Shown: piece by piece, positions 1 through 64,000 of the stretch
Position numbering within the stretch: position 1 is the stretch's first letter
Layout: each line of letters starts with the position of its first letter
Origin: Fistulifera solaris
Taxonomy: Eukaryota
Length of the DNA: 64,000 bases
NCBI GenBank assembly: GCA_030295235.1
Contig: AP026164.1
Location: forward strand, 992,001 to 1,056,000
Direction of reading: 5' to 3'
The notes under the pieces: generated by a model
Databases searched by the model: none
Told to the model about the DNA's origin: nothing
The model's input: only the letters and a program-made list of their open reading frames with translations
Position numbers and translations under genes: made by a program

Positions 1-3000
1 GTACGAGTTTCACGACGGTGTTACAGGAGGCTTAGATCTTCCCAACTATTTTCACTACACTGGACAAGGTGGTGCACCGCACTTGCGAGAATTCACGGAT
101 GAGTCTGGGTTTAAATATACACTCAAAGCCATGCGAAGGCTGGGATGGTCGGAAGAAACGATTGATGCCGTGTTGTCGATCATCGCTGGCCTGTTACACC
201 TTGGTCAAATATCGTTTGAGTCTGTAGAGGTCGATGGAGTAGAAACAGCCAAAGTCGCATCAGAGAAGACACTCGGATATGCAGCTCGTCTCCTCGGCGT
301 GGATATTGACAAACTTCGCGCTGCTTTGACGGAACGCATCATTCTGGCACGTGACCAAGAAATCAAGACGCTTCTGACTCCTGATAAAGCCATGGATGCC
401 CGCGATGCGTTGGCGAAGACCATTTATGGAGCACTCTTCTTATGGGTAGTAGATCAGGTGAACCAGTCGATTTGCTGGGCTGACGACAACGAAGTGCGTT
501 CTTCGTGCGGTGTCCTAGATATCTTCGGTTTCGAATGTTTCGCTGTGAACTCCTTTGAACAGTTGTGTATCAATTACACAAACGAAGCTCTTCAACAGCA
601 GTTCAACCAGTTTATTTTCAAACTAGAGCAAGCAGAATACGAAGCAGAGAATATCGAATGGGCTTTCATCGAATTCCCTGACAACCAAGATTGCCTCGAC
701 ACCATTCAAGCCCCCAAAGTTGGTATCTTATCCATGCTGGACGATGAGTGCAAGTTACCCAAAGGAAGTGATCGCAACTGGGCGAAGCGAATGTATGAGC
801 AATATCTCCCGGAGAAAAATCAAGTTGTCTCGGCAAATACAAGGTTCCACGCTACGAAGGTTCAGCAAGGTAAATCACTCTTTTGCGTCCGACATTTTGC
901 AGGCCTTGTCACATACACTGTGGAGACGAATTTCATGGAAAAGAATAAAGATGAAATTCCGATTACTGCTCAGACTTTGCTGGAAACGGCACCAAGTCAG
1001 CTCATCAAAGATACCTACGAAATCCAAAAGCGAGAAAATATAGGTCGCGCCGATGCTGGCAGTAATGCCCGTGCAGCCAAACCCAAAACAGTTGGCCAGC
1101 AGTTCAAGGAGCAACTGACGGCCTTAATTGAAAGCGTGCAGAAAACGGACCCGCATTACATACGATGTATCAAACCCAACGATGCAGCCAAACCTCTTTT
1201 GATGACTCGGAAGCGTACAACTGAGCAACTTCGTTACGGAGGTGTTTTGGAAGCCGTCAGAGTTGCTCGAGCCGGCTACCCAGTCCGAATGGTCCATTCT
1301 GGTTTCTTCCAACGCTATCGGATGTTGCTTCCGACGACACCGGATGATGTTCTTCCTTGGAGCATGGATGGTCATGTGGCTCAAGATCTGTGCGTGAAAT
1401 TAGTTCAGATTGTGTTGGAAGACGGAAAGAAACACAGGGAGGCTACTAAAGATGGTCCGCTTGATCCCCATGAGCCTGGAATCACTCGATCGGAGAAGAT
1501 CAGGCGTATGCAAAATCAGCCTATACCAATGGCATTTCCAATAACTGATGTGCAACTAGGAAAGACCAAGGTTTTCATGCGCAAGCATCCTCACGATTGC
1601 ATGGAGGCACATCGCGTTTTTCATCAGCACGCTAGTGCTACTGTGATGCAAAGTTGGGCTAGAGGCTTGGCGCAACAACGGAAGTACCTTATCGTTGGAG
1701 ATGCTGCGCTCACCATTCAACGTTGTTACCGTGGATACAAGGGCCGTGAAAGGTATGTGACAAGATGCATTTATTGTGTCAACGGCTTTTCAAGTTTTTG
1801 TATTCTTACCCATGTCTATCTTCAGATGGTGGGACCTACGAAAAGCAGATGCTGGAATGCTGCTCACCAAGGTATTTCGTATGCTTATTTCATGGCGAAA
1901 GTTCAATCGGGTCAGAAAAGGAACTGTTCGCTTGCAAGCTCACATTCGTGGTCGCACCGTTCGTCGTGAGCAAGCTAGCATTAGAGTTCAACGATACTAT
2001 CGCCGTTTCATTGCTTTCAAGCACTACCATATGCTCAAGTCGGCTGTTCTTTCGCTGCAGTGCCGTCTACGCGGAAAGCTTGCCACGCGTGCTCTGAACG
2101 AACTCAAGAAGGAGCAGAAAGACGTCGGCAAGCTCAAGAATATCAACGTGAAATTGAAGGAAGAGATGGCGAGTCTTCGCGCGATGCTTGCTGCCCAGGC
2201 AAAAGAAGGAGCTGCCAACGAGGAACACAAGCAAGCTTTGGCAGAGAAAGAGAAGCAGATAGCGGAACTAGAAAAACGAATAGCTGTCCTAGAGAAAGAG
2301 CTCGCAGAGGCAAAGGCCACGGTCGAGAAGCTGGAGAAGAATCTGACACAATCACAAAAAGAGATTGCTCACGAACGAGAAAGAGTCCAGACTTTGGAGA
2401 AGCGCAAACCGACGCACGACGTATCGGGATCGCCACGTTCGCATCGGAAAACACCGTCGAAAGACACAGAAGACTTCTTCAGGCGTAGACCTTCCGCTGA
2501 TATTCCGACCAACAGCAGCTCAGCAGCCAGCTTCATTAGTCCGGATATTCTGGCGGACCATCTTGCAAGGGTTGCAATTCTTGAGCAAGAGCTGGAGGAG
2601 GAAAAGAAACTTCGACGAGAGGCTGATGGTGAAATCATTAGAATGAGAGCTGCTGCAAATGGGGTGAAGCTTGACTCAGAGATGGTGAACGATTTACTTT
2701 CTCCGCAACTAGACACCAAGTCGGAAGAAAGTTCCATGACAGGAACAGACACTCCTACAAAGCCAAGGTACGTAAAGTTATTCGTTCGCTGTTCGGTAAA
2801 CACAATTGCTGATATCAAATATGTGCGAACTTTGTTGTCTATCTTGTTAGGTACATATTCTTGCTTGCTGCGTTGCTATTGATGACATTTGTTACTGCTA
2901 TTCTGCTGCTTCGTCGGCGCGCGTCTGCTAGAATTCTTCTTCATGTTCTTAAGTCGGTTGAGCGTGTCCAGTACAATCGTGCGGCCTCAATGCTCAACAT

Positions 3001-4387
3001 GTCCATGTTTGATTTTCAATCTGCTGAAATGGACATGTTTGCGAATTCTTTCCATGCATTGCCGTCCGTCGAATGCTATTGAGCACAGAGTTTCAGCCCC
3101 TGCTTTTCTAGACTCGTCATCATTTAGCTTACTAGTTTTCGGGTTTTACTTTGTCTTTTGCTGAAATAAAACTCTTACATCTGTTTTTAAACCCGCAGTC
3201 AGGAAGAACGTTCTGAGGATCTGCAAAGAGCCTTATCGAAATTGGGTATCAAGGATGAAGAGAAGGAAAGGGAACAGAAATCAATGTTACTGTCTCCATT
3301 TAAGGTCGGAGCGGACTTCATTCCCATGATCAAACGTGGTCTTACAAGTATCGGCGAAGATAAAGAAGAAGATGTTGCCGTTGGCTGGAAAGTAAATGCA
3401 ACGACTCGACGAGAACAAGAGGAGGCACTTCGAAATGAGGTACACAGATTTGAAACCAAGTTGAAAAAGTACACGCACATGTTGGAAGAGGGTTTTGAAG
3501 TTGTGATGTGGCAACTAAATAGAGGCGAGGGAGAGGTCGCTGGAGCAGAGGCGTCGGAAGAGTTTGCATTGAAAAATTCCAACGTGACTCTGCAACTTCA
3601 CCGCCGCGGTGATATGTTTGTTCAATCTGTATTGACGTTCGTCCTCAAAGGTGGCTATCTTAGTAAAGCTATTGGTCGAAATCGAAATGTTGACAAAACC
3701 GCATTGGAGCCTCTTTCCATTCATGACATTCTTGAAGTACAGGCTGGTTGCCAGGGTTATGATCACAACGATTTGCCTACGGCGGCCTCTTCATCAAAAA
3801 CCAAGACCAAGAAGAAACCTGACAAAAAGACCGAAAACGTTCAAGGCCACTTATTTCTCACCATAAAGGCGACTCCAACTCCAGTAGCACACTCTCGGTC
3901 GTATATTTTCCGTTTTAAATCGCGCTCGGCGAGAAATGACGTCCTTTACGGACTCCGAAGTGTGCTCTCGGATATGCAAATCAAAGAAGGCGTAAGTATA
4001 TCCGGCCTTCAAACAGCAAGTGGCGATGATAGAGAGGTTGTCGACGAAGAGGAGATTATGGTTCCGCTTGAAGCGGTCCATCAGGCCATTAATCGGGAGC
4101 GCGAAAGCTACGACAAAATTCTGCTTCTCCTACAGCAAGGTACGGACGACTTGAAGCAGAAAGAAGATGAATTACAAACGTTGCACGGCAAGCTCGATCA
4201 TGCCTTGCAGCAATCTAAGGAAAAGGATCGTATCCAAGCAAACGATTCAAAGCTTATCATGCAACTCAGCAAGAAGCTTGAAACACTTCTGATGGACAAT
4301 GAAGACCTTCGAGACAAGAACGATAGGCTTAACACTCGATTGGTTTCTGTAGAAGCTGAACTCATGAATCTTCCTGGTAGACGTTAA
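1..4387 (+). CDS. Myosin heavy chain (5'-truncated by the window): motor domain C-half, IQ motifs, coiled coil, C-terminal tail with possible PH-like domain and coiled coil
   Basis: Motor motifs LDIFGFE, NSFEQLCINYTNE, HYIRCIKPN, QLRYGGVLE, GKTKVF; IQ-like IQRCYRGYKGR, LQAHIRGRTVR, VQRYYRRF, LQCRLRGKLA. GT-AG introns 1753-1825 and 2768-3198 join ORFs 83-1969, 1776-2882 and 3242-4387 in frame. Confidence 0.95.
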
Positions 4388-4423
4388 ATGAACTTAATAC
4401 AGTACTTCATTAAGGAAACATTC

Positions 4424-5957
4424 TTAGCTACGAAACCTAGTAGGATCGAAAGCAAATGTGGATTTTCCGTCGACAAATGCATTTTTTCTCCTCATTGGAC
4501 CCGCTGCAAACCCGGCAATAGAATCACCAAAAGTATTCACTCCTTCCGCGTCTTCGTCTTCCTCGGGTAAGCAGCAAGCGCAGCCTTGCTTTACCGCGGC
4601 TTTAAGAGTCCAATGCTCGGCTGGAAGTACTGTATCGAACAATGTTTTATTTTCGATTAATACCAACTTGTGACGAAAAACAGCATTCTCAATGTCGGCG
4701 TTATTGAAATGAGGAACCGACATTCTGGCGTTTACGCATGATATAGCAAGCTCCATTTGTAACTCCGTCACATCCCCACGAGAGCGACTTCCGGTGATGT
4801 ATTGAAGTAGTGACCGAAGGGCCCAATAGGACGAAGTACGTGGACCAGAGGTAGAAATCGGTTGAGCGTAGAGGAAATCCAATTTGCAGCAATATGGAAG
4901 GAAAGCCTTGTCTTCTTTTTTCTGGACCAAATAAGAATCGACGGCTGTCAACCAAGTCTCGACAACATCAGCTTGTGATAAAGGTAGCCTGGCTAACGCT
5001 TCCCCGAAAGCAGGTTCCATGACATTTGTTGAGGATGAAATCGACAATAAAGGCGTGGTAGAAACAGTTGGATCGGCAAAGATCAATGCTTCTTGAGTAT
5101 TAGTCGGAACGGCGGAAGGATTCTTGGCCGACTTGCGAAGTGTACCGGCGTTCACTACAGTTTTCAAGCAACCAGTGTAGCAGAATACGTGCCGATCATC
5201 GGGGAAAACCTTTTGAAGCAATGGTAGTAGCGACGAAACAATACTCTGTCCAGGAAGAGTAAAGAGCAAGGTCGGTTTCTTACACCGAAGGGCTTCAACA
5301 CGACAGAGAGCGTATACAAGGCGTTCCAGACGTTGTCGGGTGTAGACACGTTGCTGGATTAATGCAGCGAGACACACCATCCAATATGGTTGTTGAATCA
5401 CATGTACATCATTTTTATAAACGCTTTCCACCAGGTCAACGATTAAATGCGATCCTTCATGCGCACTCGCGTCGCTTACAAAGCAGAAAGTCGTCGTGGA
5501 TATTTTGGTCTCCATTTTATCTGCAACTTGTGTCGCGACCGCTGACAGAGGTAAACGATGCACCCTGTTTCCTTGCAAGAACCAAACAAAATGTTCTTTT
5601 GAAAACTCTTTTGGGCCCATTCTGATGAACTTTCTTCGGATCCTATACGAATCACTTGAATGTCCTGATAGCTCCCCGAAACCAGCTCTGAGCAAAATTT
5701 GTCAATGTGTTCGGAATCATCCCAGGACTTCGTTATTAACCCAAGTTTGTCCGCTAAAAGAGCGCTCGAGCAAGCGCTTGTTTCCATCGATACTGATACT
5801 CAGCAGCCCGTTTCGTTTGTAACTGTTTCGGTGAAAGAAGAAAACGGCGGCCTACCTCATCGCTCTGTAAAGCTACGAGGGTAAGGGCCATAAGACTCGC
5901 TGCGCCTGCTGAACCCAAAAGAACCGGAGATATGGGACTACCACTTGACAGAACCAT
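4424..5957 (-). CDS. Hypothetical protein; 5' part spread over shifted frames, start uncertain
   Basis: 423-aa ORF 4424-5695 with protein-like composition, plus overlapping upstream ORFs 5476-5787 and 5754-5960 that suggest frameshifts; no family recognised. Confidence 0.55.
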
Positions 5958-6560
5958 CAATTTCTCAACAAAGAATGGATTAAGAAACGGAATAGATTAG
6001 TCGGTCTTAGCTCAAGTTATCATACTTTGTTCGTAATCAAAGTTTCATGGTAGCAAATCATTACAGTACTTTATTTAGCGCCGTTGCGCTTTTGTTGCGT
6101 CACGGAGTTCGCGAATCGCGGATCGCGGAGGATGGAGAATGAAGACCAAACATCGTCTGTCGTCTGTCCAATCTGGGGAAAAGGCAAGCGAGATTGAAGG
6201 AAAAAGTAGAAAGTAGAAATATCAGAAATGAGAAATGAGAAAAAAATTGTTTAAGTAATATTCCGCCCTACGTGAAAAGTGTACAATCCTTGCTTAAGTG
6301 TTCTTTATTCAATAATTTGATATTCGTATTAACGTATTAACAGTACAATTCACTTTGGCTTCTTGTTTTCTAACAAGGACAAGCGATTTCATAGCGATCG
6401 GAAATCGGAAAACGAGGTCACAAAATGCACCCTCAGAATGACAAGGTTGCGATGGGACCATCTCAATTCCTATACTCTAATTAATTACTCCTCCGCAACC
6501 AGAACAAAAACGACATCGAAACTCAAGAGCAAACAATCTCGAGAGTGAGACGAATGGAGG

Positions 6561-8005
6561 ATGGAAAACCTAAGTAAGATTCTGATGCATCGTGTGCTAC
6601 TACCGGACATCAGCAATTATCTTAGACGAGATCAATACAGTGAGGAAACGCCCGAAGATGTTGTCCCTGAGCAACCTGGTTCCTGTAGCAGTAAGGCTCC
6701 CACAGATTCGGAACATCAGTGCATATTCACCCCGAAGGCGCATGAAACGGCGGGGGCCTTGAGTATGCAAGTGACAGATACACCACATTCAGGAAAACAA
6801 ATCATGCTCTCCTCGAAGAAAAATCGTGATAAGCAAATTCCTTTGACCGAATGCGATAACTGGCTCTCTTTCGATGAACCAGATACACTTGGATTGGATG
6901 TGGATGCAGATTTATGGTCAAGAGATTCGAGTCATCAATGGTGGTCGACTCCACGGTCGACATCAACTTCGATGCTTTTTGATAGCGATATCTTTCATGA
7001 TCTTACTGAAAACGATCGAGACATGATGGTTTTTCCCAATACACCGTTGGGTAGTGTTCGCGGTGACGAAAACGAAAGTAGTACAGTTTTGTCGGATGAT
7101 TATTCGCGAACTCCAAAGTCTGCTCGCAAACGAATAAACAGCTTCACACCGTTAAAAATCTTATCCTCTCGATCAGGGAAAGCACCGATCGATCACGAAT
7201 CATCGCTTTCCCGAAAAGCATCTTTCTTCACCAAATCAACACCTGAAGACGGATTAGAACTCTTGGGAGACTGGAAACAATCCACGTCTGGTAATCTCGC
7301 CTTCGACATTGATCCCTTCGTGGCAGATGACTTTATTCTTGAGGAAACTGAGGCACCATCACTGTGGAATTTTCCTGGTGACGACGCATCCCCTATTTTT
7401 CGCAGCCGACTATCGCTCCCCTTTGTCGATCACAGATTTTTTGAGCTAGAGCAAAGAGACGATAATGATGCCCAGGGAAGCTTTTTATACGATGACTGCA
7501 ATCAAAGAATACCGCGTCCTCCCCTCATTAACGAAGACACGAGTTATGGGGCTAGGCTTTGTTTCAGTTTTTGGATTCATTTACGTGTCAATCGGAATTA
7601 ATGCACCCCTACCGAGACTTTGATAAAATTGAGCATCGCCAGCACCGAAGACAGAGCTTTTCTCGTCGAACGAGAAAGAGGATTTCGAAGAAGAAGAGAA
7701 AGAAAAGGCTTCGAGAACAACGTGAAGGATCACATCGAGCAAGCAACTTCCAGTGCAATCTATCTACAATAGTCGAGCATTCTGACGAAGACAATGACAG
7801 CGACCACACCTCTCTACAAGCTGTGTCTGCGGTGGATAGTGATGATACACAGTCATTCAGTCTTCAAAGTTCGAGTACGGGCGATGGATCTGTAAATAGC
7901 TACGAAGATACACCGTACTCCGATGGATTATACAATCCACGGGACCTCTTCCTTGTTTCGGGCAAGCAAGGAGATTGGGAACTACAGGAGATGCAAGAAA
8001 TATAG
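6561..8005 (+). CDS. Hypothetical Ser/Asp-rich, probably disordered protein with a basic NLS-like stretch (RRTRKRISKKKRKKRLR)
   Basis: Consecutive overlapping ORFs 6561-7601 and 7559-8005 with similar composition; junction probably a frameshift near 7555-7570. Confidence 0.5.
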
Positions 8006-8153
8006 CAAGAAATGTAAACCCAAGCTATTATATCTCTAACTGGCGCGCGTCGTTGTCCTTCTAGAATCAGTCTGTTTGCAGCGCGGCTAACTAGCACGTA
8101 TCTCTAAATAAAGCTTATAGCTAAAGGTGCCATAACTAGTCGACATTTTCGAA

Positions 8154-8779
8154 TCACTTCGACCCTGGAATACGAAGCTGGTCAACATATCTCCAGAGAA
8201 TCTCGGGTGATACGAGAGAATCAACTTCATGAATAACACCCGCACCAAACTGAAAAGACTGAACAATTTTTGCATTGCTTCCTATCACAACACCTCCATC
8301 GTCTTTCGCGCCTATTCCAAAGAATCCTCCAGACTGACTTGGCCCAACGCGTACTTCGCCACCCATGGTCAGAACACCTCCAATGTTATCACCCAAAAGA
8401 ACGTCAAGAGGAACTGTTTCATCTCCGATGGTATGGTAATCGCTAATCTTGGAAACGGTCTCAAGATTTCGAGCATCTCTTAGCTGGTTAATTTTCTTCT
8501 CGCCGAGCTTGCCGAAAGCAGCTTCATTCGGAACAAAAGGGTGAAACCAAAACTCGCATTTTTCCGAAGCGTCTTGACTACCTTCTCGTTTGGTTTCATG
8601 ACTAGCTGGTAAAATGACGGATATCTTTCGGCCAGAAATAATTCCAATTCATTCTGATTTCCTTGCGCCTCGGTGCTCATTGCGAGCCAAGACTGGGGAA
8701 GATTGAGTAATTGTGCTCGGCTTGTGAAGCCACAAACAACGCCGAGAGCTGTCAGCAAAACGAAAGTTAGCCTTTGCAT
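8154..8779 (-). CDS. Fasciclin (FAS1) domain protein with bipartite plastid-type presequence
   Basis: MQRLTFVLLTALGVVCG|F signal; joining frames near 8536-8540 gives FT(L)FVPNEAAF...DYH...GVIHEVDSLVSP, matching the FAS1 H1 and H2 motifs. Confidence 0.8.
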
Positions 8780-9350
8780 GCTTAGGAATTCAGTATTTGC
8801 TGTGTTTGGGCCAAGATAAAAAGTCTGAGAGTTTCGCGTTAGTAGAAAGAGCCTTGCGTTGGCACGTATCATTGAGAAAAAATAATGATAATGTGCCACA
8901 TCACAAAGTCGGTGTCAAGCAATGGGAAAGATGATGATGTCAAACCAACATAGCAAACCAAGAAAGCACGCCGAGAACCGAACGGTACATCTACTATGGA
9001 CATTGATGTCGGCAACTCATTCCTGGATTTCAGTCGTGGATAATCGCTATAGTTTATTGGATCTGGAGTTTATCTCTCAAATCCACACTAAGAACGAAGA
9101 AGTTATAATATTTTATCGATCTTTGAACCTAATATTGCTACTACACCATCAGTAACACCCACACATGGTAAATGGATCTAGAAACACATAATACTATGGT
9201 TTCCTTGGATGGATTTCTTCAATTTCATGAGACACTGGCTAAGCTTCTTAACCTGCATTCGGATAGGATCTCTAAGTAAGAGCTAGGTGTCGCTTTGAAC
9301 TAAAAAAGGGGTAATGATATACTTTGTAGCTAGTTTCACTTAGACTTCTT

Positions 9351-11118
9351 TTATTCGGCTTTTTTGCCTTGACGACAAACCCACTCAGTTACAAGTTTCG
9401 TCCCGTAGCCAGTTGCCATACTTTCTTTATCCGACCAAACAGGACCAGCAATATCAATGTGCGCGAAAGGCTTCTTTTTGCTGACAAATTTCTGCAAAAA
9501 CAAAGCTGCGGTGATGGCGCCTCCATATCTTCCTCCGATGTTTTTCATGTCCGCAAATTTACTTTCCAGTTGGTCATTGTATTCCATTGCCATTGGCATT
9601 CGCCAAGACTTGTCTCCAGTGACTTTGGAGATGTTAGCGATTTCCTCGGCAAGACCATCGTTCAAAGTCCAAACACCCGCAAGGCTCTTCCCGAGGGAGA
9701 TCATACATGCTCCGGTCAGTGTGGACAATTCAATGATTTTCTCGCAGCCAATTTCTTTGTCTGCATATACGAGGGCATCCGCCAAAGTAAGTCGTCCTTC
9801 GGCGTCCGTGTTCATGACTTCAATGGTTTTACCATTAGAAGCGGTAAGAATGTCGCTCGGAACAGCAGCTCTGTCACTAATCATGTTTTCACAAGCTGCG
9901 ACACAAAAGTGAGCTTCGACTCCTTCTGGCTGTAGAGCCCCAATCGCACGCGCGGCACCCAGGACAGCAGCAGCACCTCCACAATCAAATTTCATCATTT
10001 CCATCATTGCCGTTTTGATATTGTAGCCGCCCGTATCGAACAAAAGACCTTTTCCAATGACACCAACCTTGCTGTTAATCTCTCCCTTCGGCTTGTAAGT
10101 AATATGGATAAACTGTGGTTCAGTTTCCGATCCTCTCGCTACACCCAAGAAACTGCCCATGCCTCTTGCTTCACATTCATCCTTATTCAATATCTTGCAC
10201 TGCAACGAACCACCACTTTCTTCGACAATGCGACGGGCTGTGTCAGCCAAGGAAAGGGAGTTCAAAACATTGTGCGGGGCGTTTACGATATCCTTGCATA
10301 GGAAAATTCCACGCGCAATCGAACGTCCTTGCTCAATCGCTGCAGCATCAGCAACCGCGTCACTGCCATCTGTCGTCAAAGTGATGGATTTCAGAGCTTC
10401 AGCGACCTTTTTGACGTTTGATCCCGACTTGTAGCGATTATCAGCATAGAGAGCCTGATAGAATGCCGTTGAAAAGTCTCGAACAGTTGTGGCGTTGCCA
10501 GTGACTGCTTCCGGAAGAATAACACGACACGAAGCCACTTTCGGTTCTGCCTTGCATTTGGCAGCGACTGCGTTTCCTAAAGCCATGCCCGCATTTGTCC
10601 AGTCTTTGTCATCTTTCTCGGGTCCCAAACCCATCAGAACAATTCGTTTTGCCGTTGAAGATGCAACACGTAATGTAGGAGTAGTACCTCCTACCGTCGC
10701 TCCGTTTTTGAATGATTTGGCATGATCTTTCAGCATGTCCGTGAGAGCTCCACTCAAGTCGTCATCCAAAGATTTTGCAGACCCCGTAAGAGCGATCGGC
10801 TCTGGTTCCTTATTGGTTGCCTCTTCTTCTTCTTCGTCGTCGTCGTCTTCTTCCTCCTTCTCGGCTTTGGCAGGAGGAGAAACACCAATCACTAACAAGT
10901 CGACGGTTCCACTAGCACTTGCCGAAGACATTGTCACATCCAACACATCATTCCATTCCATAGCAGCGTTCGGTTTATCAAAAGACCAGGTGGGAAAAGT
11001 AGTTGAAGCCATGTTACGAGCGGTAAAACTCTGGCTAAAAGGACTTCGTCGTGGAACGGAAAAAAGCCGAGATAGGCGCAATCAAGACGCTCGCAGTGAA
11101 CGCTGTTCGAAATTTCAT
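9351..11118 (-). CDS. Leucyl aminopeptidase (peptidase M17), plastid-type presequence
   Basis: GKGLLFDTGG, MKFDCGGAA, NTDAEGRLTLAD, TLTGA, HIDIAG motifs. Upstream ATG at 11118 gives MKFRTAFTASVLIAPISA|F, which joins the long ORF after a 1-nt shift in the A run at about 11060-11065. Confidence 0.95.
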
Positions 11119-11752
11119 AGGATAGATGATCTTCTGCACTCCTTTCCTGATATTTCGATGCATGAACGACGCGTTAACGAAAGAGGCTCAGAGTGATGGA
11201 GAGAAGTTAGGGAGTCAACAAACCTCTGTTGACAAGAGGATGAGTTGTTGCGATGATGCTGACAAATTGCGCCAGGCGCTTTTCTTTAACAATCGGAAAC
11301 GATCTGATGACGTTTTATTGACGTGTGACCTTGCATTCATGACTGAATGTAGTCGTGACGGAAGGGTGTCTACACATGGAGTCTATAGTCAATACTGGAT
11401 TGATCGATTTTCGAAGCTATTTGACGTCAATGAACAATGAGATCATTGTAAAGAGTGCTACAAATGATTGAAGCGAAGTACAAGCAAATAATGTCGCTCA
11501 TCAAAATAGGAGAACGACCGAAGTTTAGCATGCAGTCTGGCTCACAAGAATATTGATTCATGACTAAAATGCAGTCGTGCTGTTTAAAGTCAAAGGTACA
11601 CTTGGGGTGATAATAACTACAGTACTGTACCGAATGCAACAATCTCCATCATGAAACAAAAAGAAATTAATGCGTCCTTTTATTTTATCCGCGAGCGCGT
11701 TGTTTCGACTTCCCCTCTTATTGTGTAGCTTTTGATTGTTTATTTGATTATT

Positions 11753-12252
11753 ATGGAGGCAGCGGTGCAAGCGAGTGCCGTGGCATCTAAGAGAGTCGTC
11801 TTTGTGGGTGGATTGGCGGAAGCCGCGAATGTATCCTTACTGCGAGCCGCGATGATTCCGTTTGGGCCCATTGCGAGTGTTGATATGGTAAGTGAAAAAT
11901 AGAATTCCGATCTGTTTCACATCTTTATCAATTGAGACCAAAACTAATAATGTTCGCTTGATGACAGCCAATGGATTATGTGGAAGGCAAGCACAGAGGT
12001 TTTGGATTTGTCGAGTACGAGGATGCCGAAGATGCGGAAGAAGCCGTTTTCAACATGGACGGCGGCGAGCTTTTAGGAAAAACACTCAAAGTGAGTCTGG
12101 CCCAAGCCAATCAGCTACATAAACTCTCTGATGGTAAAACAGAAGCGATATGGAAATCAGACGAGTGGTTTCAAAAAAATGTGGCTGGCATTGATCAAGA
12201 CACTGAGTTTTCAAAGAATCAAGAAGATGCAAAGGCCCTGCTAGGTATATAG
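11753..12252 (+). CDS. Single-RRM protein resembling the cyclophilin E (Cyp33) RRM, without a PPIase domain
   Basis: RNP2 VFVGGL and RNP1 RGFGFVEY; PFGPIASVDMPMDY...KHRGFGFVEYEDAEDAEEAVFNM; intron 11888-11967 restores the frame. Confidence 0.85.
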
Positions 12253-12379
12253 CACGATAGATGCCTACACAAGATTATTTCAAGAGCCTGGCACTTGAAA
12301 ATTCTCTTAATTCGTCTGTTCATGATTAGCTTATTGTATTGCGTTCTTTGTTTGCTGTCCATCACTACATTTTGATCAT

Positions 12380-14315
12380 TTAGTCTCCATCATCCGTGTC
12401 GACCTCGTCTTCGTCTTCTTCTCCTCTGCAATTCTCAGCGATGACTTCGAATGTCGATACTGAAGAACGAATACTAGCACGTGAAGCGGTGCGTCTATCC
12501 GTTTTGACGTTCTCCATATCGCCGTCGTCTTCTAATTCCATGTCATGAACGTTGGACATGCTCGCGATATCAACGGAAGATCGTCTTCCATGAGACAATC
12601 GGTAGTTTGGGTCGTCTGTATGGACATCAGGAGTGTGACTTGCTTCATCTTCCGTATCACTAACAAAATCTTCCCACTCGTCTACGTCTTCATCATCGTC
12701 ATCTTCATTGGCGTACGTCGAATAGTCCATCTGCGGAGCAGTAACAAGACCTAAATTCATGCGCTGCTGAATCTCTTTCTCCGACAAAGTCGCCAGACTG
12801 ACAGAGTCACGGCGGTGGACATACTGATTTTTGTCTGAATGAAGTAACCGGATGATTAGCTTATGTACACCATATATCATTCCCCAATAATCAGAAAAGC
12901 TGTACTTACAAGCTGGACTTCGGTTGATAACCTGTAGCTGCTCGTTATCCACTAAAATACAACCCGCCATTGCGTCTTGACCCTGGTTGTGATCTTGACT
13001 TGTCGAGAAAACAGTAAAGACGCGGGCACCCTTCGAGACGGCAACCCCTCAGCATGAGCTTCGTGTGCTCGCATAATGTAAGAAAAATCCTGCTGCTGCA
13101 AAAAGTCAGTTACGGCTTTGTTACCAAAACAAATTGCCCCACCGCCTCGAAGGGAATCTCCGTATCCGGTCTCTGGGTTGACACTGCGAATCTCTTGTTC
13201 TTCCGAAGCAGGATCACTCCATATACCTGTAAATGTCGGTTTAAAAATATCAAACGCTTTAGAAAACAAAAGAACAGGATGAAAATGAGGATCCACTACT
13301 TACAATCGGATGCAACTTGTTGGTATTCGTCCTGCTCATGCTCATAAGGTGGATTGATTCCAGCTACCTTCGTGACAGTCAAAATGTCTTGTATGCGCGT
13401 TGTGTCACGAGATATCGGACGAGGAATACCACCATGAACACAAAAAATGTCTTGATCAATCACAGCAGCCAAGGGCAAGCGATCGAACACTTGGTTGCAG
13501 GCTTCCCAGATTCTGTATCCAATGTCATCCCCGAAGCGCTGCCGGCACTGCCAAATGAACGCACGTTCTCCGTAATGCTCTTCCCAGCCGTTGACATCAC
13601 GCGTTTCGTGATTACCTCGCAAGAGAAACACTTTGTGAGGAAGACAGACCTTCATCGCAAGCAAATATGCTACAGTCTCCAAGCAAGACAAACCACGGTC
13701 GACGTAGTCGCCTAGGAACAAAAAATTCCCAGCCGTGAGACTCATTCCAAGACGCCAAATATTGTCTGAGAAAAAGTGCAAATCTTCCAGATTTCCGTGA
13801 ATATCACCGAAGACGTAGACAGGTGACTGAATAAAGACAACTCTCGGTTCGCGCTCAAAGACATGTCGAGCCTTGCTCGCAACCTTCAGCAAGTCTTTAC
13901 AGAATACGGATGAATTAAGATACTCCATGTGTTGGGAGGGATTACTGAACATTTCAAGAATTCTCTGAACACTTGGGTGATCCTGGTAAGGTTTTGACGA
14001 TTGTTGCATTGCTGCGATGGAGTCCAAAACTTGACGAGTAGCAATACTGGCCGTCCGACCCATTCGTTGTTTTTGTGCGGTCACCATGCTTCGCTTAGCG
14101 CCCGTTCCATTCTTGACTTCACGCACATTAAACTGATGAGGACTCAAGTTTTGATATCGACGACGCTTATCGGCGCTCTGGCCACCACCGGAATTTGCTT
14201 CCAAGGATTCCTGTAGCTGCTTCGAGAGACTTTTAACCCGCTGTCGCAATGTCTCAATTTCGAGCTCTTGCTCTTGCAGACGGAGCTGCGCTTCAGCCGC
14301 TTGAGCAGAGTTCAT
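12380..14315 (-). CDS. PPP-family Ser/Thr protein phosphatase with N-terminal coiled coil and acidic C-terminal tail
   Basis: [30 protein letters not shown] motifs; intron 13227-13303; 1-nt shift in the C run at about 13045. Confidence 0.92.
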
Positions 14316-14646
14316 TATTGCGCCGCCCGTATTGAACACGAATTCGAATAGCAAATGAGAGAAATTGTAAAGTGAACGACAAACACTATTACCACATCAT
14401 AGTAGTAGCTTCGCAGTAATGGTCCATGGTTGGTGTTCAGGTGTGGCGTGTGGCGACACCTTCCAATTCTGAATTTTACTCAGTGTCATTGCCCACTAAA
14501 TTTTTCTCACTCACCAAAAGGACGCTATACAGAAAAATAGTTTTTTAACGAGTGTATACCGGGCAACTTTGACTATCCGTTTTAAAGTAGTAAGAAGGCT
14601 CAGTTAATACCAGCACGGAACGTTGGCCATACAAAAGTCGAATGAT

Positions 14647-14760
14647 CTAGGGTTGGCAAGGGCTTGTGCTAGGGTGGGTTGGCAAGGCTTGTGCTAGGGC
14701 TGGCCATAGACGGCTAGGACTGGCTAGGGTTAATAAAGTCGGGTCGAATAGGTTGGCCAA
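14647..14760 (+). repeat. Degenerate G-rich direct repeats (CTAGGG...TTGGCAAGG(G)CTTGTG)
   Basis: GGGTTGGCAAGG(G)CTTGTGCTAGGG occurs twice; CTAGG recurs five times; seven GGG runs within about 95 nt. Confidence 0.6.
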
Positions 14761-15224
14761 CGGCTGTCAGGAATCAGGTCCATGTCATCCTGTTCTTGTA
14801 ACGATGTCAATGATCCGATACGTTTGTTTGGAGTCTTGGACAAGCTATATATAGGAAGTTCGAAGTGGAAGGAATCATGAATCATAAACATCCTACAAGT
14901 TGTCGGTTGTGGTGCTATGCTGCGACAGCAAATACAAATTAAAAACTGCAAATTTTAGCAGTCGGTAACCTTGAGCGTTCAACTGAAAAACCAATCTCTT
15001 GTTCTTAATTTCATAATTGGCCAAGAAGCAAGTCAGCATTTTCCAAACTGCGACCCAAGAATCACACTGACGAGCTTCAATCTTCTTTGCCCAAGAACGG
15101 ACATGACAACAAATAAACAAGGACAGCTTTCAAATGCACGCCATCCCATTGACGAAAGCTGCGCAGAAAAACGCTTTGAATTACTATAAAGCAAGACATT
15201 GGCTTGTAAGGAAGCTGTTCTAGT

Positions 15225-15434
15225 TTAGATGGTGATTCTTTGCAAACCAGGTGGGAGACTTTGCGTCAACTTTTCGGCCTTCTCGCCATCGGTAACGACA
15301 AGTGTGTACAAGTTTCGCGAGCATCGAATCTTAAATTTGGTTTGAGTAGGTCTTTTGCGGATTTTCACAAGCTTGGCATCCGCTCGGCGAGCCTTTTGCA
15401 GGAAATCGCGAATGTCTGTAATTTGCTTCGGCAT
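15225..15434 (-). CDS. RPL38: 60S ribosomal protein L38 (eL38)
   Basis: [21 protein letters not shown]...[33 protein letters not shown] is the typical eL38 sequence. Confidence 0.97.
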
Positions 15435-16008
15435 GGTATATAAAATTCAGTCTTCAGTACAGAGAAAACGAGCAGCGGATGTTAGACCAGTGATAAAAAA
15501 TCTAATTGCAACGTGATGAAGAAAGTCTTGCGAAACGACAAGAATGTGAGAAGCTCAAATGCTTGAAATGAAGTGAACCCGATGAAAATTTTGGTTGCCA
15601 ATCTATTCCGTGCCAGCTGATCGTCTCAATTTCTTCTCCTTTTCAACAAACGAACGTGCGTTCTTGCGAAATATAGTCTTTAGAAAAGCTTTCTTCCACA
15701 TACCTTGATCAAGATGATAAAGATGCAAACGAGGCAGTCGATCGGGACGATTTCCGTCCGGACGGAGAGAGCATTGCGGAAACGAAGTAAAGCGGTAACG
15801 TGGTAAACCATCTCGCATAGAGTTACGGGTTAATTTCGAGGTTTCCGTCGATTGCTTGACGGGTGGACGGCGGACGAGACTTTTCCTCTATAGTGACGTC
15901 ATTCGCAACAAAACTCGTCCGTTCGCGTTTTTGACGACTTTATTGATCATTGACCTCCCCTTTCCCATTGCTATTTTCGACGATCTTTATTGACAAAGGC
16001 GGTCAACC

Positions 16009-17072
16009 ATGAAGTCCTTCATTCCCTGTCTTCTTTTCGCAAATACCTTAACGCAAGCGTGGGTGTCAGACAAATCGGTAGGGTCGATTACGCGTTCCTA
16101 TAAGTTCGCGCTGAGTGCATCCCGAGCTGCCTCCAAGAACCAGAACAAGCAACATTGGTTGCAACAACGAGGACTTGGTGCCGAATCGACGATAAATTCC
16201 AGCATGGGCCGGGCCGATATTATAGGCGCTGGTCGCATCGGTTCACTGTTAGCCGAAGCGGGTGATTGCGTTTTGTTGGGCAGGGAAACAAAATCGACCC
16301 GAATGGATCCGGTCCGATCTTAATCGCTACGCGGAATGACGCTTTGGACAGCATTGTCGATAACTGTCCCGAAAATCGCAAGAAAGATCTTGTGTTCTTG
16401 CAGAATGGGTACCTGGATGATTTCTTGACTTCCAAGGGATTGATCGATAATACACAGGCTTTGCTTTACTTCTCTGTGACAGCAAAGGGGGTAGAGCCTG
16501 TCGATGGTGTAACGACCGTTAACCCTGAAGGTCTTACTGCCGTCACTGGTCTACACAGCAAAGCCTTTGCGGATCGCCCTAGCGTCGCTGAATCTGAAAT
16601 GCAATGTCGTTACACCTGAGCAATACCGACCGGCCATGTTCGGAAAAGCTGATGTAAGTATCGTTGTGCCGCACCAAGATAGATAGATTTTGCATCAGTA
16701 ACCCTCACCGTTCTCGCGTAGCTGGATCTCCACATACATGCTAGTTGGTACAGCCAAAGAGTGTTCGCCGGTGGGCCAAGCGGGCAGCGAACATGGAGAT
16801 CTCATCAAGCAACTAATCAACGAACTTGTGGTCGCCGTCAGCAACAAAGAAGGAATTGCCTTTCCGAAGGCACTTTAGAACGTTTGGCTGCTTACACAGA
16901 TGTGGTAGCCGATTTTCCGTGCGGCGTGAAGGAGTTCGAGTGGCGTAATCAACATTTTTATAGGCTTGGTGATGAAGCCTGTCCTATTCACAACGGATTG
17001 TTGAGAGAATGTGGAAAACGGCAAGCTAAGCTTTCAATTAACATGAGGTTTTCGAAATTCTTAGCATTATAA
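16009..17072 (+). CDS. Conserved plastid-targeted protein of plants and algae with a Rossmann/ketopantoate-reductase-like N-terminus (At1g16080-like); several apparent frameshifts, 3' end uncertain
   Basis: Signal MKSFIPCLLFANTLTQA|W; IIGAGRIG; GPILIATRND, DLVFLQNG, NPEGLTA, ERLAAY...FPCGVKEFEWRN; intron 16654-16721. Confidence 0.75.
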
Positions 17073-17971
17073 GCGATGATACTTTGTGAGCGATCGACGG
17101 AGTAGTTTTTCGTCTCGAGATCCATCTTATTGTGCTTTTCTGATACTCCCAAACTTAATGTGTCCTGCCGTTCAAGCACTTAGGTAACTACATACTTTTA
17201 TCGTGTGGGTAAATAATCAAACATCCAGCAATGCCCATCATCGTTTGAAAGAGTCGACTAGAGGTTCAACTTCAATGGGCCAAATACATATTGTATAGAC
17301 ATAAGCAACTCAACTCCTCTGAAAAGTTAGATGTGAACGTTGTCGAACGACCCTGTTGATAGGTGTCATGTCATTGGGATTTTACGTGCAAAATCAGGCA
17401 CATGTGCAGCGATACACCTGGAAAGATAGGTTTGCAAGTTCCGGCAACTAGGCACAAGTTCTCTCATGCTTTTGTGCTGTTGCTGAAAGAGTATTCCAGA
17501 ACAACTAGAAACAACCTGTCTCAAGGATGGTCCAAACGCGATCGCGACTTTTTCGTAGACTTGGCTCGCGTGAGACGATATCTAATCCATTTCTGAGTCC
17601 CAATCAGAATATGTCAAAAGAATGATGATATTACCTTCAAATGTTGACTGTAAAACATCGCAGAAAACAATGCAACTGAAAACTTTTGACTTCAGTTCTT
17701 TGCAAGCTGTAATGTAATTGATCAGATTGATGAAAGAATGCAATTGGTCATCGATGATACGCTCGGGAGAAGATGCCACGAAACACGAATTGGGTCAGTC
17801 CTATTATAATAGGAATAACTCACATAGTGAAACTAATTTTCATACAGCGACTTCGCCGAAGTTTCCTGTGTTTTCTACCAGTATTGCTATCATGACTGCA
17901 AGGAAATTGGAGAAGAAGATCGTTTATTCTTTCCAAAGAGTCGCTAGCGCAATGGCACGGAATGAAGGTGG

Positions 17972-18531
17972 TGTTAAAATACTAACGTACTGTGGAATCG
18001 AACCACAGAGCCATCCCAATCACGTCGTATTTCTACCCTGATCCATGATATATAAGCCACTCTGATTGACGTCCAGACCCTCAATCTGACATCCTCCCTG
18101 GCCTTACACTATCATGATCCGTACTGTTTTTGCCCTTCAGCCTCGTCCACTTGAGACCGCCTTCCAGCCCTGTTCTTTTATCCTCCCGGCTTCTCAGGAG
18201 TCGGCAACAAACGCACTCAGCGAGATTGAGATAACGTTACCAGTACCATGTTAAAATACTAACGTACTGTGGAATCGAACCACAGAGCCATCCCAATCAC
18301 GTCGTATTTCTACCACTTGAGACCGCCTTCCAGCCCTATTCTTTTATCCTCCCGGCTTCTCAGGAGTCGGCAACAAACGCACTCAGCGGGTTCGAACCCT
18401 GCACGTTACCATGTTAAAATACTAACGTACTGTGGAATCGAACCACAGAGCCATCCCAATCACGTCGTATTTCTACCCTGATCCATGATATATAAGCCAC
18501 TCTGATTGACGTCCAGACCCTCAATCTGACA
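17972..18531 (-). mobile_element. Non-autonomous miniature LTR retrotransposon (TRIM-like), 560 bp
   Basis: Identical 120-bp direct repeats 17972-18091 and 18412-18531 bounded by TG...CA; AGGTGG duplicated at 17966-17971 and 18532-18537; tRNA-3'-like PBS at 18386-18411; purine tract on the minus strand next to the other LTR (18092-18099); no coding capacity. Confidence 0.85.
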
Positions 18532-19061
18532 AGGTGGTACCCTTGTAAACAATTGGCCGACGTATCCTTTGTATTTTGGGCAGATAAACACGGTCTGACT
18601 TCAAGAAATTAGGAATAAACACTAAAATATTTATTCCTAATTTCATAAAGACAGAATGTAATTCTGACATTCGACTGAATTTTCCATTTATTGTTTTACT
18701 TTCAAAAAAAAACTATGAGGTACCGGTACCGTACCTGGTACCAAGGTCGCAGTGAACTTGACAAATGTCGTAGAGGACCTACGGACAGACTGGACCCTCT
18801 TTGAAACTCGTGATCTAATGATTTCAAAACATTCTCCGGGACTAAACACATAGGCACATGGCACATTTAACTGCTTTAGTCAAATAAGGTATTCCTGTTG
18901 ACGGGCTGACGTTTTCATTCAGACATTTCGACCTACAAATTGTTAGAGTGTGGAAACGCACTTGATGGGCTTGGCGTTGGCGGCGCTCGGCGTTCGCGAT
19001 CGGCGTGATAAGCTGCTCTTCAACGTCATCCAATCCAGCATCGCTCGACACCGCGAAGAAG

Positions 19062-19096
19062 GACGAGGACGAGGACGAGGACGACGACGACGACGA
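19062..19096 (+). repeat. (GACGAG)n/(GAC)n microsatellite
   Basis: gacgaggacgaggacgaggacgacgacgacgacgag seen directly. Confidence 0.7.
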
Positions 19097-19345
19097 GCAT
19101 TCACCTTCAAGAAATGCTTCAAATTGCATAAAGAAAAGAGGCTACACGTGTTCGATCTAGCAACTGAAGGGACGCAGGATACATACCAGAGGTTCCTTCG
19201 TTTCATTCCGACTCGAGCACACAGTCTGGTTTAGGAAGAATTGCTATTTAACTGCATACTATTTTACAGTCCATCAACCCAAGCGGTCCTTTCAGTTTTC
19301 TGATTCTGATTACGGCGTATAAAGGAATCTTTAAAGCCCTCAATC

Positions 19346-20806
19346 ATGCAACTGAAAATATTCCCGTTTCTTTTAATAACGGTGGTTACAGCTTGGCAAT
19401 CTCAAGTTCCGTATACACGCCACTTCACTCTCCTGCAATCACTGGCTACACCCAACAACGACATTAATGAAGAAATACAATCAGGTCGCCTACTCGAAGG
19501 AGGAGCCGTGATTGATTTCAGTTCGGTGAAGGCTAGTTCAAAAGCTGAGGCTGCCCTCGCTAAAGCAAGAGAAGCCTTGACTGGAAAACCACCGTTGGCG
19601 CATTCCACTATTTTAGGCATCAACGACGATGTTGTACGGGAAGTCGGTCATCCGCTGGGGCAATTTGCCAGTCAAGAAGATATACAGTCCTGCGCCGCTT
19701 ATTTAAGGTCCATCGCTCCCAAAGACTTGTTTGTGAAACGGAATAATGCATCATCAGAACCGTCATTCACAAGTGAGCAAATCGCAGAATTCCAGACCTT
19801 ATTGTCGAAAGCTTTTGAAGAAGCCGGGGAAGTTACAAGTGCGTTTGCCAAAACATTCTATTTAGGAACTAAAGTAATGGGTAGTGAAGCCCAGCGAGCA
19901 ATTTGGGCTGTCTACGTATGGTGTCGACGAACGGATGAAATTGTTGATGCACCTAGGGAGAACAACGAAGACATGCTGCACGATTTGTCACTGTGGGAGC
20001 TGCGGCTGGAGAATCTATGGAAGTATGGTGAAGTGGTCGATGTCTACGACTTGTGTCTATTGGATAGTTTGGTGCGGTATCCCAATCTTGATATAACGCC
20101 GTTCCTTGATATGATTCGAGGAATGCTAATGGATGTCCCAGGTCTCGGTCAAGACCGTTACGAAAAGTTTGACGAGTTGCATTTGTACTGCTACCGAGTA
20201 GCTGGAACTGTCGGCTTGATGAGTCTTCCAATCTTTGGATGTGCCCCTGATTACAATGATGAAGTAGCAAGGTACGTGATTGAGCGGAGCGATGCCCAAC
20301 CGTATTGATGTACGTGGACCATCTAACACTCCACGAATCGCAGAGAACCGGCCCTTTCGCTGGGTGTCGCTTTTCAACTTACAAACATTCTTCGTGATGT
20401 CGGTGAAGACGCCGTGCAACGTAAGCGTGTTTACTTGCCTCAGGAAGATTTAAAACGATTTGGGGTGACAGAGGAACAAATTATGGCGCAGCGAGTCGAC
20501 GAAAATTACATTGAGTTAATGAAGTTTCAAATAGCCCGCGCGCGTAAGTATTATGAAAGAGCTCGACGGGGAGTTTTTATGTTGGCCGAAGAGAGCCGTT
20601 TACCGGTACAAGTCTCAATAGACGCCTACGGCAAGATCCTGGACAAGATCGAGGAAAACGGTTACGATTCACTTACTAAACGTGCTTACGTCGATAAATG
20701 GGAAAAGCTATCCATTGTGCCATTATCGTGGTATCGAACTCTTGATGTTTCAAGAACATGGCCTTTGCCAGGTGATAAACCTGTGCATTCGCTGGCGGAA
20801 GTTTGA
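19346..20806 (+). CDS. PSY: Phytoene synthase, plastid-targeted
   Basis: AKTFYLGT, AIWAVYVWCRRTDEIVD, LYCYRVAGTVGLM, QLTNILRDVGEDA, RVYLPQEDL; intron 20272-20343; signal ...VVTA|W. Confidence 0.97.
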
Positions 20807-21313
20807 AGTGTCGCCGGGGTCAACAGTCAGGCGGCACGCAGTTGACATCTTCAACGATTTCTAGCCGATGATGGCATTTACAAATAATGATCTTAACGAA
20901 ACGTATAAAGCATTCCTTCAATAATCATACAAATCATTCTATCATTATCTAAGCACAGAAACTGAAGCGCATAGTTGTTCAAACACTAAAAGCAAGGACC
21001 CAGTGGAAGCCAACAAGTAAGTCAATATGCTGCGCAACACGGATAGGTCTTCTAGTCACAAAGAAACGAGGTCGAACTTGTCTCGGTTTCGAGATTAAAT
21101 TGCGACTCCTTTCTACACTGTTGTCATGCAAGATGAGGCCCGGCTAAAGCGACAAACCAGCGAAACGTTTTGCGAAGATCAGCACGCGAGGAAAGCTCAC
21201 GTATCGTCTAGCACGACCATTCGGCAGTACCAACATCCAGTGTGGATAATGCTGCAAGCAAGACGTTGGAAACCGGTCATTATTTTGTCTATCCGATCTA
21301 GCCACATACATCC

Positions 21314-21776
21314 TCACAACGACTCGTCGCCATTAACCTTCAACAACTCAATCCGGTACATCAAAGTGGCATCTGGTGGTATCCGTGGTGGAAAGCCAAC
21401 TGCACCGTAAGCGTAAAGCGGGGGTATCGTTACCTCAGCGATGGTTCCGACGGACATTTTCGTAAGGGCAACATCCCACCCTGCGACCACTTGTCCTTCT
21501 CCGACCCGAAACTGGAAGGGCAACTTTCGATCGTAAGAACTATCAATCTTCGTTCCGTCCTCTAGAAAAGCTTCAAAGTGAACCTTGGAAATAATGAATG
21601 CCTTCAGTGAGAGTATGGGGAATGTAATTAAAAATGCAGAATTGGGGTCGATCTGACATCTGACCTACCAAACACCTGTCTCCAACTTGGGCAAAAGTCT
21701 TTTCATCCCCTTTCTTAGCAGTTCGTAGCAGTACTCCAGGACCTTGAAGTCTTGCTGGTATATGTGAGTTGTTCAT
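21314..21776 (-). CDS. FKBP-type peptidyl-prolyl isomerase (FKBP12-like)
   Basis: GDRCL|VHFEAFLEDGTKIDSSYDRKLPFQFRVGEGQVVAGWD...AYGAVGFPPRIPPDATL; intron 21584-21668. Confidence 0.92.
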
Positions 21777-22515
21777 TGCGCGACATCTCCTAACGGCACG
21801 TAGAAAATAGAGCTGATTTTGATGATGATGATGTTCACAAATGCATCATTGCAAACAATGCAACAATAACGCCACGAGTGCCGGGACTGAACATCTTTCA
21901 GTCGTCCCAGATATTTTCCATCATCGATTTGTCGGGTATGTTTGGCTGCAATACCATCCAACCTTGAATCTAATTAGCATTCATAAACGATGTTAACAAA
22001 TGCACGGAAAAACTAAGGTAATGACGAGAGAACAAACATCCTTCGCACCTAACACTGGAGTAATAAGTAGACTTGAATGGGAGGAAGCATCGTATCAAGT
22101 CAGCTGGTACCGAGGTCATTGACATTAGTCGTGCGTGGCCGATGCTCTCAATCCGAAGCCCTTTATAGTTTGCAAGTTGCTGAAAAATCGCACGTTATCA
22201 CCCCAATTTGACCATCTACAGTTCGACCAAGTTGGCCGTTTGTATTTTCAGAGATTGGACACCTCTTCAGTCCATCAAACGGTAAACAAGTAAAGAGCTA
22301 CATAACTGTTTTTCTATTCTACCTTGACTCCTCTGGTACGGTAGCGGTTTCATGCTCTGTCACAATCCGGGACTGAAATTGGATTGAGTCGTCGTCGGTC
22401 GAATCAATCGATCGTCTTGCATTTTTGAAACACAACAAGACACAAGGTTGTATTCCTTGCTTTTAATGAATAACTCAATTGCATTTTCTTTAAACTTGAA
22501 TCTCCTTTATCAGTC

Positions 22516-22953
22516 ATGTCGTCCATGGAAGAACCCAAGCCGAAGAAAGCCAAGACTGCCGTCAAAGAGGAACATGATGGCGAGGAAGGCGATCGCGACG
22601 GTGGGCAGTTCAGGGAGCAGGAGAACGAAGAAGAAGATGAAGAACAACTTCAAATGCAACGAAACGAGAACGGAGAATTGTTTCTCGACCTATCCAGAAC
22701 TCGCCGCTTGACCGTGCGCAAATTCAAGAGCGCTGTTTTAGTGGATATTCGTGAGGTAAGCAAAGTGTAACGAAGGAAAAACGATTTCTAGAGACTGCAT
22801 TCTCATCATGGAATTTATTTGATGTAGTATTATGAGAAAGATGATAAAATCCTACCGGGAAAGAAAGGCATTAGTTTGTCGGTTCAGCAGTACGAAGTTC
22901 TCAAGAAGGCGATCATGAATGGGACAGTCGACAAAGCGATTCGGGAACTGTGA
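22516..22953 (+). CDS. PC4/Sub1 transcriptional coactivator (ssDNA-binding)
   Basis: [35 protein letters not shown] is the PC4 signature; intron 22756-22827. Confidence 0.92.
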
Positions 22954-23423
22954 GCTCTTATCCTAGGGTAGATTTAAGATACCGTACCTTCTGTCTTTGT
23001 CTTTGAAGCAGTTTTGAATGAAGAGGAACAGAGGTGTTAGTTATCGATTGAATGACAACTATTTCGTAGTATAAAACTGTTTGTTTAATCACCTAATCCT
23101 TTTCCTTGTCCATTCGATCACCTAATCACGGAATGATAGCTAAGAGGAAAAGCATCTTTAGCGGACACTTTTGTTTTCTCTTGTTTACTTTTCGACTAGG
23201 CGAGAGTGTAACTATACCTGGTAGCTGTAGCTATATAAAGTAGTGTTCTCAATAACTCGTGACCCAATGAGGCGTGACAGGAATTTCGAGAAATTTTTTA
23301 TGATCGACCGCGGTGATCGGATGACATTTTGTTTGCTTTCTGCTCATCTTGATCTTGATCTTTGAAACTTACGATGTGCAGCCATTTTGTGTAACGACTG
23401 CAAGTGATTCTTCATCGTTTCTA

Positions 23424-25001
23424 ATGTCGGCTGCGCTGTCACTCTCCCCGATCAACAACGAGGGAAGAAACCGTCTCCGAATTGTTTTTTGGGTATTTCT
23501 GATTTGCACCTCCTGCAAAGTGCTTCTGTTTCCCAGCTATCGATCAACGGATTTTGATGTTCATCGGCATTGGAAGTCCTTAACGCGTCATTTACCTGTC
23601 GGGGAGTGGTATTGGGATGATCAGTACGTTGATACGCGGCACACTCTGGACTATCCACCCGGCTTTGCTTGGCTCGAGTACGCCTGGACAAATAACTATG
23701 TAGTGTCGACTTTACTGAAACGTGGCTGGGTCGATGAAGAATGTTTCGCTTTGATGTCTGACCCAAAGGAGGGATTGCTGCAACGTGTATCTATTTCGTG
23801 TATTGCATTCATGCGCTCGACCGTCATTGTCGGTGACTTAGTTTTCTGGGTCGGTGCTTATGCGGTGGCGAATGTTGTGGCGTCGACGTTTTCGTGGCCA
23901 ACTTTCTTGGGATTGGTACTCTATCCAGGTCTCTTGTGGTTGGATCATGTGCACTTTCAGTACAATGCCCTCATGATTGGAGTTTGGCTATTGTCGATTG
24001 CTGGTTTGTTGCGAGCGAATACAACCGATCATGAACATATCGCTTCGAATTTGCTACTTGGGGCGGCAAATCTCTATTCATTGCTTTTGACAATGAAGCA
24101 TTTGTACTTGATGTTCGCACCATGGTATGCAGTCTATTTGTTTCGAAGATATTGTCACAGTCCTGGAAAGGGTCCCTCTTTTGTATTTTCATTTCCAAGG
24201 TTTGTCATCCTGGGGTCGATAACTGTGACAACTCTTTTGATTCCTTTGATCCCAATGACCACTTCATCGGTGCACCCTGTGAAAGAAATGATGCAACAAA
24301 TACATCTTCGTCTCTTCCCTTTCGATAGAGGCCTTGTTCACGACTACTGGGCGGGCAATCTCTGGGCCTTCTACGCAGCTGCTTCCAAGATAGTTCCACT
24401 GCCGGAAGTAACACCCAAACTGACAGCCCTACTGCTTTTGCTTTGTCAGTCACCTAGCTATTGGTATTGCTGGAAAGCCGCTGCATCACGTGACAATTCT
24501 CTTCTGCTGCTCTCCATGTCCCTGTGCGGTGCCGCATCTTTCTTTTTGTCGTATCATGTCCACGAGAAAGCCATTCTGAACGTTTTGGTACCCCTGACTT
24601 TGTGGGGCGTGCAAGGATCTGGTCAATTTGTTTTCTGGTGGGAGTGTACCGCTTGGGGGACCATGGGTCTCGTTCCGCTACTGTATGAACCGCGTGAGCT
24701 TTTACTCAAGGGCACAACACTCACCTGCTATCTTTGTGCCTCCTATGGATATCATAAGACGCATCATCGGGCAGAACCATCCTATAGTGGGCACAGAAAA
24801 TGGATAATGTATGTTCCATACCAGTTCCATGGCTTCTTACTGGCAGCGGTCTGGATTCTAGTCGATCTAATACCCATTCATGCATTTGGCCGATTTGAGT
24901 TTGCACCTCTTGCACTGACGAGTCTATTCTGTGCTTTTGGTCTCGCTATCTCCTTTATCCGTTTGTTATATGCTTTGGAAACTGGTAAGTTTATTTTATG
25001 A
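23424..25001 (+). CDS. ALG8: Dolichyl-P-Glc alpha-1,3-glucosyltransferase (ALG6/ALG8 family, ALG8-like)
   Basis: YRSTDFDVHRHW, TLDYPPGFAW, DHVHFQYN, RLFPFDRGLVHDYWAGN, YHVHEKAIL; multi-pass hydrophobic profile. Confidence 0.9.
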   Translation: MSAALSLSPINNEGRNRLRIVFWVFLICTSCKVLLFPSYRSTDFDVHRHWKSLTRHLPVGEWYWDDQYVDTRHTLDYPPGFAWLEYAWTNNYVVSTLLKRGWVDEECFALMSDPKEGLLQRVSISCIAFMRSTVIVGDLVFWVGAYAVANVVASTFSWPTFLGLVLYPGLLWLDHVHFQYNALMIGVWLLSIAGLLRANTTDHEHIASNLLLGAANLYSLLLTMKHLYLMFAPWYAVYLFRRYCHSPGKGPSFVFSFPRFVILGSITVTTLLIPLIPMTTSSVHPVKEMMQQIHLRLFPFDRGLVHDYWAGNLWAFYAAASKIVPLPEVTPKLTALLLLLCQSPSYWYCWKAAASRDNSLLLLSMSLCGAASFFLSYHVHEKAILNVLVPLTLWGVQGSGQFVFWWECTAWGTMGLVPLLYEPRELLLKGTTLTCYLCASYGYHKTHHRAEPSYSGHRKWIMYVPYQFHGFLLAAVWILVDLIPIHAFGRFEFAPLALTSLFCAFGLAISFIRLLYALETGKFIL

Positions 25002-25993
25002 TGTGACTTTGAGTCTTGCAAGTTTGTTTAGCTAAAGGTTTCAACAATTAGATTTGTAGCGGACGCTTGTTAGGACCGCTTAGACCTGAATAGCTGCTCG
25101 AACGAAACCTCTTATTAAAGCTTTCCCTAAAGCAGTTGGCCATCCTCTAATTGCCTCATCAATTCTACTCTGCCCGATTACGTAGTACTCCGTTGGTACC
25201 TGTACCAAAACTAACCTCCCGAAAAAAATTACTCCGTTCTTTGGTGATTTATGACTCAAATACAGTCGTGCCGGAAAACAGGAACACTTTGGGCATATAG
25301 TAATTAAGCAAGACAACGATTTATAAGTTTATCGACGTTATGAATTGAATCGTGTGTTGAAAATGCTATACTACCGTAAGATAAACTAATTAATCTTGAG
25401 AAGGTAGCAGAACGGCTAAAGGTTCGGTAGCAATCTGGCTCGGAAAGAAACTGATTCGTGACTCAATTCCAGTCTTGGGAAGTTGAGCCTTCACTTTGTG
25501 ACAATAGTGTAAAAGGAGGATATCGCTATGTGAAAAAGTGAAACGAAAAAATGGAAAATTCAGTCGAATGTCAAGATTACATTCTGACGTTAGGAAATTA
25601 GGAATTTAACTTCAGGACTATAGTAAATGGTGTTATTTGTGTGGGTATCGCTGTGGTACTGGACACTCATGATGATTGATCATACTACGCACTACTTGTA
25701 CGTACTCTCTAGAGATCTTCACCTGATACTTGTACGTTGTCCAGTACCAGTGTGCCGCAGCTCACTCCATTCACACAAAATCAAGATCTTTTCCACCGCA
25801 CGACGCATTAAAAAATGTACTCCGGAGTGTGATGAATGATGAACGATGATCGATGATCGATGATTCGCAGCAGCAAATGGTAAGCTTTGGTTCATCAAAA
25901 GTAACGGCGGCATTACTTCCTGAACGAACAAAAGAACGTTTACTATTTAACAATACAATTACAATTGATAAAACAGGGTGAGCTTAAACGACC

Positions 25994-28900
25994 ATGAAGC
26001 CAGGCACCTTGAAACGCCGAGTATCACAGGCCCTGTCAGACGATGGGTCTTCTCCCAACGCGGAGGATTCCGTACACAAAAGTCCTTCCAAAAGCGCAGA
26101 CAGGAAAGATCGTAGCTTAGTATCAGCAAAGATAAAACGAGGTGCAACTCGTCGCAAAAGTAATCCGGATGGTACACCGAGGCGTCGGGGACGGCCCCCA
26201 AAAAGTCAAGATTCGAATGTCAGCACCAAGCGTCCCACAGTGAAACGTCAAAATTCAATGCCCGTGACTTCAGTGATTGTAAAATCAGACGATGCGCCGA
26301 CAAGATTAGTCAATCCGCTGATCGAATGGCCTCCAGCCGTAAATGATCCTTATATCGATCCGAACAAGAGGCAACGATTGTCGGTGGATACTCCAGCGCC
26401 GGCCGCGTCCGTTCTAGAGACAACCGCAAGTTGTTCCAGCGAGGCTGCTCCAAAAGAACCTTCTTCGAAAGCAAGTAATAGCGACGTGGATTTCGCTAAT
26501 GTCAAACGCACGGGGCGCGTAGGCGATATGGTGCAAATGCTGGATTTAGAACGACCGGATACGTTCCCTTTGGCTTGGCAAGCTCAACTCTTGGGGCTCT
26601 CTCTGCCGGAAGTGATTCGAGTAGATGACGACATCTTAAAACAGATTCGTGATGCGAATCCAATTGATGAATTTGTGGAGTTTGAGGAAGTCTGTCCAGT
26701 GCAAACAAACTTTCAGTGGTCGTGGAGGAAAGAAGAAGAGGATGAGACTAAATTACTCTCAGAACGTGATCCTGTTTACGTGAGTTTACTAAACACCTCA
26801 TCTCAGAAGGAATCGTTTTTCCATCCGATATCGACCGCGCAATTCAATAAACTTCATCAATCGGTTGTCCTTGATACTTCGCCGATCCTCGCACTGGCGC
26901 AAGAATGCGGCCTATGGACGCCCGGCAGTTGCTCCTTTTCGCTCATGCCATCAACGTCAGGTTGCTTTGGGTGGGACCTTTTGTCGAAGGATGGTCCGCT
27001 AGGTTCTCTAAAAACCCAAGTTGAATGGTATTCGGTACCGGAACTCGAGCGAAACGAACTTGTGAGCCGATGGCAGTCATTTCAAATCGGCACTCATCAC
27101 TGGATCGACGATTCCATGGAATTGGACAATCGGAAGAGAAAGAAAGTCGAACGGTCTGTCGGCTTGGCTTCTTTAGAAGCGTCAGTATCAGTTTCGGGCG
27201 ACGAGAAAGATGAATTGTTGGTCAGGGAGATAGAGGTCGCGGTAAAGCCCACACACTCAGCGATGAACGAGACACATATAGACAACACCGAACCACAAGC
27301 GGAAAGCCTGATGATACTTTTGTTTACCATGGCGTTGGAGCACGCCCGCGCCTGTGGAATAAGCTACATTTTGATTGAGAATATGTCTTTAGAGTGGAAG
27401 ACTCTGTTAACGACTTATTTCAGGATGACAGTCAAGCAAGAGATGGTGGAGTCGAAAACGGCATCCCTTGTTTGTGACCTGATGAAGATAAGTCACCGTT
27501 ACACGTTTCTATTATTCCAACAACAGATGAAAGATCCTACTGGTCAACCCATGAAGGAATCAGATGTCCCCGTACAAGACGAATCAAGATGTCTTCGGTG
27601 CATTGCGTCGATTGCTCCCGCAGTAATAATCGCCGAGGATGAAAGCGCAGAATTTTGCGGAGCTGCAGAGGCTTTACACTCTCGGCTTGCAATCTTTCGT
27701 GCCTCTCTAAACCCCACAATTGAATTCGTGAGTCTTCGAGGTGACGAAAAGAGTGGTGATAAAATTGATCATGTGGTCGGTGAACCCGAAATGTCTTTTC
27801 ATCTCATACGGTCGTTCCAGCGACAACCTGAACGCATTATCGCCACTTCTGAAGTTTGTGATGAGATCAATATCAGAGGAAAAGAGTTAGTTGTATTGGA
27901 GAGCAATCTGCAGCCGAAGTTGCACGACTTGATGGCTAGTTCAATTAAAGAGCGGGTTGACTTTGAACAACTTTGCGAGAAAAGGGAGAAAGAGCGCTAC
28001 ACCATTGACGAGAGTGTGAAACTCATCGAGCGTCGAAGAGAGCAAGATTTGGCTTTTCAAAGACAACAGGAGCAGGACATGGAAGCAGTTTGCGTAATTT
28101 GCGGGGATGGAGAAGTGACTCCTGACAACCAAATGGTTTTCTGCGAATCATGTGATGTAGCTGTCCATCAAATTTGTTATGGGATCGAAAAAGTACCCGA
28201 GGGTGATTATTACTGCTATGCCTGCACCCGTCTTCAAAGAGAGTCCGTTATTCCCGGGAGCGATGAGGGAGGATCACCTCAGCTGCATCGCGTCTGCTGT
28301 GAGCTTTGTCCGTTGAGAACCGGGGCATTTATTGAAACTGCTACAAAAGCTGATATCGATACCGCTCCTTTTGGAAAGTGGATTCATGTTGTTTGTGCGA
28401 AATGGCAAGGTTTGCGGTTTGAACGTTCTCCAGACGTAATCGAAGATGTTTCGGATCTCAAAGTGAGATTTCGGCAATACGGCATTAAGTGTTCTTTATG
28501 CAATGGAGAAAGAGGAGCCATGATTAAATGTAGGCACGAAGAATGCAAGACCTGGGTCCATGTCACCTGTGCTAGAGCCGTGGGGAATTGTGTTGTCGTA
28601 CATGGGGAAAACGCCTCTGGCGACATAGAAACAAACCCGTGGACATTGCTTTGCCCTAAGCATTCCCAAATTCCGACAAAAGATATTCCAGTTGGATCAT
28701 TGTCTGTCGAAAAGCTTGCACTTCTCGCGAAAGAATTCCCTCCTGAACCTCAGCCTCCTCCTGCGGATGTAGTTCCTCGGCCATTCAATACCATAGGTGG
28801 AGAAGAGCGTGAGATGCTTCTACGGAACGAAGAATACGAGAGAGCATTGTTAGTGGAACTCACAACGAAACGGCTGAATGGATATCGATGCGAAGTATGC

Positions 28901-30927
28901 GACACGTTGGAAGTAGACGGAAAGAATATGCTCCGGTGTCCGTCTTGTTTGACAATATGCTGTGTGTCATGTAGATTTGATTCGGATGATTCGGACAGTA
29001 GTGGATACAAATGTCAGTCGTGCAGATTTCTCGAAAAGGCTAAGAAAACTGACGAGGGAAGCGAAGTTCCGGCTTGCCTTCTTTGTTGTCAGAAGGGTGG
29101 CGTTTTACGTCCCGCTTGTGCGAAGACAATAGGGAGAAAGTCGTACTGGAAGAACAATCCGGATGAATACCAAAAGTCGTTCTTCGGAAAGAACATATGG
29201 GTTCATTCTGTCTGTGGCTTGTAAGTTGTTTGTTTCTTTTGTCGATGCTTGCGTTTTTTATTGGTTTATACTTCGTAGCGTGCGCTAACTTGCCTCCTCC
29301 TCTAGTTGGATTCCCAAGGTGGAAGTATCATGCTCTGGTGTTGTCAACTGCTCAGATGTTGTCATGGCTAATGGCAAAGGGCTTATTTTGGCACAAAGTC
29401 GCTGTTTTCTGTGTGGACAGTCAGATGGACTCAAAATTCGGTGCAGCGATGATTGTTGCTCTAGGCAAAGAAACAGCGAACAAAGTTTTTATCATGTCAC
29501 TTGTGCACGTCAAGCCGGTCTTGAAGTCAACGTTTCGGGTGATGACGATTTAATTTTTTACAGTGAGTCAATCTTTTGAATTGTATATTATATCTCCATT
29601 TTTCTCATTTTTGTCGGCAGTGAAATGCTACAAGCATTGTGGTAATGATTTTAATTTTAGGGCGAAAATCGAAGATCTTCTTGAAATTGAAAAACGACGA
29701 TCAGGAAAACTCCTATCAAAATACCACATGCCGATGACGTTCTCGCATGCCCAGAGACTTTTGAACTCTGCCATTCAAGTCATGCGGACTCTCGGATGGG
29801 CTTGGCGTTGGGCTGAATGGTGGGTTGATTATGATTCATCCTGGGAGCCTCTTCTTGAGCCTGGGCAGATCGAGTCAAAAATGACGAAAGAGGAGCTAAA
29901 AATCGTTGAAAGTACGAGAGCCTCTCGGTGCGAGGATGCTCGCAAATGTCGACTGGCGGCGTTTAGTGTTGCTCTCCGTGAAAGGCTTTATGACGAAGGA
30001 AACTCCTTCGACCGGGCTTCATTTGATCGCGCCATGCATGCGTTATTGGCTACTACGAGTCTTGTCGGACCTCTGGAAAGCTTCGAGAAAGACTTTTTAG
30101 TGCAATGGCTCGGCCGGGCATATAGGTCAAAGTCAGCACTGTTGGGTTTTGGTGACGAAAAGATAGAGCCTTTCCACGGTGTTTGGTGTCTTCACAGAAA
30201 AGATAACTCAGCAAAATTTTCTCTTGTGGGAAGGACTGTGCCAGGAAAACAAGAGTTGAGAAAAGGATGCGTTTTTGAGTGTGTTGAAGAAGTTGACGAT
30301 TTCCTGATGACGGAGCTGGAGCCTTCAGGTCCTGTTGATACCGTCGCTCCAATAATACAAACACCAAAGCGATCCCCAGGTAGACCCCGAAAAGTTGCGA
30401 CGCACGAGGATTACGATCCTCGTAGCCGTAAAGTTAAGTTGCCGCCATCCAGACGCAGTTCAAGTACATCTCGAAAAACAGCGAGTCGAGTCGAAATTGA
30501 CTCTGACAGACAAATAGATGTGCCCGTAGCGAAAAGACGCTCTCCTGGACGACCGCCAAAAGCGTCCCGGATTGAATCACTAAAAGTATGTCAGGGTCTA
30601 ACGCCAACGATGGTTCCAGATAGGCCACCAAATCGATCCCCAGGTCGACCTGCAAAGCGATCTTCAAGTAGATCGCAGAAACGCTCCTTGGATAGAGCTC
30701 GCCATGACGAGCACTTAATTGAAATTAAATCAAGAGCGGATGATACAAACATCTTACGACCGAGGCGAGGCCGACCACGTCGCGTACCCCAAGTCGTAGG
30801 GAATGATGGTGATACAGGCAAATATATTTCGCCAGGAACAAGTAGTGTCTTGACTCGACGTACCAGATTTTCGCGGAGCAACGATGAGGGCGGGGATTCA
30901 AATCAAAGCGCTACTAAGTTGACCTAA
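25994..30927 (+). CDS. Chromatin protein with PHD-zinc knuckle-PHD (PZP, BRPF/JADE-like) module, further Cys/His fingers and multiple AT-hooks
   Basis: CVICGDGE...NQMVFCESCDVAVHQICYG...CYAC; CELCP...KWIHVVCAKW; CSLC...HVTCAR; AT-hooks RRRGRPPK, PGRPRK, PGRPPK, RRGRPRR; introns 29221-29305 and 29563-29620. Confidence 0.9.
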
Positions 30928-33217
30928 GCGATGAACAAGACGGTGACAACGAATCGGAACATAGATGAGTTTGTAAGCCGCTCTGACAGCTAAACGTCCG
31001 TATGTCGCACACGAAGATGGACTTGTTCCGGTGAAGGTGCTCAAACAATGCTTTTGAAACAATTGTTCTCTCAAGGAAATAGACATGATTCGTTGGTGCA
31101 AGCCTCTCATCCGTGTGACGATGACTTGATGGATGGAATCAAACAACAACTTTAGCGGAAAGGCTTTCTAGTATAGCAATGGCTGCAATCAGATCGAAAG
31201 AAAAAAGCATACGACGCCGACAGCAATTTAGACAATAAACGCAGACTTTCGGATTTTGGATTTAATCTGCTGTTGAACACGCGACTTCTAGAAGAAGAGA
31301 CAAATCAGGCGGATGATCCTTTTGGATACAGCTATTGCTGCAGCTGTGCCGTGGACAAGGGATGGTTTTCGTGCCAATTACGGTAAGCAGGATTTGGATT
31401 GGATGCAATAAACTGTCCAGGTTCATTAGACACACCTGTGATAAACCGAATGGGACTGCTGGAATGCTCCCATGAAGAGCAGCAAGAAGGATATTTTTGA
31501 TGACTAGGCGAGCTGTTGTTTAGCAAGAAAAGGTCGTTATCTCATGTCGTTTCTCTTTGACCTGGATCAGTTAACCGAAGAAAATCGATGGTGTGGGGCG
31601 AGTATTTTTGGCAACAAATGTATAACAAGTACTGAATGACGTGCAAAGTAGCATGCTTACGAGTTTCTCATGCCATGGCCAACAATAACACAGGGCGCAA
31701 GCGATATCCAGCCGCACGACCACAAAACTGCGAGTTCACGAAAATATTGGACGAGATGGGGAAAGTTTCTCTTGTCGCCCTTACCCACCGCGCGCATCCA
31801 TCAGTTGTATTAATTTATTATTTAAATTATTCGGTTTTGAATTGAACAAAGTGTTAGCATGTAGGAGTTGTGGTATACATTTTTCATTGTGCTGGGACAT
31901 ATTGGGGACCCTTGCTAGTGCCCGTAACCGCTACCCTATTTCTAGGATAACTCATAAGCACCGCAAGAGCTCCGAAGACGTTAAGCAGATGTCAACAAGC
32001 GATCACAAACGCCCATGTATCCGGTTGGGAGCGGAAAGGCGAATGTGGCTTTCATAAGCTGCTCAGCGGGTGAACCCCAAACCCCGCTCAACCGTTACCA
32101 TTGCTTCACCAATCACTGGCGCACACAGTTCTTCGGCACGCCTCATGGATCCCACAACTCAGGTGAAGAACTTTTCCCAGCACAATGCTCCAACTGCGAG
32201 TTTTCCGGTAAGGCAGGAAGCCTCGCAAACAGGCAAGCGAATCGTCGAGACGATACGAGGTTCCCATTTTGCGAGACGACTCCTCCTTCCTCGGGACATA
32301 CGCACCACAACCCTTCATGCGCTCCCACTATGTATCCAACCATACGGTGCCAAGCTGTGATCGCAGGCCACAGCTTGGCAACAACTGAATACGGGGAGGA
32401 CATCACACCTCTCTCAGTCGCCTTTGAGAGGAGATGTGAGAAGAAGAAGAATGCATCGAAAAAAGAGAGAAAGATGTTTGGCGATGCTTCTCTTATCGAA
32501 AAATCAAAATTAGTTTGTGTTCACAAACTCAATTTAAAATCATTTAGAGGGAGCTATCTAAGTATTCCTGTGTCGAACAACGGTTCCCGCTAAATGTTGG
32601 GATCCCACGACCCACGAATAAATGTCACGACATGCGCATCTGGATATTTTTCATGAACGCAGCTGCGAGCCCGGCCTACTCGCATCTCACAAGGAATATC
32701 CGCGATTGAATTTTAATTTTTGAACAAGAGTGGATGTAAAAAGTCCATTGGAGGCACTTTGTTTGCCTCAACGACGATGGTTTGTGGTTGTTTTACGTAG
32801 TAGGTACGTTGAAGTATGTTTTGTATGACGGTCCGTCGCATTCTCAGTCTTGTTATTTCAATCGCAATCTTCCGCTATGTATCTTGTTTGAGTGTCTGCT
32901 TTTTTGGTGATGAAATCCACACGCCCACTGCATTATTTCAAGAATGATGGCCGCATTATTCTTACGAAACAATACAACGATTTTGATTGATATTCAAAAC
33001 ATATAACATATTAGTGACTCGGTAGACTATGCCCCAACATTTCTCGAATCATCAACCGATGGAAGCTGTGCCCGTTCCGCCAGCATCATCCCATAGCGTT
33101 CACGTGCTAGTCATGACAAGCGCAGCATGTCATTCCGACGAACGGTATATGACGATGATGTAAAACATCATGGACTTCCGTTTGTACCAGGTCATGAACT
33201 TGGTGGTTTCAATGTTC

Positions 33218-33637
33218 AAATATGACGTTCCCTCTCATGCGGTTGTTCCAGCGACAGCCTGGACACATCATCGCCACTTCTAAAGTCTGTGATGAGATCA
33301 ATATCAGAGGAAAAGAGTTAATTGTATTGGAGAGCAATCTGCATGCAGCCGAAGGTTGGACGACTTGATGGCAAGTTCAAGCAAAGAGCGGCTCGATATT
33401 TTTGAACGACTTCGCGAGAAAAGGGAGAGCGCGACATAGATGACGAGAGCGTGAAACTCATCGAACGTCGAAGAGAGCAAGATTTGGCTTTTCAAAGACA
33501 GAAAAAGCAGGACATGGAAAGTAGTTTGCGTAATTTGCGGGGATGGAGAAGTGACTCTTGACAAGCAAATGGTATTCTGCAAGTTAGGTGATGGAGACTA
33601 AATGCCTATCAAATCTGTTACCGGATCGAAACAATAC
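33218..33637 (+). pseudogene. Decayed partial duplicate of the PHD gene segment at about 27790-28197
   Basis: Long matching stretches, e.g. gtgatgagatcaatatcagaggaaaagagtt, gaagagagcaagatttggcttttcaaagac and gtttgcgtaatttgcggggatggagaagtgactc, with indels and stops in this copy. Confidence 0.88.
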
Positions 33638-33763
33638 AGAAATCGAAAATAATTCTTCAATGCCCTTCTTGCTGTGCCCTTGGACCCCAGCAAAAACCTT
33701 GCCTCTCGACTCTTATTACAATAGAGCCACTATTGGCTCTTGCAAGCGTCTATTAACTAAATA

Positions 33764-36416
33764 TCAAAATGTTGATTTAACAAAATTATCAAAAAGCTTG
33801 TTCGAATCTGCAATCGATTCCAAATAATCCAAAAGTTGCCCAGACTTGGATCGCTTAGCTTCATCAAAAATAGAATTCCCCCATCTGTCTCTGACCGATA
33901 GATCAGCGCCATGCTCCACCAACAATTTCGTTGCCACTAGATTGCCTTCTGAACAAGCAATGTGCAACGCAGTACGATTATCATAATCCCCAGCGTTCAC
34001 TTGGATCTTTGCTTTTAATAGTCTTTTCATTGTGACAATATCGCCATTTGATACTACTTGACAAAGTGTGGAAGCTGCTATGTTGTCTTCCATACACAGC
34101 GATGCTCCATATTCGATGAGAACTTCAATGACGCCATCATGACCACCTTTCACGGCTTCATATAAAGCAGAGTTTCCGTGTATGTCAACTTTGTTAGGAT
34201 CCGTCCCCTCGTAAGAGAACAGCTTCTTCACGATACCTGTGTTTCCTTGAACTGCCGATATCATCAGAGCCGTCCGGCTGTCGTAATCAGCTTCGTTAGG
34301 ATCAAATCCTTGATCGCACATCAACGTGATGACTTTCATGTCGCCACGGGAGGCAGCAAACAAAAAAACGCGTTGTGTGATCATCATTCACTTTTTCCAT
34401 GTGCATTCGTACCAGATCACGAACCGTTGCCAGTGTACTCTCTGTTTGAACGGACACAATGGCGTGATTTACGTCGCCGCAGAGAGAGTCATCACCTTTC
34501 CCGGACATGTCAAAGACGGAGCCAGCCTGTAGCACAGGCAAAGGTTTTGGCAAATTGACGCGCTGTTCGTAGTCAAGCTGGCTCGCAATGGTCTCGACTT
34601 TCGTCAACAGATTCCTCAAGATCTTCATTGCAGTCCCAGGATGATCGTCTGAAATCATCTTGTAAGCAGCACGGCTGATTGTTAGCGTTTTGGAAATGGC
34701 GACGGTACGGATTGTGTCGATTTGAGGAGTGCCAGTGAAAAAGCTTATCTCGTTAATGAAATCGCCAGGACCGATGCGTGGTATCGAGCCTGACCTGCTC
34801 CGGTGCATTTCACTATCACCAATGCTGCTGTGATAGGTAGACCCAGTTCTCTTCGTGCCGTCTTCACCATTAGTCGCATCATGTAGATAGTTGATCAGCT
34901 CTATCTGTCCACCCACCAAGAGATACAATTCGGTCGCAACGCTCCCACGCTGAAGAAGCTCCTCTCCTGGTCCAAACATTTCTACCTTACAGGAAGACAA
35001 AAACTCATCTAAGAACTGTATCCGGACACCTTCAAGCAGACTCGTCTTCATAAGGGATGACATGTACAATTGACGGAGGATCTTTCGACGCATGGAGCTC
35101 GGAAAGTGTGACAAGACGACTTCGTCAGAAATGCCCTGATTGTTGAAGTTCAGTTTGAGCTGTGTTTTCAAACGCTTCCTAAGCTCAGGTTTGAAGCTGT
35201 TCAATCGTGAATAGTCGTCAACGGCGCTCAATAACTCTCGATAGGCACCAGTCTTCTGATCACCCTTGACAACCAACAAGGTGATGCTACCGATAATCCA
35301 CGCCATGAACAAGATATTTAAGAACATGTAAACCATGCTGAACACTTGCTCAGTTGCATTCATAGGCGTAATGTCGCCGTATCTTTATCAACCATTACCG
35401 TCGAACAAGAGAGAAAAACGTTAGTCACGACGCTGTCAACGACGGTGGCATGATGGTACCCGTTCTTTTTGATCAAGAAAGGCGTGCAACAGATGCGTTA
35501 ACTTACCCAGTCGTCGTGAATGTAACGATTGTATAATACAACACTAGGATGTATCGCTCAGCGATTGTCATGCCTGGAACATCACTTCCAATCGCTGTGC
35601 GATCTGGGTCAAAATTGTACTCCCTCGCAATGAAATACATGACGCACGCCCAGAAGTGCACCCAAACAAAGGTAAAGAAAAAGTTTCTCAAAAGCGTCAG
35701 AAACGAAAGACTGATTTTTGAATTGAATTGCAAGATTTCGAAGAGGAGCTTCAGTCGATGCAAGGTAATCATGCGGACGAGTCGCACCAAACTGAGATAC
35801 CTCGAGGTCTTACTGTCGGAACCCATTTCACCAGTGATCGCCAGGAGAACAGCATAGAATGGAAAGACTCCGAGAATATCCTTCCAGAACTTGGTGCGGA
35901 TGTAGTGCTTCGCAATCCTATTGCGATCGTAAATAAGTTCCTCGCGTTGATTGTAATAGGCCAGATTGAAATTGACAACAATATCGATGATGTATATCGC
36001 CATAATGGTGCAATCCACGGCCGCTGAACCATCGTTGTACGGAGCCAGACCAGGATCCGCAAACGCTACCATGAATGTCTCAAAAAGAGAGTGAAAACAG
36101 CGGCAAGCACCGTGAAACTCCAGAAGATCTTGTATTTTTGTGTCCAAGGAAAGATGATATAGGGGTGCGCCGCAGCCACGTGCATGTCACGAACGGTTCC
36201 CACTCCGCCACCGAACATCGCGGCTTTCGTTGAGTGGCGCGATCTGACTTTTTCTTGGGGTTGTTGGAGTTCATCCTCCTCCTCTTCGTCATCTTCGTCC
36301 ACGCCGGGCAACTTGCGACCACTCTCACGAAAATGAACCGTTTTCACCGGATTGGCTAGATTGCTGAATGAGATTTCCGAAGCCAGGTGTCTCTTCTCCA
36401 TGTTTTCTTTCCCCAT
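33764..36416 (-). CDS. Shaker/AKT-type voltage-gated K+ channel with cyclic-nucleotide-binding domain and ankyrin repeats
   Basis: S4 LVRLVRMITLHRLK; pore TTTG|YGD split by intron 35383-35506; CNBD (FGPGEELL...GDFINEI); ankyrin repeats DYDSRTALM, DYDNRTALH, DRWGNS; shifts at about 36085 and 34362-34368. Confidence 0.92.
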
Positions 36417-36963
36417 CAACCATCAATTGGAAGACAATAAGTCGACTAGAAGTAATACAATGGAAAAGAGAAGGATTTGACATTTGACGAGTACCTGGTA
36501 CGCATGAAAATAAAAACTTCCGAGGAAACGACGGCATCTTGAAAGACAAAATTTCTGGATCTCCCCTTGTCCCAGGCAGTCCCGGACCGATTCCAGGTAT
36601 TACTATGAATCCAAATGTAGGCAACCTTTTTCACGACTGGATTCGAGTCACGCGTGTAACATACGAAACAATCGAATGAACACAAAAATAATGTGAGGGC
36701 CGACTTCAACTTGCATTCGACCTACCTTGTACTTGAATTTGTTGCTTCCTATCTATCTCGGATAGCTTTTACTCCATAATAAATGACAAAGTCGACGAAA
36801 GTAGCATTGTTACACAGACAGAAAGACTTCGCTTCCCTGACACTCGAGCGCTACACGCTCAGATTATTGTTTCCGAATCATCATCATTCATCGTCCTGTA
36901 CAACACTAATTAATCCGGTCTCATTGCTTTTGAAGTGAAATAAAAGTCACATCTCTCAGCATC

Positions 36964-37566
36964 ATGCGTCTCCTTGCGTTTTTCCATGTCCTATGGCTAC
37001 TCATCGGAGACGAGATGAGAACAACCCAGGCACTCGCCAACACGAATCGGAGACGTCAACTACTCTGGGGATTCATTACATCTGCTCCGCTTCTCGCGTC
37101 CCCAGCACACGCCGTTTGCACATGGGGAGTGCTTTCGGAAGATTGCATCGGCGTGTACAAAATGCCAGACAGTAGCGCTCCTACTTCAATGGATGTTTCT
37201 ACTGCCCGGTCGAGTCTAATCGAACAGCGGCAACGCATCGACACCGTAAGAAGCAACATACTGTCGGGCAATCTTGTACAAGGAGGATTGGAGCTGCTGA
37301 AAGTGGTACCAAAAATCAACAAGGCAGGCAAATCGCTTATTCCTATGGACATTGACGGAAGTTCGGCAGTGTCAGGATTAATCGTCCAGCGCATGGAAGC
37401 GCAATTAGAAGAAATTAACGGTTTGCTAGGCCAAGCGGATGTGTCAATCGGGCAAGGAATGCGCGGGGAAATGGGCTCCGTCACGGTGGCTCAGTTGACA
37501 ATTATTCGAGATTTACAAGATGCTCAGAATCTGCTAGACGATTTTTTGGCACTAGCTTCAAAATGA
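36964..37566 (+). CDS. Hypothetical plastid protein, probably thylakoid-lumenal
   Basis: Signal peptide followed by twin-Arg-like NRRRQLL, hydrophobic stretch and AxA site (SPAHA); helical mature domain. Confidence 0.7.
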   Translation: MRLLAFFHVLWLLIGDEMRTTQALANTNRRRQLLWGFITSAPLLASPAHAVCTWGVLSEDCIGVYKMPDSSAPTSMDVSTARSSLIEQRQRIDTVRSNILSGNLVQGGLELLKVVPKINKAGKSLIPMDIDGSSAVSGLIVQRMEAQLEEINGLLGQADVSIGQGMRGEMGSVTVAQLTIIRDLQDAQNLLDDFLALASK

Positions 37567-37752
37567 AAATGAAGGTACTTAGTCAAGGAGCTGAATCAAC
37601 TAGAAAGATGGTCGCTACTGGATACTTTGTATTCAAACAGGCTTTCCAGCCACGCACGGTGAGATTGGTCATGTCGTCCCCTTGTGAATTCAAACACATT
37701 ATTCGGTAGCTGCAACACCATTAATTATCACTTCTTCAATCACTCTAGCTCA

Positions 37753-38607
37753 TCATTCAACTTCGACTCCAGCGAAATATTCTTTTTTCTTTTTCGATTC
37801 TTCTTGATCCATCTTGCTTAAAGCTAGCTGCATTTCTCTATCGCTTGCCAGCTTGTCGCGCAACACCGCATTATCTCTGGAACGTGTAAGACCTTCTTTG
37901 ATATTATCCACGTTTCGTGAAAATTCATCCGTCCCCAAAAGACTACCCTCCCGGTCTGGATCCCAGCTCGTTGACATGACCGAATACGTAATGCCCTTTG
38001 AAGATAATGAAGCACAAGGATTAGTTGTTAGAATAAAGTACAGCAACCAAAACAATCCATTTTCGTCAAGCTATGCTCTCGACTTACAAGCAAGCCTAGC
38101 ACTAAAATGAGGATTGTTGACGCTGCTACAAGCGATGGCTCAAATGACATATACCGGTACGTCGCCATGTACCAAAAATCCGACGAATACACCCATACTA
38201 AGAAAGAGGGGAATCCCCACAAACGGAATCATTCGCTTTCCCATCCGCTGAGCCACCTTTTCCGGAATAGCCGCCGCTGCTTGCTGTACCTGCTTATCTT
38301 GTTGTAACACTTCGCGAGCTCGCTGCAGCTCGGCATTTTTCTGCTCCGCTCGTTCTCGGCGAATTTTCTCCAACGCCCTTTGACCAGCGTTCATTGCGGG
38401 GGCTGCTGGTTCTTCCCGCATGGGCTGGATAATTGGTGATGATGTCTCTATCTGAAGATTTTTCTCCCTTGTCTGCTTAGATTTCTTCTCTCCGGTATTG
38501 CCAAAGCCTTTCGCAGCATAACAGAAAGTAGGCGGAGGGGGGAGAGGAGACTGAGCAAGAAAAGACTCGACCGTCACAATTAAGAATGTAAAGGCAAAAA
38601 TCCTCAT
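37753..38607 (-). CDS. PAM68: PAM68-family photosystem II assembly protein
   Basis: IPEKVAQRMGKRMIPFVGIP, two TM segments, GITYSVMSTSWDPDREGSLLG; signal ...VES|F; intron 37996-38087; shift in the A run at about 38174-38178. Confidence 0.85.
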
Positions 38608-39517
38608 TATGGTTAACTTCCCCAGTTTGGTACGATATGGCTTAAAATGCAAGCTGCTACTGCTATATTCTCGAGACTGATGGCATTGAACTATTGTGTC
38701 AGGTTGCCGAGCAAAAGCCATACCTGTTAGATACAACGAAATTGATCTGAAGCCGTCAGGACGAAGTTCAACCGCGCACCGCGCACCTTACGCCTTGTGA
38801 AGAGCAGATGACAGACGAAACCGCAACCACGAAAACATCCCCATCCCTATCCCCACATCATCATGTTTGAGGAAACGTGTCGTGGACGCTACCGGGTACG
38901 TAGAATCTTGTACTAGGGGCAGAATTTTAACGTTCCGGTACAGTAACAGGCAACCGATGACGGACTCCTTTGCTTGGTTGATGTTCGTTGTTCATTCCCC
39001 TTCAACAGTTCTTACTACACTGGCATTTTCAAATTATTTTTCCTCCCCTTCCGTGATCTAATGATAATATAATATTATGATCTCCCACGTCCTACGTAGT
39101 ACTGTACCTGGTACCTGGTACTGCAGCTGAGAGATATAGAGGTCCGATCTACTTTGCGTAGAAGTGTTAAATTTTATAGCACATTAAGTTTCGTATCAAT
39201 TCTACAGTATGAAAGTAAAAATAGATTCTTTATCCGGAGTGGCTAATTCGATCCGAGCAACGGAAAGGTATTACGAATGATTCGATCTAAATAACCTTCC
39301 CAAATTTTCCATGCGGTTTTAAATCCAAGATTCTACTAACAAATTTAGCCACGTCGTTGTACCGGATCGATTTTTTGCTCTCTTTTGTGGTCTTCTTTTA
39401 AGTCATTGTCATTGATCACTTGCAATTACAATTTGCTGAAGGTATGTTCATGTTTTCGCTTCTTGGTGTCATCAGCTTAGCAATATTTTGCTTACACTCC
39501 GTGTCTTTTACCTGTAG

Positions 39518-40750
39518 ATGAAGTATACACCCCTCAAAACCGCTGCTCTTTCGCTGGTCGTCTGCGCCATCATTGGAGGATCCCTCCACGCAGCTGGAAA
39601 GTTTCACACCGCTCCTGCTAGCTCGGCTAACGAGGCATCTTTTGTCGAGCGTGACTTGAGCCGTGTTGCGGACCGCGTTCGTCACAATCGCCACAACCGT
39701 CACAATCGTCACGACCGCGATCACGGACACGATGATGAAGAGCCAGTTGTTAGCTCCGGAAAGGGCAAGAAGAGTGGTAAGGGCAAGCGAAGCCTCGAGG
39801 AAGAGGAGCGCGACTTGAGCCGTGTTGCGGACCGCGTTCGTCACAATCGCCACAACCGTCACAATCGTCACGACCGCGATCACGGACACGACGATGAAGA
39901 GCCAGTTGTTAGCTCCGGAAAGGGCAAGAAGAGTGGTAAGGGCAAGCGAAGCCTCGAGGAAGAGGAGCGCGACTTGAGCCGTGTTGCGGACCGCGTTCGT
40001 CACAATCGCCACAACCGTCACAATCGTCACGACCGCGATCACGGACACGACGATGAAGAGCCAGTTGTTAGCTCCGGAAAGGGCAAGAAGAGTGGTAAGG
40101 GCAAGCGAAGCCTCGAGGAAGAGGAGCGCGACTTGAGCCGTGTTGCGGACCGCGTTCGTCACAATCGCCACAACCGTCACAATCGTCACGACCGCGATCA
40201 CGGACACGACGATGAAGAGCCAGTTGTTAGCTCCGGAAAGGGCAAGAAGAGTGGTAAGGGCAAGCGAAGCCTCGAGGAAGAGGAGCGCGACTTGAGCCGT
40301 GTTGCGGACCGCGTTCGTCACAATCGCCACAACCGTCACAATCGTCACGACCGCGATCACGGACACGATGATGAAGAGCCAGTTGTTAGCTCCGGAAAGG
40401 GCAAGAAGAGTGGTAAGGGCAAGCGAAGCCTCGAGGAGGAGGAGCGCGACTTGAGCCGTGTTGCGGACCGCGTTCGTCACAATCGCCACAACCGTCACAA
40501 TCGTCACGACCGCGATCACGGACACGACGATGAAGAGCCAGTTGTTAGCTCCGGAAAGGGCAAGAAGAGTGGTAAGGGCAAGCGAAGCCTCGAGGAAGAG
40601 GAGCGCGACTTGAGCCGTGTTGCGGACCGCGTTCGTCACAATCGCCACAACCGTCACAATCGTCACGACCGCGATCACGGACACGATGATGAAGAGCCAG
40701 TTGTTAGCTCCGGAAAGGGCAAGAAGAGTGGTAAGGGTAAAAGAGACTAA
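39518..40750 (+). CDS. Secreted repetitive polyprotein A (silaffin-like): 7 x 53-aa His/Arg/Asp-rich + KXXK units with RXL sites
   Basis: Signal-like MKYTPLKTAALSLVVCAIIGGSLHA; unit RDLSRVADRVRHNRHNRHNRHDRDHGHDDEEPVVSSGKGKKSGKGKRSLEEEE; intact 410-aa ORF. Confidence 0.85.
   Translation: MKYTPLKTAALSLVVCAIIGGSLHAAGKFHTAPASSANEASFVERDLSRVADRVRHNRHNRHNRHDRDHGHDDEEPVVSSGKGKKSGKGKRSLEEEERDLSRVADRVRHNRHNRHNRHDRDHGHDDEEPVVSSGKGKKSGKGKRSLEEEERDLSRVADRVRHNRHNRHNRHDRDHGHDDEEPVVSSGKGKKSGKGKRSLEEEERDLSRVADRVRHNRHNRHNRHDRDHGHDDEEPVVSSGKGKKSGKGKRSLEEEERDLSRVADRVRHNRHNRHNRHDRDHGHDDEEPVVSSGKGKKSGKGKRSLEEEERDLSRVADRVRHNRHNRHNRHDRDHGHDDEEPVVSSGKGKKSGKGKRSLEEEERDLSRVADRVRHNRHNRHNRHDRDHGHDDEEPVVSSGKGKKSGKGKRD
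39650..40741 (+). repeat. 159-bp coding tandem repeat, about 7 copies
   Basis: cgcgacttgagccgtgttgcggacc recurs every 159 nt; only a few synonymous differences between copies. Confidence 0.95.
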
Positions 40751-41570
40751 TGTTAGATTGGTGGTGTGTTTGCACGAGGCACTATGAATAGATAACTATT
40801 CATAATCACACATCCTTATTTTAGTTGAATGTGGCGCCATTGAAAAACATTGATAGATCCCTAACTTTGAACGGTGAGTCTTGTTGAAATAAGGGATGCT
40901 AAAACATGAAAATTTTCTAGACCTAGACCCTAGTTAAAATATATATTATGATGAAAAACTTTTCCTATCCACAATGATCAATGATGGCGCCTGTAACAAA
41001 AAGCATTAAAAAGTCGGAGTATCAAAACGATCCCTCATTTCGTGACAGAAACTGCCAGTCGTCTTACTGCTTGTTGTTGATGTATGACCGCATGATTAAC
41101 TATAGGTTTTAGTAGTGGGTCTCTTGGAACTGGGCTCCCTCTAGCTAGGGAGTCCGGAGTCCGTCAAACCATCACCGGTCACCGGTCTAGATCGAGGGTG
41201 GCAAACCGCAAATAGGAAATAGGGCAAAGTCAAAGTGCATGTCATTGGTCATCGGCAAATAAGTCAGTCATCCTCAGTCGTCAGTCAATCGTCATGCCGC
41301 TTTTGTTTTTGGCCGCGATGTACTTGTAACTTGTACGCAACTACCACATTTGTCAAAACAACTCGGACGCCTATGATGACAAACATATGGATTTTTTATC
41401 AGGGATCATGACTGCCCTAGCTTGTTTCTCACTCACATCTCACATGCGCATCGGTATTCAGTCTTTAAGTCAAATTAATCATTACACAGTCACATACGTT
41501 TTACCAGCTACCGGTACCAGGTACCGGTACCAGCAAACCTTGACTTAAACTTTCAGCTTTCAGGGAAGGA

Positions 41571-41635
41571 CGTTAAAATTCTGCCTCCCAGTACAAGATT
41601 CTACCTAGCGTCTACGACGAGGCAGAATTTTAACG
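41571..41635. repeat. 17-bp perfect inverted repeat with 31-nt spacer
   Basis: cgttaaaattctgcctc (41571-41587) and gaggcagaattttaacg (41619-41635). Confidence 0.85.
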
Positions 41636-42200
41636 CCGTTCCCACCGAGAGAAGATAACGACGTTGACCATTGACCACAGTCACTTCAGCACTTTTAAGT
41701 CTGAGAGTTTAGAGTGGCTTTGTACGTCATAGTCATTGTCATGTATCATCAACATTCTTTCAAAAATTAGAAGCAGAAACCGAAGCTTGAATCTTTGTCA
41801 TACAGTAAAGCGGAGTGTGTCTGAGCAAAATTGGTGTTGACTGCGACAAATTGATTGAGGTATAAAGAATGTAACGGAAATTTATGCATGTGGCAACATA
41901 AGTGTTCATCGTGTGTGTCGTGTTTTGAAAGTCAATTGGGGATTTCTAAACAATATTGGCAGGTTGCTGCCTAACGGTTCGAATTATTGGCGTCTCGATG
42001 ATTCGTGCACATTATTTTGCTGTTCAACACAATCTTCTTTTTACAATCATTTGCACAAATCACAATTAATCGATAAGATACAAAGAAGATCTATCAATTG
42101 CACCTTTCTCGAATCGAAGGTAGGTAATCGAAGCGGTGCTAGATGTCCATGAGAAATCATTCCTGATACCGCAATGTCCTCTTTTCTACTGATATGAAAG

Positions 42201-44126
42201 ATGAAATACAATGCTACAAAAACTGCTGTTGGGTCGCTTGTGCTGCTGGCTATCATCGGTGGATCTATCCGCGCTAGTAACCGGTTAAGCTTGTCTTCAA
42301 CCCAAGAAGTAAGCGATGAGTCAGGTCGTACACTTAGCCGCCTTGGAAGTCGCTTTCACAACCGTCATCACGGACACCACGATGAGGAGCCGGAGATCAG
42401 TTCGGGCAAGGGCAAGAAGACCGGAAAGGCCGGAAAGGGAAAGCGCAATCTTGAGGAAGAGGACCGCGATCTAGGCCGCCTGAAAGACTTCATGCACCGC
42501 GACCATGGAGACCACGGCGATCACGGACACCACGATGAGGAGCCGGAGGTCAGTTCGGGCAAGGGCAAGAAGACCGGAAAGGCCGGAAAGGGAAAGCGCA
42601 ATCTTGAGGAAGAGGACCGCGATCTAGGCCGCCTGAAAGACTTCATGCACCGCGACCATGGAGACCACGGCGATCACGGACACCACGATGAGGAGCCGGA
42701 GGTCAGTTCGGGCAAGGGCAAGAAGACCGGAAAGGCCGGAAAGGGAAAGCGCAATCTTGAGGAAGAGGACCGCGATCTAGGCCGCCTGAAAGACTTCATG
42801 CACCGCGACCATGGAGACCACGGCGATCACGGACACCACGATGAGGAGCCGGAGGTCAGTTCGGGCAAGGGCAAGAAGACCGGAAAGGCCGGAAAGGGAA
42901 AGCGCAATCTTGAGGAAGAGGACCGCGATCTAGGCCGCCTGAAAGACTTCATGCACCGCGACCATGGAGACCACGGCGATCACGGACACCACGATGAGGA
43001 GCCGGAGGTCAGTTCGGGCAAGGGCAAGAAGACCGGAAAGGCCGGAAAGGGAAAGCGCAATCTTGAGGAAGAGGACCGCGATCTAGGCCGCCTGAAAGAC
43101 TTCATGCACCGCGACCATGGAGACCACGGCGATCACGGACACCACGATGAGGAGCCGGAGGTCAGTTCGGGCAAGGGCAAGAAGACCGGAAAGGCCGGAA
43201 AGGGAAAGCGCAATCTTGAGGAAGAGGACCGCGATCTAGGCCGCCTGAAAGACTTCATGCACCGCGACCATGGAGACCACGGCGATCACGGACACCACGA
43301 TGAGGAGCCGGAGGTCAGTTCGGGCAAGGGCAAGAAGACCGGAAAGGCCGGAAAGGGAAAGCGCAATCTTGAGGAAGAGGACCGCGATCTAGGCCGCCTG
43401 AAAGACTTCATGCACCGCGACCATGGAGACCACGGCGATCACGGACACCACGATGAGGAGCCGGAGATCAGTTCGGGCAAGGGCAAGAAGACCGGAAAGG
43501 CCGGAAAGGGAAAGCGCAATCTTGAGGAAGAGGACCGCGATCTAGGCCGCCTGAAAGACTTCATGCACCGCGACCATGGAGACCACGGCGATCACGGACA
43601 CCACGATGAGGAGCCGGAGGTCAGTTCGGGCAAGGGCAAGAAGACCGGAAAGGCCGGAAAGGGAAAGCGCAATCTTGAGGAAGAGGACCGCGATCTAGGC
43701 CGCCTGAAAGACTTCATGCACCGCGACCATGGAGACCACGGCGATCACGGACACCACGATGAGGAGCCGGAGGTCAGTTCGGGCAAGGGCAAGAAGACCG
43801 GAAAGGCCGGAAAGGGAAAGCGCAATCTTGAGGAAGAGGACCGCGATCTAGGCCGCCTGAAAGACTTCATGCACCGCGACCATGGAGACCACGGCGATCA
43901 CGGACACCACGATGAGGAGCCGGAGGTCAGTTCGGGCAAGGGCAAGAAGACCGGAAAGGCCGGAAAGGGAAAGCGCAATCTTGAGGAAGAGGACCGCGAT
44001 CTAGGCCGCCTGAAAGACTTCATGCACCGCGACCATGGAGACCACGGCGATCACGGACACCACGATGAGGAGCCGGAGGTCAGTTCGGGCAAGGGCAAGA
44101 AGAGCGGAAAGGGCAAAAGAGACTAA
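42201..44126 (+). CDS. Secreted repetitive polyprotein B (paralog of A): 1 variant + 11 x 51-aa His/Asp/Gly-rich + KXXK units with RXL sites
   Basis: Signal-like MKYNATKTAVGSLVLLAIIGGSIRA; unit RDLGRLKDFMHRDHGDHGDHGHHDEEPEVSSGKGKKTGKAGKGKRNLEEED; ends in the same KGKKSGKGKRD* as gene A. Confidence 0.85.
   Translation: MKYNATKTAVGSLVLLAIIGGSIRASNRLSLSSTQEVSDESGRTLSRLGSRFHNRHHGHHDEEPEISSGKGKKTGKAGKGKRNLEEEDRDLGRLKDFMHRDHGDHGDHGHHDEEPEVSSGKGKKTGKAGKGKRNLEEEDRDLGRLKDFMHRDHGDHGDHGHHDEEPEVSSGKGKKTGKAGKGKRNLEEEDRDLGRLKDFMHRDHGDHGDHGHHDEEPEVSSGKGKKTGKAGKGKRNLEEEDRDLGRLKDFMHRDHGDHGDHGHHDEEPEVSSGKGKKTGKAGKGKRNLEEEDRDLGRLKDFMHRDHGDHGDHGHHDEEPEVSSGKGKKTGKAGKGKRNLEEEDRDLGRLKDFMHRDHGDHGDHGHHDEEPEVSSGKGKKTGKAGKGKRNLEEEDRDLGRLKDFMHRDHGDHGDHGHHDEEPEISSGKGKKTGKAGKGKRNLEEEDRDLGRLKDFMHRDHGDHGDHGHHDEEPEVSSGKGKKTGKAGKGKRNLEEEDRDLGRLKDFMHRDHGDHGDHGHHDEEPEVSSGKGKKTGKAGKGKRNLEEEDRDLGRLKDFMHRDHGDHGDHGHHDEEPEVSSGKGKKTGKAGKGKRNLEEEDRDLGRLKDFMHRDHGDHGDHGHHDEEPEVSSGKGKKSGKGKRD
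42368..44103 (+). repeat. 153-bp coding tandem repeat, about 11.3 copies
   Basis: gaccgcgatctaggccgcctgaaagacttc recurs every 153 nt. Confidence 0.95.
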
Positions 44127-44740
44127 GATGACTAGACCAGCGACTTGCTAGAGTGACGATCACTTGCATAACAACGGCAGTGCGACTACGGTACTTTGTC
44201 CATCGGTTGAAATATATCTCATCCCATAATAGTAATGATAATAGATATTTCATGTGTTTCTTTTCATTGTGTGCTTCAGAATCCTGCTTGTTGATTAGCA
44301 ATCCCACGGTTTTCACGATTTGGTTGAGGTACCGCAACAGTTATATTGCAACCTTCAATAAACGCCGATAACGATTATTCCTATTATATGCACTCTATAT
44401 GACTTGTCCATCAAATAATAAGATTATGTTCGTCGTTTCGCCATTTACCACACGCTCTGTGAGATGGAGCTACAAGCAGCTACATGTAAGGAGAGGACTA
44501 AAATTAGGAGAGTCCTTTTAAAACCGGTACGATTACTGGACACTACAGCGGAGAGTGTGAAAATAACCGTTCTGGCGATTGCGTCATTTTGTCGTGCTGA
44601 AAACTGTCGTTGAAAATGTGAACTCGACTTAGACAACAACCATGGGCTTCGGTCATTGAAATCGGAAAGCGAGTCCTTTCAAAGAACTGATTATATCCAT
44701 TGTTTTCTCCAAGAACTGGTTTTGCTGATAATTGGAGATC

Positions 44741-46390
44741 ATGGCACTCGCTTCGAAGCGCAACAATGCCTCCAGCATGGAGAGAATCGTTGGCCTGTCG
44801 TTGCTGATATTGCTCGGTCTTTATTGCATGCTGACTGTCTTTGCGTATTACAAAGTATCACAATCGGACCCTGGTTTACCTCTAGTGCAATCTACTTTTG
44901 TGACTGCCGCTTCCTCAAACGAAGTGCCTTATCAACGGCAAATGGTTGCAGATACGAATAAAATTTCTAGCATCAGCGAACTGCAGAATGCTTTTCCGAT
45001 TTACGTCGGCAAGGACGTGGAAACAATCATTCATCCCGGAGTACAAGTCTTGTCGCCTACCGCCCTTACAAAATGGCCCGACGATCTCCCGAAAAATATG
45101 TCAGTACCGCAGTTTTTCGACGATTCTCATGGTCACTTGTACGGTGGGTCCATCCGCGAATTCTTGGGGAATAATGGCGAAAAACTCATCACACCGGAAC
45201 AGGCCGCAAAGATAGGCAGTAAAATAACTGTTAGAGGTAAAGAAGTGGAAACGATTTATTGTTCCGTGGCTTCTTATCGCGATCCGGAATGCTCCGGGAC
45301 CGTGGCGGACGTCTTTGAACGAGCGGAATACCCGGAACGAATTCGTGTTGCCATTTTGGACCAACGAGCCGAAGGTGACCCAGTATGCGGTGCTGCCGAT
45401 TGCGACGCAGACCCGAATCAGACGCTTTGCAAGTATGCCCATCTGATCGAACACACGTCTTTGGACGCTCGTCTCTCGTGCGGTCCGGTATTTGCTCGCC
45501 ATTTGGCTCACCGTCACTATCGAGGTGAATACTTCGCTATGCAGATCGACTCACATGTACGCTTCATTGAAAACTGGGACAGTAAGATTGTCGGATTTTG
45601 GCATTCTGCGAACAACGAAATGGCTGTTCTCACTACGTATCTTTCTGACATAAATGGCTCGATCGACCCGATTACTCACGAATCTCTGCACAAAACTCGC
45701 CCTATCATGTGCGCATCCGATTATGAAGGTAATGGCGAATATAGACATCTGCGACACGGCCAACAGCCTGAAGGTATTCCCATGATTAAAGGAGAACCAA
45801 CGTTAGAGCCTTTCTGGGCGGCCGGGTTTTCATTTTCTCGCGGTCATTTTGTCATCCAGGTCCCTTATGATATGTATCTGCCCATGGTATTTCAAGGCGA
45901 AGAAATCAGCATCGGGCTGCGTGGATTTACTTTCGGGTACGATTATTACACCCCTGAGGAAGGTGTGTGCTTCCATATGTATGCAATCAAAGAAAATGAA
46001 GCGAAGAGGAAGAAAGTTCCTTTGTTTTGGGAGAATAGTTCAATGTACACCGGAGTCGGAATGAAAGCGATGCGCCGATTAAACACAATAATTGGGATGG
46101 AAAACTACCCACGAGATCAATGGCAGACTGACGAAGAGGAGAAATATGGCCTGGGAAAAGTTCGGACCACGCGAAAATTCTTCGACGTGTTTGGCATTCA
46201 TCCCGAGAAGCACACGGTTGAGCAACATTTATGTCGTTTTGTGGGCCAGCCAATGATGAAAGAATTGAAACCGCATTTACGTTCAGATCGCATGGGTATC
46301 GACTACGATTCTGTCACATATCGCTACGTGGACACCGGCTCAGTCAACAACAAACACATTCCAGTAGGTGTGAAGAAGGCTGCGGCATAA
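44741..46390 (+). CDS. GT60/Gnt1-like polypeptide GlcNAc transferase, type II membrane protein
   Basis: TIYCSVASYRDPEC, GPVFARHLA, YRGEYFAMQIDSHVRF, FWAAGFSFSRGH, VPYD...FQGEE; N-terminal TM IVGLSLLILLGLYCMLTVFAYY. Confidence 0.88.
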   Translation: MALASKRNNASSMERIVGLSLLILLGLYCMLTVFAYYKVSQSDPGLPLVQSTFVTAASSNEVPYQRQMVADTNKISSISELQNAFPIYVGKDVETIIHPGVQVLSPTALTKWPDDLPKNMSVPQFFDDSHGHLYGGSIREFLGNNGEKLITPEQAAKIGSKITVRGKEVETIYCSVASYRDPECSGTVADVFERAEYPERIRVAILDQRAEGDPVCGAADCDADPNQTLCKYAHLIEHTSLDARLSCGPVFARHLAHRHYRGEYFAMQIDSHVRFIENWDSKIVGFWHSANNEMAVLTTYLSDINGSIDPITHESLHKTRPIMCASDYEGNGEYRHLRHGQQPEGIPMIKGEPTLEPFWAAGFSFSRGHFVIQVPYDMYLPMVFQGEEISIGLRGFTFGYDYYTPEEGVCFHMYAIKENEAKRKKVPLFWENSSMYTGVGMKAMRRLNTIIGMENYPRDQWQTDEEEKYGLGKVRTTRKFFDVFGIHPEKHTVEQHLCRFVGQPMMKELKPHLRSDRMGIDYDSVTYRYVDTGSVNNKHIPVGVKKAAA

Positions 46391-46426
46391 CAATGTAGCC
46401 TTGTAATAACTATAACCGTCTTAAAG

Positions 46427-47937
46427 TCAGTCGGCAGTTCGTAATGTTTTCCAGATTCCTGTTTTGCTTTCATACCGCATCATGCCTAATGCAACCTGTA
46501 CCCCCATAAAGGCTGCCAGAGCGTACCATATTTGTCCAAGGCTCACAGTTGCTCCATTGGCGGCAAGTAAAGTAATCATTCCAACACAAACAACATTCGC
46601 CACCCACATGGCTGTCATACTGAAGACCCAGTCCAGCCCTCCCATGAGAATTCCGTTTACGGGGTACGCAAGTCCTTTTAACACTTGTGTCAGTAAGACT
46701 GCCGGGAAAACTGCCAAGGCTGCTTGCTGGACGGCAATGTTCGTTGTCAGGCCTTTTAAAACGTTGGCACGCCCAAACCAAGTGAATAGAGACAATGTGG
46801 TGGCCACGACACCTCCAAAAATTGTTGAAGAGTTAATCAAATGTCGAACGAGTTCTCGCTTAGGTTTCTTTTGCGAAATTTGACGAGCCATGAGCGTTTG
46901 AACTGCCACAGCCACTGCTTCACATATTTGGGTTGTCGCAAAACCCAATTGAAACGTAAGATTATAAGCAGCTGCCGGTACCGTACCCAATAGGGCTGCT
47001 TGACGGGAACATACGGAATAGGCCAAGACTTTTGCGACCGTGCGGAACATAACAAGGCCGCCCGCTTTCAAGTACTGTTGCAAAGACGTCTTAAGCTGTG
47101 CAAATTGTTTGACAATGTTGATTGGTACTTTTCGATTGAGCGAAAGCATGAGAGGCACCAAGGCAATGTATTGAGCTAGTGCCGTCCCTGCTGCCGCCCC
47201 AGCCGCCCCCAACCAGCAACGAATATAAAGAAGGGATCGAAAACAACATTGAGGAGCGTGAATAGGAGGCTGTAAATCAGAGGCGTCCGTGTATCCCCTA
47301 ACCCACGAAAGATTCCATTGGTGACAAGCCAAAGTGTCGCGGCTGGCGTTCCCAGGGCCCGCACCTGTAAATACGAGACTGCCGAGAACCACATGGGGGA
47401 CGCTGGACCAACACCCATACCTTGCGTGATGGCTCGAGCAAAGAGGAAGAAAACTAACATTTGAATGATCCCGACACTCCCAGCCAGCAACAACGCACTG
47501 CTTACCGCCAAGCTTTGATTCTCATCTTCGGATGACGCCGCTACCAAACTGATACTAGTGCGAAGTAAGGGATCGTTGTAGAGTTTGCTGACGGCATATT
47601 GTGCACTGACAGCGACCCCGGCTCCACCCAAAATCGCTGGACTGAGTCGGCCCAAATAAGCCGTGTCAACAATTGCCGCCAAGGGCTCTGCGGCAAGTTG
47701 CAGCAAAGCGGGTACACCAATTTTGAGAAAATCTTTCGTCAATTCTTTCTTTTCTTGAGCAAGTGCGCTGTGATCTGAATCGTCTTGAGCGGTTGCAATC
47801 GAGGTTGTCAAGAGACTCCTGGACGGCAAAGGCTGGTGCAAGCTCTTGTAACGAATCAGAGTCGTTCTTCTCAAGGAGGGAACATACGATTGCTGTAGCG
47901 ATGGCAATAACAGAAAGATCAATGAAACGAATAGCAT
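46427..47937 (-). CDS. MATE-family transporter with N-terminal presequence
   Basis: AAEPLAAIVDTAYLGRL, GIFRGLGDTRTPL, GAAGAAAGTALAQY; two ORFs joined by a shift near 47200-47215. Confidence 0.9.
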
Positions 47938-48238
47938 TATTGCTGCAATTGATAAGGATTTGCTAGCTATTGGTATTCTATTGTTATTAACTTATGCTTT
48001 AACAAAACATTATTATTTCACATGCGATCTTTTCCTTCCAAAGCATTCATGACTGGAAATGAAGTCGTGGCAGCCGAAAAACCTACATTCTTGAGGTCAT
48101 AATAAATATCTCTATTCTCTATAGTGATCCTTGTCAAAGCAAAATCCCAAAAAACCAGCCATTCGTTTTCACAGAACATGTTTGAATTCTTATTTAATCA
48201 TAAATACACTTAGAATATGCCTAGAGATATTTGAAGCG

Positions 48239-49881
48239 TTACAAAGCAATGAATACGATTCCAATCCCGAGAGCAGCAATGAATGAATTTAACACCTGCT
48301 GCAAGGCAAAGGAACCCCCTCTTCGTTTACTGGAACTGAACTAGGCTCGTCCGAAGCAGGCTGAGGGGCTGTTGGTTCTCCTGTAGTACCTTCAATTGGC
48401 TCCGTAGTGGGGACAGTAGCGCTAGGAGAAGTAAGATCAGATGTTGGAGCCGGAGTAACAGCAATTGTAGGAGTGGGTCCACTCGTTTCAGGATCCGAAG
48501 AAGAGAACGAAGGAAAGTCCGAGGTCATGGTCACCGCAGGCGAGGGAAAGTCCGAGACGCCAGTGCTATCGGAACTGGGCGCCATCGTTGCGGGCTGTGT
48601 ACTTGGATCGCGTGTTGCGCCTTGCTGTTGAGGAACGACAGTAATCGGAGTGTCCACCATAAAATTCGAGGTCCAAAAGTCTGTAGCGGCATGCGATAGT
48701 CCTGGCTCAGCAGTAGATCCCTCGGGAATTCCAGGATTAATCACCCGACCCTCAAATATTGGTAATTCGTTATGCAGAATCCAGAATTGGAACGGTCTGT
48801 CTAGTTGCATTAATGCAGGCGCCGTGGGTTCAGGAAGTGATTCGACAACACCAATGGCAGTTACAGCAGCAGCTTCGACGCCTTCCTCATTCACGTCAAT
48901 GACAGTCTTTTGAATGATGAAATCAATGAAGGCGCCACATGATCCCTCACGCACACATAAACCACCCACGAACGGAGCGCGCAAGTTCAGATTTTGCAGA
49001 GCCGTTTCGAGGCTGGACTCGTATGTTGATTCGAACTTGAACTTGGGAAGGGCCAATGCAACTCGTGTAATACTGAGCTGGGGCATCGCCGTCACCAATT
49101 CAGCCGCTGAGAGTGATGGAAGTTCGCCTTCGACGAGAGAAGCAGCAAAGACCATGGACAACCCTTGAGTCGTCTCACTGCCACCGAAGAACTCCATTTT
49201 CACTATTTGATAGTTCGTAACAGCAGTATCGGAATACGGGAGGAACTCTACCTTGTGCATAAAATGAGCATCTGTTCCAGCAAAGCTATCCAGTGTTGTT
49301 TGAAAAGCCACAAAAGGAAGTCTCCATGCTGCTTTCAAGTAAATGGAGTTCACAGCAAGAATAATCCATCCCGGATTGACCTCCTGAACAACAGAATCAA
49401 TGAGTCCATTGGTACTATTCGAAACCCATGCGTTGATTGTGTCGGCCGCTGTAGGGTCGCTGAAATCAATGGGTTGTACAAAATCTTGTACCACTGCTTG
49501 GTACGTGGAATTCAACGCGACGTTGTTGTTGGCGTATATACGATTGGCGATGCTGACCACTGGATCTTGAAACTCACAGCTTTCACCATCGTAACAGGCT
49601 CCCTGATACAGCGTCGACACTTCATTCCCAGCCCAATGTAACTTGGGTTCGCTAAAGCCAAACACCGACTCCATCTCCGTCTTGGATTCTCCGATAGCGC
49701 TGGTGTACAATAAATCAAACGCCATCGAAATTCCCAACGAAGAGGTACAATCATTCGTCTCTTCCGAGTACATTTCCGCCGAAAGATTATCACTGAAGGT
49801 GATCAGTTGCTCTGCCACCGACCCACGAGCATAGTGGTTGGTGAAAATACTCAAGATAAGGATAGAGCGGTCGAACTTCAT
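48239..49881 (-). CDS. Secreted serpin with Ser/Thr/Pro-rich stalk and probable hydrophobic C-terminus
   Basis: INAWVSNSTNGLI, LAVNSIYLKAAW, LPKFKFES, IQKTVIDVNEEGVEAAAVT, LDRPFQFWI, IFEGRVINP; as assembled the stop is at 48289, but a 1-nt correction extends the frame to 48239. Confidence 0.9.
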
Positions 49882-50330
49882 GGTTGCAGATAATTGCAGA
49901 CTTTTAAACACCAATTGCGATATTTGTTCGTTGTATGGCTTCGTATATTCGTGTCGTTTCACAATGAAATAATCTTAACTTGAAATTATGAGAAGCGACT
50001 CGGAACTATTTACGATGCACGATAGAGAGAGAGGAGGGGACTTTTTGCCAGGACCCCGTTCGGATATTGTTGGTTAACGTCCAAAATACCAGCGTGTCAA
50101 CGGAACAAAGGGTGTTTCATACTATAGGTGTCGCTGGCCTTTTTTTTCGAAACGTGCGTTCGGAATGTCACGAACTTACAAAACGACTGATTTCGAAATA
50201 ATACTCCGTTCCGAATCATGTTTGAACTTTTGAACCCCAACATTATCCTTGAACAGAACTTCTTTCTCCGACCAATAGCCAAATACGGAGTAGAACAAGA
50301 TTTTAGTCTATCTCTATTTAACAACAACTA

Positions 50331-51546
50331 TTACTTATTGATAGAGAAAATTCCCATTGGACTTTTCGGTGGCGTGGATGCCACTACTGCAGGAGAGGGT
50401 TGTTGGCTTTGCAACAGCAAATGCTGTAACGTCGGCTCGATGGTTTGACTGCGTACGCTTTGGCATCCATAGTACGCCATAAGTAGAACACGAGCGAGGT
50501 TCCCATTGTAGAATTCTTGTTCCGGCTGCGTGACGGTAAGCCATTCATGAAGCTGCGCCCGCAATTCGGTGTCAGAGTTGCCGTAGAGCATACGCTCGCG
50601 ACATGTCTCGTGTAATAATTTGGAGGGAATGCTTTCTAGATCGATTCCGGCCTGCATCAAAAAGTCATCTGTATCGGAAACTTTGCGCAAATGATTCACA
50701 AATGCACCGCGTACCAGGAAGTGTGGAGTCAGCTGATTGAGGATGCCACCGGCCGGTTTTCCAGATATAGCTTGATTCAAACCCTTCACGATGCAGGCCG
50801 GTACTCCCACCAGTTTCTGCTCTGCACGCGTGAAAGGCTCACTTTTATACACAAGAGATCGGAATGGCTGCAGGATATCTTTTTTGTTGCAGAGGGTTCA
50901 TCAGCAAAGACTTGGTCTGATTGTAAACCGCCACCAAAGTGGTCTGCTTGTTCTTTTCGCTGAGCCTCCAAAGATATTCAAGCTACTTAAAAAGCCACCC
51001 GCTGCTTGCGTTTTCGCCTGTCGTTCCAAATTCGCCAATGTACTTAGTAGCGAAACAGTTCGCTCGCGGGCAAAGCGCTGTGCGGTCGTTTCGTACGTCG
51101 TGTCGGCATTCGCTGCATCGTTTTTGAACGTCGATGGCAGCAGATCAGGATTGAACCACAAAGCATAAGGTAAAAAACGAGGAGCTCCCCACATTAGAAA
51201 AACCATATTTAACACTTTCCCTCTATCTTCCTTCCCTTTTTGTAAAAAAAATGTAGTCGTCGAACGAAATACCTCCTTGAATCGAACTAGCTTTCTTCTG
51301 AAGCTCCTTTCGCGTCTCTGGAGCGCCTTGACTTTCCCATCGTGCTATACAACTATCGCGAAATGATTTTTGCTGCTTACGAATGTCGTTGCATTTTTGA
51401 TGATTCGTCCACAGCTGCTTACAGCTACTCGCCGTCTTGACGACCGAGTCCTTGGCATACGTTGCTACTTGCACAAGCACATTTTCGCCCAATACTACAG
51501 CCGGCAACAGCACGACACACTGTAATAGCAAGAAGGGAGTTCTCAT
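50331..51546 (-). CDS. LETM1-like domain protein with signal peptide; frameshifted in the assembly
   Basis: Three consecutive ORFs (51223-51546, 50901-51215, 50331-50852) broken at A/T runs; PDLLPSTF and HLRKVSDTDDFLMQAG...LHETCRERML resemble LETM1 motifs. Confidence 0.65.
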
Positions 51547-52485
51547 AGTATTTTTCGATGGCTAGCGTTGTAACAACCAATGACGAAGGTATCTGGTCAC
51601 TGTGGATGTTGACTGTTGACATCGATCGGATAGTTGAAAATGAAAAAAAAGCGTGTTGGATTGTTGGATGGTTGCAGTTGCAGGCTGCAACCTTCGAGTG
51701 GCTGTCATTTTGTCCCAGCGGTACGTTGTGTCGTTCGGTATGGCGCATTACTCATGACTAAAATGCAGTCTTGGGTAAATACTTGACAAAATAATGTAGG
51801 AAGAACTTACCTGGTACACGTAAAGTATAGGAGTGAACGGAGTGTGCACCATGCGTCAAATGCAGTAATTAGTCAATGATAAGCAGTCAATTCTTTCCAG
51901 GTACTTGTATTGTCTTGACCCCATGTTGCGTTGAATATGGTGAAGATCTGGGTCTTCATGTCGTCGGCCGATGTAAGATCTCTTCAGTAAATGACTTGTG
52001 TGTTTCATAATTTTCTTGTTGCTATTCAACTCATATTTCCTTTGAAATGGATATGCCTATGATCGCCAATGATTCAAAGAAAGCAATGGGAACGAATCTT
52101 CGGGGTTTGGTACCTGGTGCAAGTATCATTATTATTTTTTGTTTGGGCGCGCAGCTCGAAAGGAGACCCGAATGTATGAACGTGTCGTACAAAGTGCCCA
52201 CGTCTACCTGGTACTGTTTCCGAACGAGGCGTTCCCCACCGCACAACCATTTCGAGTAACGACGAACAGACGCTTCAGTACACAAATGGGAGAGTGAAGA
52301 AAATGACGGCATTGGCCGTCTGGGAGCAATGGCGCCCCTGTTTCTCGTGAAAAAAATCTGGAACGAGCGATCCTCCAACGTTTTCGCTCTCCTCGACCAA
52401 AAGTCGTCTCTCGCATATGAACCTCCATATTTTTCTGGTCTTGTTGATCAACACAGCAATCAGTTTAGCACACACTAGTACAAGC

Positions 52486-53822
52486 ATGTCTACCTTTCTA
52501 TTTACTTCCGAAAGTGTCAACGAAGGACACCCTGGTACGTTTGTAGTTTCTTTTTCACCGTCGTCGAAATTACGGTGGACAACGTTCTCCTTTCGGCGAT
52601 CGCGTGCTCCGCATTGGCGTTCTTTTTGTCATTGCTTTTCTTTGAAACAGCCTTTTTCTCATACAATTGTTACTGTTCTTTCCTTCCTTCCATTCCTGCT
52701 TATGGATCTTCATTAGACAAGTTCTGTGACCAGGTCTCCGATGCCGTCTTGGATGCTTGCATTGCCGGTGACGAGATGTCTCGTGTTGCCTGTGAGACCT
52801 GCTGCAAGACCGGAATGGTCATGATCTTTGGTGAAATCACTACTTCCTCGACTGTCAACTACGAACAAGTTATCCGCGATGCCATCAAGGATATCGGATA
52901 CGATGATCCGGCCAAGGGCTTTGATTACAAGACCTGCAACGTCATTGTTGCCATTGAGGAACAGTCGCCCGACATTGCCCAGTCCGTTGATGCCGTCAAG
53001 CCCGAGGATATTGGTGCCGGTGATCAGGGTATCATGTTCGGTTACGCCACGGATGAGACCCCGGAACTCATGCCCTTGACGCACGTCTTGGCCACCCAAA
53101 TCGGCGCCAAACTCACGGAGGTGCGCAAGAACGGAACCTGCGACTGGGTCCGCCCCGACGGAAAGACCCAAGTCACCTGCGAATACAAGTTGGTCGACGG
53201 TGTCCCCGTTCCCCAGCGTGTCCACACGATTGTCATCTCCACGCAGCATTCGGAAGATGTCACCAACGATCAGATCAAGGCCGACTTGATGGAACACGTC
53301 ATCAAACCCGTCGTCCCCGAAAAGTACTTGGATGACAACACTATCTACCACTTGAACCCCTCGGGCCGATTCGTCATCGGAGGACCTCACGGAGATGCCG
53401 GTTTGACGGGCCGAAAGATCATTATTGACACCTACGGTGGTTGGGGAGCACACGGTGGTGGTGCTTTCTCTGGAAAGGACACCACTAAGGTCGATCGTTC
53501 GGCCGCGTACGCCGCTCGTTGGGTCGCCAAATCCCTCGTTCACGCCAAATTGTGCAAACGTGCCTTGGTGCAATTGAGTTACGCCATTGGTGTCCCTTAC
53601 CCCTTGTCCATCTTCGTTGACTCGTACGGAACGGTCAAGGAAGGCATGACCGATGCCGACTTGACGGAAGTCATCAAGAAGAACTTTGACTTGCGACCGG
53701 GATGTATCATTCGCGATTTGAACTTGCGTCGCCCCTTTATGCGCAAAACGGCCGCCTACGGACACTTTGGACGAGATGACCCTGATTTCACATGGGAACA
53801 GCCCAAGGACTTGAACCTTTAA
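52486..53822 (+). CDS. MAT: S-adenosylmethionine synthetase
   Basis: [22 protein letters not shown] across intron 52535-52716; [24 protein letters not shown]; strong codon bias. Confidence 0.98.
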
Positions 53823-54023
53823 GTTTGCAATCATATAGTCGAACCATTATTATAATTACTACTGCTGTTTCGGCGAACTAGTATTGCTGTTAAAAAAGTA
53901 GCGTCGTAACAAAGGCTCGTACGGAGTACGTAGTATTTCAGATAGGAAATTGCTGGGACTCATCAACAATTTGCGATGTTGTAAGTGACGCCTGTTGTGC
54001 TTAATACTATTTACAGACTTCTT

Positions 54024-54548
54024 TCAATCACTGCTGACACTATCCAGCGGAATAAACGGATCACTCGGAGCTTGTAAAACAGCTGCCAGAGCTAACGCAA
54101 TCGCCCCAAACGCCAGTGCAAACAATATGTACGCAGTAATCAATGAGTCTGTACCCAACACTTGTTTTCCCCGGGAGCTCTTTGGTTGATTGTCTTCTCC
54201 AATCGTAAAAACGACACTGTCTGATCCAGTACCGAAGCTATCACCGACCGCAATGCGTCGCCAAAACTCCACAGTCGCGACGGCAAAGGGAAAGATACCC
54301 GCCAAAAAGACCAAGGTAGTTGTTGTCTTATCCAGTGCTTCGACTGGTGGTGGCTCTACGACAGAAGATTGCGGTACTGTAGCAAGAGCTTCGACCAAAA
54401 GATATTGACATGTGGATGCTGTCGCGCACGCTGTAGTGACGGCATGGTGAACGATGGGTTGAAACGAACACACCGAGTCGGTCCCAAGCACGAAAGCTGC
54501 TGTGATCACGAATGGTGCTTTCGCACTCCTCATCATTATTGCGTACAA
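54024..54548 (-). CDS. Hypothetical plastid-type membrane protein (2 TM)
   Basis: Presequence ...SVCS|FQP; hydrophobic LVFLAGIFPFAVATVEFWRR and LITAYILFALAFGAIALALAAV. Confidence 0.65.
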   Translation of the reverse strand: MYAIMMRSAKAPFVITAAFVLGTDSVCSFQPIVHHAVTTACATASTCQYLLVEALATVPQSSVVEPPPVEALDKTTTTLVFLAGIFPFAVATVEFWRRIAVGDSFGTGSDSVVFTIGEDNQPKSSRGKQVLGTDSLITAYILFALAFGAIALALAAVLQAPSDPFIPLDSVSSD

Positions 54549-55423
54549 AGATAGTATAATCAGCGTACGGCCTCTTTGGACGTCTTAGGATGAATGAATT
54601 ATGATTATGGCGTGTGAAAAGATTCCAGCACGAATTAACAGGAATGACTCACTCGAAGCTCGAAGTGAGGAAAAAATAATGAGAAAAGCGAAAAAGTGGC
54701 GGACGTACGTCTCACGGACCACCGCAAACGAGTTCTTTCCTTCGTTTCGTTCTGGTCATAGTGAACTGCACCAAAAGTTAGTACCGCTATGTACAGTAAA
54801 TTAGATACAAGCAACGCTCACCAGTCACCGGACAAGAAACAAAATGCGTACACGTCAGTGCCGACCGATTGATTCTTGCAGCTATTATACCAAGTACGGT
54901 ACCGGTACCAGTACCTGGTAGCCGGACACATTCAACCGGAACGCACGGATGCAGCCGACCCGAGGAGTTTTTTTGTTTTGTTTTTGAACCATCATCTTGC
55001 TCCATCCATCGAGTTCAACATCCACTCTCCTCGTGCTTAAACATTGTTGAAGAACTTTCACTGCAAATAGAATTATAAAGGATGCGTCTGTCTAGAAACT
55101 GCTTATATTTATTGGCTTGTCTCTCGGTGAGTGAATGCTAATCTTGAGGTGCAAAAGAAGACGAAAACGGAGCTTTTTCGGAAGGAAAAAGTAAAGGTCA
55201 CAAGTCGCGGCTTTGCAACGTCTTGAACTTGATGCCGTGGTGTCTATCGTCGGCTTTGAATGTGCATGAAGTGTACGCTGGAGGAAACGAAGGCTTGCAA
55301 GGCAAATAGTGAACGTCGAAAGACCAACGGCCGAGTTTGCACCGTTGTTGAGGTTCAAATTCCGGGTGCCCAAATTCTGGTTTTCGTTTTCTGTGATAGG
55401 AATACAACGCGAATTGACTTACA

Positions 55424-57604
55424 ATGTCCCTCTTCCTTCTCCCTTCCTCACTTTATTGTCGCTCTTGCCACTTGTAGACAACAACAAGCGCATTTGTGCC
55501 GCAACAAGGACACTTCCGACAAAATGCCGTTTTGCGCGCCGAAGTAGAAGGACCGCCCTATGTCGGCCCTGCTGTCAAACCGATCTTGGACAGCATTGAT
55601 AGTCCGGCTGACATGAAGCGCCTCGACATGCGACAACTCAAGCAGCTCGCCCATGAGCTGCGTTGGGAAACGTTAGAAGCTGTCTCCAAGACGGGTGGTC
55701 ACTTGAGTAGTAGTTTGGGAGTCAACGAGCTCACCGTCGCCTTACACTACGTCTTTGATATGCCCGAAGATGATATCATCTGGGATGTCAGTCACCAATG
55801 CTACCCTCACAAAATATTGACAGGCCGTCGCCACAGTATGCCTACTCTGCGACAAGCAGGAGGAATCTCGGGTTTCTGTAAACGCAAAGAAAGTCCTTAC
55901 GACTCGTTTGGTGCGGGTCACAGTAGTACCAGTATCAGCGCGGCACAGGGCATGAGTGTTGCGAAAAGTATGTTGGGAAAACGACGCAACAATTGCATTG
56001 CCGTCATCGGTGATGGAGCCATTACCGGAGGTATGGCTTATGAAGCCATGAACAGCGCAGGTTACTTACGCTCTCGTATGATTGTCATTCTCAATGACAA
56101 TGGACAAGTCAGTTTGCCGACTGGAACCCCCAGTGCAGGTGGTACAGTGCCAGCATCCCAGCTTTCGACCTACACTTCCAATTTGTTGGTATCAAAACCG
56201 TTCCAGAATTTCCGTGACTTTGCCAAGAGTTTCAATAAACTCCTGCCCGAGCAATTGCAAGACGTGAACAAGCGTATCGACGAGTATGCCCGTGGTATGG
56301 TGTCCGGTGGAACCTTGTTTGAAGAGTTGGGCTTTTATTACGTCGGTCCGGTCGATGGTCACGACTTGGACAACATGATCCCTATTCTGGAAAAACTAAG
56401 AGACTCCGATAGCAACAAGCCCGTTTTGTTGCACCTGAAAACAGTCAAGGGCTACGGTTATCCCCCAGCGGAACAAGCCAGTGATCGTTTACACGCGGTT
56501 GGTAAATTCAATGTGGCAACAGCTGTTCAGCAAAAAACAAAATCGATTGCGCCTACCTTCACGTCCATTTTCGCCAACGCGCTAATCGAAGCTGCCACGG
56601 AAGATCGCACGATTGTCGGTATTACAGCCGCCATGCCCGGCGGTACCGGTATGGACATTTTTGGACGTCGTTTCCCCAAGCGCACGTTCGATGTCGGTAT
56701 TGCGGAACAACACGCTGTCACGATGGCTGCTGGTATGGCCTGTGAAGGTTTAAAACCGTTTGCCTGCATTTACAGTACCTTCATGCAACGTGGTTACGAC
56801 CAGGTCGTTCACGATGTTGCAATTCAAAACCTACCGGTTCGAATGGTGCTCGATCGTGCCGGTTTTGTGGGTAACGATGGACCCACACATCATGGCTGCT
56901 ACGATCTTGCCTACCTTGGTTGCATTCCCGGTCTGGTGATCATGTCTCCTTCGGATGAAATTGAGTTAAAGAACATGGTTAAGACTCAGGCAGTAACAGA
57001 TGATGCACCAACCGTCATGCGTTACCCCCGTGGTACTGGTTACGGTGCAGAAACGTTGCGTACCCTGTTTGGGTATGAGCTCGAGAAGAACAGCGCCGGC
57101 GAGTACGAAATCCCACGCGGTCAAGTGATTCCCATCGGAAAAGGTCGCGTAGTACGCCGTTCTAGCGGCGATCGAGGTAAATCCCGCAAGGACCGTGTTG
57201 CTATCCTTTCCTTTGGTACTCGATTGCACGAAGCTCTGGTGGCTGCTCAACAAGTAGAAGAAGAAGACGAAAGCCTCGGAGTTACCGTCGCTGATGCCCG
57301 ATTTATGAAGCCTTTGGACGTCGACTTGGTTCGCGAACTCGCGGATGAACACAGTGTCTTAATTACTGTGGAAGAGGGTAGTATCGGTGGTTTTGGTGAT
57401 CACGTCTTGCACTTTTTGACTTTGGACGGACAAATGGACGAGGGCAACCTAAAATTCAGACCGATGGTGATGCCCGACGCTTACTTTGAGGCAGCCACAC
57501 AACGCGAACAATACGAAGCCGCTGGCCTGAATGCACGACACATTCGTGGCACTATTTTACGTTTGACCAAACGCATAGTTGCACCCCAGTTGCAAGATGT
57601 TTAA
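55424..57604 (+). CDS. DXS: 1-deoxy-D-xylulose-5-phosphate synthase, plastid-targeted
   Basis: GGHLSSSLG, WDVSHQCYPHK, GHSSTSISA, GDGAITGGMAYEA, ILNDN, DVGIAEQHA, DRAG...DGPTH. Presequence motif TSA|FVP just before 55496; start at 55424 is tentative because an in-frame TAG intervenes as assembled. Confidence 0.96.
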
Positions 57605-57982
57605 GTCACCCCATGAGCAATTCCCGATAGAAAGCTCAGCTAGTTGAACGGATGGCCGATCTAATGCCATTATACGCCCATTTAAATTTCTAAACACATA
57701 TGTTGACGTATGCTAAGGCTCGTCGTTTGACTTCTCTTGTCTGCTAGCGACAAGTCGGATCTCGGATAACTGCGCCAAAATCGGATGACGTACATATGAC
57801 GTCAGCAGTTTTCGACTTGCGTCATCTCGCACAAAATCCATACAAAATCTTTCAACCGGATCGAAAGCACAAAACGCTAAATAATAATAACAACGAGGTA
57901 TTGGGTGTTTGATTCGGTCATTTCATTCGTTCTACTTTACTTTAATTATCTCTTTCTATCGTCAACTTTATCGTCAGTGATA

Positions 57983-59339
57983 ATGTTGCTATCTTCCAAG
58001 AGCGCTAAGGTGATCAATGGTGCTTATCAGCGAAAGGGGCGTCACTTGGCAACTTCGACCAATTTGGTCAAAACGGCTTTGAATGGATTGCACAAGGAGC
58101 TTGGGGGAGATATGGTACCTTTCGCCGGATACGAACTTCCTGTCCTTTACAAAGGAGAAGGAGTCATGAAGGAGCATTTGTGGTGCCGATCGGAAGGCAA
58201 GGCGAGTCTTTTGATGTTTCTCACATGGGACAGGTACGTTTCTGTAGAATTGTGCTTCGTGTCATTTTTCTCGGATGACATTCTCTCTCACCAGCAGCAT
58301 TTGCATAGATTCGTTGGCACGGAAAGGATCGTGTGGCATTCCTAGAGCGCATCGTTGTTGGTGATATTGCCGGACTGGCACCCGGTAGTGGATGCCTATC
58401 GCTCGTTACGAACGAAAAGGGTGGCATCATCGACGACACTGTCATCACAAATGCCGGAGATTATATTTACATGGTGGTGAACGGGGCCACGAAATTCGGT
58501 GATATGAAGCACTTCGAGAAGCAAATGAAGGAATTTGGCGGGGATGTTACTATGGAGTATTTAGAAGATTCTATGCAACTCCTAGCCGTTCAGGGTCCCG
58601 GCGCCGCAGCTGCTGTTTCAAACCTACTTCCTTCCACGGTAGACCTCTCCAAAATGTCGTTCATGACAGGACTCGATACAACCTTAGATGGAGTTCATGG
58701 CTGTCGTGTTACGAGGTAAGTTCCAAGGAATGTTAAGTGTCACGAAAGAATCTACTTTTCTCACGGATCACGACTGAAAGATGCGGCTACACGGGCGAAG
58801 ATGGTTTTGAAATCGCCATGCCGGCAGATTATGCTGTCTCTATAGCGCAGAAATTGTTGGAAGACGCAACAGTCAAACCCACTGGTCTAGGTGCACGTGA
58901 TTCTCTTCGTTTGGAAGCTGGTTTATGCTTGTACGGACACGATTTGGATGAAACGATCAACCCGGTAGAGGGAGGCTTGGCCTGGACAATGGGTGGACCC
59001 AAATCCCGTCGTCGACTGGAAAAGGGCTTTCTTGGTGCTGAACACATTTTGACTCCGGAAGGAAAGTTGAAGGACGTGGCGCAAAAGCGCGTCGGTATTA
59101 TAGGGATGAAGGCACCGGCCCGTGAACACACGGAAATATACAGCGGGGACACCAAAATCGGCCACGTTACATCAGGAACATTCTCACCTTGCCTCAAAAA
59201 GCCGATTGCCATGGGTTATGTGACAACAGAGTTTGCCAAAGTCGGCACGGAAATCCAATTAAAGATTCGCGACAAGATGCAAAACGCCGTCGTGACGAAA
59301 ATGCCATTCGTGGAGACAAAGTATTTCAAAGGAGCTTAA
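57983..59339 (+). CDS. GCVT: Glycine cleavage system T protein (aminomethyltransferase), mitochondrial
   Basis: MVPFAGYELP, FDVSHMGQ after a shift at about 58209-58212, GGIIDDTVI, LAVQGP, TRCGYTGEDGFEI, GLGARDSLRLEAGLCLYG; introns 58234-58308 and 58716-58780. Confidence 0.96.
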
Positions 59340-60387
59340 TCAACATTTATCGGTTTTGTCGCTTTACAATCGTCTTTATGTATCTGCGCAGAAAAAAGCT
59401 ACGTCCTGATATGGATTACTGTACTGATCTCCACTCTAGTGTTTGATGAAATTGCAAGATGAAGACGAAGCACGAGATGTTCTTATCGAGCCAAACTATT
59501 TTACCTCTAACAAGAGAACAACAAGAGTAGAAACTTGGTTTTCAGTTCCTGCATATTGGTAGAAAACAGTTCCTATGAGCAGAATACTGAGTTTCGTGCA
59601 CTCCATCGATCACCCATTTTTTAGTTCTGGGACCCAGATGCAGTTGATTTGATCTAAACCACTTCCGTTGTAAGAATCCCTCTAGAAGAATCATAAACCG
59701 ATGTATTGATTGTCGAGTTGGACCAATACATAGTAATAAATTGCACTTGACGTCTTTAGTCAAGAGATGCCTTGGCCAAGTGATCTAATCAAACCTAAAA
59801 CCCATTCTCAGACTCGGGAATGTAACCAGTCTCCAGACGCAGGCGGCATTCGGCGAGGTCTTGTGCACGTTTTGAAAAAAGTCACTCTGAGAGGAGAACC
59901 GCTGGCCAATAGAATTCATGAAATCTTCAAAAATGCCGAAGTTGATTTGAGAAGCGAGAAAGTGCATTGTGCAAAGGGTGCACTCAAGAAGCTACAGTGC
60001 AATATGAATTTGATCCAGAACTGTATAGTGAGTTGAAAAGATTGTAGTGGATAGACACTCGTTCTTATTGTACACTCCGTATTTCTCAAGGGTGTTCTTC
60101 CTATTGGGCGTTCGCCTTCTCCTCGTTGCTCGCCCCAAACTTACAAGGGAAACGAAAACACCAACAAACGAAACACTCGCGATGTTTTTGAGCTTGGTAC
60201 GAAGTCCGCCATTTCAACTTTTCTTTGTACCTAATAACAATATTGCCGCAAAGTTTATCCACATACTCGCAACAAGACGGAAACCAACCTACTGATTCTT
60301 TTGATCTTTCAAAAGATCGGCTCAACCTTGGGATTATATCACCCGTTTCCCAGCGAAACATCCCGTTTAACGTCGCCGTGAAAAACA

Positions 60388-62252
60388 ATGAAGTCCAGTG
60401 TCTATACAGATTGCGAAGATCTGCTAGGAATCGATGCGGAGGTGAAGGATCTGCTGAAATGCGTCAGTTCATCAATTAATTCAGTACCAGCAGGTGCCGT
60501 TAATTTCTCTCGTAGCGTTCTTTTGGTGATATCGGCAGCGCTGGTCTTTTTTTATGCAAGCGGGCTTTGCTATGTAAGTTGAATTCCATCTATCGCTTAT
60601 TCTCTTTTTTTATTGTTTTCCTCATAATCTGTTATTTCATTAGGGTTTGTGCGGGTAAGTCGGGAAGCGTCAGAAAGGATCCATCGCTTTCCGATTTCGT
60701 TTTCTCATGAAGCGATTTCTTTTGTATGTCCTTTCGTTTCGTGTGTTCCTTTTCTCATTCTCCCGTATTTTCTTCTAGGTGCCGTTCGTAAAAAGAATGT
60801 CCAGAACACAATGTTAAAGAATCTATTGGACGCATGCGGGGCCGTTATTGCGTACTTTGTAGTCGGTTTTGCGTTTTCGTTTGGGGGCATGGATCCGGAA
60901 TCGACTCGTACTGACTTTATTGGGAAGGAGAACTTCTTTTTGATGGGGGTTGAAGATTACGCATTTTGGTTGTTCCAATATGCCTTCAGCGCGGCATCAG
61001 CTACAATCGTTGCGGGCGCACTAGCCGAGCGTTGTCAAATGGCGGCTTATTTGTGTTACTCTCTCATGTTGACCGGTTGGGTATATCCTATCATTGTACA
61101 CGCAATATGGAATGTAAATGGGTTTCTATCTGCCATGCACAGTGATCCACTGTTTGGAGTGGGAATGATTGATTTTGCAGGCTCTGGCGTGGTGCACGTA
61201 ACTGGTGGTTTGACGGCACTTTTCGCTACAGCGATTTTAGGTCCTCGTCGAGGTCGTTTTCACGACGACTCGGGAAGAAAACTTGACACGCCGAAGCCTA
61301 TCCAAGGATCCTCCGTTGCTCTTCAGGTAAGTTGAAAAGAGTACCAGCTCGGTTGGAGAGTATCGATTCAATTGATTATTGCTCAACTCTCTTTTGTCAA
61401 AGATGCTCGGCACTTTTATTCTTTGGTTCGGTTGGTATGGATTCAATTGTGGATCCGCCTTGCTGGTTATAAATGAGTATACTGGGTCTATCGTGGCTCT
61501 AGCGGCGGTCAACACAACCATGTCAGCTGGAGTGGCCGGTATAACTGCCCTTTTGTGAATTTGTGGTATTTGGAGCGCACTACCGGAGAACCATTTTTGA
61601 TTTGACGTACGCTATGAATGGGGCTCTTTCCGGATTGGTTGCCGTCACAGCTGGATGTGGTGTCATCGAGCCGTGGGCTGCCGTGACGACTGGATTTGTC
61701 GCTGGTCTCATATACATGGTAGGCAGTCGGGGATTAATTATGGTGCGCTTGGACGATGCAGTGGATGCCATTCCCGTGCACTTGATGAATGGAGTCTGGG
61801 GCTGTACTGCCGTTGGTTTGTGGGCTTCTCCGACTCGCATTAGCCGATATTTCGGACGAGCACCCCATCCGGGATGGTTCTACGCCATCCGAGATGGTAA
61901 TCCAGGTGACATGCGCCTGTTGGGCGCGCAATTGGTAGGTTTACTCTTTATCATCGGCTGGGTCATGTCTATCATGGTTCCTTTTTTCATTTGGTTGGAC
62001 TGGAAAGGTTGGTTTCGTTCTGATCCGCTGGAGGAGATAGTTGGTTTGGACACTAGCTATCACGGTGGACTGGCTCTTTTGAACTCCTACCAGGACACCG
62101 TTCAACCCGAATACATTACAGCCTTTAAGAAACAACGAGAGGAAGGAAATCTGAGACGCCGTAACAATCGCGGGGTAGGTCATGTGGGTACAGCTGGCGA
62201 TTCCGAAGTTTATGAAGAGTCGGGGCATGGTGTAACCGAAGATGCCTGCTAA
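60388..62252 (+). CDS. AMT1: Ammonium transporter (AMT1 family)
   Basis: FMQAGFAM-VCAG-AVRKKN, FQYAF, GALAER, DFAGSGVVH, ILWFGWYGFN, NGALSGLVAVTAG, LDDAVDAIPVH; introns 60574-60643, 60655-60778 and 61327-61402; shifts in T runs. Confidence 0.95.
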
Positions 62253-62743
62253 ATTTTCGCATCCGCGTTGATGCCACAAATATTTTTACGTTCAGTCAGT
62301 TTTTGTTGAAGAGATAAAATAAATATACTTTAGCACAGGATTTGTAAAGAGATTGATTACGGAGTTAAACTAGGGATAATTACTTAGGGTCAGACACTAA
62401 CCTTAAACGACCTTGGCTGTTTTGTTGTCTGTTACTGTAAGGCTTACGTCGAGATTACGTCCGCTGGTGTGTCATGTACAGAATACGTAGTACCAGGTAC
62501 CGGAGTACCTGACATCAAGTAGCCGACGTGGCAAAAATGAGAGACTTGAGCAGAAACGAAACAGGAACATTCGAGCGTTCTTTTTGTCGCGCAGAACTCT
62601 TTCATTCTTTTCCTTGTCATGCAATTGCCACGAAGGGAAAGAAGACCCTCGTTCAATTAATTCGCAAATCGTTCCGTGGTGCTTGAAATAAGCATATTGC
62701 GTGAACTTGAGGATATTGTCATCGTGAAAGCGAAGAAACGGTC

Positions 62744-63034
62744 ATGGCATTGCAAAGATTGCTCTCATTTATCTTGTGGCTCGGTTTTCTGGTAGTCTCT
62801 GGTCGTGCATTTCTTGTACCAGCAAGATCCGCTACCTCTTTGACCCTGCATCTTCATCCTGATCAAGCTGCGGATCTTGAAGCATGTGCCTACGACCTCT
62901 TGAAAGAAGCTCAAGCTCGGCAAGCCAAAGAACGCAAAGCAAATGAAGACATGCAGAAAAGTATCGCTGTCAAAGACCGCAAAATTTCGTTTGTTCAGCG
63001 TATCTGGGGAGCTTGTACCAGGTTGAAGCCATAA
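62744..63034 (+). CDS. Small hypothetical protein with bipartite plastid-type presequence
   Basis: MALQRLLSFILWLGFLVVSGRA|FLVP followed by a Ser/Thr-rich transit-like segment. Confidence 0.6.
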   Translation: MALQRLLSFILWLGFLVVSGRAFLVPARSATSLTLHLHPDQAADLEACAYDLLKEAQARQAKERKANEDMQKSIAVKDRKISFVQRIWGACTRLKP

Positions 63035-63691
63035 TCTGTTATATACTTGTTCTCTCACTGACGTAAGAATACCTTGCAAAACAAGAAACACCACATTTTC
63101 TTCCCGGTACGCAAATCATGTCTGGCTGATCTCAAAAGACCCAACCAGAAGGCCATTGACTCACACAACAAAAACTCAGAGGTCTTCGAACTGCTTAGAA
63201 GTTAATCCATTGTATTAGATATATTACAAGAGCCATGCCCTTTCTCATCCCTAGTTGAAACCATATCGATGGGACTGGGCAACCTTCGTGCCTTTTGAGA
63301 GAATAGCATATCGTTTCGATGAGAGAGACGACATTTACTAGACTTTGCTGCCATGCTGGACGCGCTGTGTAACAACGCTGCGGCCGACACGTCCCGATCC
63401 GCCTCGACCAGAATCAAGAAGATAAACGACTTCCGCAACACAAGGTACCAGCATTTCGATTAGTGCAGAAGTGATTTCCATTCCACGAGAGCGTTGTCCT
63501 CCCTGTCTGTATTCAACTGTTTTTGAAAATTTGGGATCTTCCTGACTTGATGCAGAATAACAAAAGTCCCGATTTCAAGAGACGACTTCCACATGGCTGT
63601 TGATACGAAAAAGAATCGCTGGATTGTCAGTTGCGAGTATTGTGAGTCCTTCCGAGTCACAATACAGCTGTTCCTCCATTTGTACACCGTG

Positions 63692-64000
63692 TCATGAAAG
63701 TGTGCTACCGGTAGCCGGAGATAATTGGAGAAGTCGCAATTGTGCTGTTTCCAAATGTTCGACTTGCCGATGAAATTTTCCTTGGCGTTTGAGAAAAGCT
63801 GTTTGCAGGATTTGAAGGACATCACCGTGTGCTACCAACACAAAGACATGGTTACCGGTGTACCTTTTGTCAAGATCAGCAACGCAACTGGTTGCTTTCT
63901 GTGTCACCGAATCGACAGATTCCACCCCATCTATGGTGTGCGACGAGTCGATCTCGTCATTCTTCCACACGCGAGGGTAATTCGAATCGCTCTGACCGTC
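63692..64000 (-). CDS. Histidine phosphatase / phosphoglycerate mutase family protein, C-terminal part (runs off the window)
   Basis: GVESVDSV...VFVLVAHGDVLQILQTAF is the second catalytic His motif of this family. Confidence 0.75.
   Translation of the reverse strand, partial: DGQSDSNYPRVWKNDEIDSSHTIDGVESVDSVTQKATSCVADLDKRYTGNHVFVLVAHGDVLQILQTAFLKRQGKFHRQVEHLETAQLRLLQLSPATGSTLS

Follow-up and report, generated by a model that had tools for sequence, protein, structure and literature searches.

The window, a stretch of 64,000 nucleotides of Fistulifera solaris DNA (contig AP026164.1, positions 992,001 to 1,056,000), opens within a myosin gene on the forward strand. The gene starts to the left of the window, and the N-terminal third of its motor lies outside. 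Exon 1 (2–1752) encodes the C-terminal two thirds of the motor domain and the first IQ motif. According to Pfam, the motor matched the myosin head family (Myosin_head, PF00063) with an E-value of 1.1e-127 over profile positions 211–655 of 679. The IQ family (PF00612) was matched after the motor, at the end of exon 1 (E 9.6e-07) and again in exon 2. Exon 1 is followed by a 73-nt GT..AG intron (intron 1, 1753–1825) and by exon 2 (1826–2767), which would be common to both isoforms predicted below and encodes IQ motifs and a coiled coil, as judged from its translation, the Pfam IQ and coiled-coil families and RNA joints. Exon 2 ends in phase 2, on the AG of an arginine codon at 2767 (…ACAAAGCCAAG|GTACGT).

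The transcript was followed in contigs, not reads, of four sequencing runs from one study, none of them recorded as RNA. Three runs, X2, X3 and X4, behaved as RNA: their contigs lacked the 73-nt intron and carried a poly(A) at about 4418, where they had loose ends. In each of these three runs, one contig crossed the joint 2767^3199. This joint removes a GT..AG intron of 431 nt (2768–3198), bearing out the length that a sequence-only reading of the window had given. That reading had also called the intron far longer than its neighbours, put at 65–180 nt; our comparison was with one intron only, that of 73 nt. The X2–X4 contigs gave no cover over 2843–3175.

Exon 3 (3199–4387, stop TAA at 4385–4387) encodes the canonical tail, which orthologues, AlphaFold and Foldseek describe as a helix, a PH-like domain (exon-3 residues ∼99–262) and a coiled coil (residues 290–389). 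Sixty diatom orthologues of this exon were found, with identities of 42–65%, and they include the araphid genera Asterionellopsis and Synedropsis. The AlphaFold model of the tail (overall pLDDT 68) placed strands between residues 99 and 239 and a helix at 242–262. Foldseek matched it to the isolated PH domains of PLC-beta/gamma/delta, TgAPH and PfAPH, with E-values from 8.5e-4 and TM-scores (target) of 0.5–0.68. The modelled tail thus has the features of a PH fold, a seven-stranded beta sandwich capped by a C-terminal helix. Pfam gave only weak coiled-coil-type matches in exon 3 and no PH match, so the canonical tail resembles PH in fold only. As modelled, it is a soluble PH-like domain with a coiled coil.

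A candidate exon within the 431-nt intron

The sequence-only reading had pointed to a second acceptor inside the long intron, TTGTTAG ending at 2850, and we found this motif at 2844–2850. Together with the donor GTACGT and a pyrimidine tract, it would delimit a short intron of 83 nt (2768–2850). The proximal site has the anatomy of an acceptor and keeps the frame both in the window and in 11 other lineages, where the same layout recurs. As the reading had it, the joint 2767^2851 preserves the frame: it completes the split arginine codon (AG|G), and translation would then run R-YIFLLAALLLMTFVTAILLL-RRRASAR…ECY to a stop at 3082. The frame onward from the joint is YIFLLAALLLMTFVTAILLLRRRASARILLHVLKSVERVQYNRAASMLNMSMFDFQSAEMDMFANSFHALPSVECY, closed by TGA at 3080–3082.

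Sequence and comparison place the coding part of the candidate exon at 2851–3082, comprising the last base of the arginine codon, 76 codons and the TGA. It begins with a predicted transmembrane helix of 20 uncharged residues (2852–2911), YIFLLAALLLMTFVTAILLL, with a mean Kyte–Doolittle (KD) value of 2.90 over 19 residues. A basic juxtamembrane cluster, RRRASAR (2912–2932; RRRASxR in the alignment consensus), follows and brings the net charge to +4 within 12 residues past the helix. The rest of the long intron (3083–3198) would serve as 3′ UTR of the alternative isoform; it holds an AATAAA at 3165–3170 and closes with the distal acceptor, CCCGCAG, whose last base is 3198. Pfam recognized no family in the alternative exon. 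An Rfam scan of 2600–3350 at E ≤ 1 returned no matches, so the intron hosts no known RNA.

Tail-anchored proteins have a single hydrophobic helix near the C-terminus and usually allow ∼30–40 residues past it. The predicted products would have one helix of 16–23 uncharged residues, after which come a further 12–77 residues across the 12 lineages and 56 in the window, more than this usual limit.

Conservation among diatoms and expectation by chance

Among metagenome loci, 35 covered both exon 2 and exon 3, and 14 of these had an intron at this site. The 14 represent 11 distinct lineages, because L011, L013 and L014 are one, as are L040 and L041. Among named diatoms, Amphora, Seminavis, Cylindrotheca and Fragilariopsis are closest to them, and their exon-3 tails are 41–68% identical to that of the window; in five lineages the tail is only ∼50% identical to any named pennate. 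The sequence-only reading had proposed conservation of the intronic ORF in related diatoms as a check. All 11 other lineages with the intron have the same design.

More specifically, in each of the 11 the donor reads (A/C/T)AG|GT(A/G)(C/T/A)GT in phase 2 and the proximal AG falls exactly at the arginine codon, the first intron being 97–227 nt long against 83 nt in the window. With the window included, 12 of 12 lineages have an uncharged stretch of 16–23 residues (KD 2.39–3.16), a net charge of +3/+4 in the 12 residues after the helix, and a stop that closes the ORF. The ORF is 35–98 residues long in the 11 others. Two genomic lineages, L035 and L036/L037/L044, lack the hidden exon, and neither has an intron at the site. 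The same exon is present in the Cylindrotheca fusiformis gene model P0023 and in the Logan ORF P0075.

Protein likeness extends past the helix in two pairs of lineages, as NE(S/T)G.EI.L..LKE.AS in L011/L017 and as RRSSG.V..RLL.LL in L012/L003. Synonymous sites were saturated in most pairs, and for exon 2 dS was saturated in four of six. Nucleotide identities for the first intron and for the sequence past the stop stem from forced global alignment, carry no information and were set aside. For the hidden exon, dN/dS was 0.348/0.707 in L030/L040 and 0.433/1.327 in L012/L003; constraint is weaker there (dN/dS ∼0.3–0.5) than on exon 2 (0.11). Close relatives of the window keep the ORF (P0064, 67% identity; P0065, 87–88%), together with its frame and stop position, the indels of P0065 all being in-frame. 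In both, the helix and RRRASA are nearly unchanged and the end piece is variable. According to these comparisons, the proximal acceptor, helix, basic cluster and stop are deeply conserved across distant diatoms.

Chance expectation was gauged with dinucleotide shuffles of the introns and a feature defined at two stringencies, with thresholds chosen after the loci had been seen. The strict feature was an AG followed, at most 6 residues on, by a 19-residue window of KD ≥ 2.3, with R/K at two or more of the 10 positions behind that window and at least 30 codons of open frame. The lax feature needed a KD ≥ 1.6 and an ORF of at least 25, without the basic residues. For the window intron, the strict feature occurred in 5 of 500 shuffles and the lax feature in 39% of 300. 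T makes up 38% of this intron, in which a second forward frame (2886–3164) is likewise open and hydrophobic. On both strands of the whole window (128 kb), the strict feature occurred at 4 places, the hidden exon among them. By itself, the window makes a weak case, above chance only under the strict criteria.

In the introns of the 11 other lineages, the strict feature occurred in 0–9 of 500 shuffles (mean 0.5%) and the laxest feature in 10–59% of 300. The laxest rates multiply to ∼5e-8 over these lineages, a product calculated by hand on the assumption of independence; because the lineages share ancestry, such products are not true probabilities. It is the diatom comparison rather than the window that is decisive for the finding.

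Splice choice, proposed isoforms and alternatives

In the proposed mechanism, the donor at 2767/2768 would pair with either of two acceptors. Use of the distal acceptor at 3198, which was seen in RNA, removes 431 nt and yields the canonical myosin, with motor, IQ motifs, coiled coil, PH-like domain and C-terminal coiled coil. Use of the proximal acceptor at 2850 would remove just 83 nt, and translation would enter the short exon and end at 3082, adding one transmembrane helix, the basic cluster and a 49-residue end piece. The short isoform would retain the motor, the neck and the dimerising coiled coil, with a C-terminal membrane anchor in place of the soluble PH-like tail. Its mRNA could end inside the intron or continue through exon 3 as 3′ UTR. 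From the predicted exon we infer that the proximal site is used and that the product would insert into a membrane, with the motor cytosolic and the short end piece on the opposite side. The basic cluster counts against an N-in/C-out anchor of this kind, because under the positive-inside rule basic residues on the far side of the helix are disfavoured.

Direct traces of the short isoform were sought in RNA and protein. The joint 2767^2851 was present in none of the four runs (one study, contigs); because contigs lose rare variants, this does not refute its use. Of 18 spliced-looking loci in frame from exon 2 to exon 3, none carried the hidden exon. None of 35 metagenome contigs had only the first intron removed, the exon-3 query being blind to transcripts that end inside the intron. 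A phmmer search with the intronic ORF against 1.84 billion representatives matched just two short ORF calls, both of close relatives, and none of the matches was a myosin that ends in this sequence; the short isoform may sit inside clusters of the long one. Residues 250–350 of P0023 (lengths 408–1301) gave 11 matches and a profile of 16 hidden-exon peptides (lengths 173–2000) gave 3, with no spliced short isoform in either search. Apart from P0023 and P0075, all their matches were ORF calls running straight through the first intron. The protein negative is weak, because both searches need words in common with the query and passed over partial orthologues already known.

The proximal acceptor might instead be a regulatory, unproductive site, a decoy or poison that lowers the output of canonical myosin and whose peptide has no function. 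It would fit RNA contigs that show the canonical junction alone, and a hidden exon that evolves faster than exon 2. However, a decoy would need only an AG and a stop, yet uncharged residues followed by positive charge recur in all 12 lineages, and the protein likeness past the helix would be unneeded; we regard this account as unlikely. A variant drawn from the window only takes AG|GTACAT (2849–2856) as a recursive splice site, re-spliced to 3198, since GTACAT behind the proximal AG resembles the donor GTACGT. It ranks low: the GT is not kept, the sequence being AG|A in L024, L030, L038, L040 and L047 and AG|GCC in L033.

Less probable still is that the ORF is translated apart from the myosin, as a small membrane protein from its own intronic transcript or from intron-retaining RNA. 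Against a free-standing ORF, 9 of 12 lineages lack an in-frame intronic ATG upstream of the helix, the preceding stop is one codon away in L024, and in 12 of 12 the reading frame starts exactly at the AG that matches the phase-2 donor, although gene callers do list P0064 and P0065 as separate ORFs. The first intron is open in frame in L017 and P0075, so there an RNA that simply retains it would lead to the helix too; in the frame of exon 2 it is closed in 10 of 12 lineages.

We give very little credence to a cassette exon, in which a downstream donor would splice the helix into full-length myosin and the PH-like tail would follow an internal helix. The Cylindrotheca model P0023 does read from helix to exon-3 tail, but it is an automatic model that also begins inside intron 1. 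No other orthologue protein has the helix, and none of these 59 has any segment of KD above 2.1. A scoring matrix was derived from the 12 canonical donors, which themselves reach 11.0–14.8 on it, and in-phase GT sites in the 12 ORFs scored at most 2.7; L010 has no in-phase GT site at all, and every ORF is closed by its stop. Because no plausible donor lies inside its ORFs, the hidden exon is best taken as terminal, not cassette. Least probable of all is a functionless chance product of a T-rich intron: the base composition, the second open frame and the lax shuffle rate of the window would suit it, as would the hydrophobic peptides that other species likewise yield when their first intron is read through, but all 12 lineages have the full feature, which on average 0.5% of shuffles show, and it always starts at the first exon-like AG, 83–227 nt past the donor.

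The best reading is that the myosin switches from a soluble tail to a membrane anchor, because the hidden exon is conserved in all 11 other lineages and the canonical tail is predicted to be soluble. The sequence-only reading had proposed this switch; it is supported in part, by comparative conservation but not by the RNA contigs of the one study. In our judgement, the probable explanation is a deeply conserved choice between two 3′ splice sites, of which the proximal one would give the myosin a membrane anchor at its C-terminus. Since many distant diatoms have the hidden exon in this intron, these organisms probably make a membrane-anchored myosin motor. We lean slightly towards a bolder form of this prediction: a splice switch predating the diatoms' major lineage split would turn a dimeric, peripheral PH-domain myosin into an integral, C-terminally anchored one, the first single-pass membrane-anchored myosin, with the basic cluster as membrane address and actin force delivered free of adaptors. 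Among the possible targets are the plasma membrane, the silica deposition vesicle and the outer membrane of an organelle.

Significance and comparison with known systems

The accepted routes from myosin to membrane are adaptors, lipid-binding domains or a fused multi-pass enzyme, as in the chitin-synthase classes. If the prediction is true, a motor held by its own single helix and switched by splicing would be a new coupling of actin force to membrane. According to PMC11420354, no diatom myosin had been functionally characterised before that study. The exon offers a concrete, conserved candidate for the link between diatom actomyosin and membranes in organelle positioning and valve morphogenesis; in raphids, the membrane connector of the gliding model is among the links for which it is a candidate. 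The tie to gliding suggested by the sequence-only reading has nevertheless weakened, because the gene and exon also occur in lineages distant in tail sequence from any named pennate, and canonical orthologues occur in araphid genera. Annotators should take note as well: gene callers read through the exon, report it as a separate 'hypothetical protein' or join it to the tail. In our literature search, neither a single-pass nor a tail-anchored myosin came to light, nor did any splice variant of a diatom myosin.

Myosin XIX of animals and their relatives is placed on the mitochondrial outer membrane by a short basic and hydrophobic C-terminal segment; it is described as binding peripherally and through Miro, with no spanning helix. 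The predicted short isoform would similarly bind a myosin directly to a membrane through a basic and hydrophobic C-terminal segment. Myosin XIX is of a different class and lineage, and our results do not point to mitochondria as the target of the diatom isoform. In the parts of PMC3942036 and PMC5583752 that we consulted, the only transmembrane myosins are the chitin-synthase myosins, class 17 of fungi and class 36 of molluscs, rotifers and annelids. Like these, the short isoform would join motor and membrane part in one polypeptide. In the chitin-synthase myosins the membrane part is constitutive and combines a chitin-synthase domain with many helices; by contrast, the diatom gene has one hydrophobic segment, at the C-terminus, and according to Pfam no chitin-synthase or other enzyme domain, and its helix would be added by splice choice.

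The predicted arrangement has a parallel in SLMAP and Miro1 variants, for which the consulted parts of PMC11461071 and PMC5800816 describe alternative 3′ exons that set whether or where a C-terminal helix anchors a coiled-coil or adaptor protein. SLMAP and Miro1 are adaptors, whereas the diatom protein is a motor, and the likeness drawn here is one of design. Within diatoms, PMC11420354 lists myosin classes 29, 47 and 51–53, with CaMyo51A–D specific to raphids. It describes class-51 tails as 276–417 residues long, with no further domain, and the class as confined to raphid diatoms. Like members of these classes, the gene described here belongs to a diatom and encodes a motor, IQ motifs and a tail with a coiled coil. 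Unlike class 51, it has ∼700 residues after the motor, a PH-like domain among them, and orthologues in the araphids Asterionellopsis and Synedropsis, and so is set apart by both its tail and its distribution.

Splicing of the long myosin intron

A myosin gene on the + strand enters the window at its left end, with its 3' two thirds inside. This region comprises the motor domain (2-1752; Pfam Myosin_head, E 1.1e-127), a 73-nt intron 1 (1753-1825), exon 2, encoding IQ motifs and a coiled coil (1826-2767), a long intron of 431 nt (2768-3198) and exon 3 (3199-4387). The last two bases of exon 2, AG, open an arginine codon. Within the long intron, the last base of a TTGTTAG sequence is at 2850, and joining 2767 to 2851 rebuilds AGG. 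The frame then reads YIFLLAALLLMTFVTAILLL followed by RRRASAR…, spanning 76 codons to a TGA at 3080-3082; the 20-residue stretch has a Kyte-Doolittle (KD) hydrophobicity of 2.90 (over 19 residues). Re-reading and translating the sequence confirmed the coordinates and frame that a sequence-only reading had assigned to this hidden terminal exon. Immediately after the proximal acceptor, the window carries GTACAT (AG|GTACAT, 2849-2856), resembling the gene's donor GTACGT in a recursive splice site layout; this was not kept in other lineages.

To examine splicing, assembled contigs from four sequencing runs of a single study (X1-X4) were placed on 1400-4700. X2, X3 and X4 behaved as RNA; X1, unspliced over both introns, behaved as DNA. 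Intron 1 was skipped in one contig each of X2 and X3 and in two of X4, and the 431-nt intron was skipped (2767^3199, GT..AG) in one contig of each of these three runs, whose contigs gave zero cover over 2843-3175. Poly(A) loose ends occurred at 4418 in X2 and X3, and one X4 contig had six A there. This proves the canonical model in F. solaris. The competing 2767^2851 joint was found in none of the four runs; because contigs lose minor forms, this does not establish its absence.

The myosin mRNA ends at ~4418, only 31 nt past its stop. A minus-strand open frame of 425 codons (4424-5701) finishes right beside it, so that the two convergent genes almost touch. Over 1500-4150, contigs of the four runs carried many single-base exon differences in patterns common to several runs (an X1 contig at 3302-4254, for instance, has 25 over its 953 bases), suggestive of a second allele or strain that is well diverged.

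Conservation of the intronic frame among diatoms

Exon 3 encodes a tail that is conserved among diatoms. It was matched by sixty proteins of 693-2000 residues at 42-65% identity, mostly 1548-1730 residues long with a myosin head, under source names including Amphiprora, Amphora, Seminavis, Nitzschia, Cylindrotheca, Fragilariopsis, Asterionellopsis and Synedropsis. A strongly hydrophobic segment (KD 2.87) was present in only one, the Cylindrotheca fusiformis genome model P0023, directly after the residue matching the end of exon 2 (…KKAEMR FFVVVFFALAFNLVIFAFVAQRQ…).

Scanning metagenome contigs with exon 3 yielded 49 loci, 35 of which span exons 2 and 3. In 21 of the 35, exon 2 runs into exon 3 in frame without a hydrophobic segment; 18 of these resemble spliced transcripts or genes intronless at the site, and the remaining three (L035, L036, L044) have introns elsewhere and none at the exon 2/3 site. 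Two lineages (L035; L036/L037/L044) lack both the site intron and the hidden helix exon and possess other tail introns. The two elements appear to go together.

The other 14 loci have an intron at the site and represent 11 distinct lineages: L003, L010, L011 (=L013, L014), L012, L017, L024, L030, L033, L038, L040 (=L041) and L047. The design was kept in every one. The donor is (A/C/T)AG|GT(A/G)(C/T/A)GT at the end of exon 2, in phase 2. An AG that follows a pyrimidine-rich stretch, 97-227 nt downstream, starts an arginine codon; the next 16-23 residues are uncharged (KD 2.39-3.16), the twelve residues thereafter carry a net +3 or +4 (RRRALVR, RRRAALR, RRSSG..K, RRRSS, RRV..PR, RHRAAAR, among others), and a stop closes the frame at 35-98 residues. 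A Logan ORF, P0075, is an additional carrier (…IVMIFVALAVIICFFALTLRRRATQ…). The lineages' tails are 41-68% identical to that of the window, five being only ~50% identical to any named pennate, with synonymous sites saturated for the majority of pairs. The common descent of the lineages here argues for selection, as an open frame with helix and charge cluster has been kept in place over a distance that an unconstrained intron would not survive.

Several signs indicate that selection acts on the encoded peptide. Past the helix, L011 and L017 share NE(S/T)G.EI.L..LKE.AS, and L012 and L003 share RRSSG.V..RLL.LL; a mid-helix asparagine recurs in L012, L003, L024 and P0023. The dN/dS of the hidden exon was 0.348/0.707 (L030/L040) and 0.433/1.327 (L012/L003), and that of exon 2 was 0.111/1.001 (L030/L040), which shows a constraint, though a weaker one than the core's. 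Two close relatives, free ORF calls from a search of 1.84 billion representatives (P0064, 67% identity; P0065, 87-88%), retain the frame and stop position. Their helix and RRRASA are almost invariant and the end piece is variable, and P0065 differs from the window by in-frame indels only.

A conserved exon 3 start motif, (G)(V/E)(P/T)PE(V/I)(T/A)G, occurs in L010 (~3960-4000), L047 (~3690), L003 (~790) and L024 (~2400) and is missing from the window's exon 3; the distal acceptor of the window is apparently placed further downstream than that of its relatives.

Chance, cassette exon or separate gene

Taken alone, the window makes a weak case for the hidden exon. The long intron is 38% T, and a second forward frame in it is likewise open and hydrophobic (2886-3164). 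We defined a strict feature (an AG; at most 6 residues on, a 19-residue window of KD at least 2.3; two or more R/K among the following ten residues; an ORF no shorter than 30 codons) and a lax one (KD at least 1.6, ORF at least 25, no basic residues required). Dinucleotide shuffles of the window's intron contained the strict feature in 5 of 500 and the lax one in 39% of 300. The real window, over both strands, contains the strict feature at four places in 128 kb, including the hidden exon; the others, at 10779-10900 (+; …LWFLIGCLFFFFVVVVFFLLLGFGRRRNTNH), 47964 (-) and 35339 (-), may belong to ordinary membrane-protein genes. In shuffles of the other lineages' introns, the strict feature occurred in 0-9 of 500 (mean 0.5%). 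Under the laxest definition, the frequency was 10-59% per intron and the product over the eleven non-window lineages, multiplied by hand, ~5e-8, with the caveats that the thresholds were picked after data inspection and that the lineages share ancestry.

A cassette exon, with the helix inside a longer protein as in P0023, is very unlikely. Scored with a matrix derived from the 12 canonical donors (own scores 11.0-14.8), in-phase GT sites within the 12 ORFs reach no more than 2.7, and there are none in L010; the helix is absent from the other 59 orthologue proteins; and P0023 is an automatic gene model that also starts within intron 1. The hidden exon would therefore form the protein's end. A free-standing small gene is opposed by the fact that in 9 of 12 lineages the intron has no in-frame ATG ahead of the helix (the preceding stop in L024 being one codon off) and by an AG in phase with the donor in 12 of 12, as predicted for a splice acceptor.

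The first short intron can be read through in frame in the Seminavis-like lineage (L017:3410-3607) and in that of P0075, and its simple retention would likewise attach the helix to the myosin; gene callers yield read-through proteins of this kind of ~1200 aa (P0075, P0076).

Predicted isoforms and known myosins

In an AlphaFold prediction (20-sequence alignment; pLDDT 68, pTM 0.45), the exon-3 tail folds into a long helix, a beta sandwich whose strands lie between 99 and 239 and which is capped by a helix (242-262), and a coiled coil (290-389). In Foldseek, the sandwich matched the PH domains of PLC-beta/gamma, TgAPH, PfAPH and PLC-delta (best E 8.5e-4), with TM-scores of 0.5-0.68 relative to isolated PH domains. 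Because Pfam finds no PH domain in this tail, the modelled resemblance is best taken as a likeness of fold only. With this sandwich, the canonical isoform ends in what is likely a module for peripheral membrane or cargo binding.

We propose that one donor serves two competing acceptors, the distal one dominating in the RNA so far. Use of the proximal acceptor would leave the motor, neck and exon-2 coiled coil in place and close the protein with a predicted membrane helix, yielding a dimeric, C-terminally anchored myosin with its motor in the cytosol. The predicted helix is very hydrophobic, which in other eukaryotes favours the ER route, whereas a basic cluster right after the helix is typical of organelle outer membrane anchors. 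A role specific to gliding, one of the processes that the sequence-only reading had named, is unlikely because the exon also occurs in lineages far from raphid pennates. The central proposal of that reading, a switch between soluble and membrane-anchored myosin by 3' splice choice, is strongly favoured by conservation but has yet to show its joint in RNA. Overall, we consider a real membrane-anchored isoform, produced through alternative 3' splicing, probable.

The available text of two myosin surveys (PMC3942036, PMC5583752) and a 2024 diatom myosin paper (PMC11420354) makes no mention of a diatom myosin splice variant or membrane helix, and the titles and abstracts of the literature matches listed for transmembrane or tail-anchored myosin include no single-pass myosin. 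In the parts available, these sources assign diatom myosins to classes 29, 47, 51, 52 and 53 plus orphans, and they describe no transmembrane myosins other than those of the chitin-synthase classes (PMC3942036, PMC5583752, PMC11420354).

Follow-up and report, generated by a model that had tools for sequence, protein, structure and literature searches.

Sil1p of Cylindrotheca fusiformis has been described as a protein with a signal peptide, an RXL motif after it and seven lysine-cluster repeats, each closed by an RRIL or RRNL sequence that is trimmed off (PMC4557024). The pentalysine cluster of diatom proteins is defined as five lysines in 12-14 residues (PMC5501833, PMC9650480). In the raphid diatom Amphora coffeaeformis, the KG-repeat protein AC3362 is reported from the cell wall and was found experimentally to be associated with biosilica (PMC4220933). 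A plant counterpart is Siliplant1 (Slp1) of sorghum, which is reported to be secreted and to contain seven repeats in which a His/Asp block is followed by a Lys-rich one, together with RXL; its peptides precipitate silica (bioRxiv 10.1101/518332).

The locus described here lies in a window of 64,000 nucleotides from Fistulifera solaris, and all coordinates are positions in this window. A protein of F. solaris shares 98% identity with the product of the flanking gene, which identifies the host as a pennate diatom of the raphid group. Exactly two ATG-initiated open reading frames of at least 80 aa were listed in 39518..44126, namely ORF1 (39518..40750, + strand, 410 aa and a stop codon) with seven His/Lys peptide units and ORF2 (42201..44126, + strand, 641 aa and a stop codon) with twelve. 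Both appear to be unannotated. They are neighbouring paralogs on the same strand with related signal peptides and an identical C-terminus; the AIIGGS sequence in both signal peptides and the common ending SSGKGKKSGKGKRD, reported for this adjacent pair in the first-pass annotation, are all present in the translations.

Tandem Repeats Finder located an array with a 159-bp period in ORF1 (39647..40737, + strand; 6.9 copies, 99% matches, no indels, score 2147) and one with a 153-bp period in ORF2 (42367..44112, + strand; 11.4 copies, 99%, score 3471). Both periods are divisible by three, corresponding to 53 and 51 codons, and the repeats are far beyond chance. Units were delimited by cutting the protein after each R(S/N)L. 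This gave for ORF1 a 93-aa head (signal peptide, propeptide and unit 1), five pieces of 53 aa and a final unit of 53 aa, and for ORF2 an 84-aa head, ten pieces of 51 aa and a final unit of 48 aa. The splitting and the repeat analysis bear out the seven and twelve copies counted in the first-pass annotation. The unit grammar that it had set out was likewise found in every unit (7/7 and 12/12): RDL, a His block, DEEP-xx-SS, GKGKK(S/T)GK(AGK)GK, R(S/N)L and EEE(E/D). Its estimate of about 40 aa for the peptides needs a small correction; measured from RDL to R(S/N)L they comprise 46 aa (ORF1) or 44 aa (ORF2), and the first ORF2 unit, a shorter variant, has 39 aa. The last ORF2 unit bears the ORF1-type lysine block. 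Because the copies are near-identical, the 7 + 12 units cannot be counted as separate support for the grammar; independent testimony comes from ORF1, ORF2, the 73-aa homolog P0002 and variant copies in RNA-library contigs.

Examination of all six frames identified no second open frame on either strand over the ORF1 or ORF2 array. Within ORF1 the unit-to-unit DNA differences are all silent. When its last unit was compared with RNA-library contigs, all nine listed variant letters were synonymous third-position changes, with 13 further differences of the stretch falling outside that list. Codon use of both genes is strongly biased: lysine is encoded by AAG in 36/38 cases in ORF1 and 70/84 in ORF2 (99/229 in seven neighbour ORFs) and histidine by CAC in 44/44 and 59/71 cases (52/110 in the same neighbours), while GC3 is 0.60 and 0.68, against 0.45-0.51 in neighbour ORFs.

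An intron was predicted in the 5′UTR of each gene. That of ORF1 (39442..39517, + strand; 76 nt, GTATGT...TGTAG) is predicted from the sequence and parallels that of ORF2 (42120..42200, + strand; 81 nt, GTAGGT...AAAG), for which contigs of X2 and X1 provide additional evidence. Both predicted introns stop directly before the ATG. The X2 contig (record 11) matches 42199-42361, beyond which come 68 unaligned letters that by eye look like the end of ORF2 exon 1; it thus departs from the genome exactly at the predicted ORF2 acceptor. An X1 contig (record 4) of the same variant copy continues through the intron. Contigs of X1, X3 and X5, from three runs in two studies, span the ORF1 unit-to-unit junction ('goes back 158'); those of X5, on record as a metatranscriptome, are 184 nt long, with one other letter in 108. 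These observations are best explained by expression of the pair and by an intron located solely in the 5′UTR of each gene. The first-pass annotation had named the lack of a transcript as counting against its proposal, and transcript-side evidence is present, as the RNA-library contigs hold the unit. Given one open frame, synonymous listed variants in ORF1, contigs with the unit and a contig break at the predicted intron acceptor, ORF1 and ORF2 are real coding genes, and they are under purifying selection.

Kyte-Doolittle analysis (11-residue window) gave a maximum of 2.92 at residue 9 of ORF1 and 2.84 at residue 9 of ORF2, with values not above -0.07 and -0.56, respectively, beyond residue 40; residues 9-20 are the sole hydrophobic stretch of either protein. 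Residues 1-25 are accordingly signal-peptide-like in both ORF1 (39518..39592, + strand) and ORF2 (42201..42275, + strand), with putative cleavage after ...SLHA and ...SIRA. Position -1 would then be Ala and +1 A or S, not F/Y/W/L, which at +1 is given as a plastid-targeting criterion (PMC12136025). The proteins are thus probably secreted; the +1 rule is compatible with targeting to the periplastidial compartment as well. The predicted propeptides extend to the first RDL in ORF1 (residues 26-47, 39593..39658, + strand) and to RTL in ORF2 (residues 26-45, 42276..42335, + strand).

There are 13 RXL motifs in ORF1 and 23 in ORF2. Both counts concern a motif of just three residues in units that are copies of one another; the effective sample consists of three sequences and the variant copies. 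RXL precedes the first His block in all three family members (RDL, RTL and RRL), occupies common positions in both paralogs and, as KR(S/N)L, closes 6/7 ORF1 and 11/12 ORF2 units. In a variant copy RNL is changed to RSL and RXL is therefore kept. Every unit also contains a KR dibasic site, so that a Kex2/furin-type route fits equally well. The proposal of an RXL-delimited polyprotein is hence borne out as to conservation of the motif in the paralogs, the variant copy and P0002, but KR leaves room for another processing route. In the AlphaFold2 model the RDL site lies within a predicted helix (pLDDT 74-86), a weak point against cleavage there.

Five or six lysines occur within 9-12 residues in 7/7 ORF1 and 12/12 ORF2 units, and on sequence these blocks fit the definition of a pentalysine cluster. 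The usual silaffin-like screen applies a serine threshold well above the 9.5% of ORF1 and the 5.5% of ORF2. The strict K[SG][SG]K motif occurs seven times in ORF1, once in each unit, but only once in ORF2. The lysine block had been called silaffin-type earlier; the lysine count of every unit agrees with this, while the low serine and the single strict motif of ORF2 do not.

Neither protein was found in a collection of 15 billion proteins. An exhaustive HMMER search of 1.84 billion representative proteins returned nothing beyond two terminal fragments and a 73-aa homolog of the N-terminal region, P0002, which has an RXL before its first His block and a GHGHDRDHGHH block. P0004, a JGI-sourced 46-aa fragment, equals the ORF1 C-terminus. 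A family so nearly absent from these representative proteins is not part of a conserved diatom silica machinery. No sequence relationship of ORF1 or ORF2 to any described silica protein or Pfam family was detected in the searches; membership of an already characterised family had been put forward as grounds for rejecting the initial proposal.

The predicted overall architecture nevertheless matches the description of Sil1p (PMC4557024). Both comprise a signal peptide, a short pro-region closed by RXL and tandem units (seven in Sil1p), in which a Ser-Ser/Gly/Lys cluster provides about five lysines per predicted mature peptide and the end is a basic residue followed by R-X-L (RRIL/RRNL in Sil1p, KRSL/KRNL here); both hosts are pennate diatoms. 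Unlike Sil1p, with which no homology is detectable, the present units are two to three times longer, are poor in serine, carry a His ladder at the N-terminus as well as an acidic hinge, and have a second RXL (RDL) behind an acidic spacer. The silacidin precursor of Thalassiosira pseudonana is, as summarized in the same source, also highly repetitive and thought to be cut at RXL into many copies of a charged peptide; silacidins, however, are acidic, Ser-rich and phosphorylated, whereas acidity in the present proteins is confined to the EEE(E/D)RDL spacer of seven residues, which lacks serine. With the pentalysine clusters and KXXK motifs of T. pseudonana silaffins, cingulins and silaffin-like proteins (PMC5501833, PMC9650480), every unit of ORF1 and ORF2 shares at least five lysines within 12-14 residues, set among G/S/T/A, and RXL is present; ORF1 and ORF2 differ from those proteins in lacking cingulin-type Trp/Tyr domains and PT repeats, and K[SG][SG]K is rare in ORF2.

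The combination of His and Lys blocks had not been recognized in the first-pass annotation from described silaffins. No homolog was found among described silica proteins, but Siliplant1 provides a non-homologous precedent (10.1101/518332): its His/Asp block (DXFHKXHDYHXXXXHFH, His three apart) stands immediately before a Lys-rich one, and RXL occurs at repeat ends. This plant protein differs in its 20% proline (2% in ORF1/ORF2), in a Pro/Thr/Tyr domain and, as described, in having RXL at only three repeats.

We tentatively favour, at somewhat below even probability, the view that ORF1 and ORF2 encode lineage-specific silaffin-type precursors, and the original interpretation as a whole is partly supported. 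The products would enter the ER as pre-pro-polyproteins by means of the N-terminal signal peptide. Along the secretory pathway or inside the silica deposition vesicle, a diatom RXL-directed endoprotease would cleave them behind the RXL of the propeptide, behind the KR(S/N)L at the end of each unit and possibly also behind the RDL that comes after the acidic EEE(E/D) spacer. Seven peptides of about 44-46 aa would be set free from the ORF1 product and twelve from that of ORF2, all of them joining a predicted helical HxxH ladder to an acidic DEEP hinge and a silaffin-type group of 5-6 lysines. The lysine group may direct the peptides to silica and receive methyl or polyamine modifications. Built-in Asp/Glu could act as an internal anion in place of phosphoserine. 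The computed net charge is +12 (ORF1) and +8 (ORF2) at pH 5, and +5.5 and +1.5 at pH 8; histidine would make it pH-dependent, so that an acidic vesicle would promote assembly and the precipitation of silica. Secretion, cleavage, modification and a silica role of the peptides are all inferred.

The HxxH ladder, a classic metal-binding feature, could also be explained by secreted or cell-surface proteins in which it chelates Zn, Cu, Ni, Co or Fe together with Asp/Glu, for acquisition, buffering or detoxification, the Lys block merely tethering them to an anionic wall or mucilage. There are 21 HxxH in ORF1 and 47 in ORF2, and the three-residue His spacing is what the paralogs keep while the intervening residues differ (HNRHNRHNRH in ORF1, HRDHGDHGDHGHH in ORF2). 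The single-sequence model predicts helices over spacer and ladder, which would align the histidines on one face, and P0002 has its GHGHDRDHGHH block too. We nevertheless consider such a role unlikely. It leaves unexplained the conserved RXL/KR at both unit borders, the acidic spacer and the silaffin-type Lys cluster, the most conserved block of all, and His/Asp blocks are reported also from the silica proteins Siliplant1 and glassin.

The KR sites could instead point to precursors of bioactive peptides, cut after KR by a Kex2/furin-type enzyme, with exopeptidase trimming of the acidic spacer and release of cationic His-rich peptides, antimicrobial and histatin-like or acting as signals or pheromones, to the medium. 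A signal peptide followed by identical peptides with KR and short acidic spacers is the build described for fungal KEX2-processed repeat proteins (KEPs) and alpha-factor (PMC6339444), the predicted peptides bear a strong positive charge (+5.5 to +12 for ORF1), and the narrow taxonomic range suits fast-evolving defence or mating peptides. This explanation appears improbable. In the account cited KEPs are described from fungi only, with short, unmodified peptides and the STE13 signature XA/XP, whereas in ORF1/ORF2 KR is followed by S/N-L-E-E. At 44-46 aa and with an acidic hinge in their interior, the predicted peptides would be long for pheromones, and RXL is the documented diatom processing motif for such precursors (PMC4557024).

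It seems quite improbable that the genes encode an intrinsically disordered protein of the extracellular matrix or wall that remains uncleaved, is anchored through its KG-rich blocks in the organic casing, mucilage or adhesive and takes no part in silica formation. The model has no compact fold (pTM 0.24, Lys block disordered), and Cys, Tyr and Trp are absent from the translations beyond the signal peptide. AC3362, reported as a wall component in the fluoride-insoluble organic matrix (PMC4220933), shares a raphid pennate host, a signal peptide and Lys-Gly dipeptide repeats, but it is Tyr-rich and has neither a His block nor the identical units of a polyprotein; searches found no similarity to ORF1/ORF2. 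Retention of RXL at both borders of each unit and after the propeptide argues against a matrix protein of this kind, as does the concerted homogenisation of whole units, which speaks for the single unit as the functional entity.

Finally, it is very improbable that the products are not secreted, residing in the periplastidial or another endomembrane compartment as the +1 rule would allow, or that the arrays are non-coding or a product of misassembly: contigs are too short to verify the copy number of 99%-identical units, but they bridge unit junctions in three runs of two studies, P0004 reproduces the ORF1 C-terminus from JGI data, and the listed variation is synonymous in the one open frame.

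The analysis of open reading frames revealed two ATG-initiated ORFs on the plus strand, ORF1 (39518..40750, 410 aa) and ORF2 (42201..44126, 641 aa). No other ORF of at least 80 aa overlaps either of them on either strand of 39518-44126. Tandem Repeats Finder located one array in each: a 159-bp unit repeated 6.9 times in ORF1 (39647-40737, score 2147) and a 153-bp unit repeated 11.4 times in ORF2 (42367-44112, score 3471), both with 99% identity and without indels. When the products were split after R(S/N)L, ORF1 gave a head piece and six units of 53 aa, making seven units, and ORF2 gave a head piece, ten units of 51 aa and a terminal unit of 48 aa, making twelve. This confirmed the first-pass annotation, made from the sequence alone, in its description of two repetitive ORFs with 7 and 12 units. 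The unit grammar proposed there (RDL, a His block, DEEP-xx-SS, a Lys cluster, R(S/N)L and EEE(E/D)) was found in all units of both products; the two signal peptides do share AIIGGS, and both proteins terminate in SSGKGKKSGKGKRD. A six-frame motif scan of the 64-kb window found no additional member of the family besides this pair. The lysine block of the last ORF2 unit is of the ORF1 type, which suggests internal homogenisation of each array by concerted evolution, with an older state at the array end.

Several observations bear on whether the arrays are protein-coding. Each period corresponds to an integral number of codons, and of the six frames a single one is open. The DNA differences between ORF1 units are few and all silent, and the single recurring difference between ORF2 units is a Val/Ile exchange. 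Contigs of public sequencing runs were aligned to 40580-42520, a stretch chosen as containing only one unit of each gene. In the last ORF1 unit all nine listed variant letters fall on synonymous third-codon positions (the stretch holds 13 further differences). Six of the 13 differences listed for the ORF2 head are synonymous; among the seven replacements, RNL to RSL and KTGK to KSGK retain the motif classes. Compared with seven neighbouring ORFs, codon choice in the pair is strongly skewed to AAG, CAC and GAG, counts that come from repeated and so non-independent copies. GC3 is likewise 0.60 in ORF1 and 0.68 in ORF2 versus 0.45-0.51 in the same neighbours, with the same non-independence of repeat copies.

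A predicted 5′UTR intron of 76 nt (39442-39517, plus strand, GTATGT...TGTAG) abuts the ATG of ORF1, and one of 81 nt (42120-42200, plus strand, GTAGGT...AAAG) abuts that of ORF2; the spliced forms contain no in-frame ATG upstream. A 231-nt contig in the public run X2, derived from a variant copy, matches 42199-42361 and then continues into 68 letters unlike the intron. Compared by eye, the last 30 of these letters open like 42100-42110 (one difference) and close like the final bases of exon 1 (also one difference), and 12 extra letters lie between. A contig of another run, X1, which carries the same nine listed differences (42257-42318), is continuous through the ORF2 intron. Since the X2 contig departs at the intron and the X1 contig of the same variant runs through it, we read this as splicing of the 5′UTR intron in a second copy of ORF2.

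X2 and a further run, X3, leave the intergenic stretch 40775-41554 without cover, whereas in X1 all 30 bins are covered. This hints at RNA in the case of X2 and X3 and at DNA in that of X1; uncovered parts were not counted as evidence. Word depth over the units was 485-1626 in X2 and 533-830 in X3, values not usable as expression level or copy number. Run X5, on record as a freshwater metatranscriptome, provided 184-nt contigs that span a junction between ORF1 units, including one that differs at a single letter in 108; as evidence of transcription these carry the caveat that DNA can occur in RNA libraries. Overall, the pair consists of real, lineage-restricted and apparently unannotated genes that are present in RNA libraries. 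Some X2 and X3 contigs share part of an ORF1 unit and diverge at 40671 and 40728 into other His-rich, Gly-Lys-Ser-rich sequence, which hints that further paralogs or subgenome copies, with different variants of the unit, are expressed. F. solaris is allodiploid, and the diverged copy pairs in the run contigs fit this. The regions upstream of ORF1 and ORF2 aligned no better than chance, and hence no common promoter motif is claimed.

The exact sequences of ORF1 and ORF2 are absent from a collection of 15 billion proteins. An exhaustive phmmer search with ORF1 against 1.84 billion representative proteins returned three matches, of which P0003 was rejected as an unrelated repeat protein. P0001 is a 43-aa fragment that resembles the ORF1 C-terminus minus one HNR; P0004 (46 aa), a protein of the same cluster, is the ORF1 C-terminus. 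The third match, P0002 (73 aa, on a 47.7-kb NCBI contig), is 45% identical. It has a similar signal peptide; the propeptide that follows is poorly conserved, closes in RRL and gives way to a GHGHDRDHGHH-DDEEE block. Word-index searches found nothing for ORF1 among proteins of near length, P0001 alone for ORF2 among shorter proteins, and nothing for profile A1 among longer ones. In the ESM Atlas, ORF2 as the query gave no usable match and the neighbouring DXS gave bacterial clusters only, which were uninformative on taxonomy; the PDB sequences searched yielded no match. A scan of metagenome contigs with profile A1 produced 600 pattern-matching stretches, none of which was confirmed. The Pfam matches Lambda_CIII, DUF4599 and EIAV_Rev were repeat-driven, without a significant stretch, and were taken as spurious. 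A degenerate DNA pattern for EEP-xx-SS-GKGKK gave seven loci, all seven being chance matches in unrelated frames.

With matches so few and fragmentary, the searches indicate that the family is real but very narrow in current data. It seems that ORF1 and ORF2 were overlooked when the assembly, annotated elsewhere, was publicly annotated, since the collection lacks both as exact sequences but does contain the GlcNAc transferase encoded next to them (sources NCBI nr, UniRef and EukProt). Because of this absence from public protein collections, proteomic searches against existing gene models could not detect them; moreover, Lys/Arg-rich and possibly modified units are poorly detected after trypsin digestion.

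In both products the sole hydrophobic segment lies at residues 9-20 (Kyte-Doolittle(11) 2.92 in ORF1, 2.84 in ORF2), and by hydropathy each has a predicted N-terminal ER signal peptide, as silaffins do. The inferred cleavage leaves Ala at -1 and A or S at +1. Past the signal peptide we found no second hydrophobic segment, Cys, Tyr, Trp or N-glycosylation sequon. A propeptide closed by RXL is found in all three family members (RDL or RTL in the ORF1 and ORF2 products). RXL occurs 13 times in ORF1 and 23 times in ORF2, with inter-RXL stretches of 46 and 44 aa, respectively, and KR(S/N)L terminates six of the seven ORF1 units and 11 of the 12 ORF2 units. After RDL each unit opens with His at every third residue, a spacing common to both paralogs although the intervening residues differ. 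The Lys cluster (five in nine residues in ORF1, six in 12 in ORF2) follows DEEP-xx-SS and precedes KR(S/N)L and EEE(E/D). An AlphaFold2 single-sequence model of the first 146 residues, a weak one, had no compact fold (pTM 0.24); the acidic spacer, RDL and the His ladder were modelled as helical (pLDDT 74-86) and the lysine block as disordered. The calculated net charge falls from +12 at pH 5 to +5.5 at pH 8 for the 46-aa ORF1 unit and from +8 to +1.5 for the 44-aa ORF2 unit; the 7-residue spacers carry about -4.

Diatom genomes commonly contain silaffin-like candidates restricted to one lineage, and silaffin chemistry is known mostly from two species. To our knowledge, very few diatom silica components have clean peptide-polyprotein precursors (Sil1p, silacidins). 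The architecture of ORF1 and ORF2 is unusually clean. As described in PMC4557024, Sil1p contains seven repeats that yield silaffin-1A and -1B through cleavage and removal of RRIL or RRNL, and RXL is regarded as the processing motif common to silaffins, silacidins, cingulins and frustulins. The likeness of our pair to this description of Sil1p comprises a signal peptide, a short RXL pro-piece and tandem Lys-cluster peptides closing in basic-R-X-L; RXL after the signal peptide and units ending in RXL, which are among the features that define silaffins, occur in both products. PMC5501833 and PMC9650480 define the pentalysine cluster, which targets to silica, as five lysines in 12-14 residues. Clusters of this density are present in all seven ORF1 and all 12 ORF2 units, and the counts for the strict form K[SG][SG]K are seven in ORF1 and one in ORF2. 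The richness in serine or hydroxy-amino acids of silaffins is lacking, serine making up 9.5% of ORF1 and 5.5% of ORF2. Screens for silaffin-like proteins apply a numerical serine threshold. Protein database searches found no relevant similarity to a known silaffin, and homology to any silica protein was not found in the searches made. The low serine content, the single strict K[SG][SG]K of ORF2 and this lack of homology weigh against the silaffin reading. Such similarity cannot strictly be required, since the silaffins of T. pseudonana are themselves unlike those of C. fusiformis in sequence (PMC4557024). Silaffins are further characterised by tight association with biosilica, release by NH4F or HF, lysines carrying methyl groups or polyamines, and silica precipitation in vitro. 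Cingulins, as the same paper describes them, alternate KXXK regions with Trp- or Tyr-rich regions, whereas the ORF1 and ORF2 products have neither residue beyond the signal peptide.

The first-pass annotation had not recognised the combination of a His block with a Lys block. Outside diatoms it does have a precedent in Siliplant1 of sorghum, which 10.1101/518332 describes as a secreted protein of seven repeats, each with a His/Asp block directly before a Lys-rich block, with His at every third residue of the consensus and RXL at three repeat ends; it precipitates silica, and its authors liken the His/Asp part to sponge glassin. For diatoms, searches of an open-access literature library found no described His-rich RXL polyprotein of this kind. 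ORF1 and ORF2 share with Siliplant1 the His/Asp block directly before the Lys-rich block and the RXL closing the repeats, a likeness in build only. The Siliplant1 repeat KKPXPXKPKPXPKPXPXPX has about 20% Pro, in contrast to 2.2% in ORF1 and 1.9% in ORF2; given this Pro content and the unrelated sequence, the resemblance is one of design and not of membership. Among diatom wall proteins, AC3362, a KG-repeat protein of the raphid diatom Amphora, belongs to the fluoride-insoluble matrix (PMC4220933).

On the basis of the Sil1p build, the RXL processing motif and the definition of the pentalysine cluster, the ORF1 and ORF2 proteins would be imported into the ER and cut at RXL into 7 and 12 peptides. 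The lysines of the released peptides would then be modified, and the peptides would act in a silaffin-like manner in silica formation, with the carboxylates supplying an internal anion and the histidines acting as a switch that responds to pH. We infer every one of these biochemical steps, from ER import and cleavage to lysine modification and the silica role, from sequence features. We put at slightly below even the chance that the pair codes for polyproteins of silaffin type, extended by a histidine block, that act in silica formation. A more specific proposal, and a doubtful one, is that they represent a new class, 'histidine-switch silaffins', with RXL-cut units made zwitterionic by their own Asp/Glu and a helical HxxH ladder gating assembly and precipitation. 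The ladder would give the units one net charge in the acidic silica deposition vesicle and another at the pH of seawater. If this proposal were true, built-in carboxylates together with a pH-titratable histidine block could substitute for phosphoserine. The logic of His/Asp, then Lys, then RXL would have arisen independently in a diatom and a grass (Siliplant1), its His/Asp part also in a glass sponge (glassin), and such independent origins would suggest that peptides forming silica follow a general rule of design, with convergence as the link between the silica proteins of diatoms, plants and sponges. A second pennate polyprotein would also offer a testable case with different chemistry, and the host is tractable, genetic transformation having been reported for it.

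The HxxH ladder also speaks for metal-binding peptides, an unlikely alternative and the strongest of those considered. Less likely again is a precursor of KR-processed bioactive peptides, in favour of which the KR dibasic site counts. Fungal KEX2-processed repeat proteins (KEPs) have the same plan of KR and acidic spacer (PMC6339444). Of the features by which that paper defines them, the signal peptide and repeats flanked by KR, RR or KK are found here, with KR ending every unit; the STE13 signature (XA or XP after the dibasic site) is absent, KR in our units preceding S/N-L-E-E, and the host is a diatom and not a fungus. Were the peptides metal-binding or bioactive instead, no RXL/KR polyprotein of such a kind would have been described from a diatom before. 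In diatoms a plastid location is predicted with high confidence only for F, Y, W or L at +1 (PMC12136025), and with A or S at this position a plastid route for the predicted products is unlikely. The +1 rule leaves room for targeting to the periplastidial compartment, which, taken jointly with other endomembrane, artefact and non-coding readings, is rated very improbable.

The ORFs around the pair match Pfam families for myosin, M17 aminopeptidase, phytoene/squalene synthase, ALG6/8, PHD-finger, serpin, MatE, DXS and PAM68, which marks the window as nuclear DNA of a photosynthetic eukaryote. Next downstream lies the GlcNAc-transferase gene (44741..46390, plus strand, 549 aa, PF11397, 2e-59). 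Its product is identical in 538 of 549 residues (98%) to F. solaris GAX17074.1, encoded on another contig, and has an N-terminal segment resembling a membrane anchor. This degree of identity assigns the window to F. solaris or a species very close to it. About 560 bp upstream of ORF2 is an 81-bp element (41563-41643) with 25-nt inverted arms (41563-41587 and 41619-41643) that are 92% complementary. Its word depth in X1 is about 18,650, versus 14.5 in the flanks, a depth by which it resembles a MITE-like repeat that is highly abundant in this genome. A partial copy, with one arm and the loop, is found near 38916-38990, about 585 bp upstream of ORF1.

A serpin-family ORF (48289-49881, minus strand, 530 aa, PF00079, 1.5e-56) lies at a distance of 4 kb and is notable only with a view to the diatom protease system acting on RXL. 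Adjacent minus-strand ORFs at 46427-47149 and 47176-47937 each match part of the MatE profile and are probably one MATE transporter gene, its two parts separated by a short intron or by a change of frame. Long ORFs overlap on opposite strands at 52713-53834 (minus) and 52776-53822 (plus); the minus-strand one had no Pfam match, and its translation looks compositionally odd (Gly/Asp/Val-rich). The PAM68/DUF3464 homolog (38140-38721, minus strand, 1.6e-12) is listed as beginning 38 residues ahead of an internal Met. The hydrophobic segment after this Met ends in ...VESF-LAQSP and resembles the bipartite plastid presequences of diatoms, with Phe at the junction; translation may in fact begin at the internal Met.
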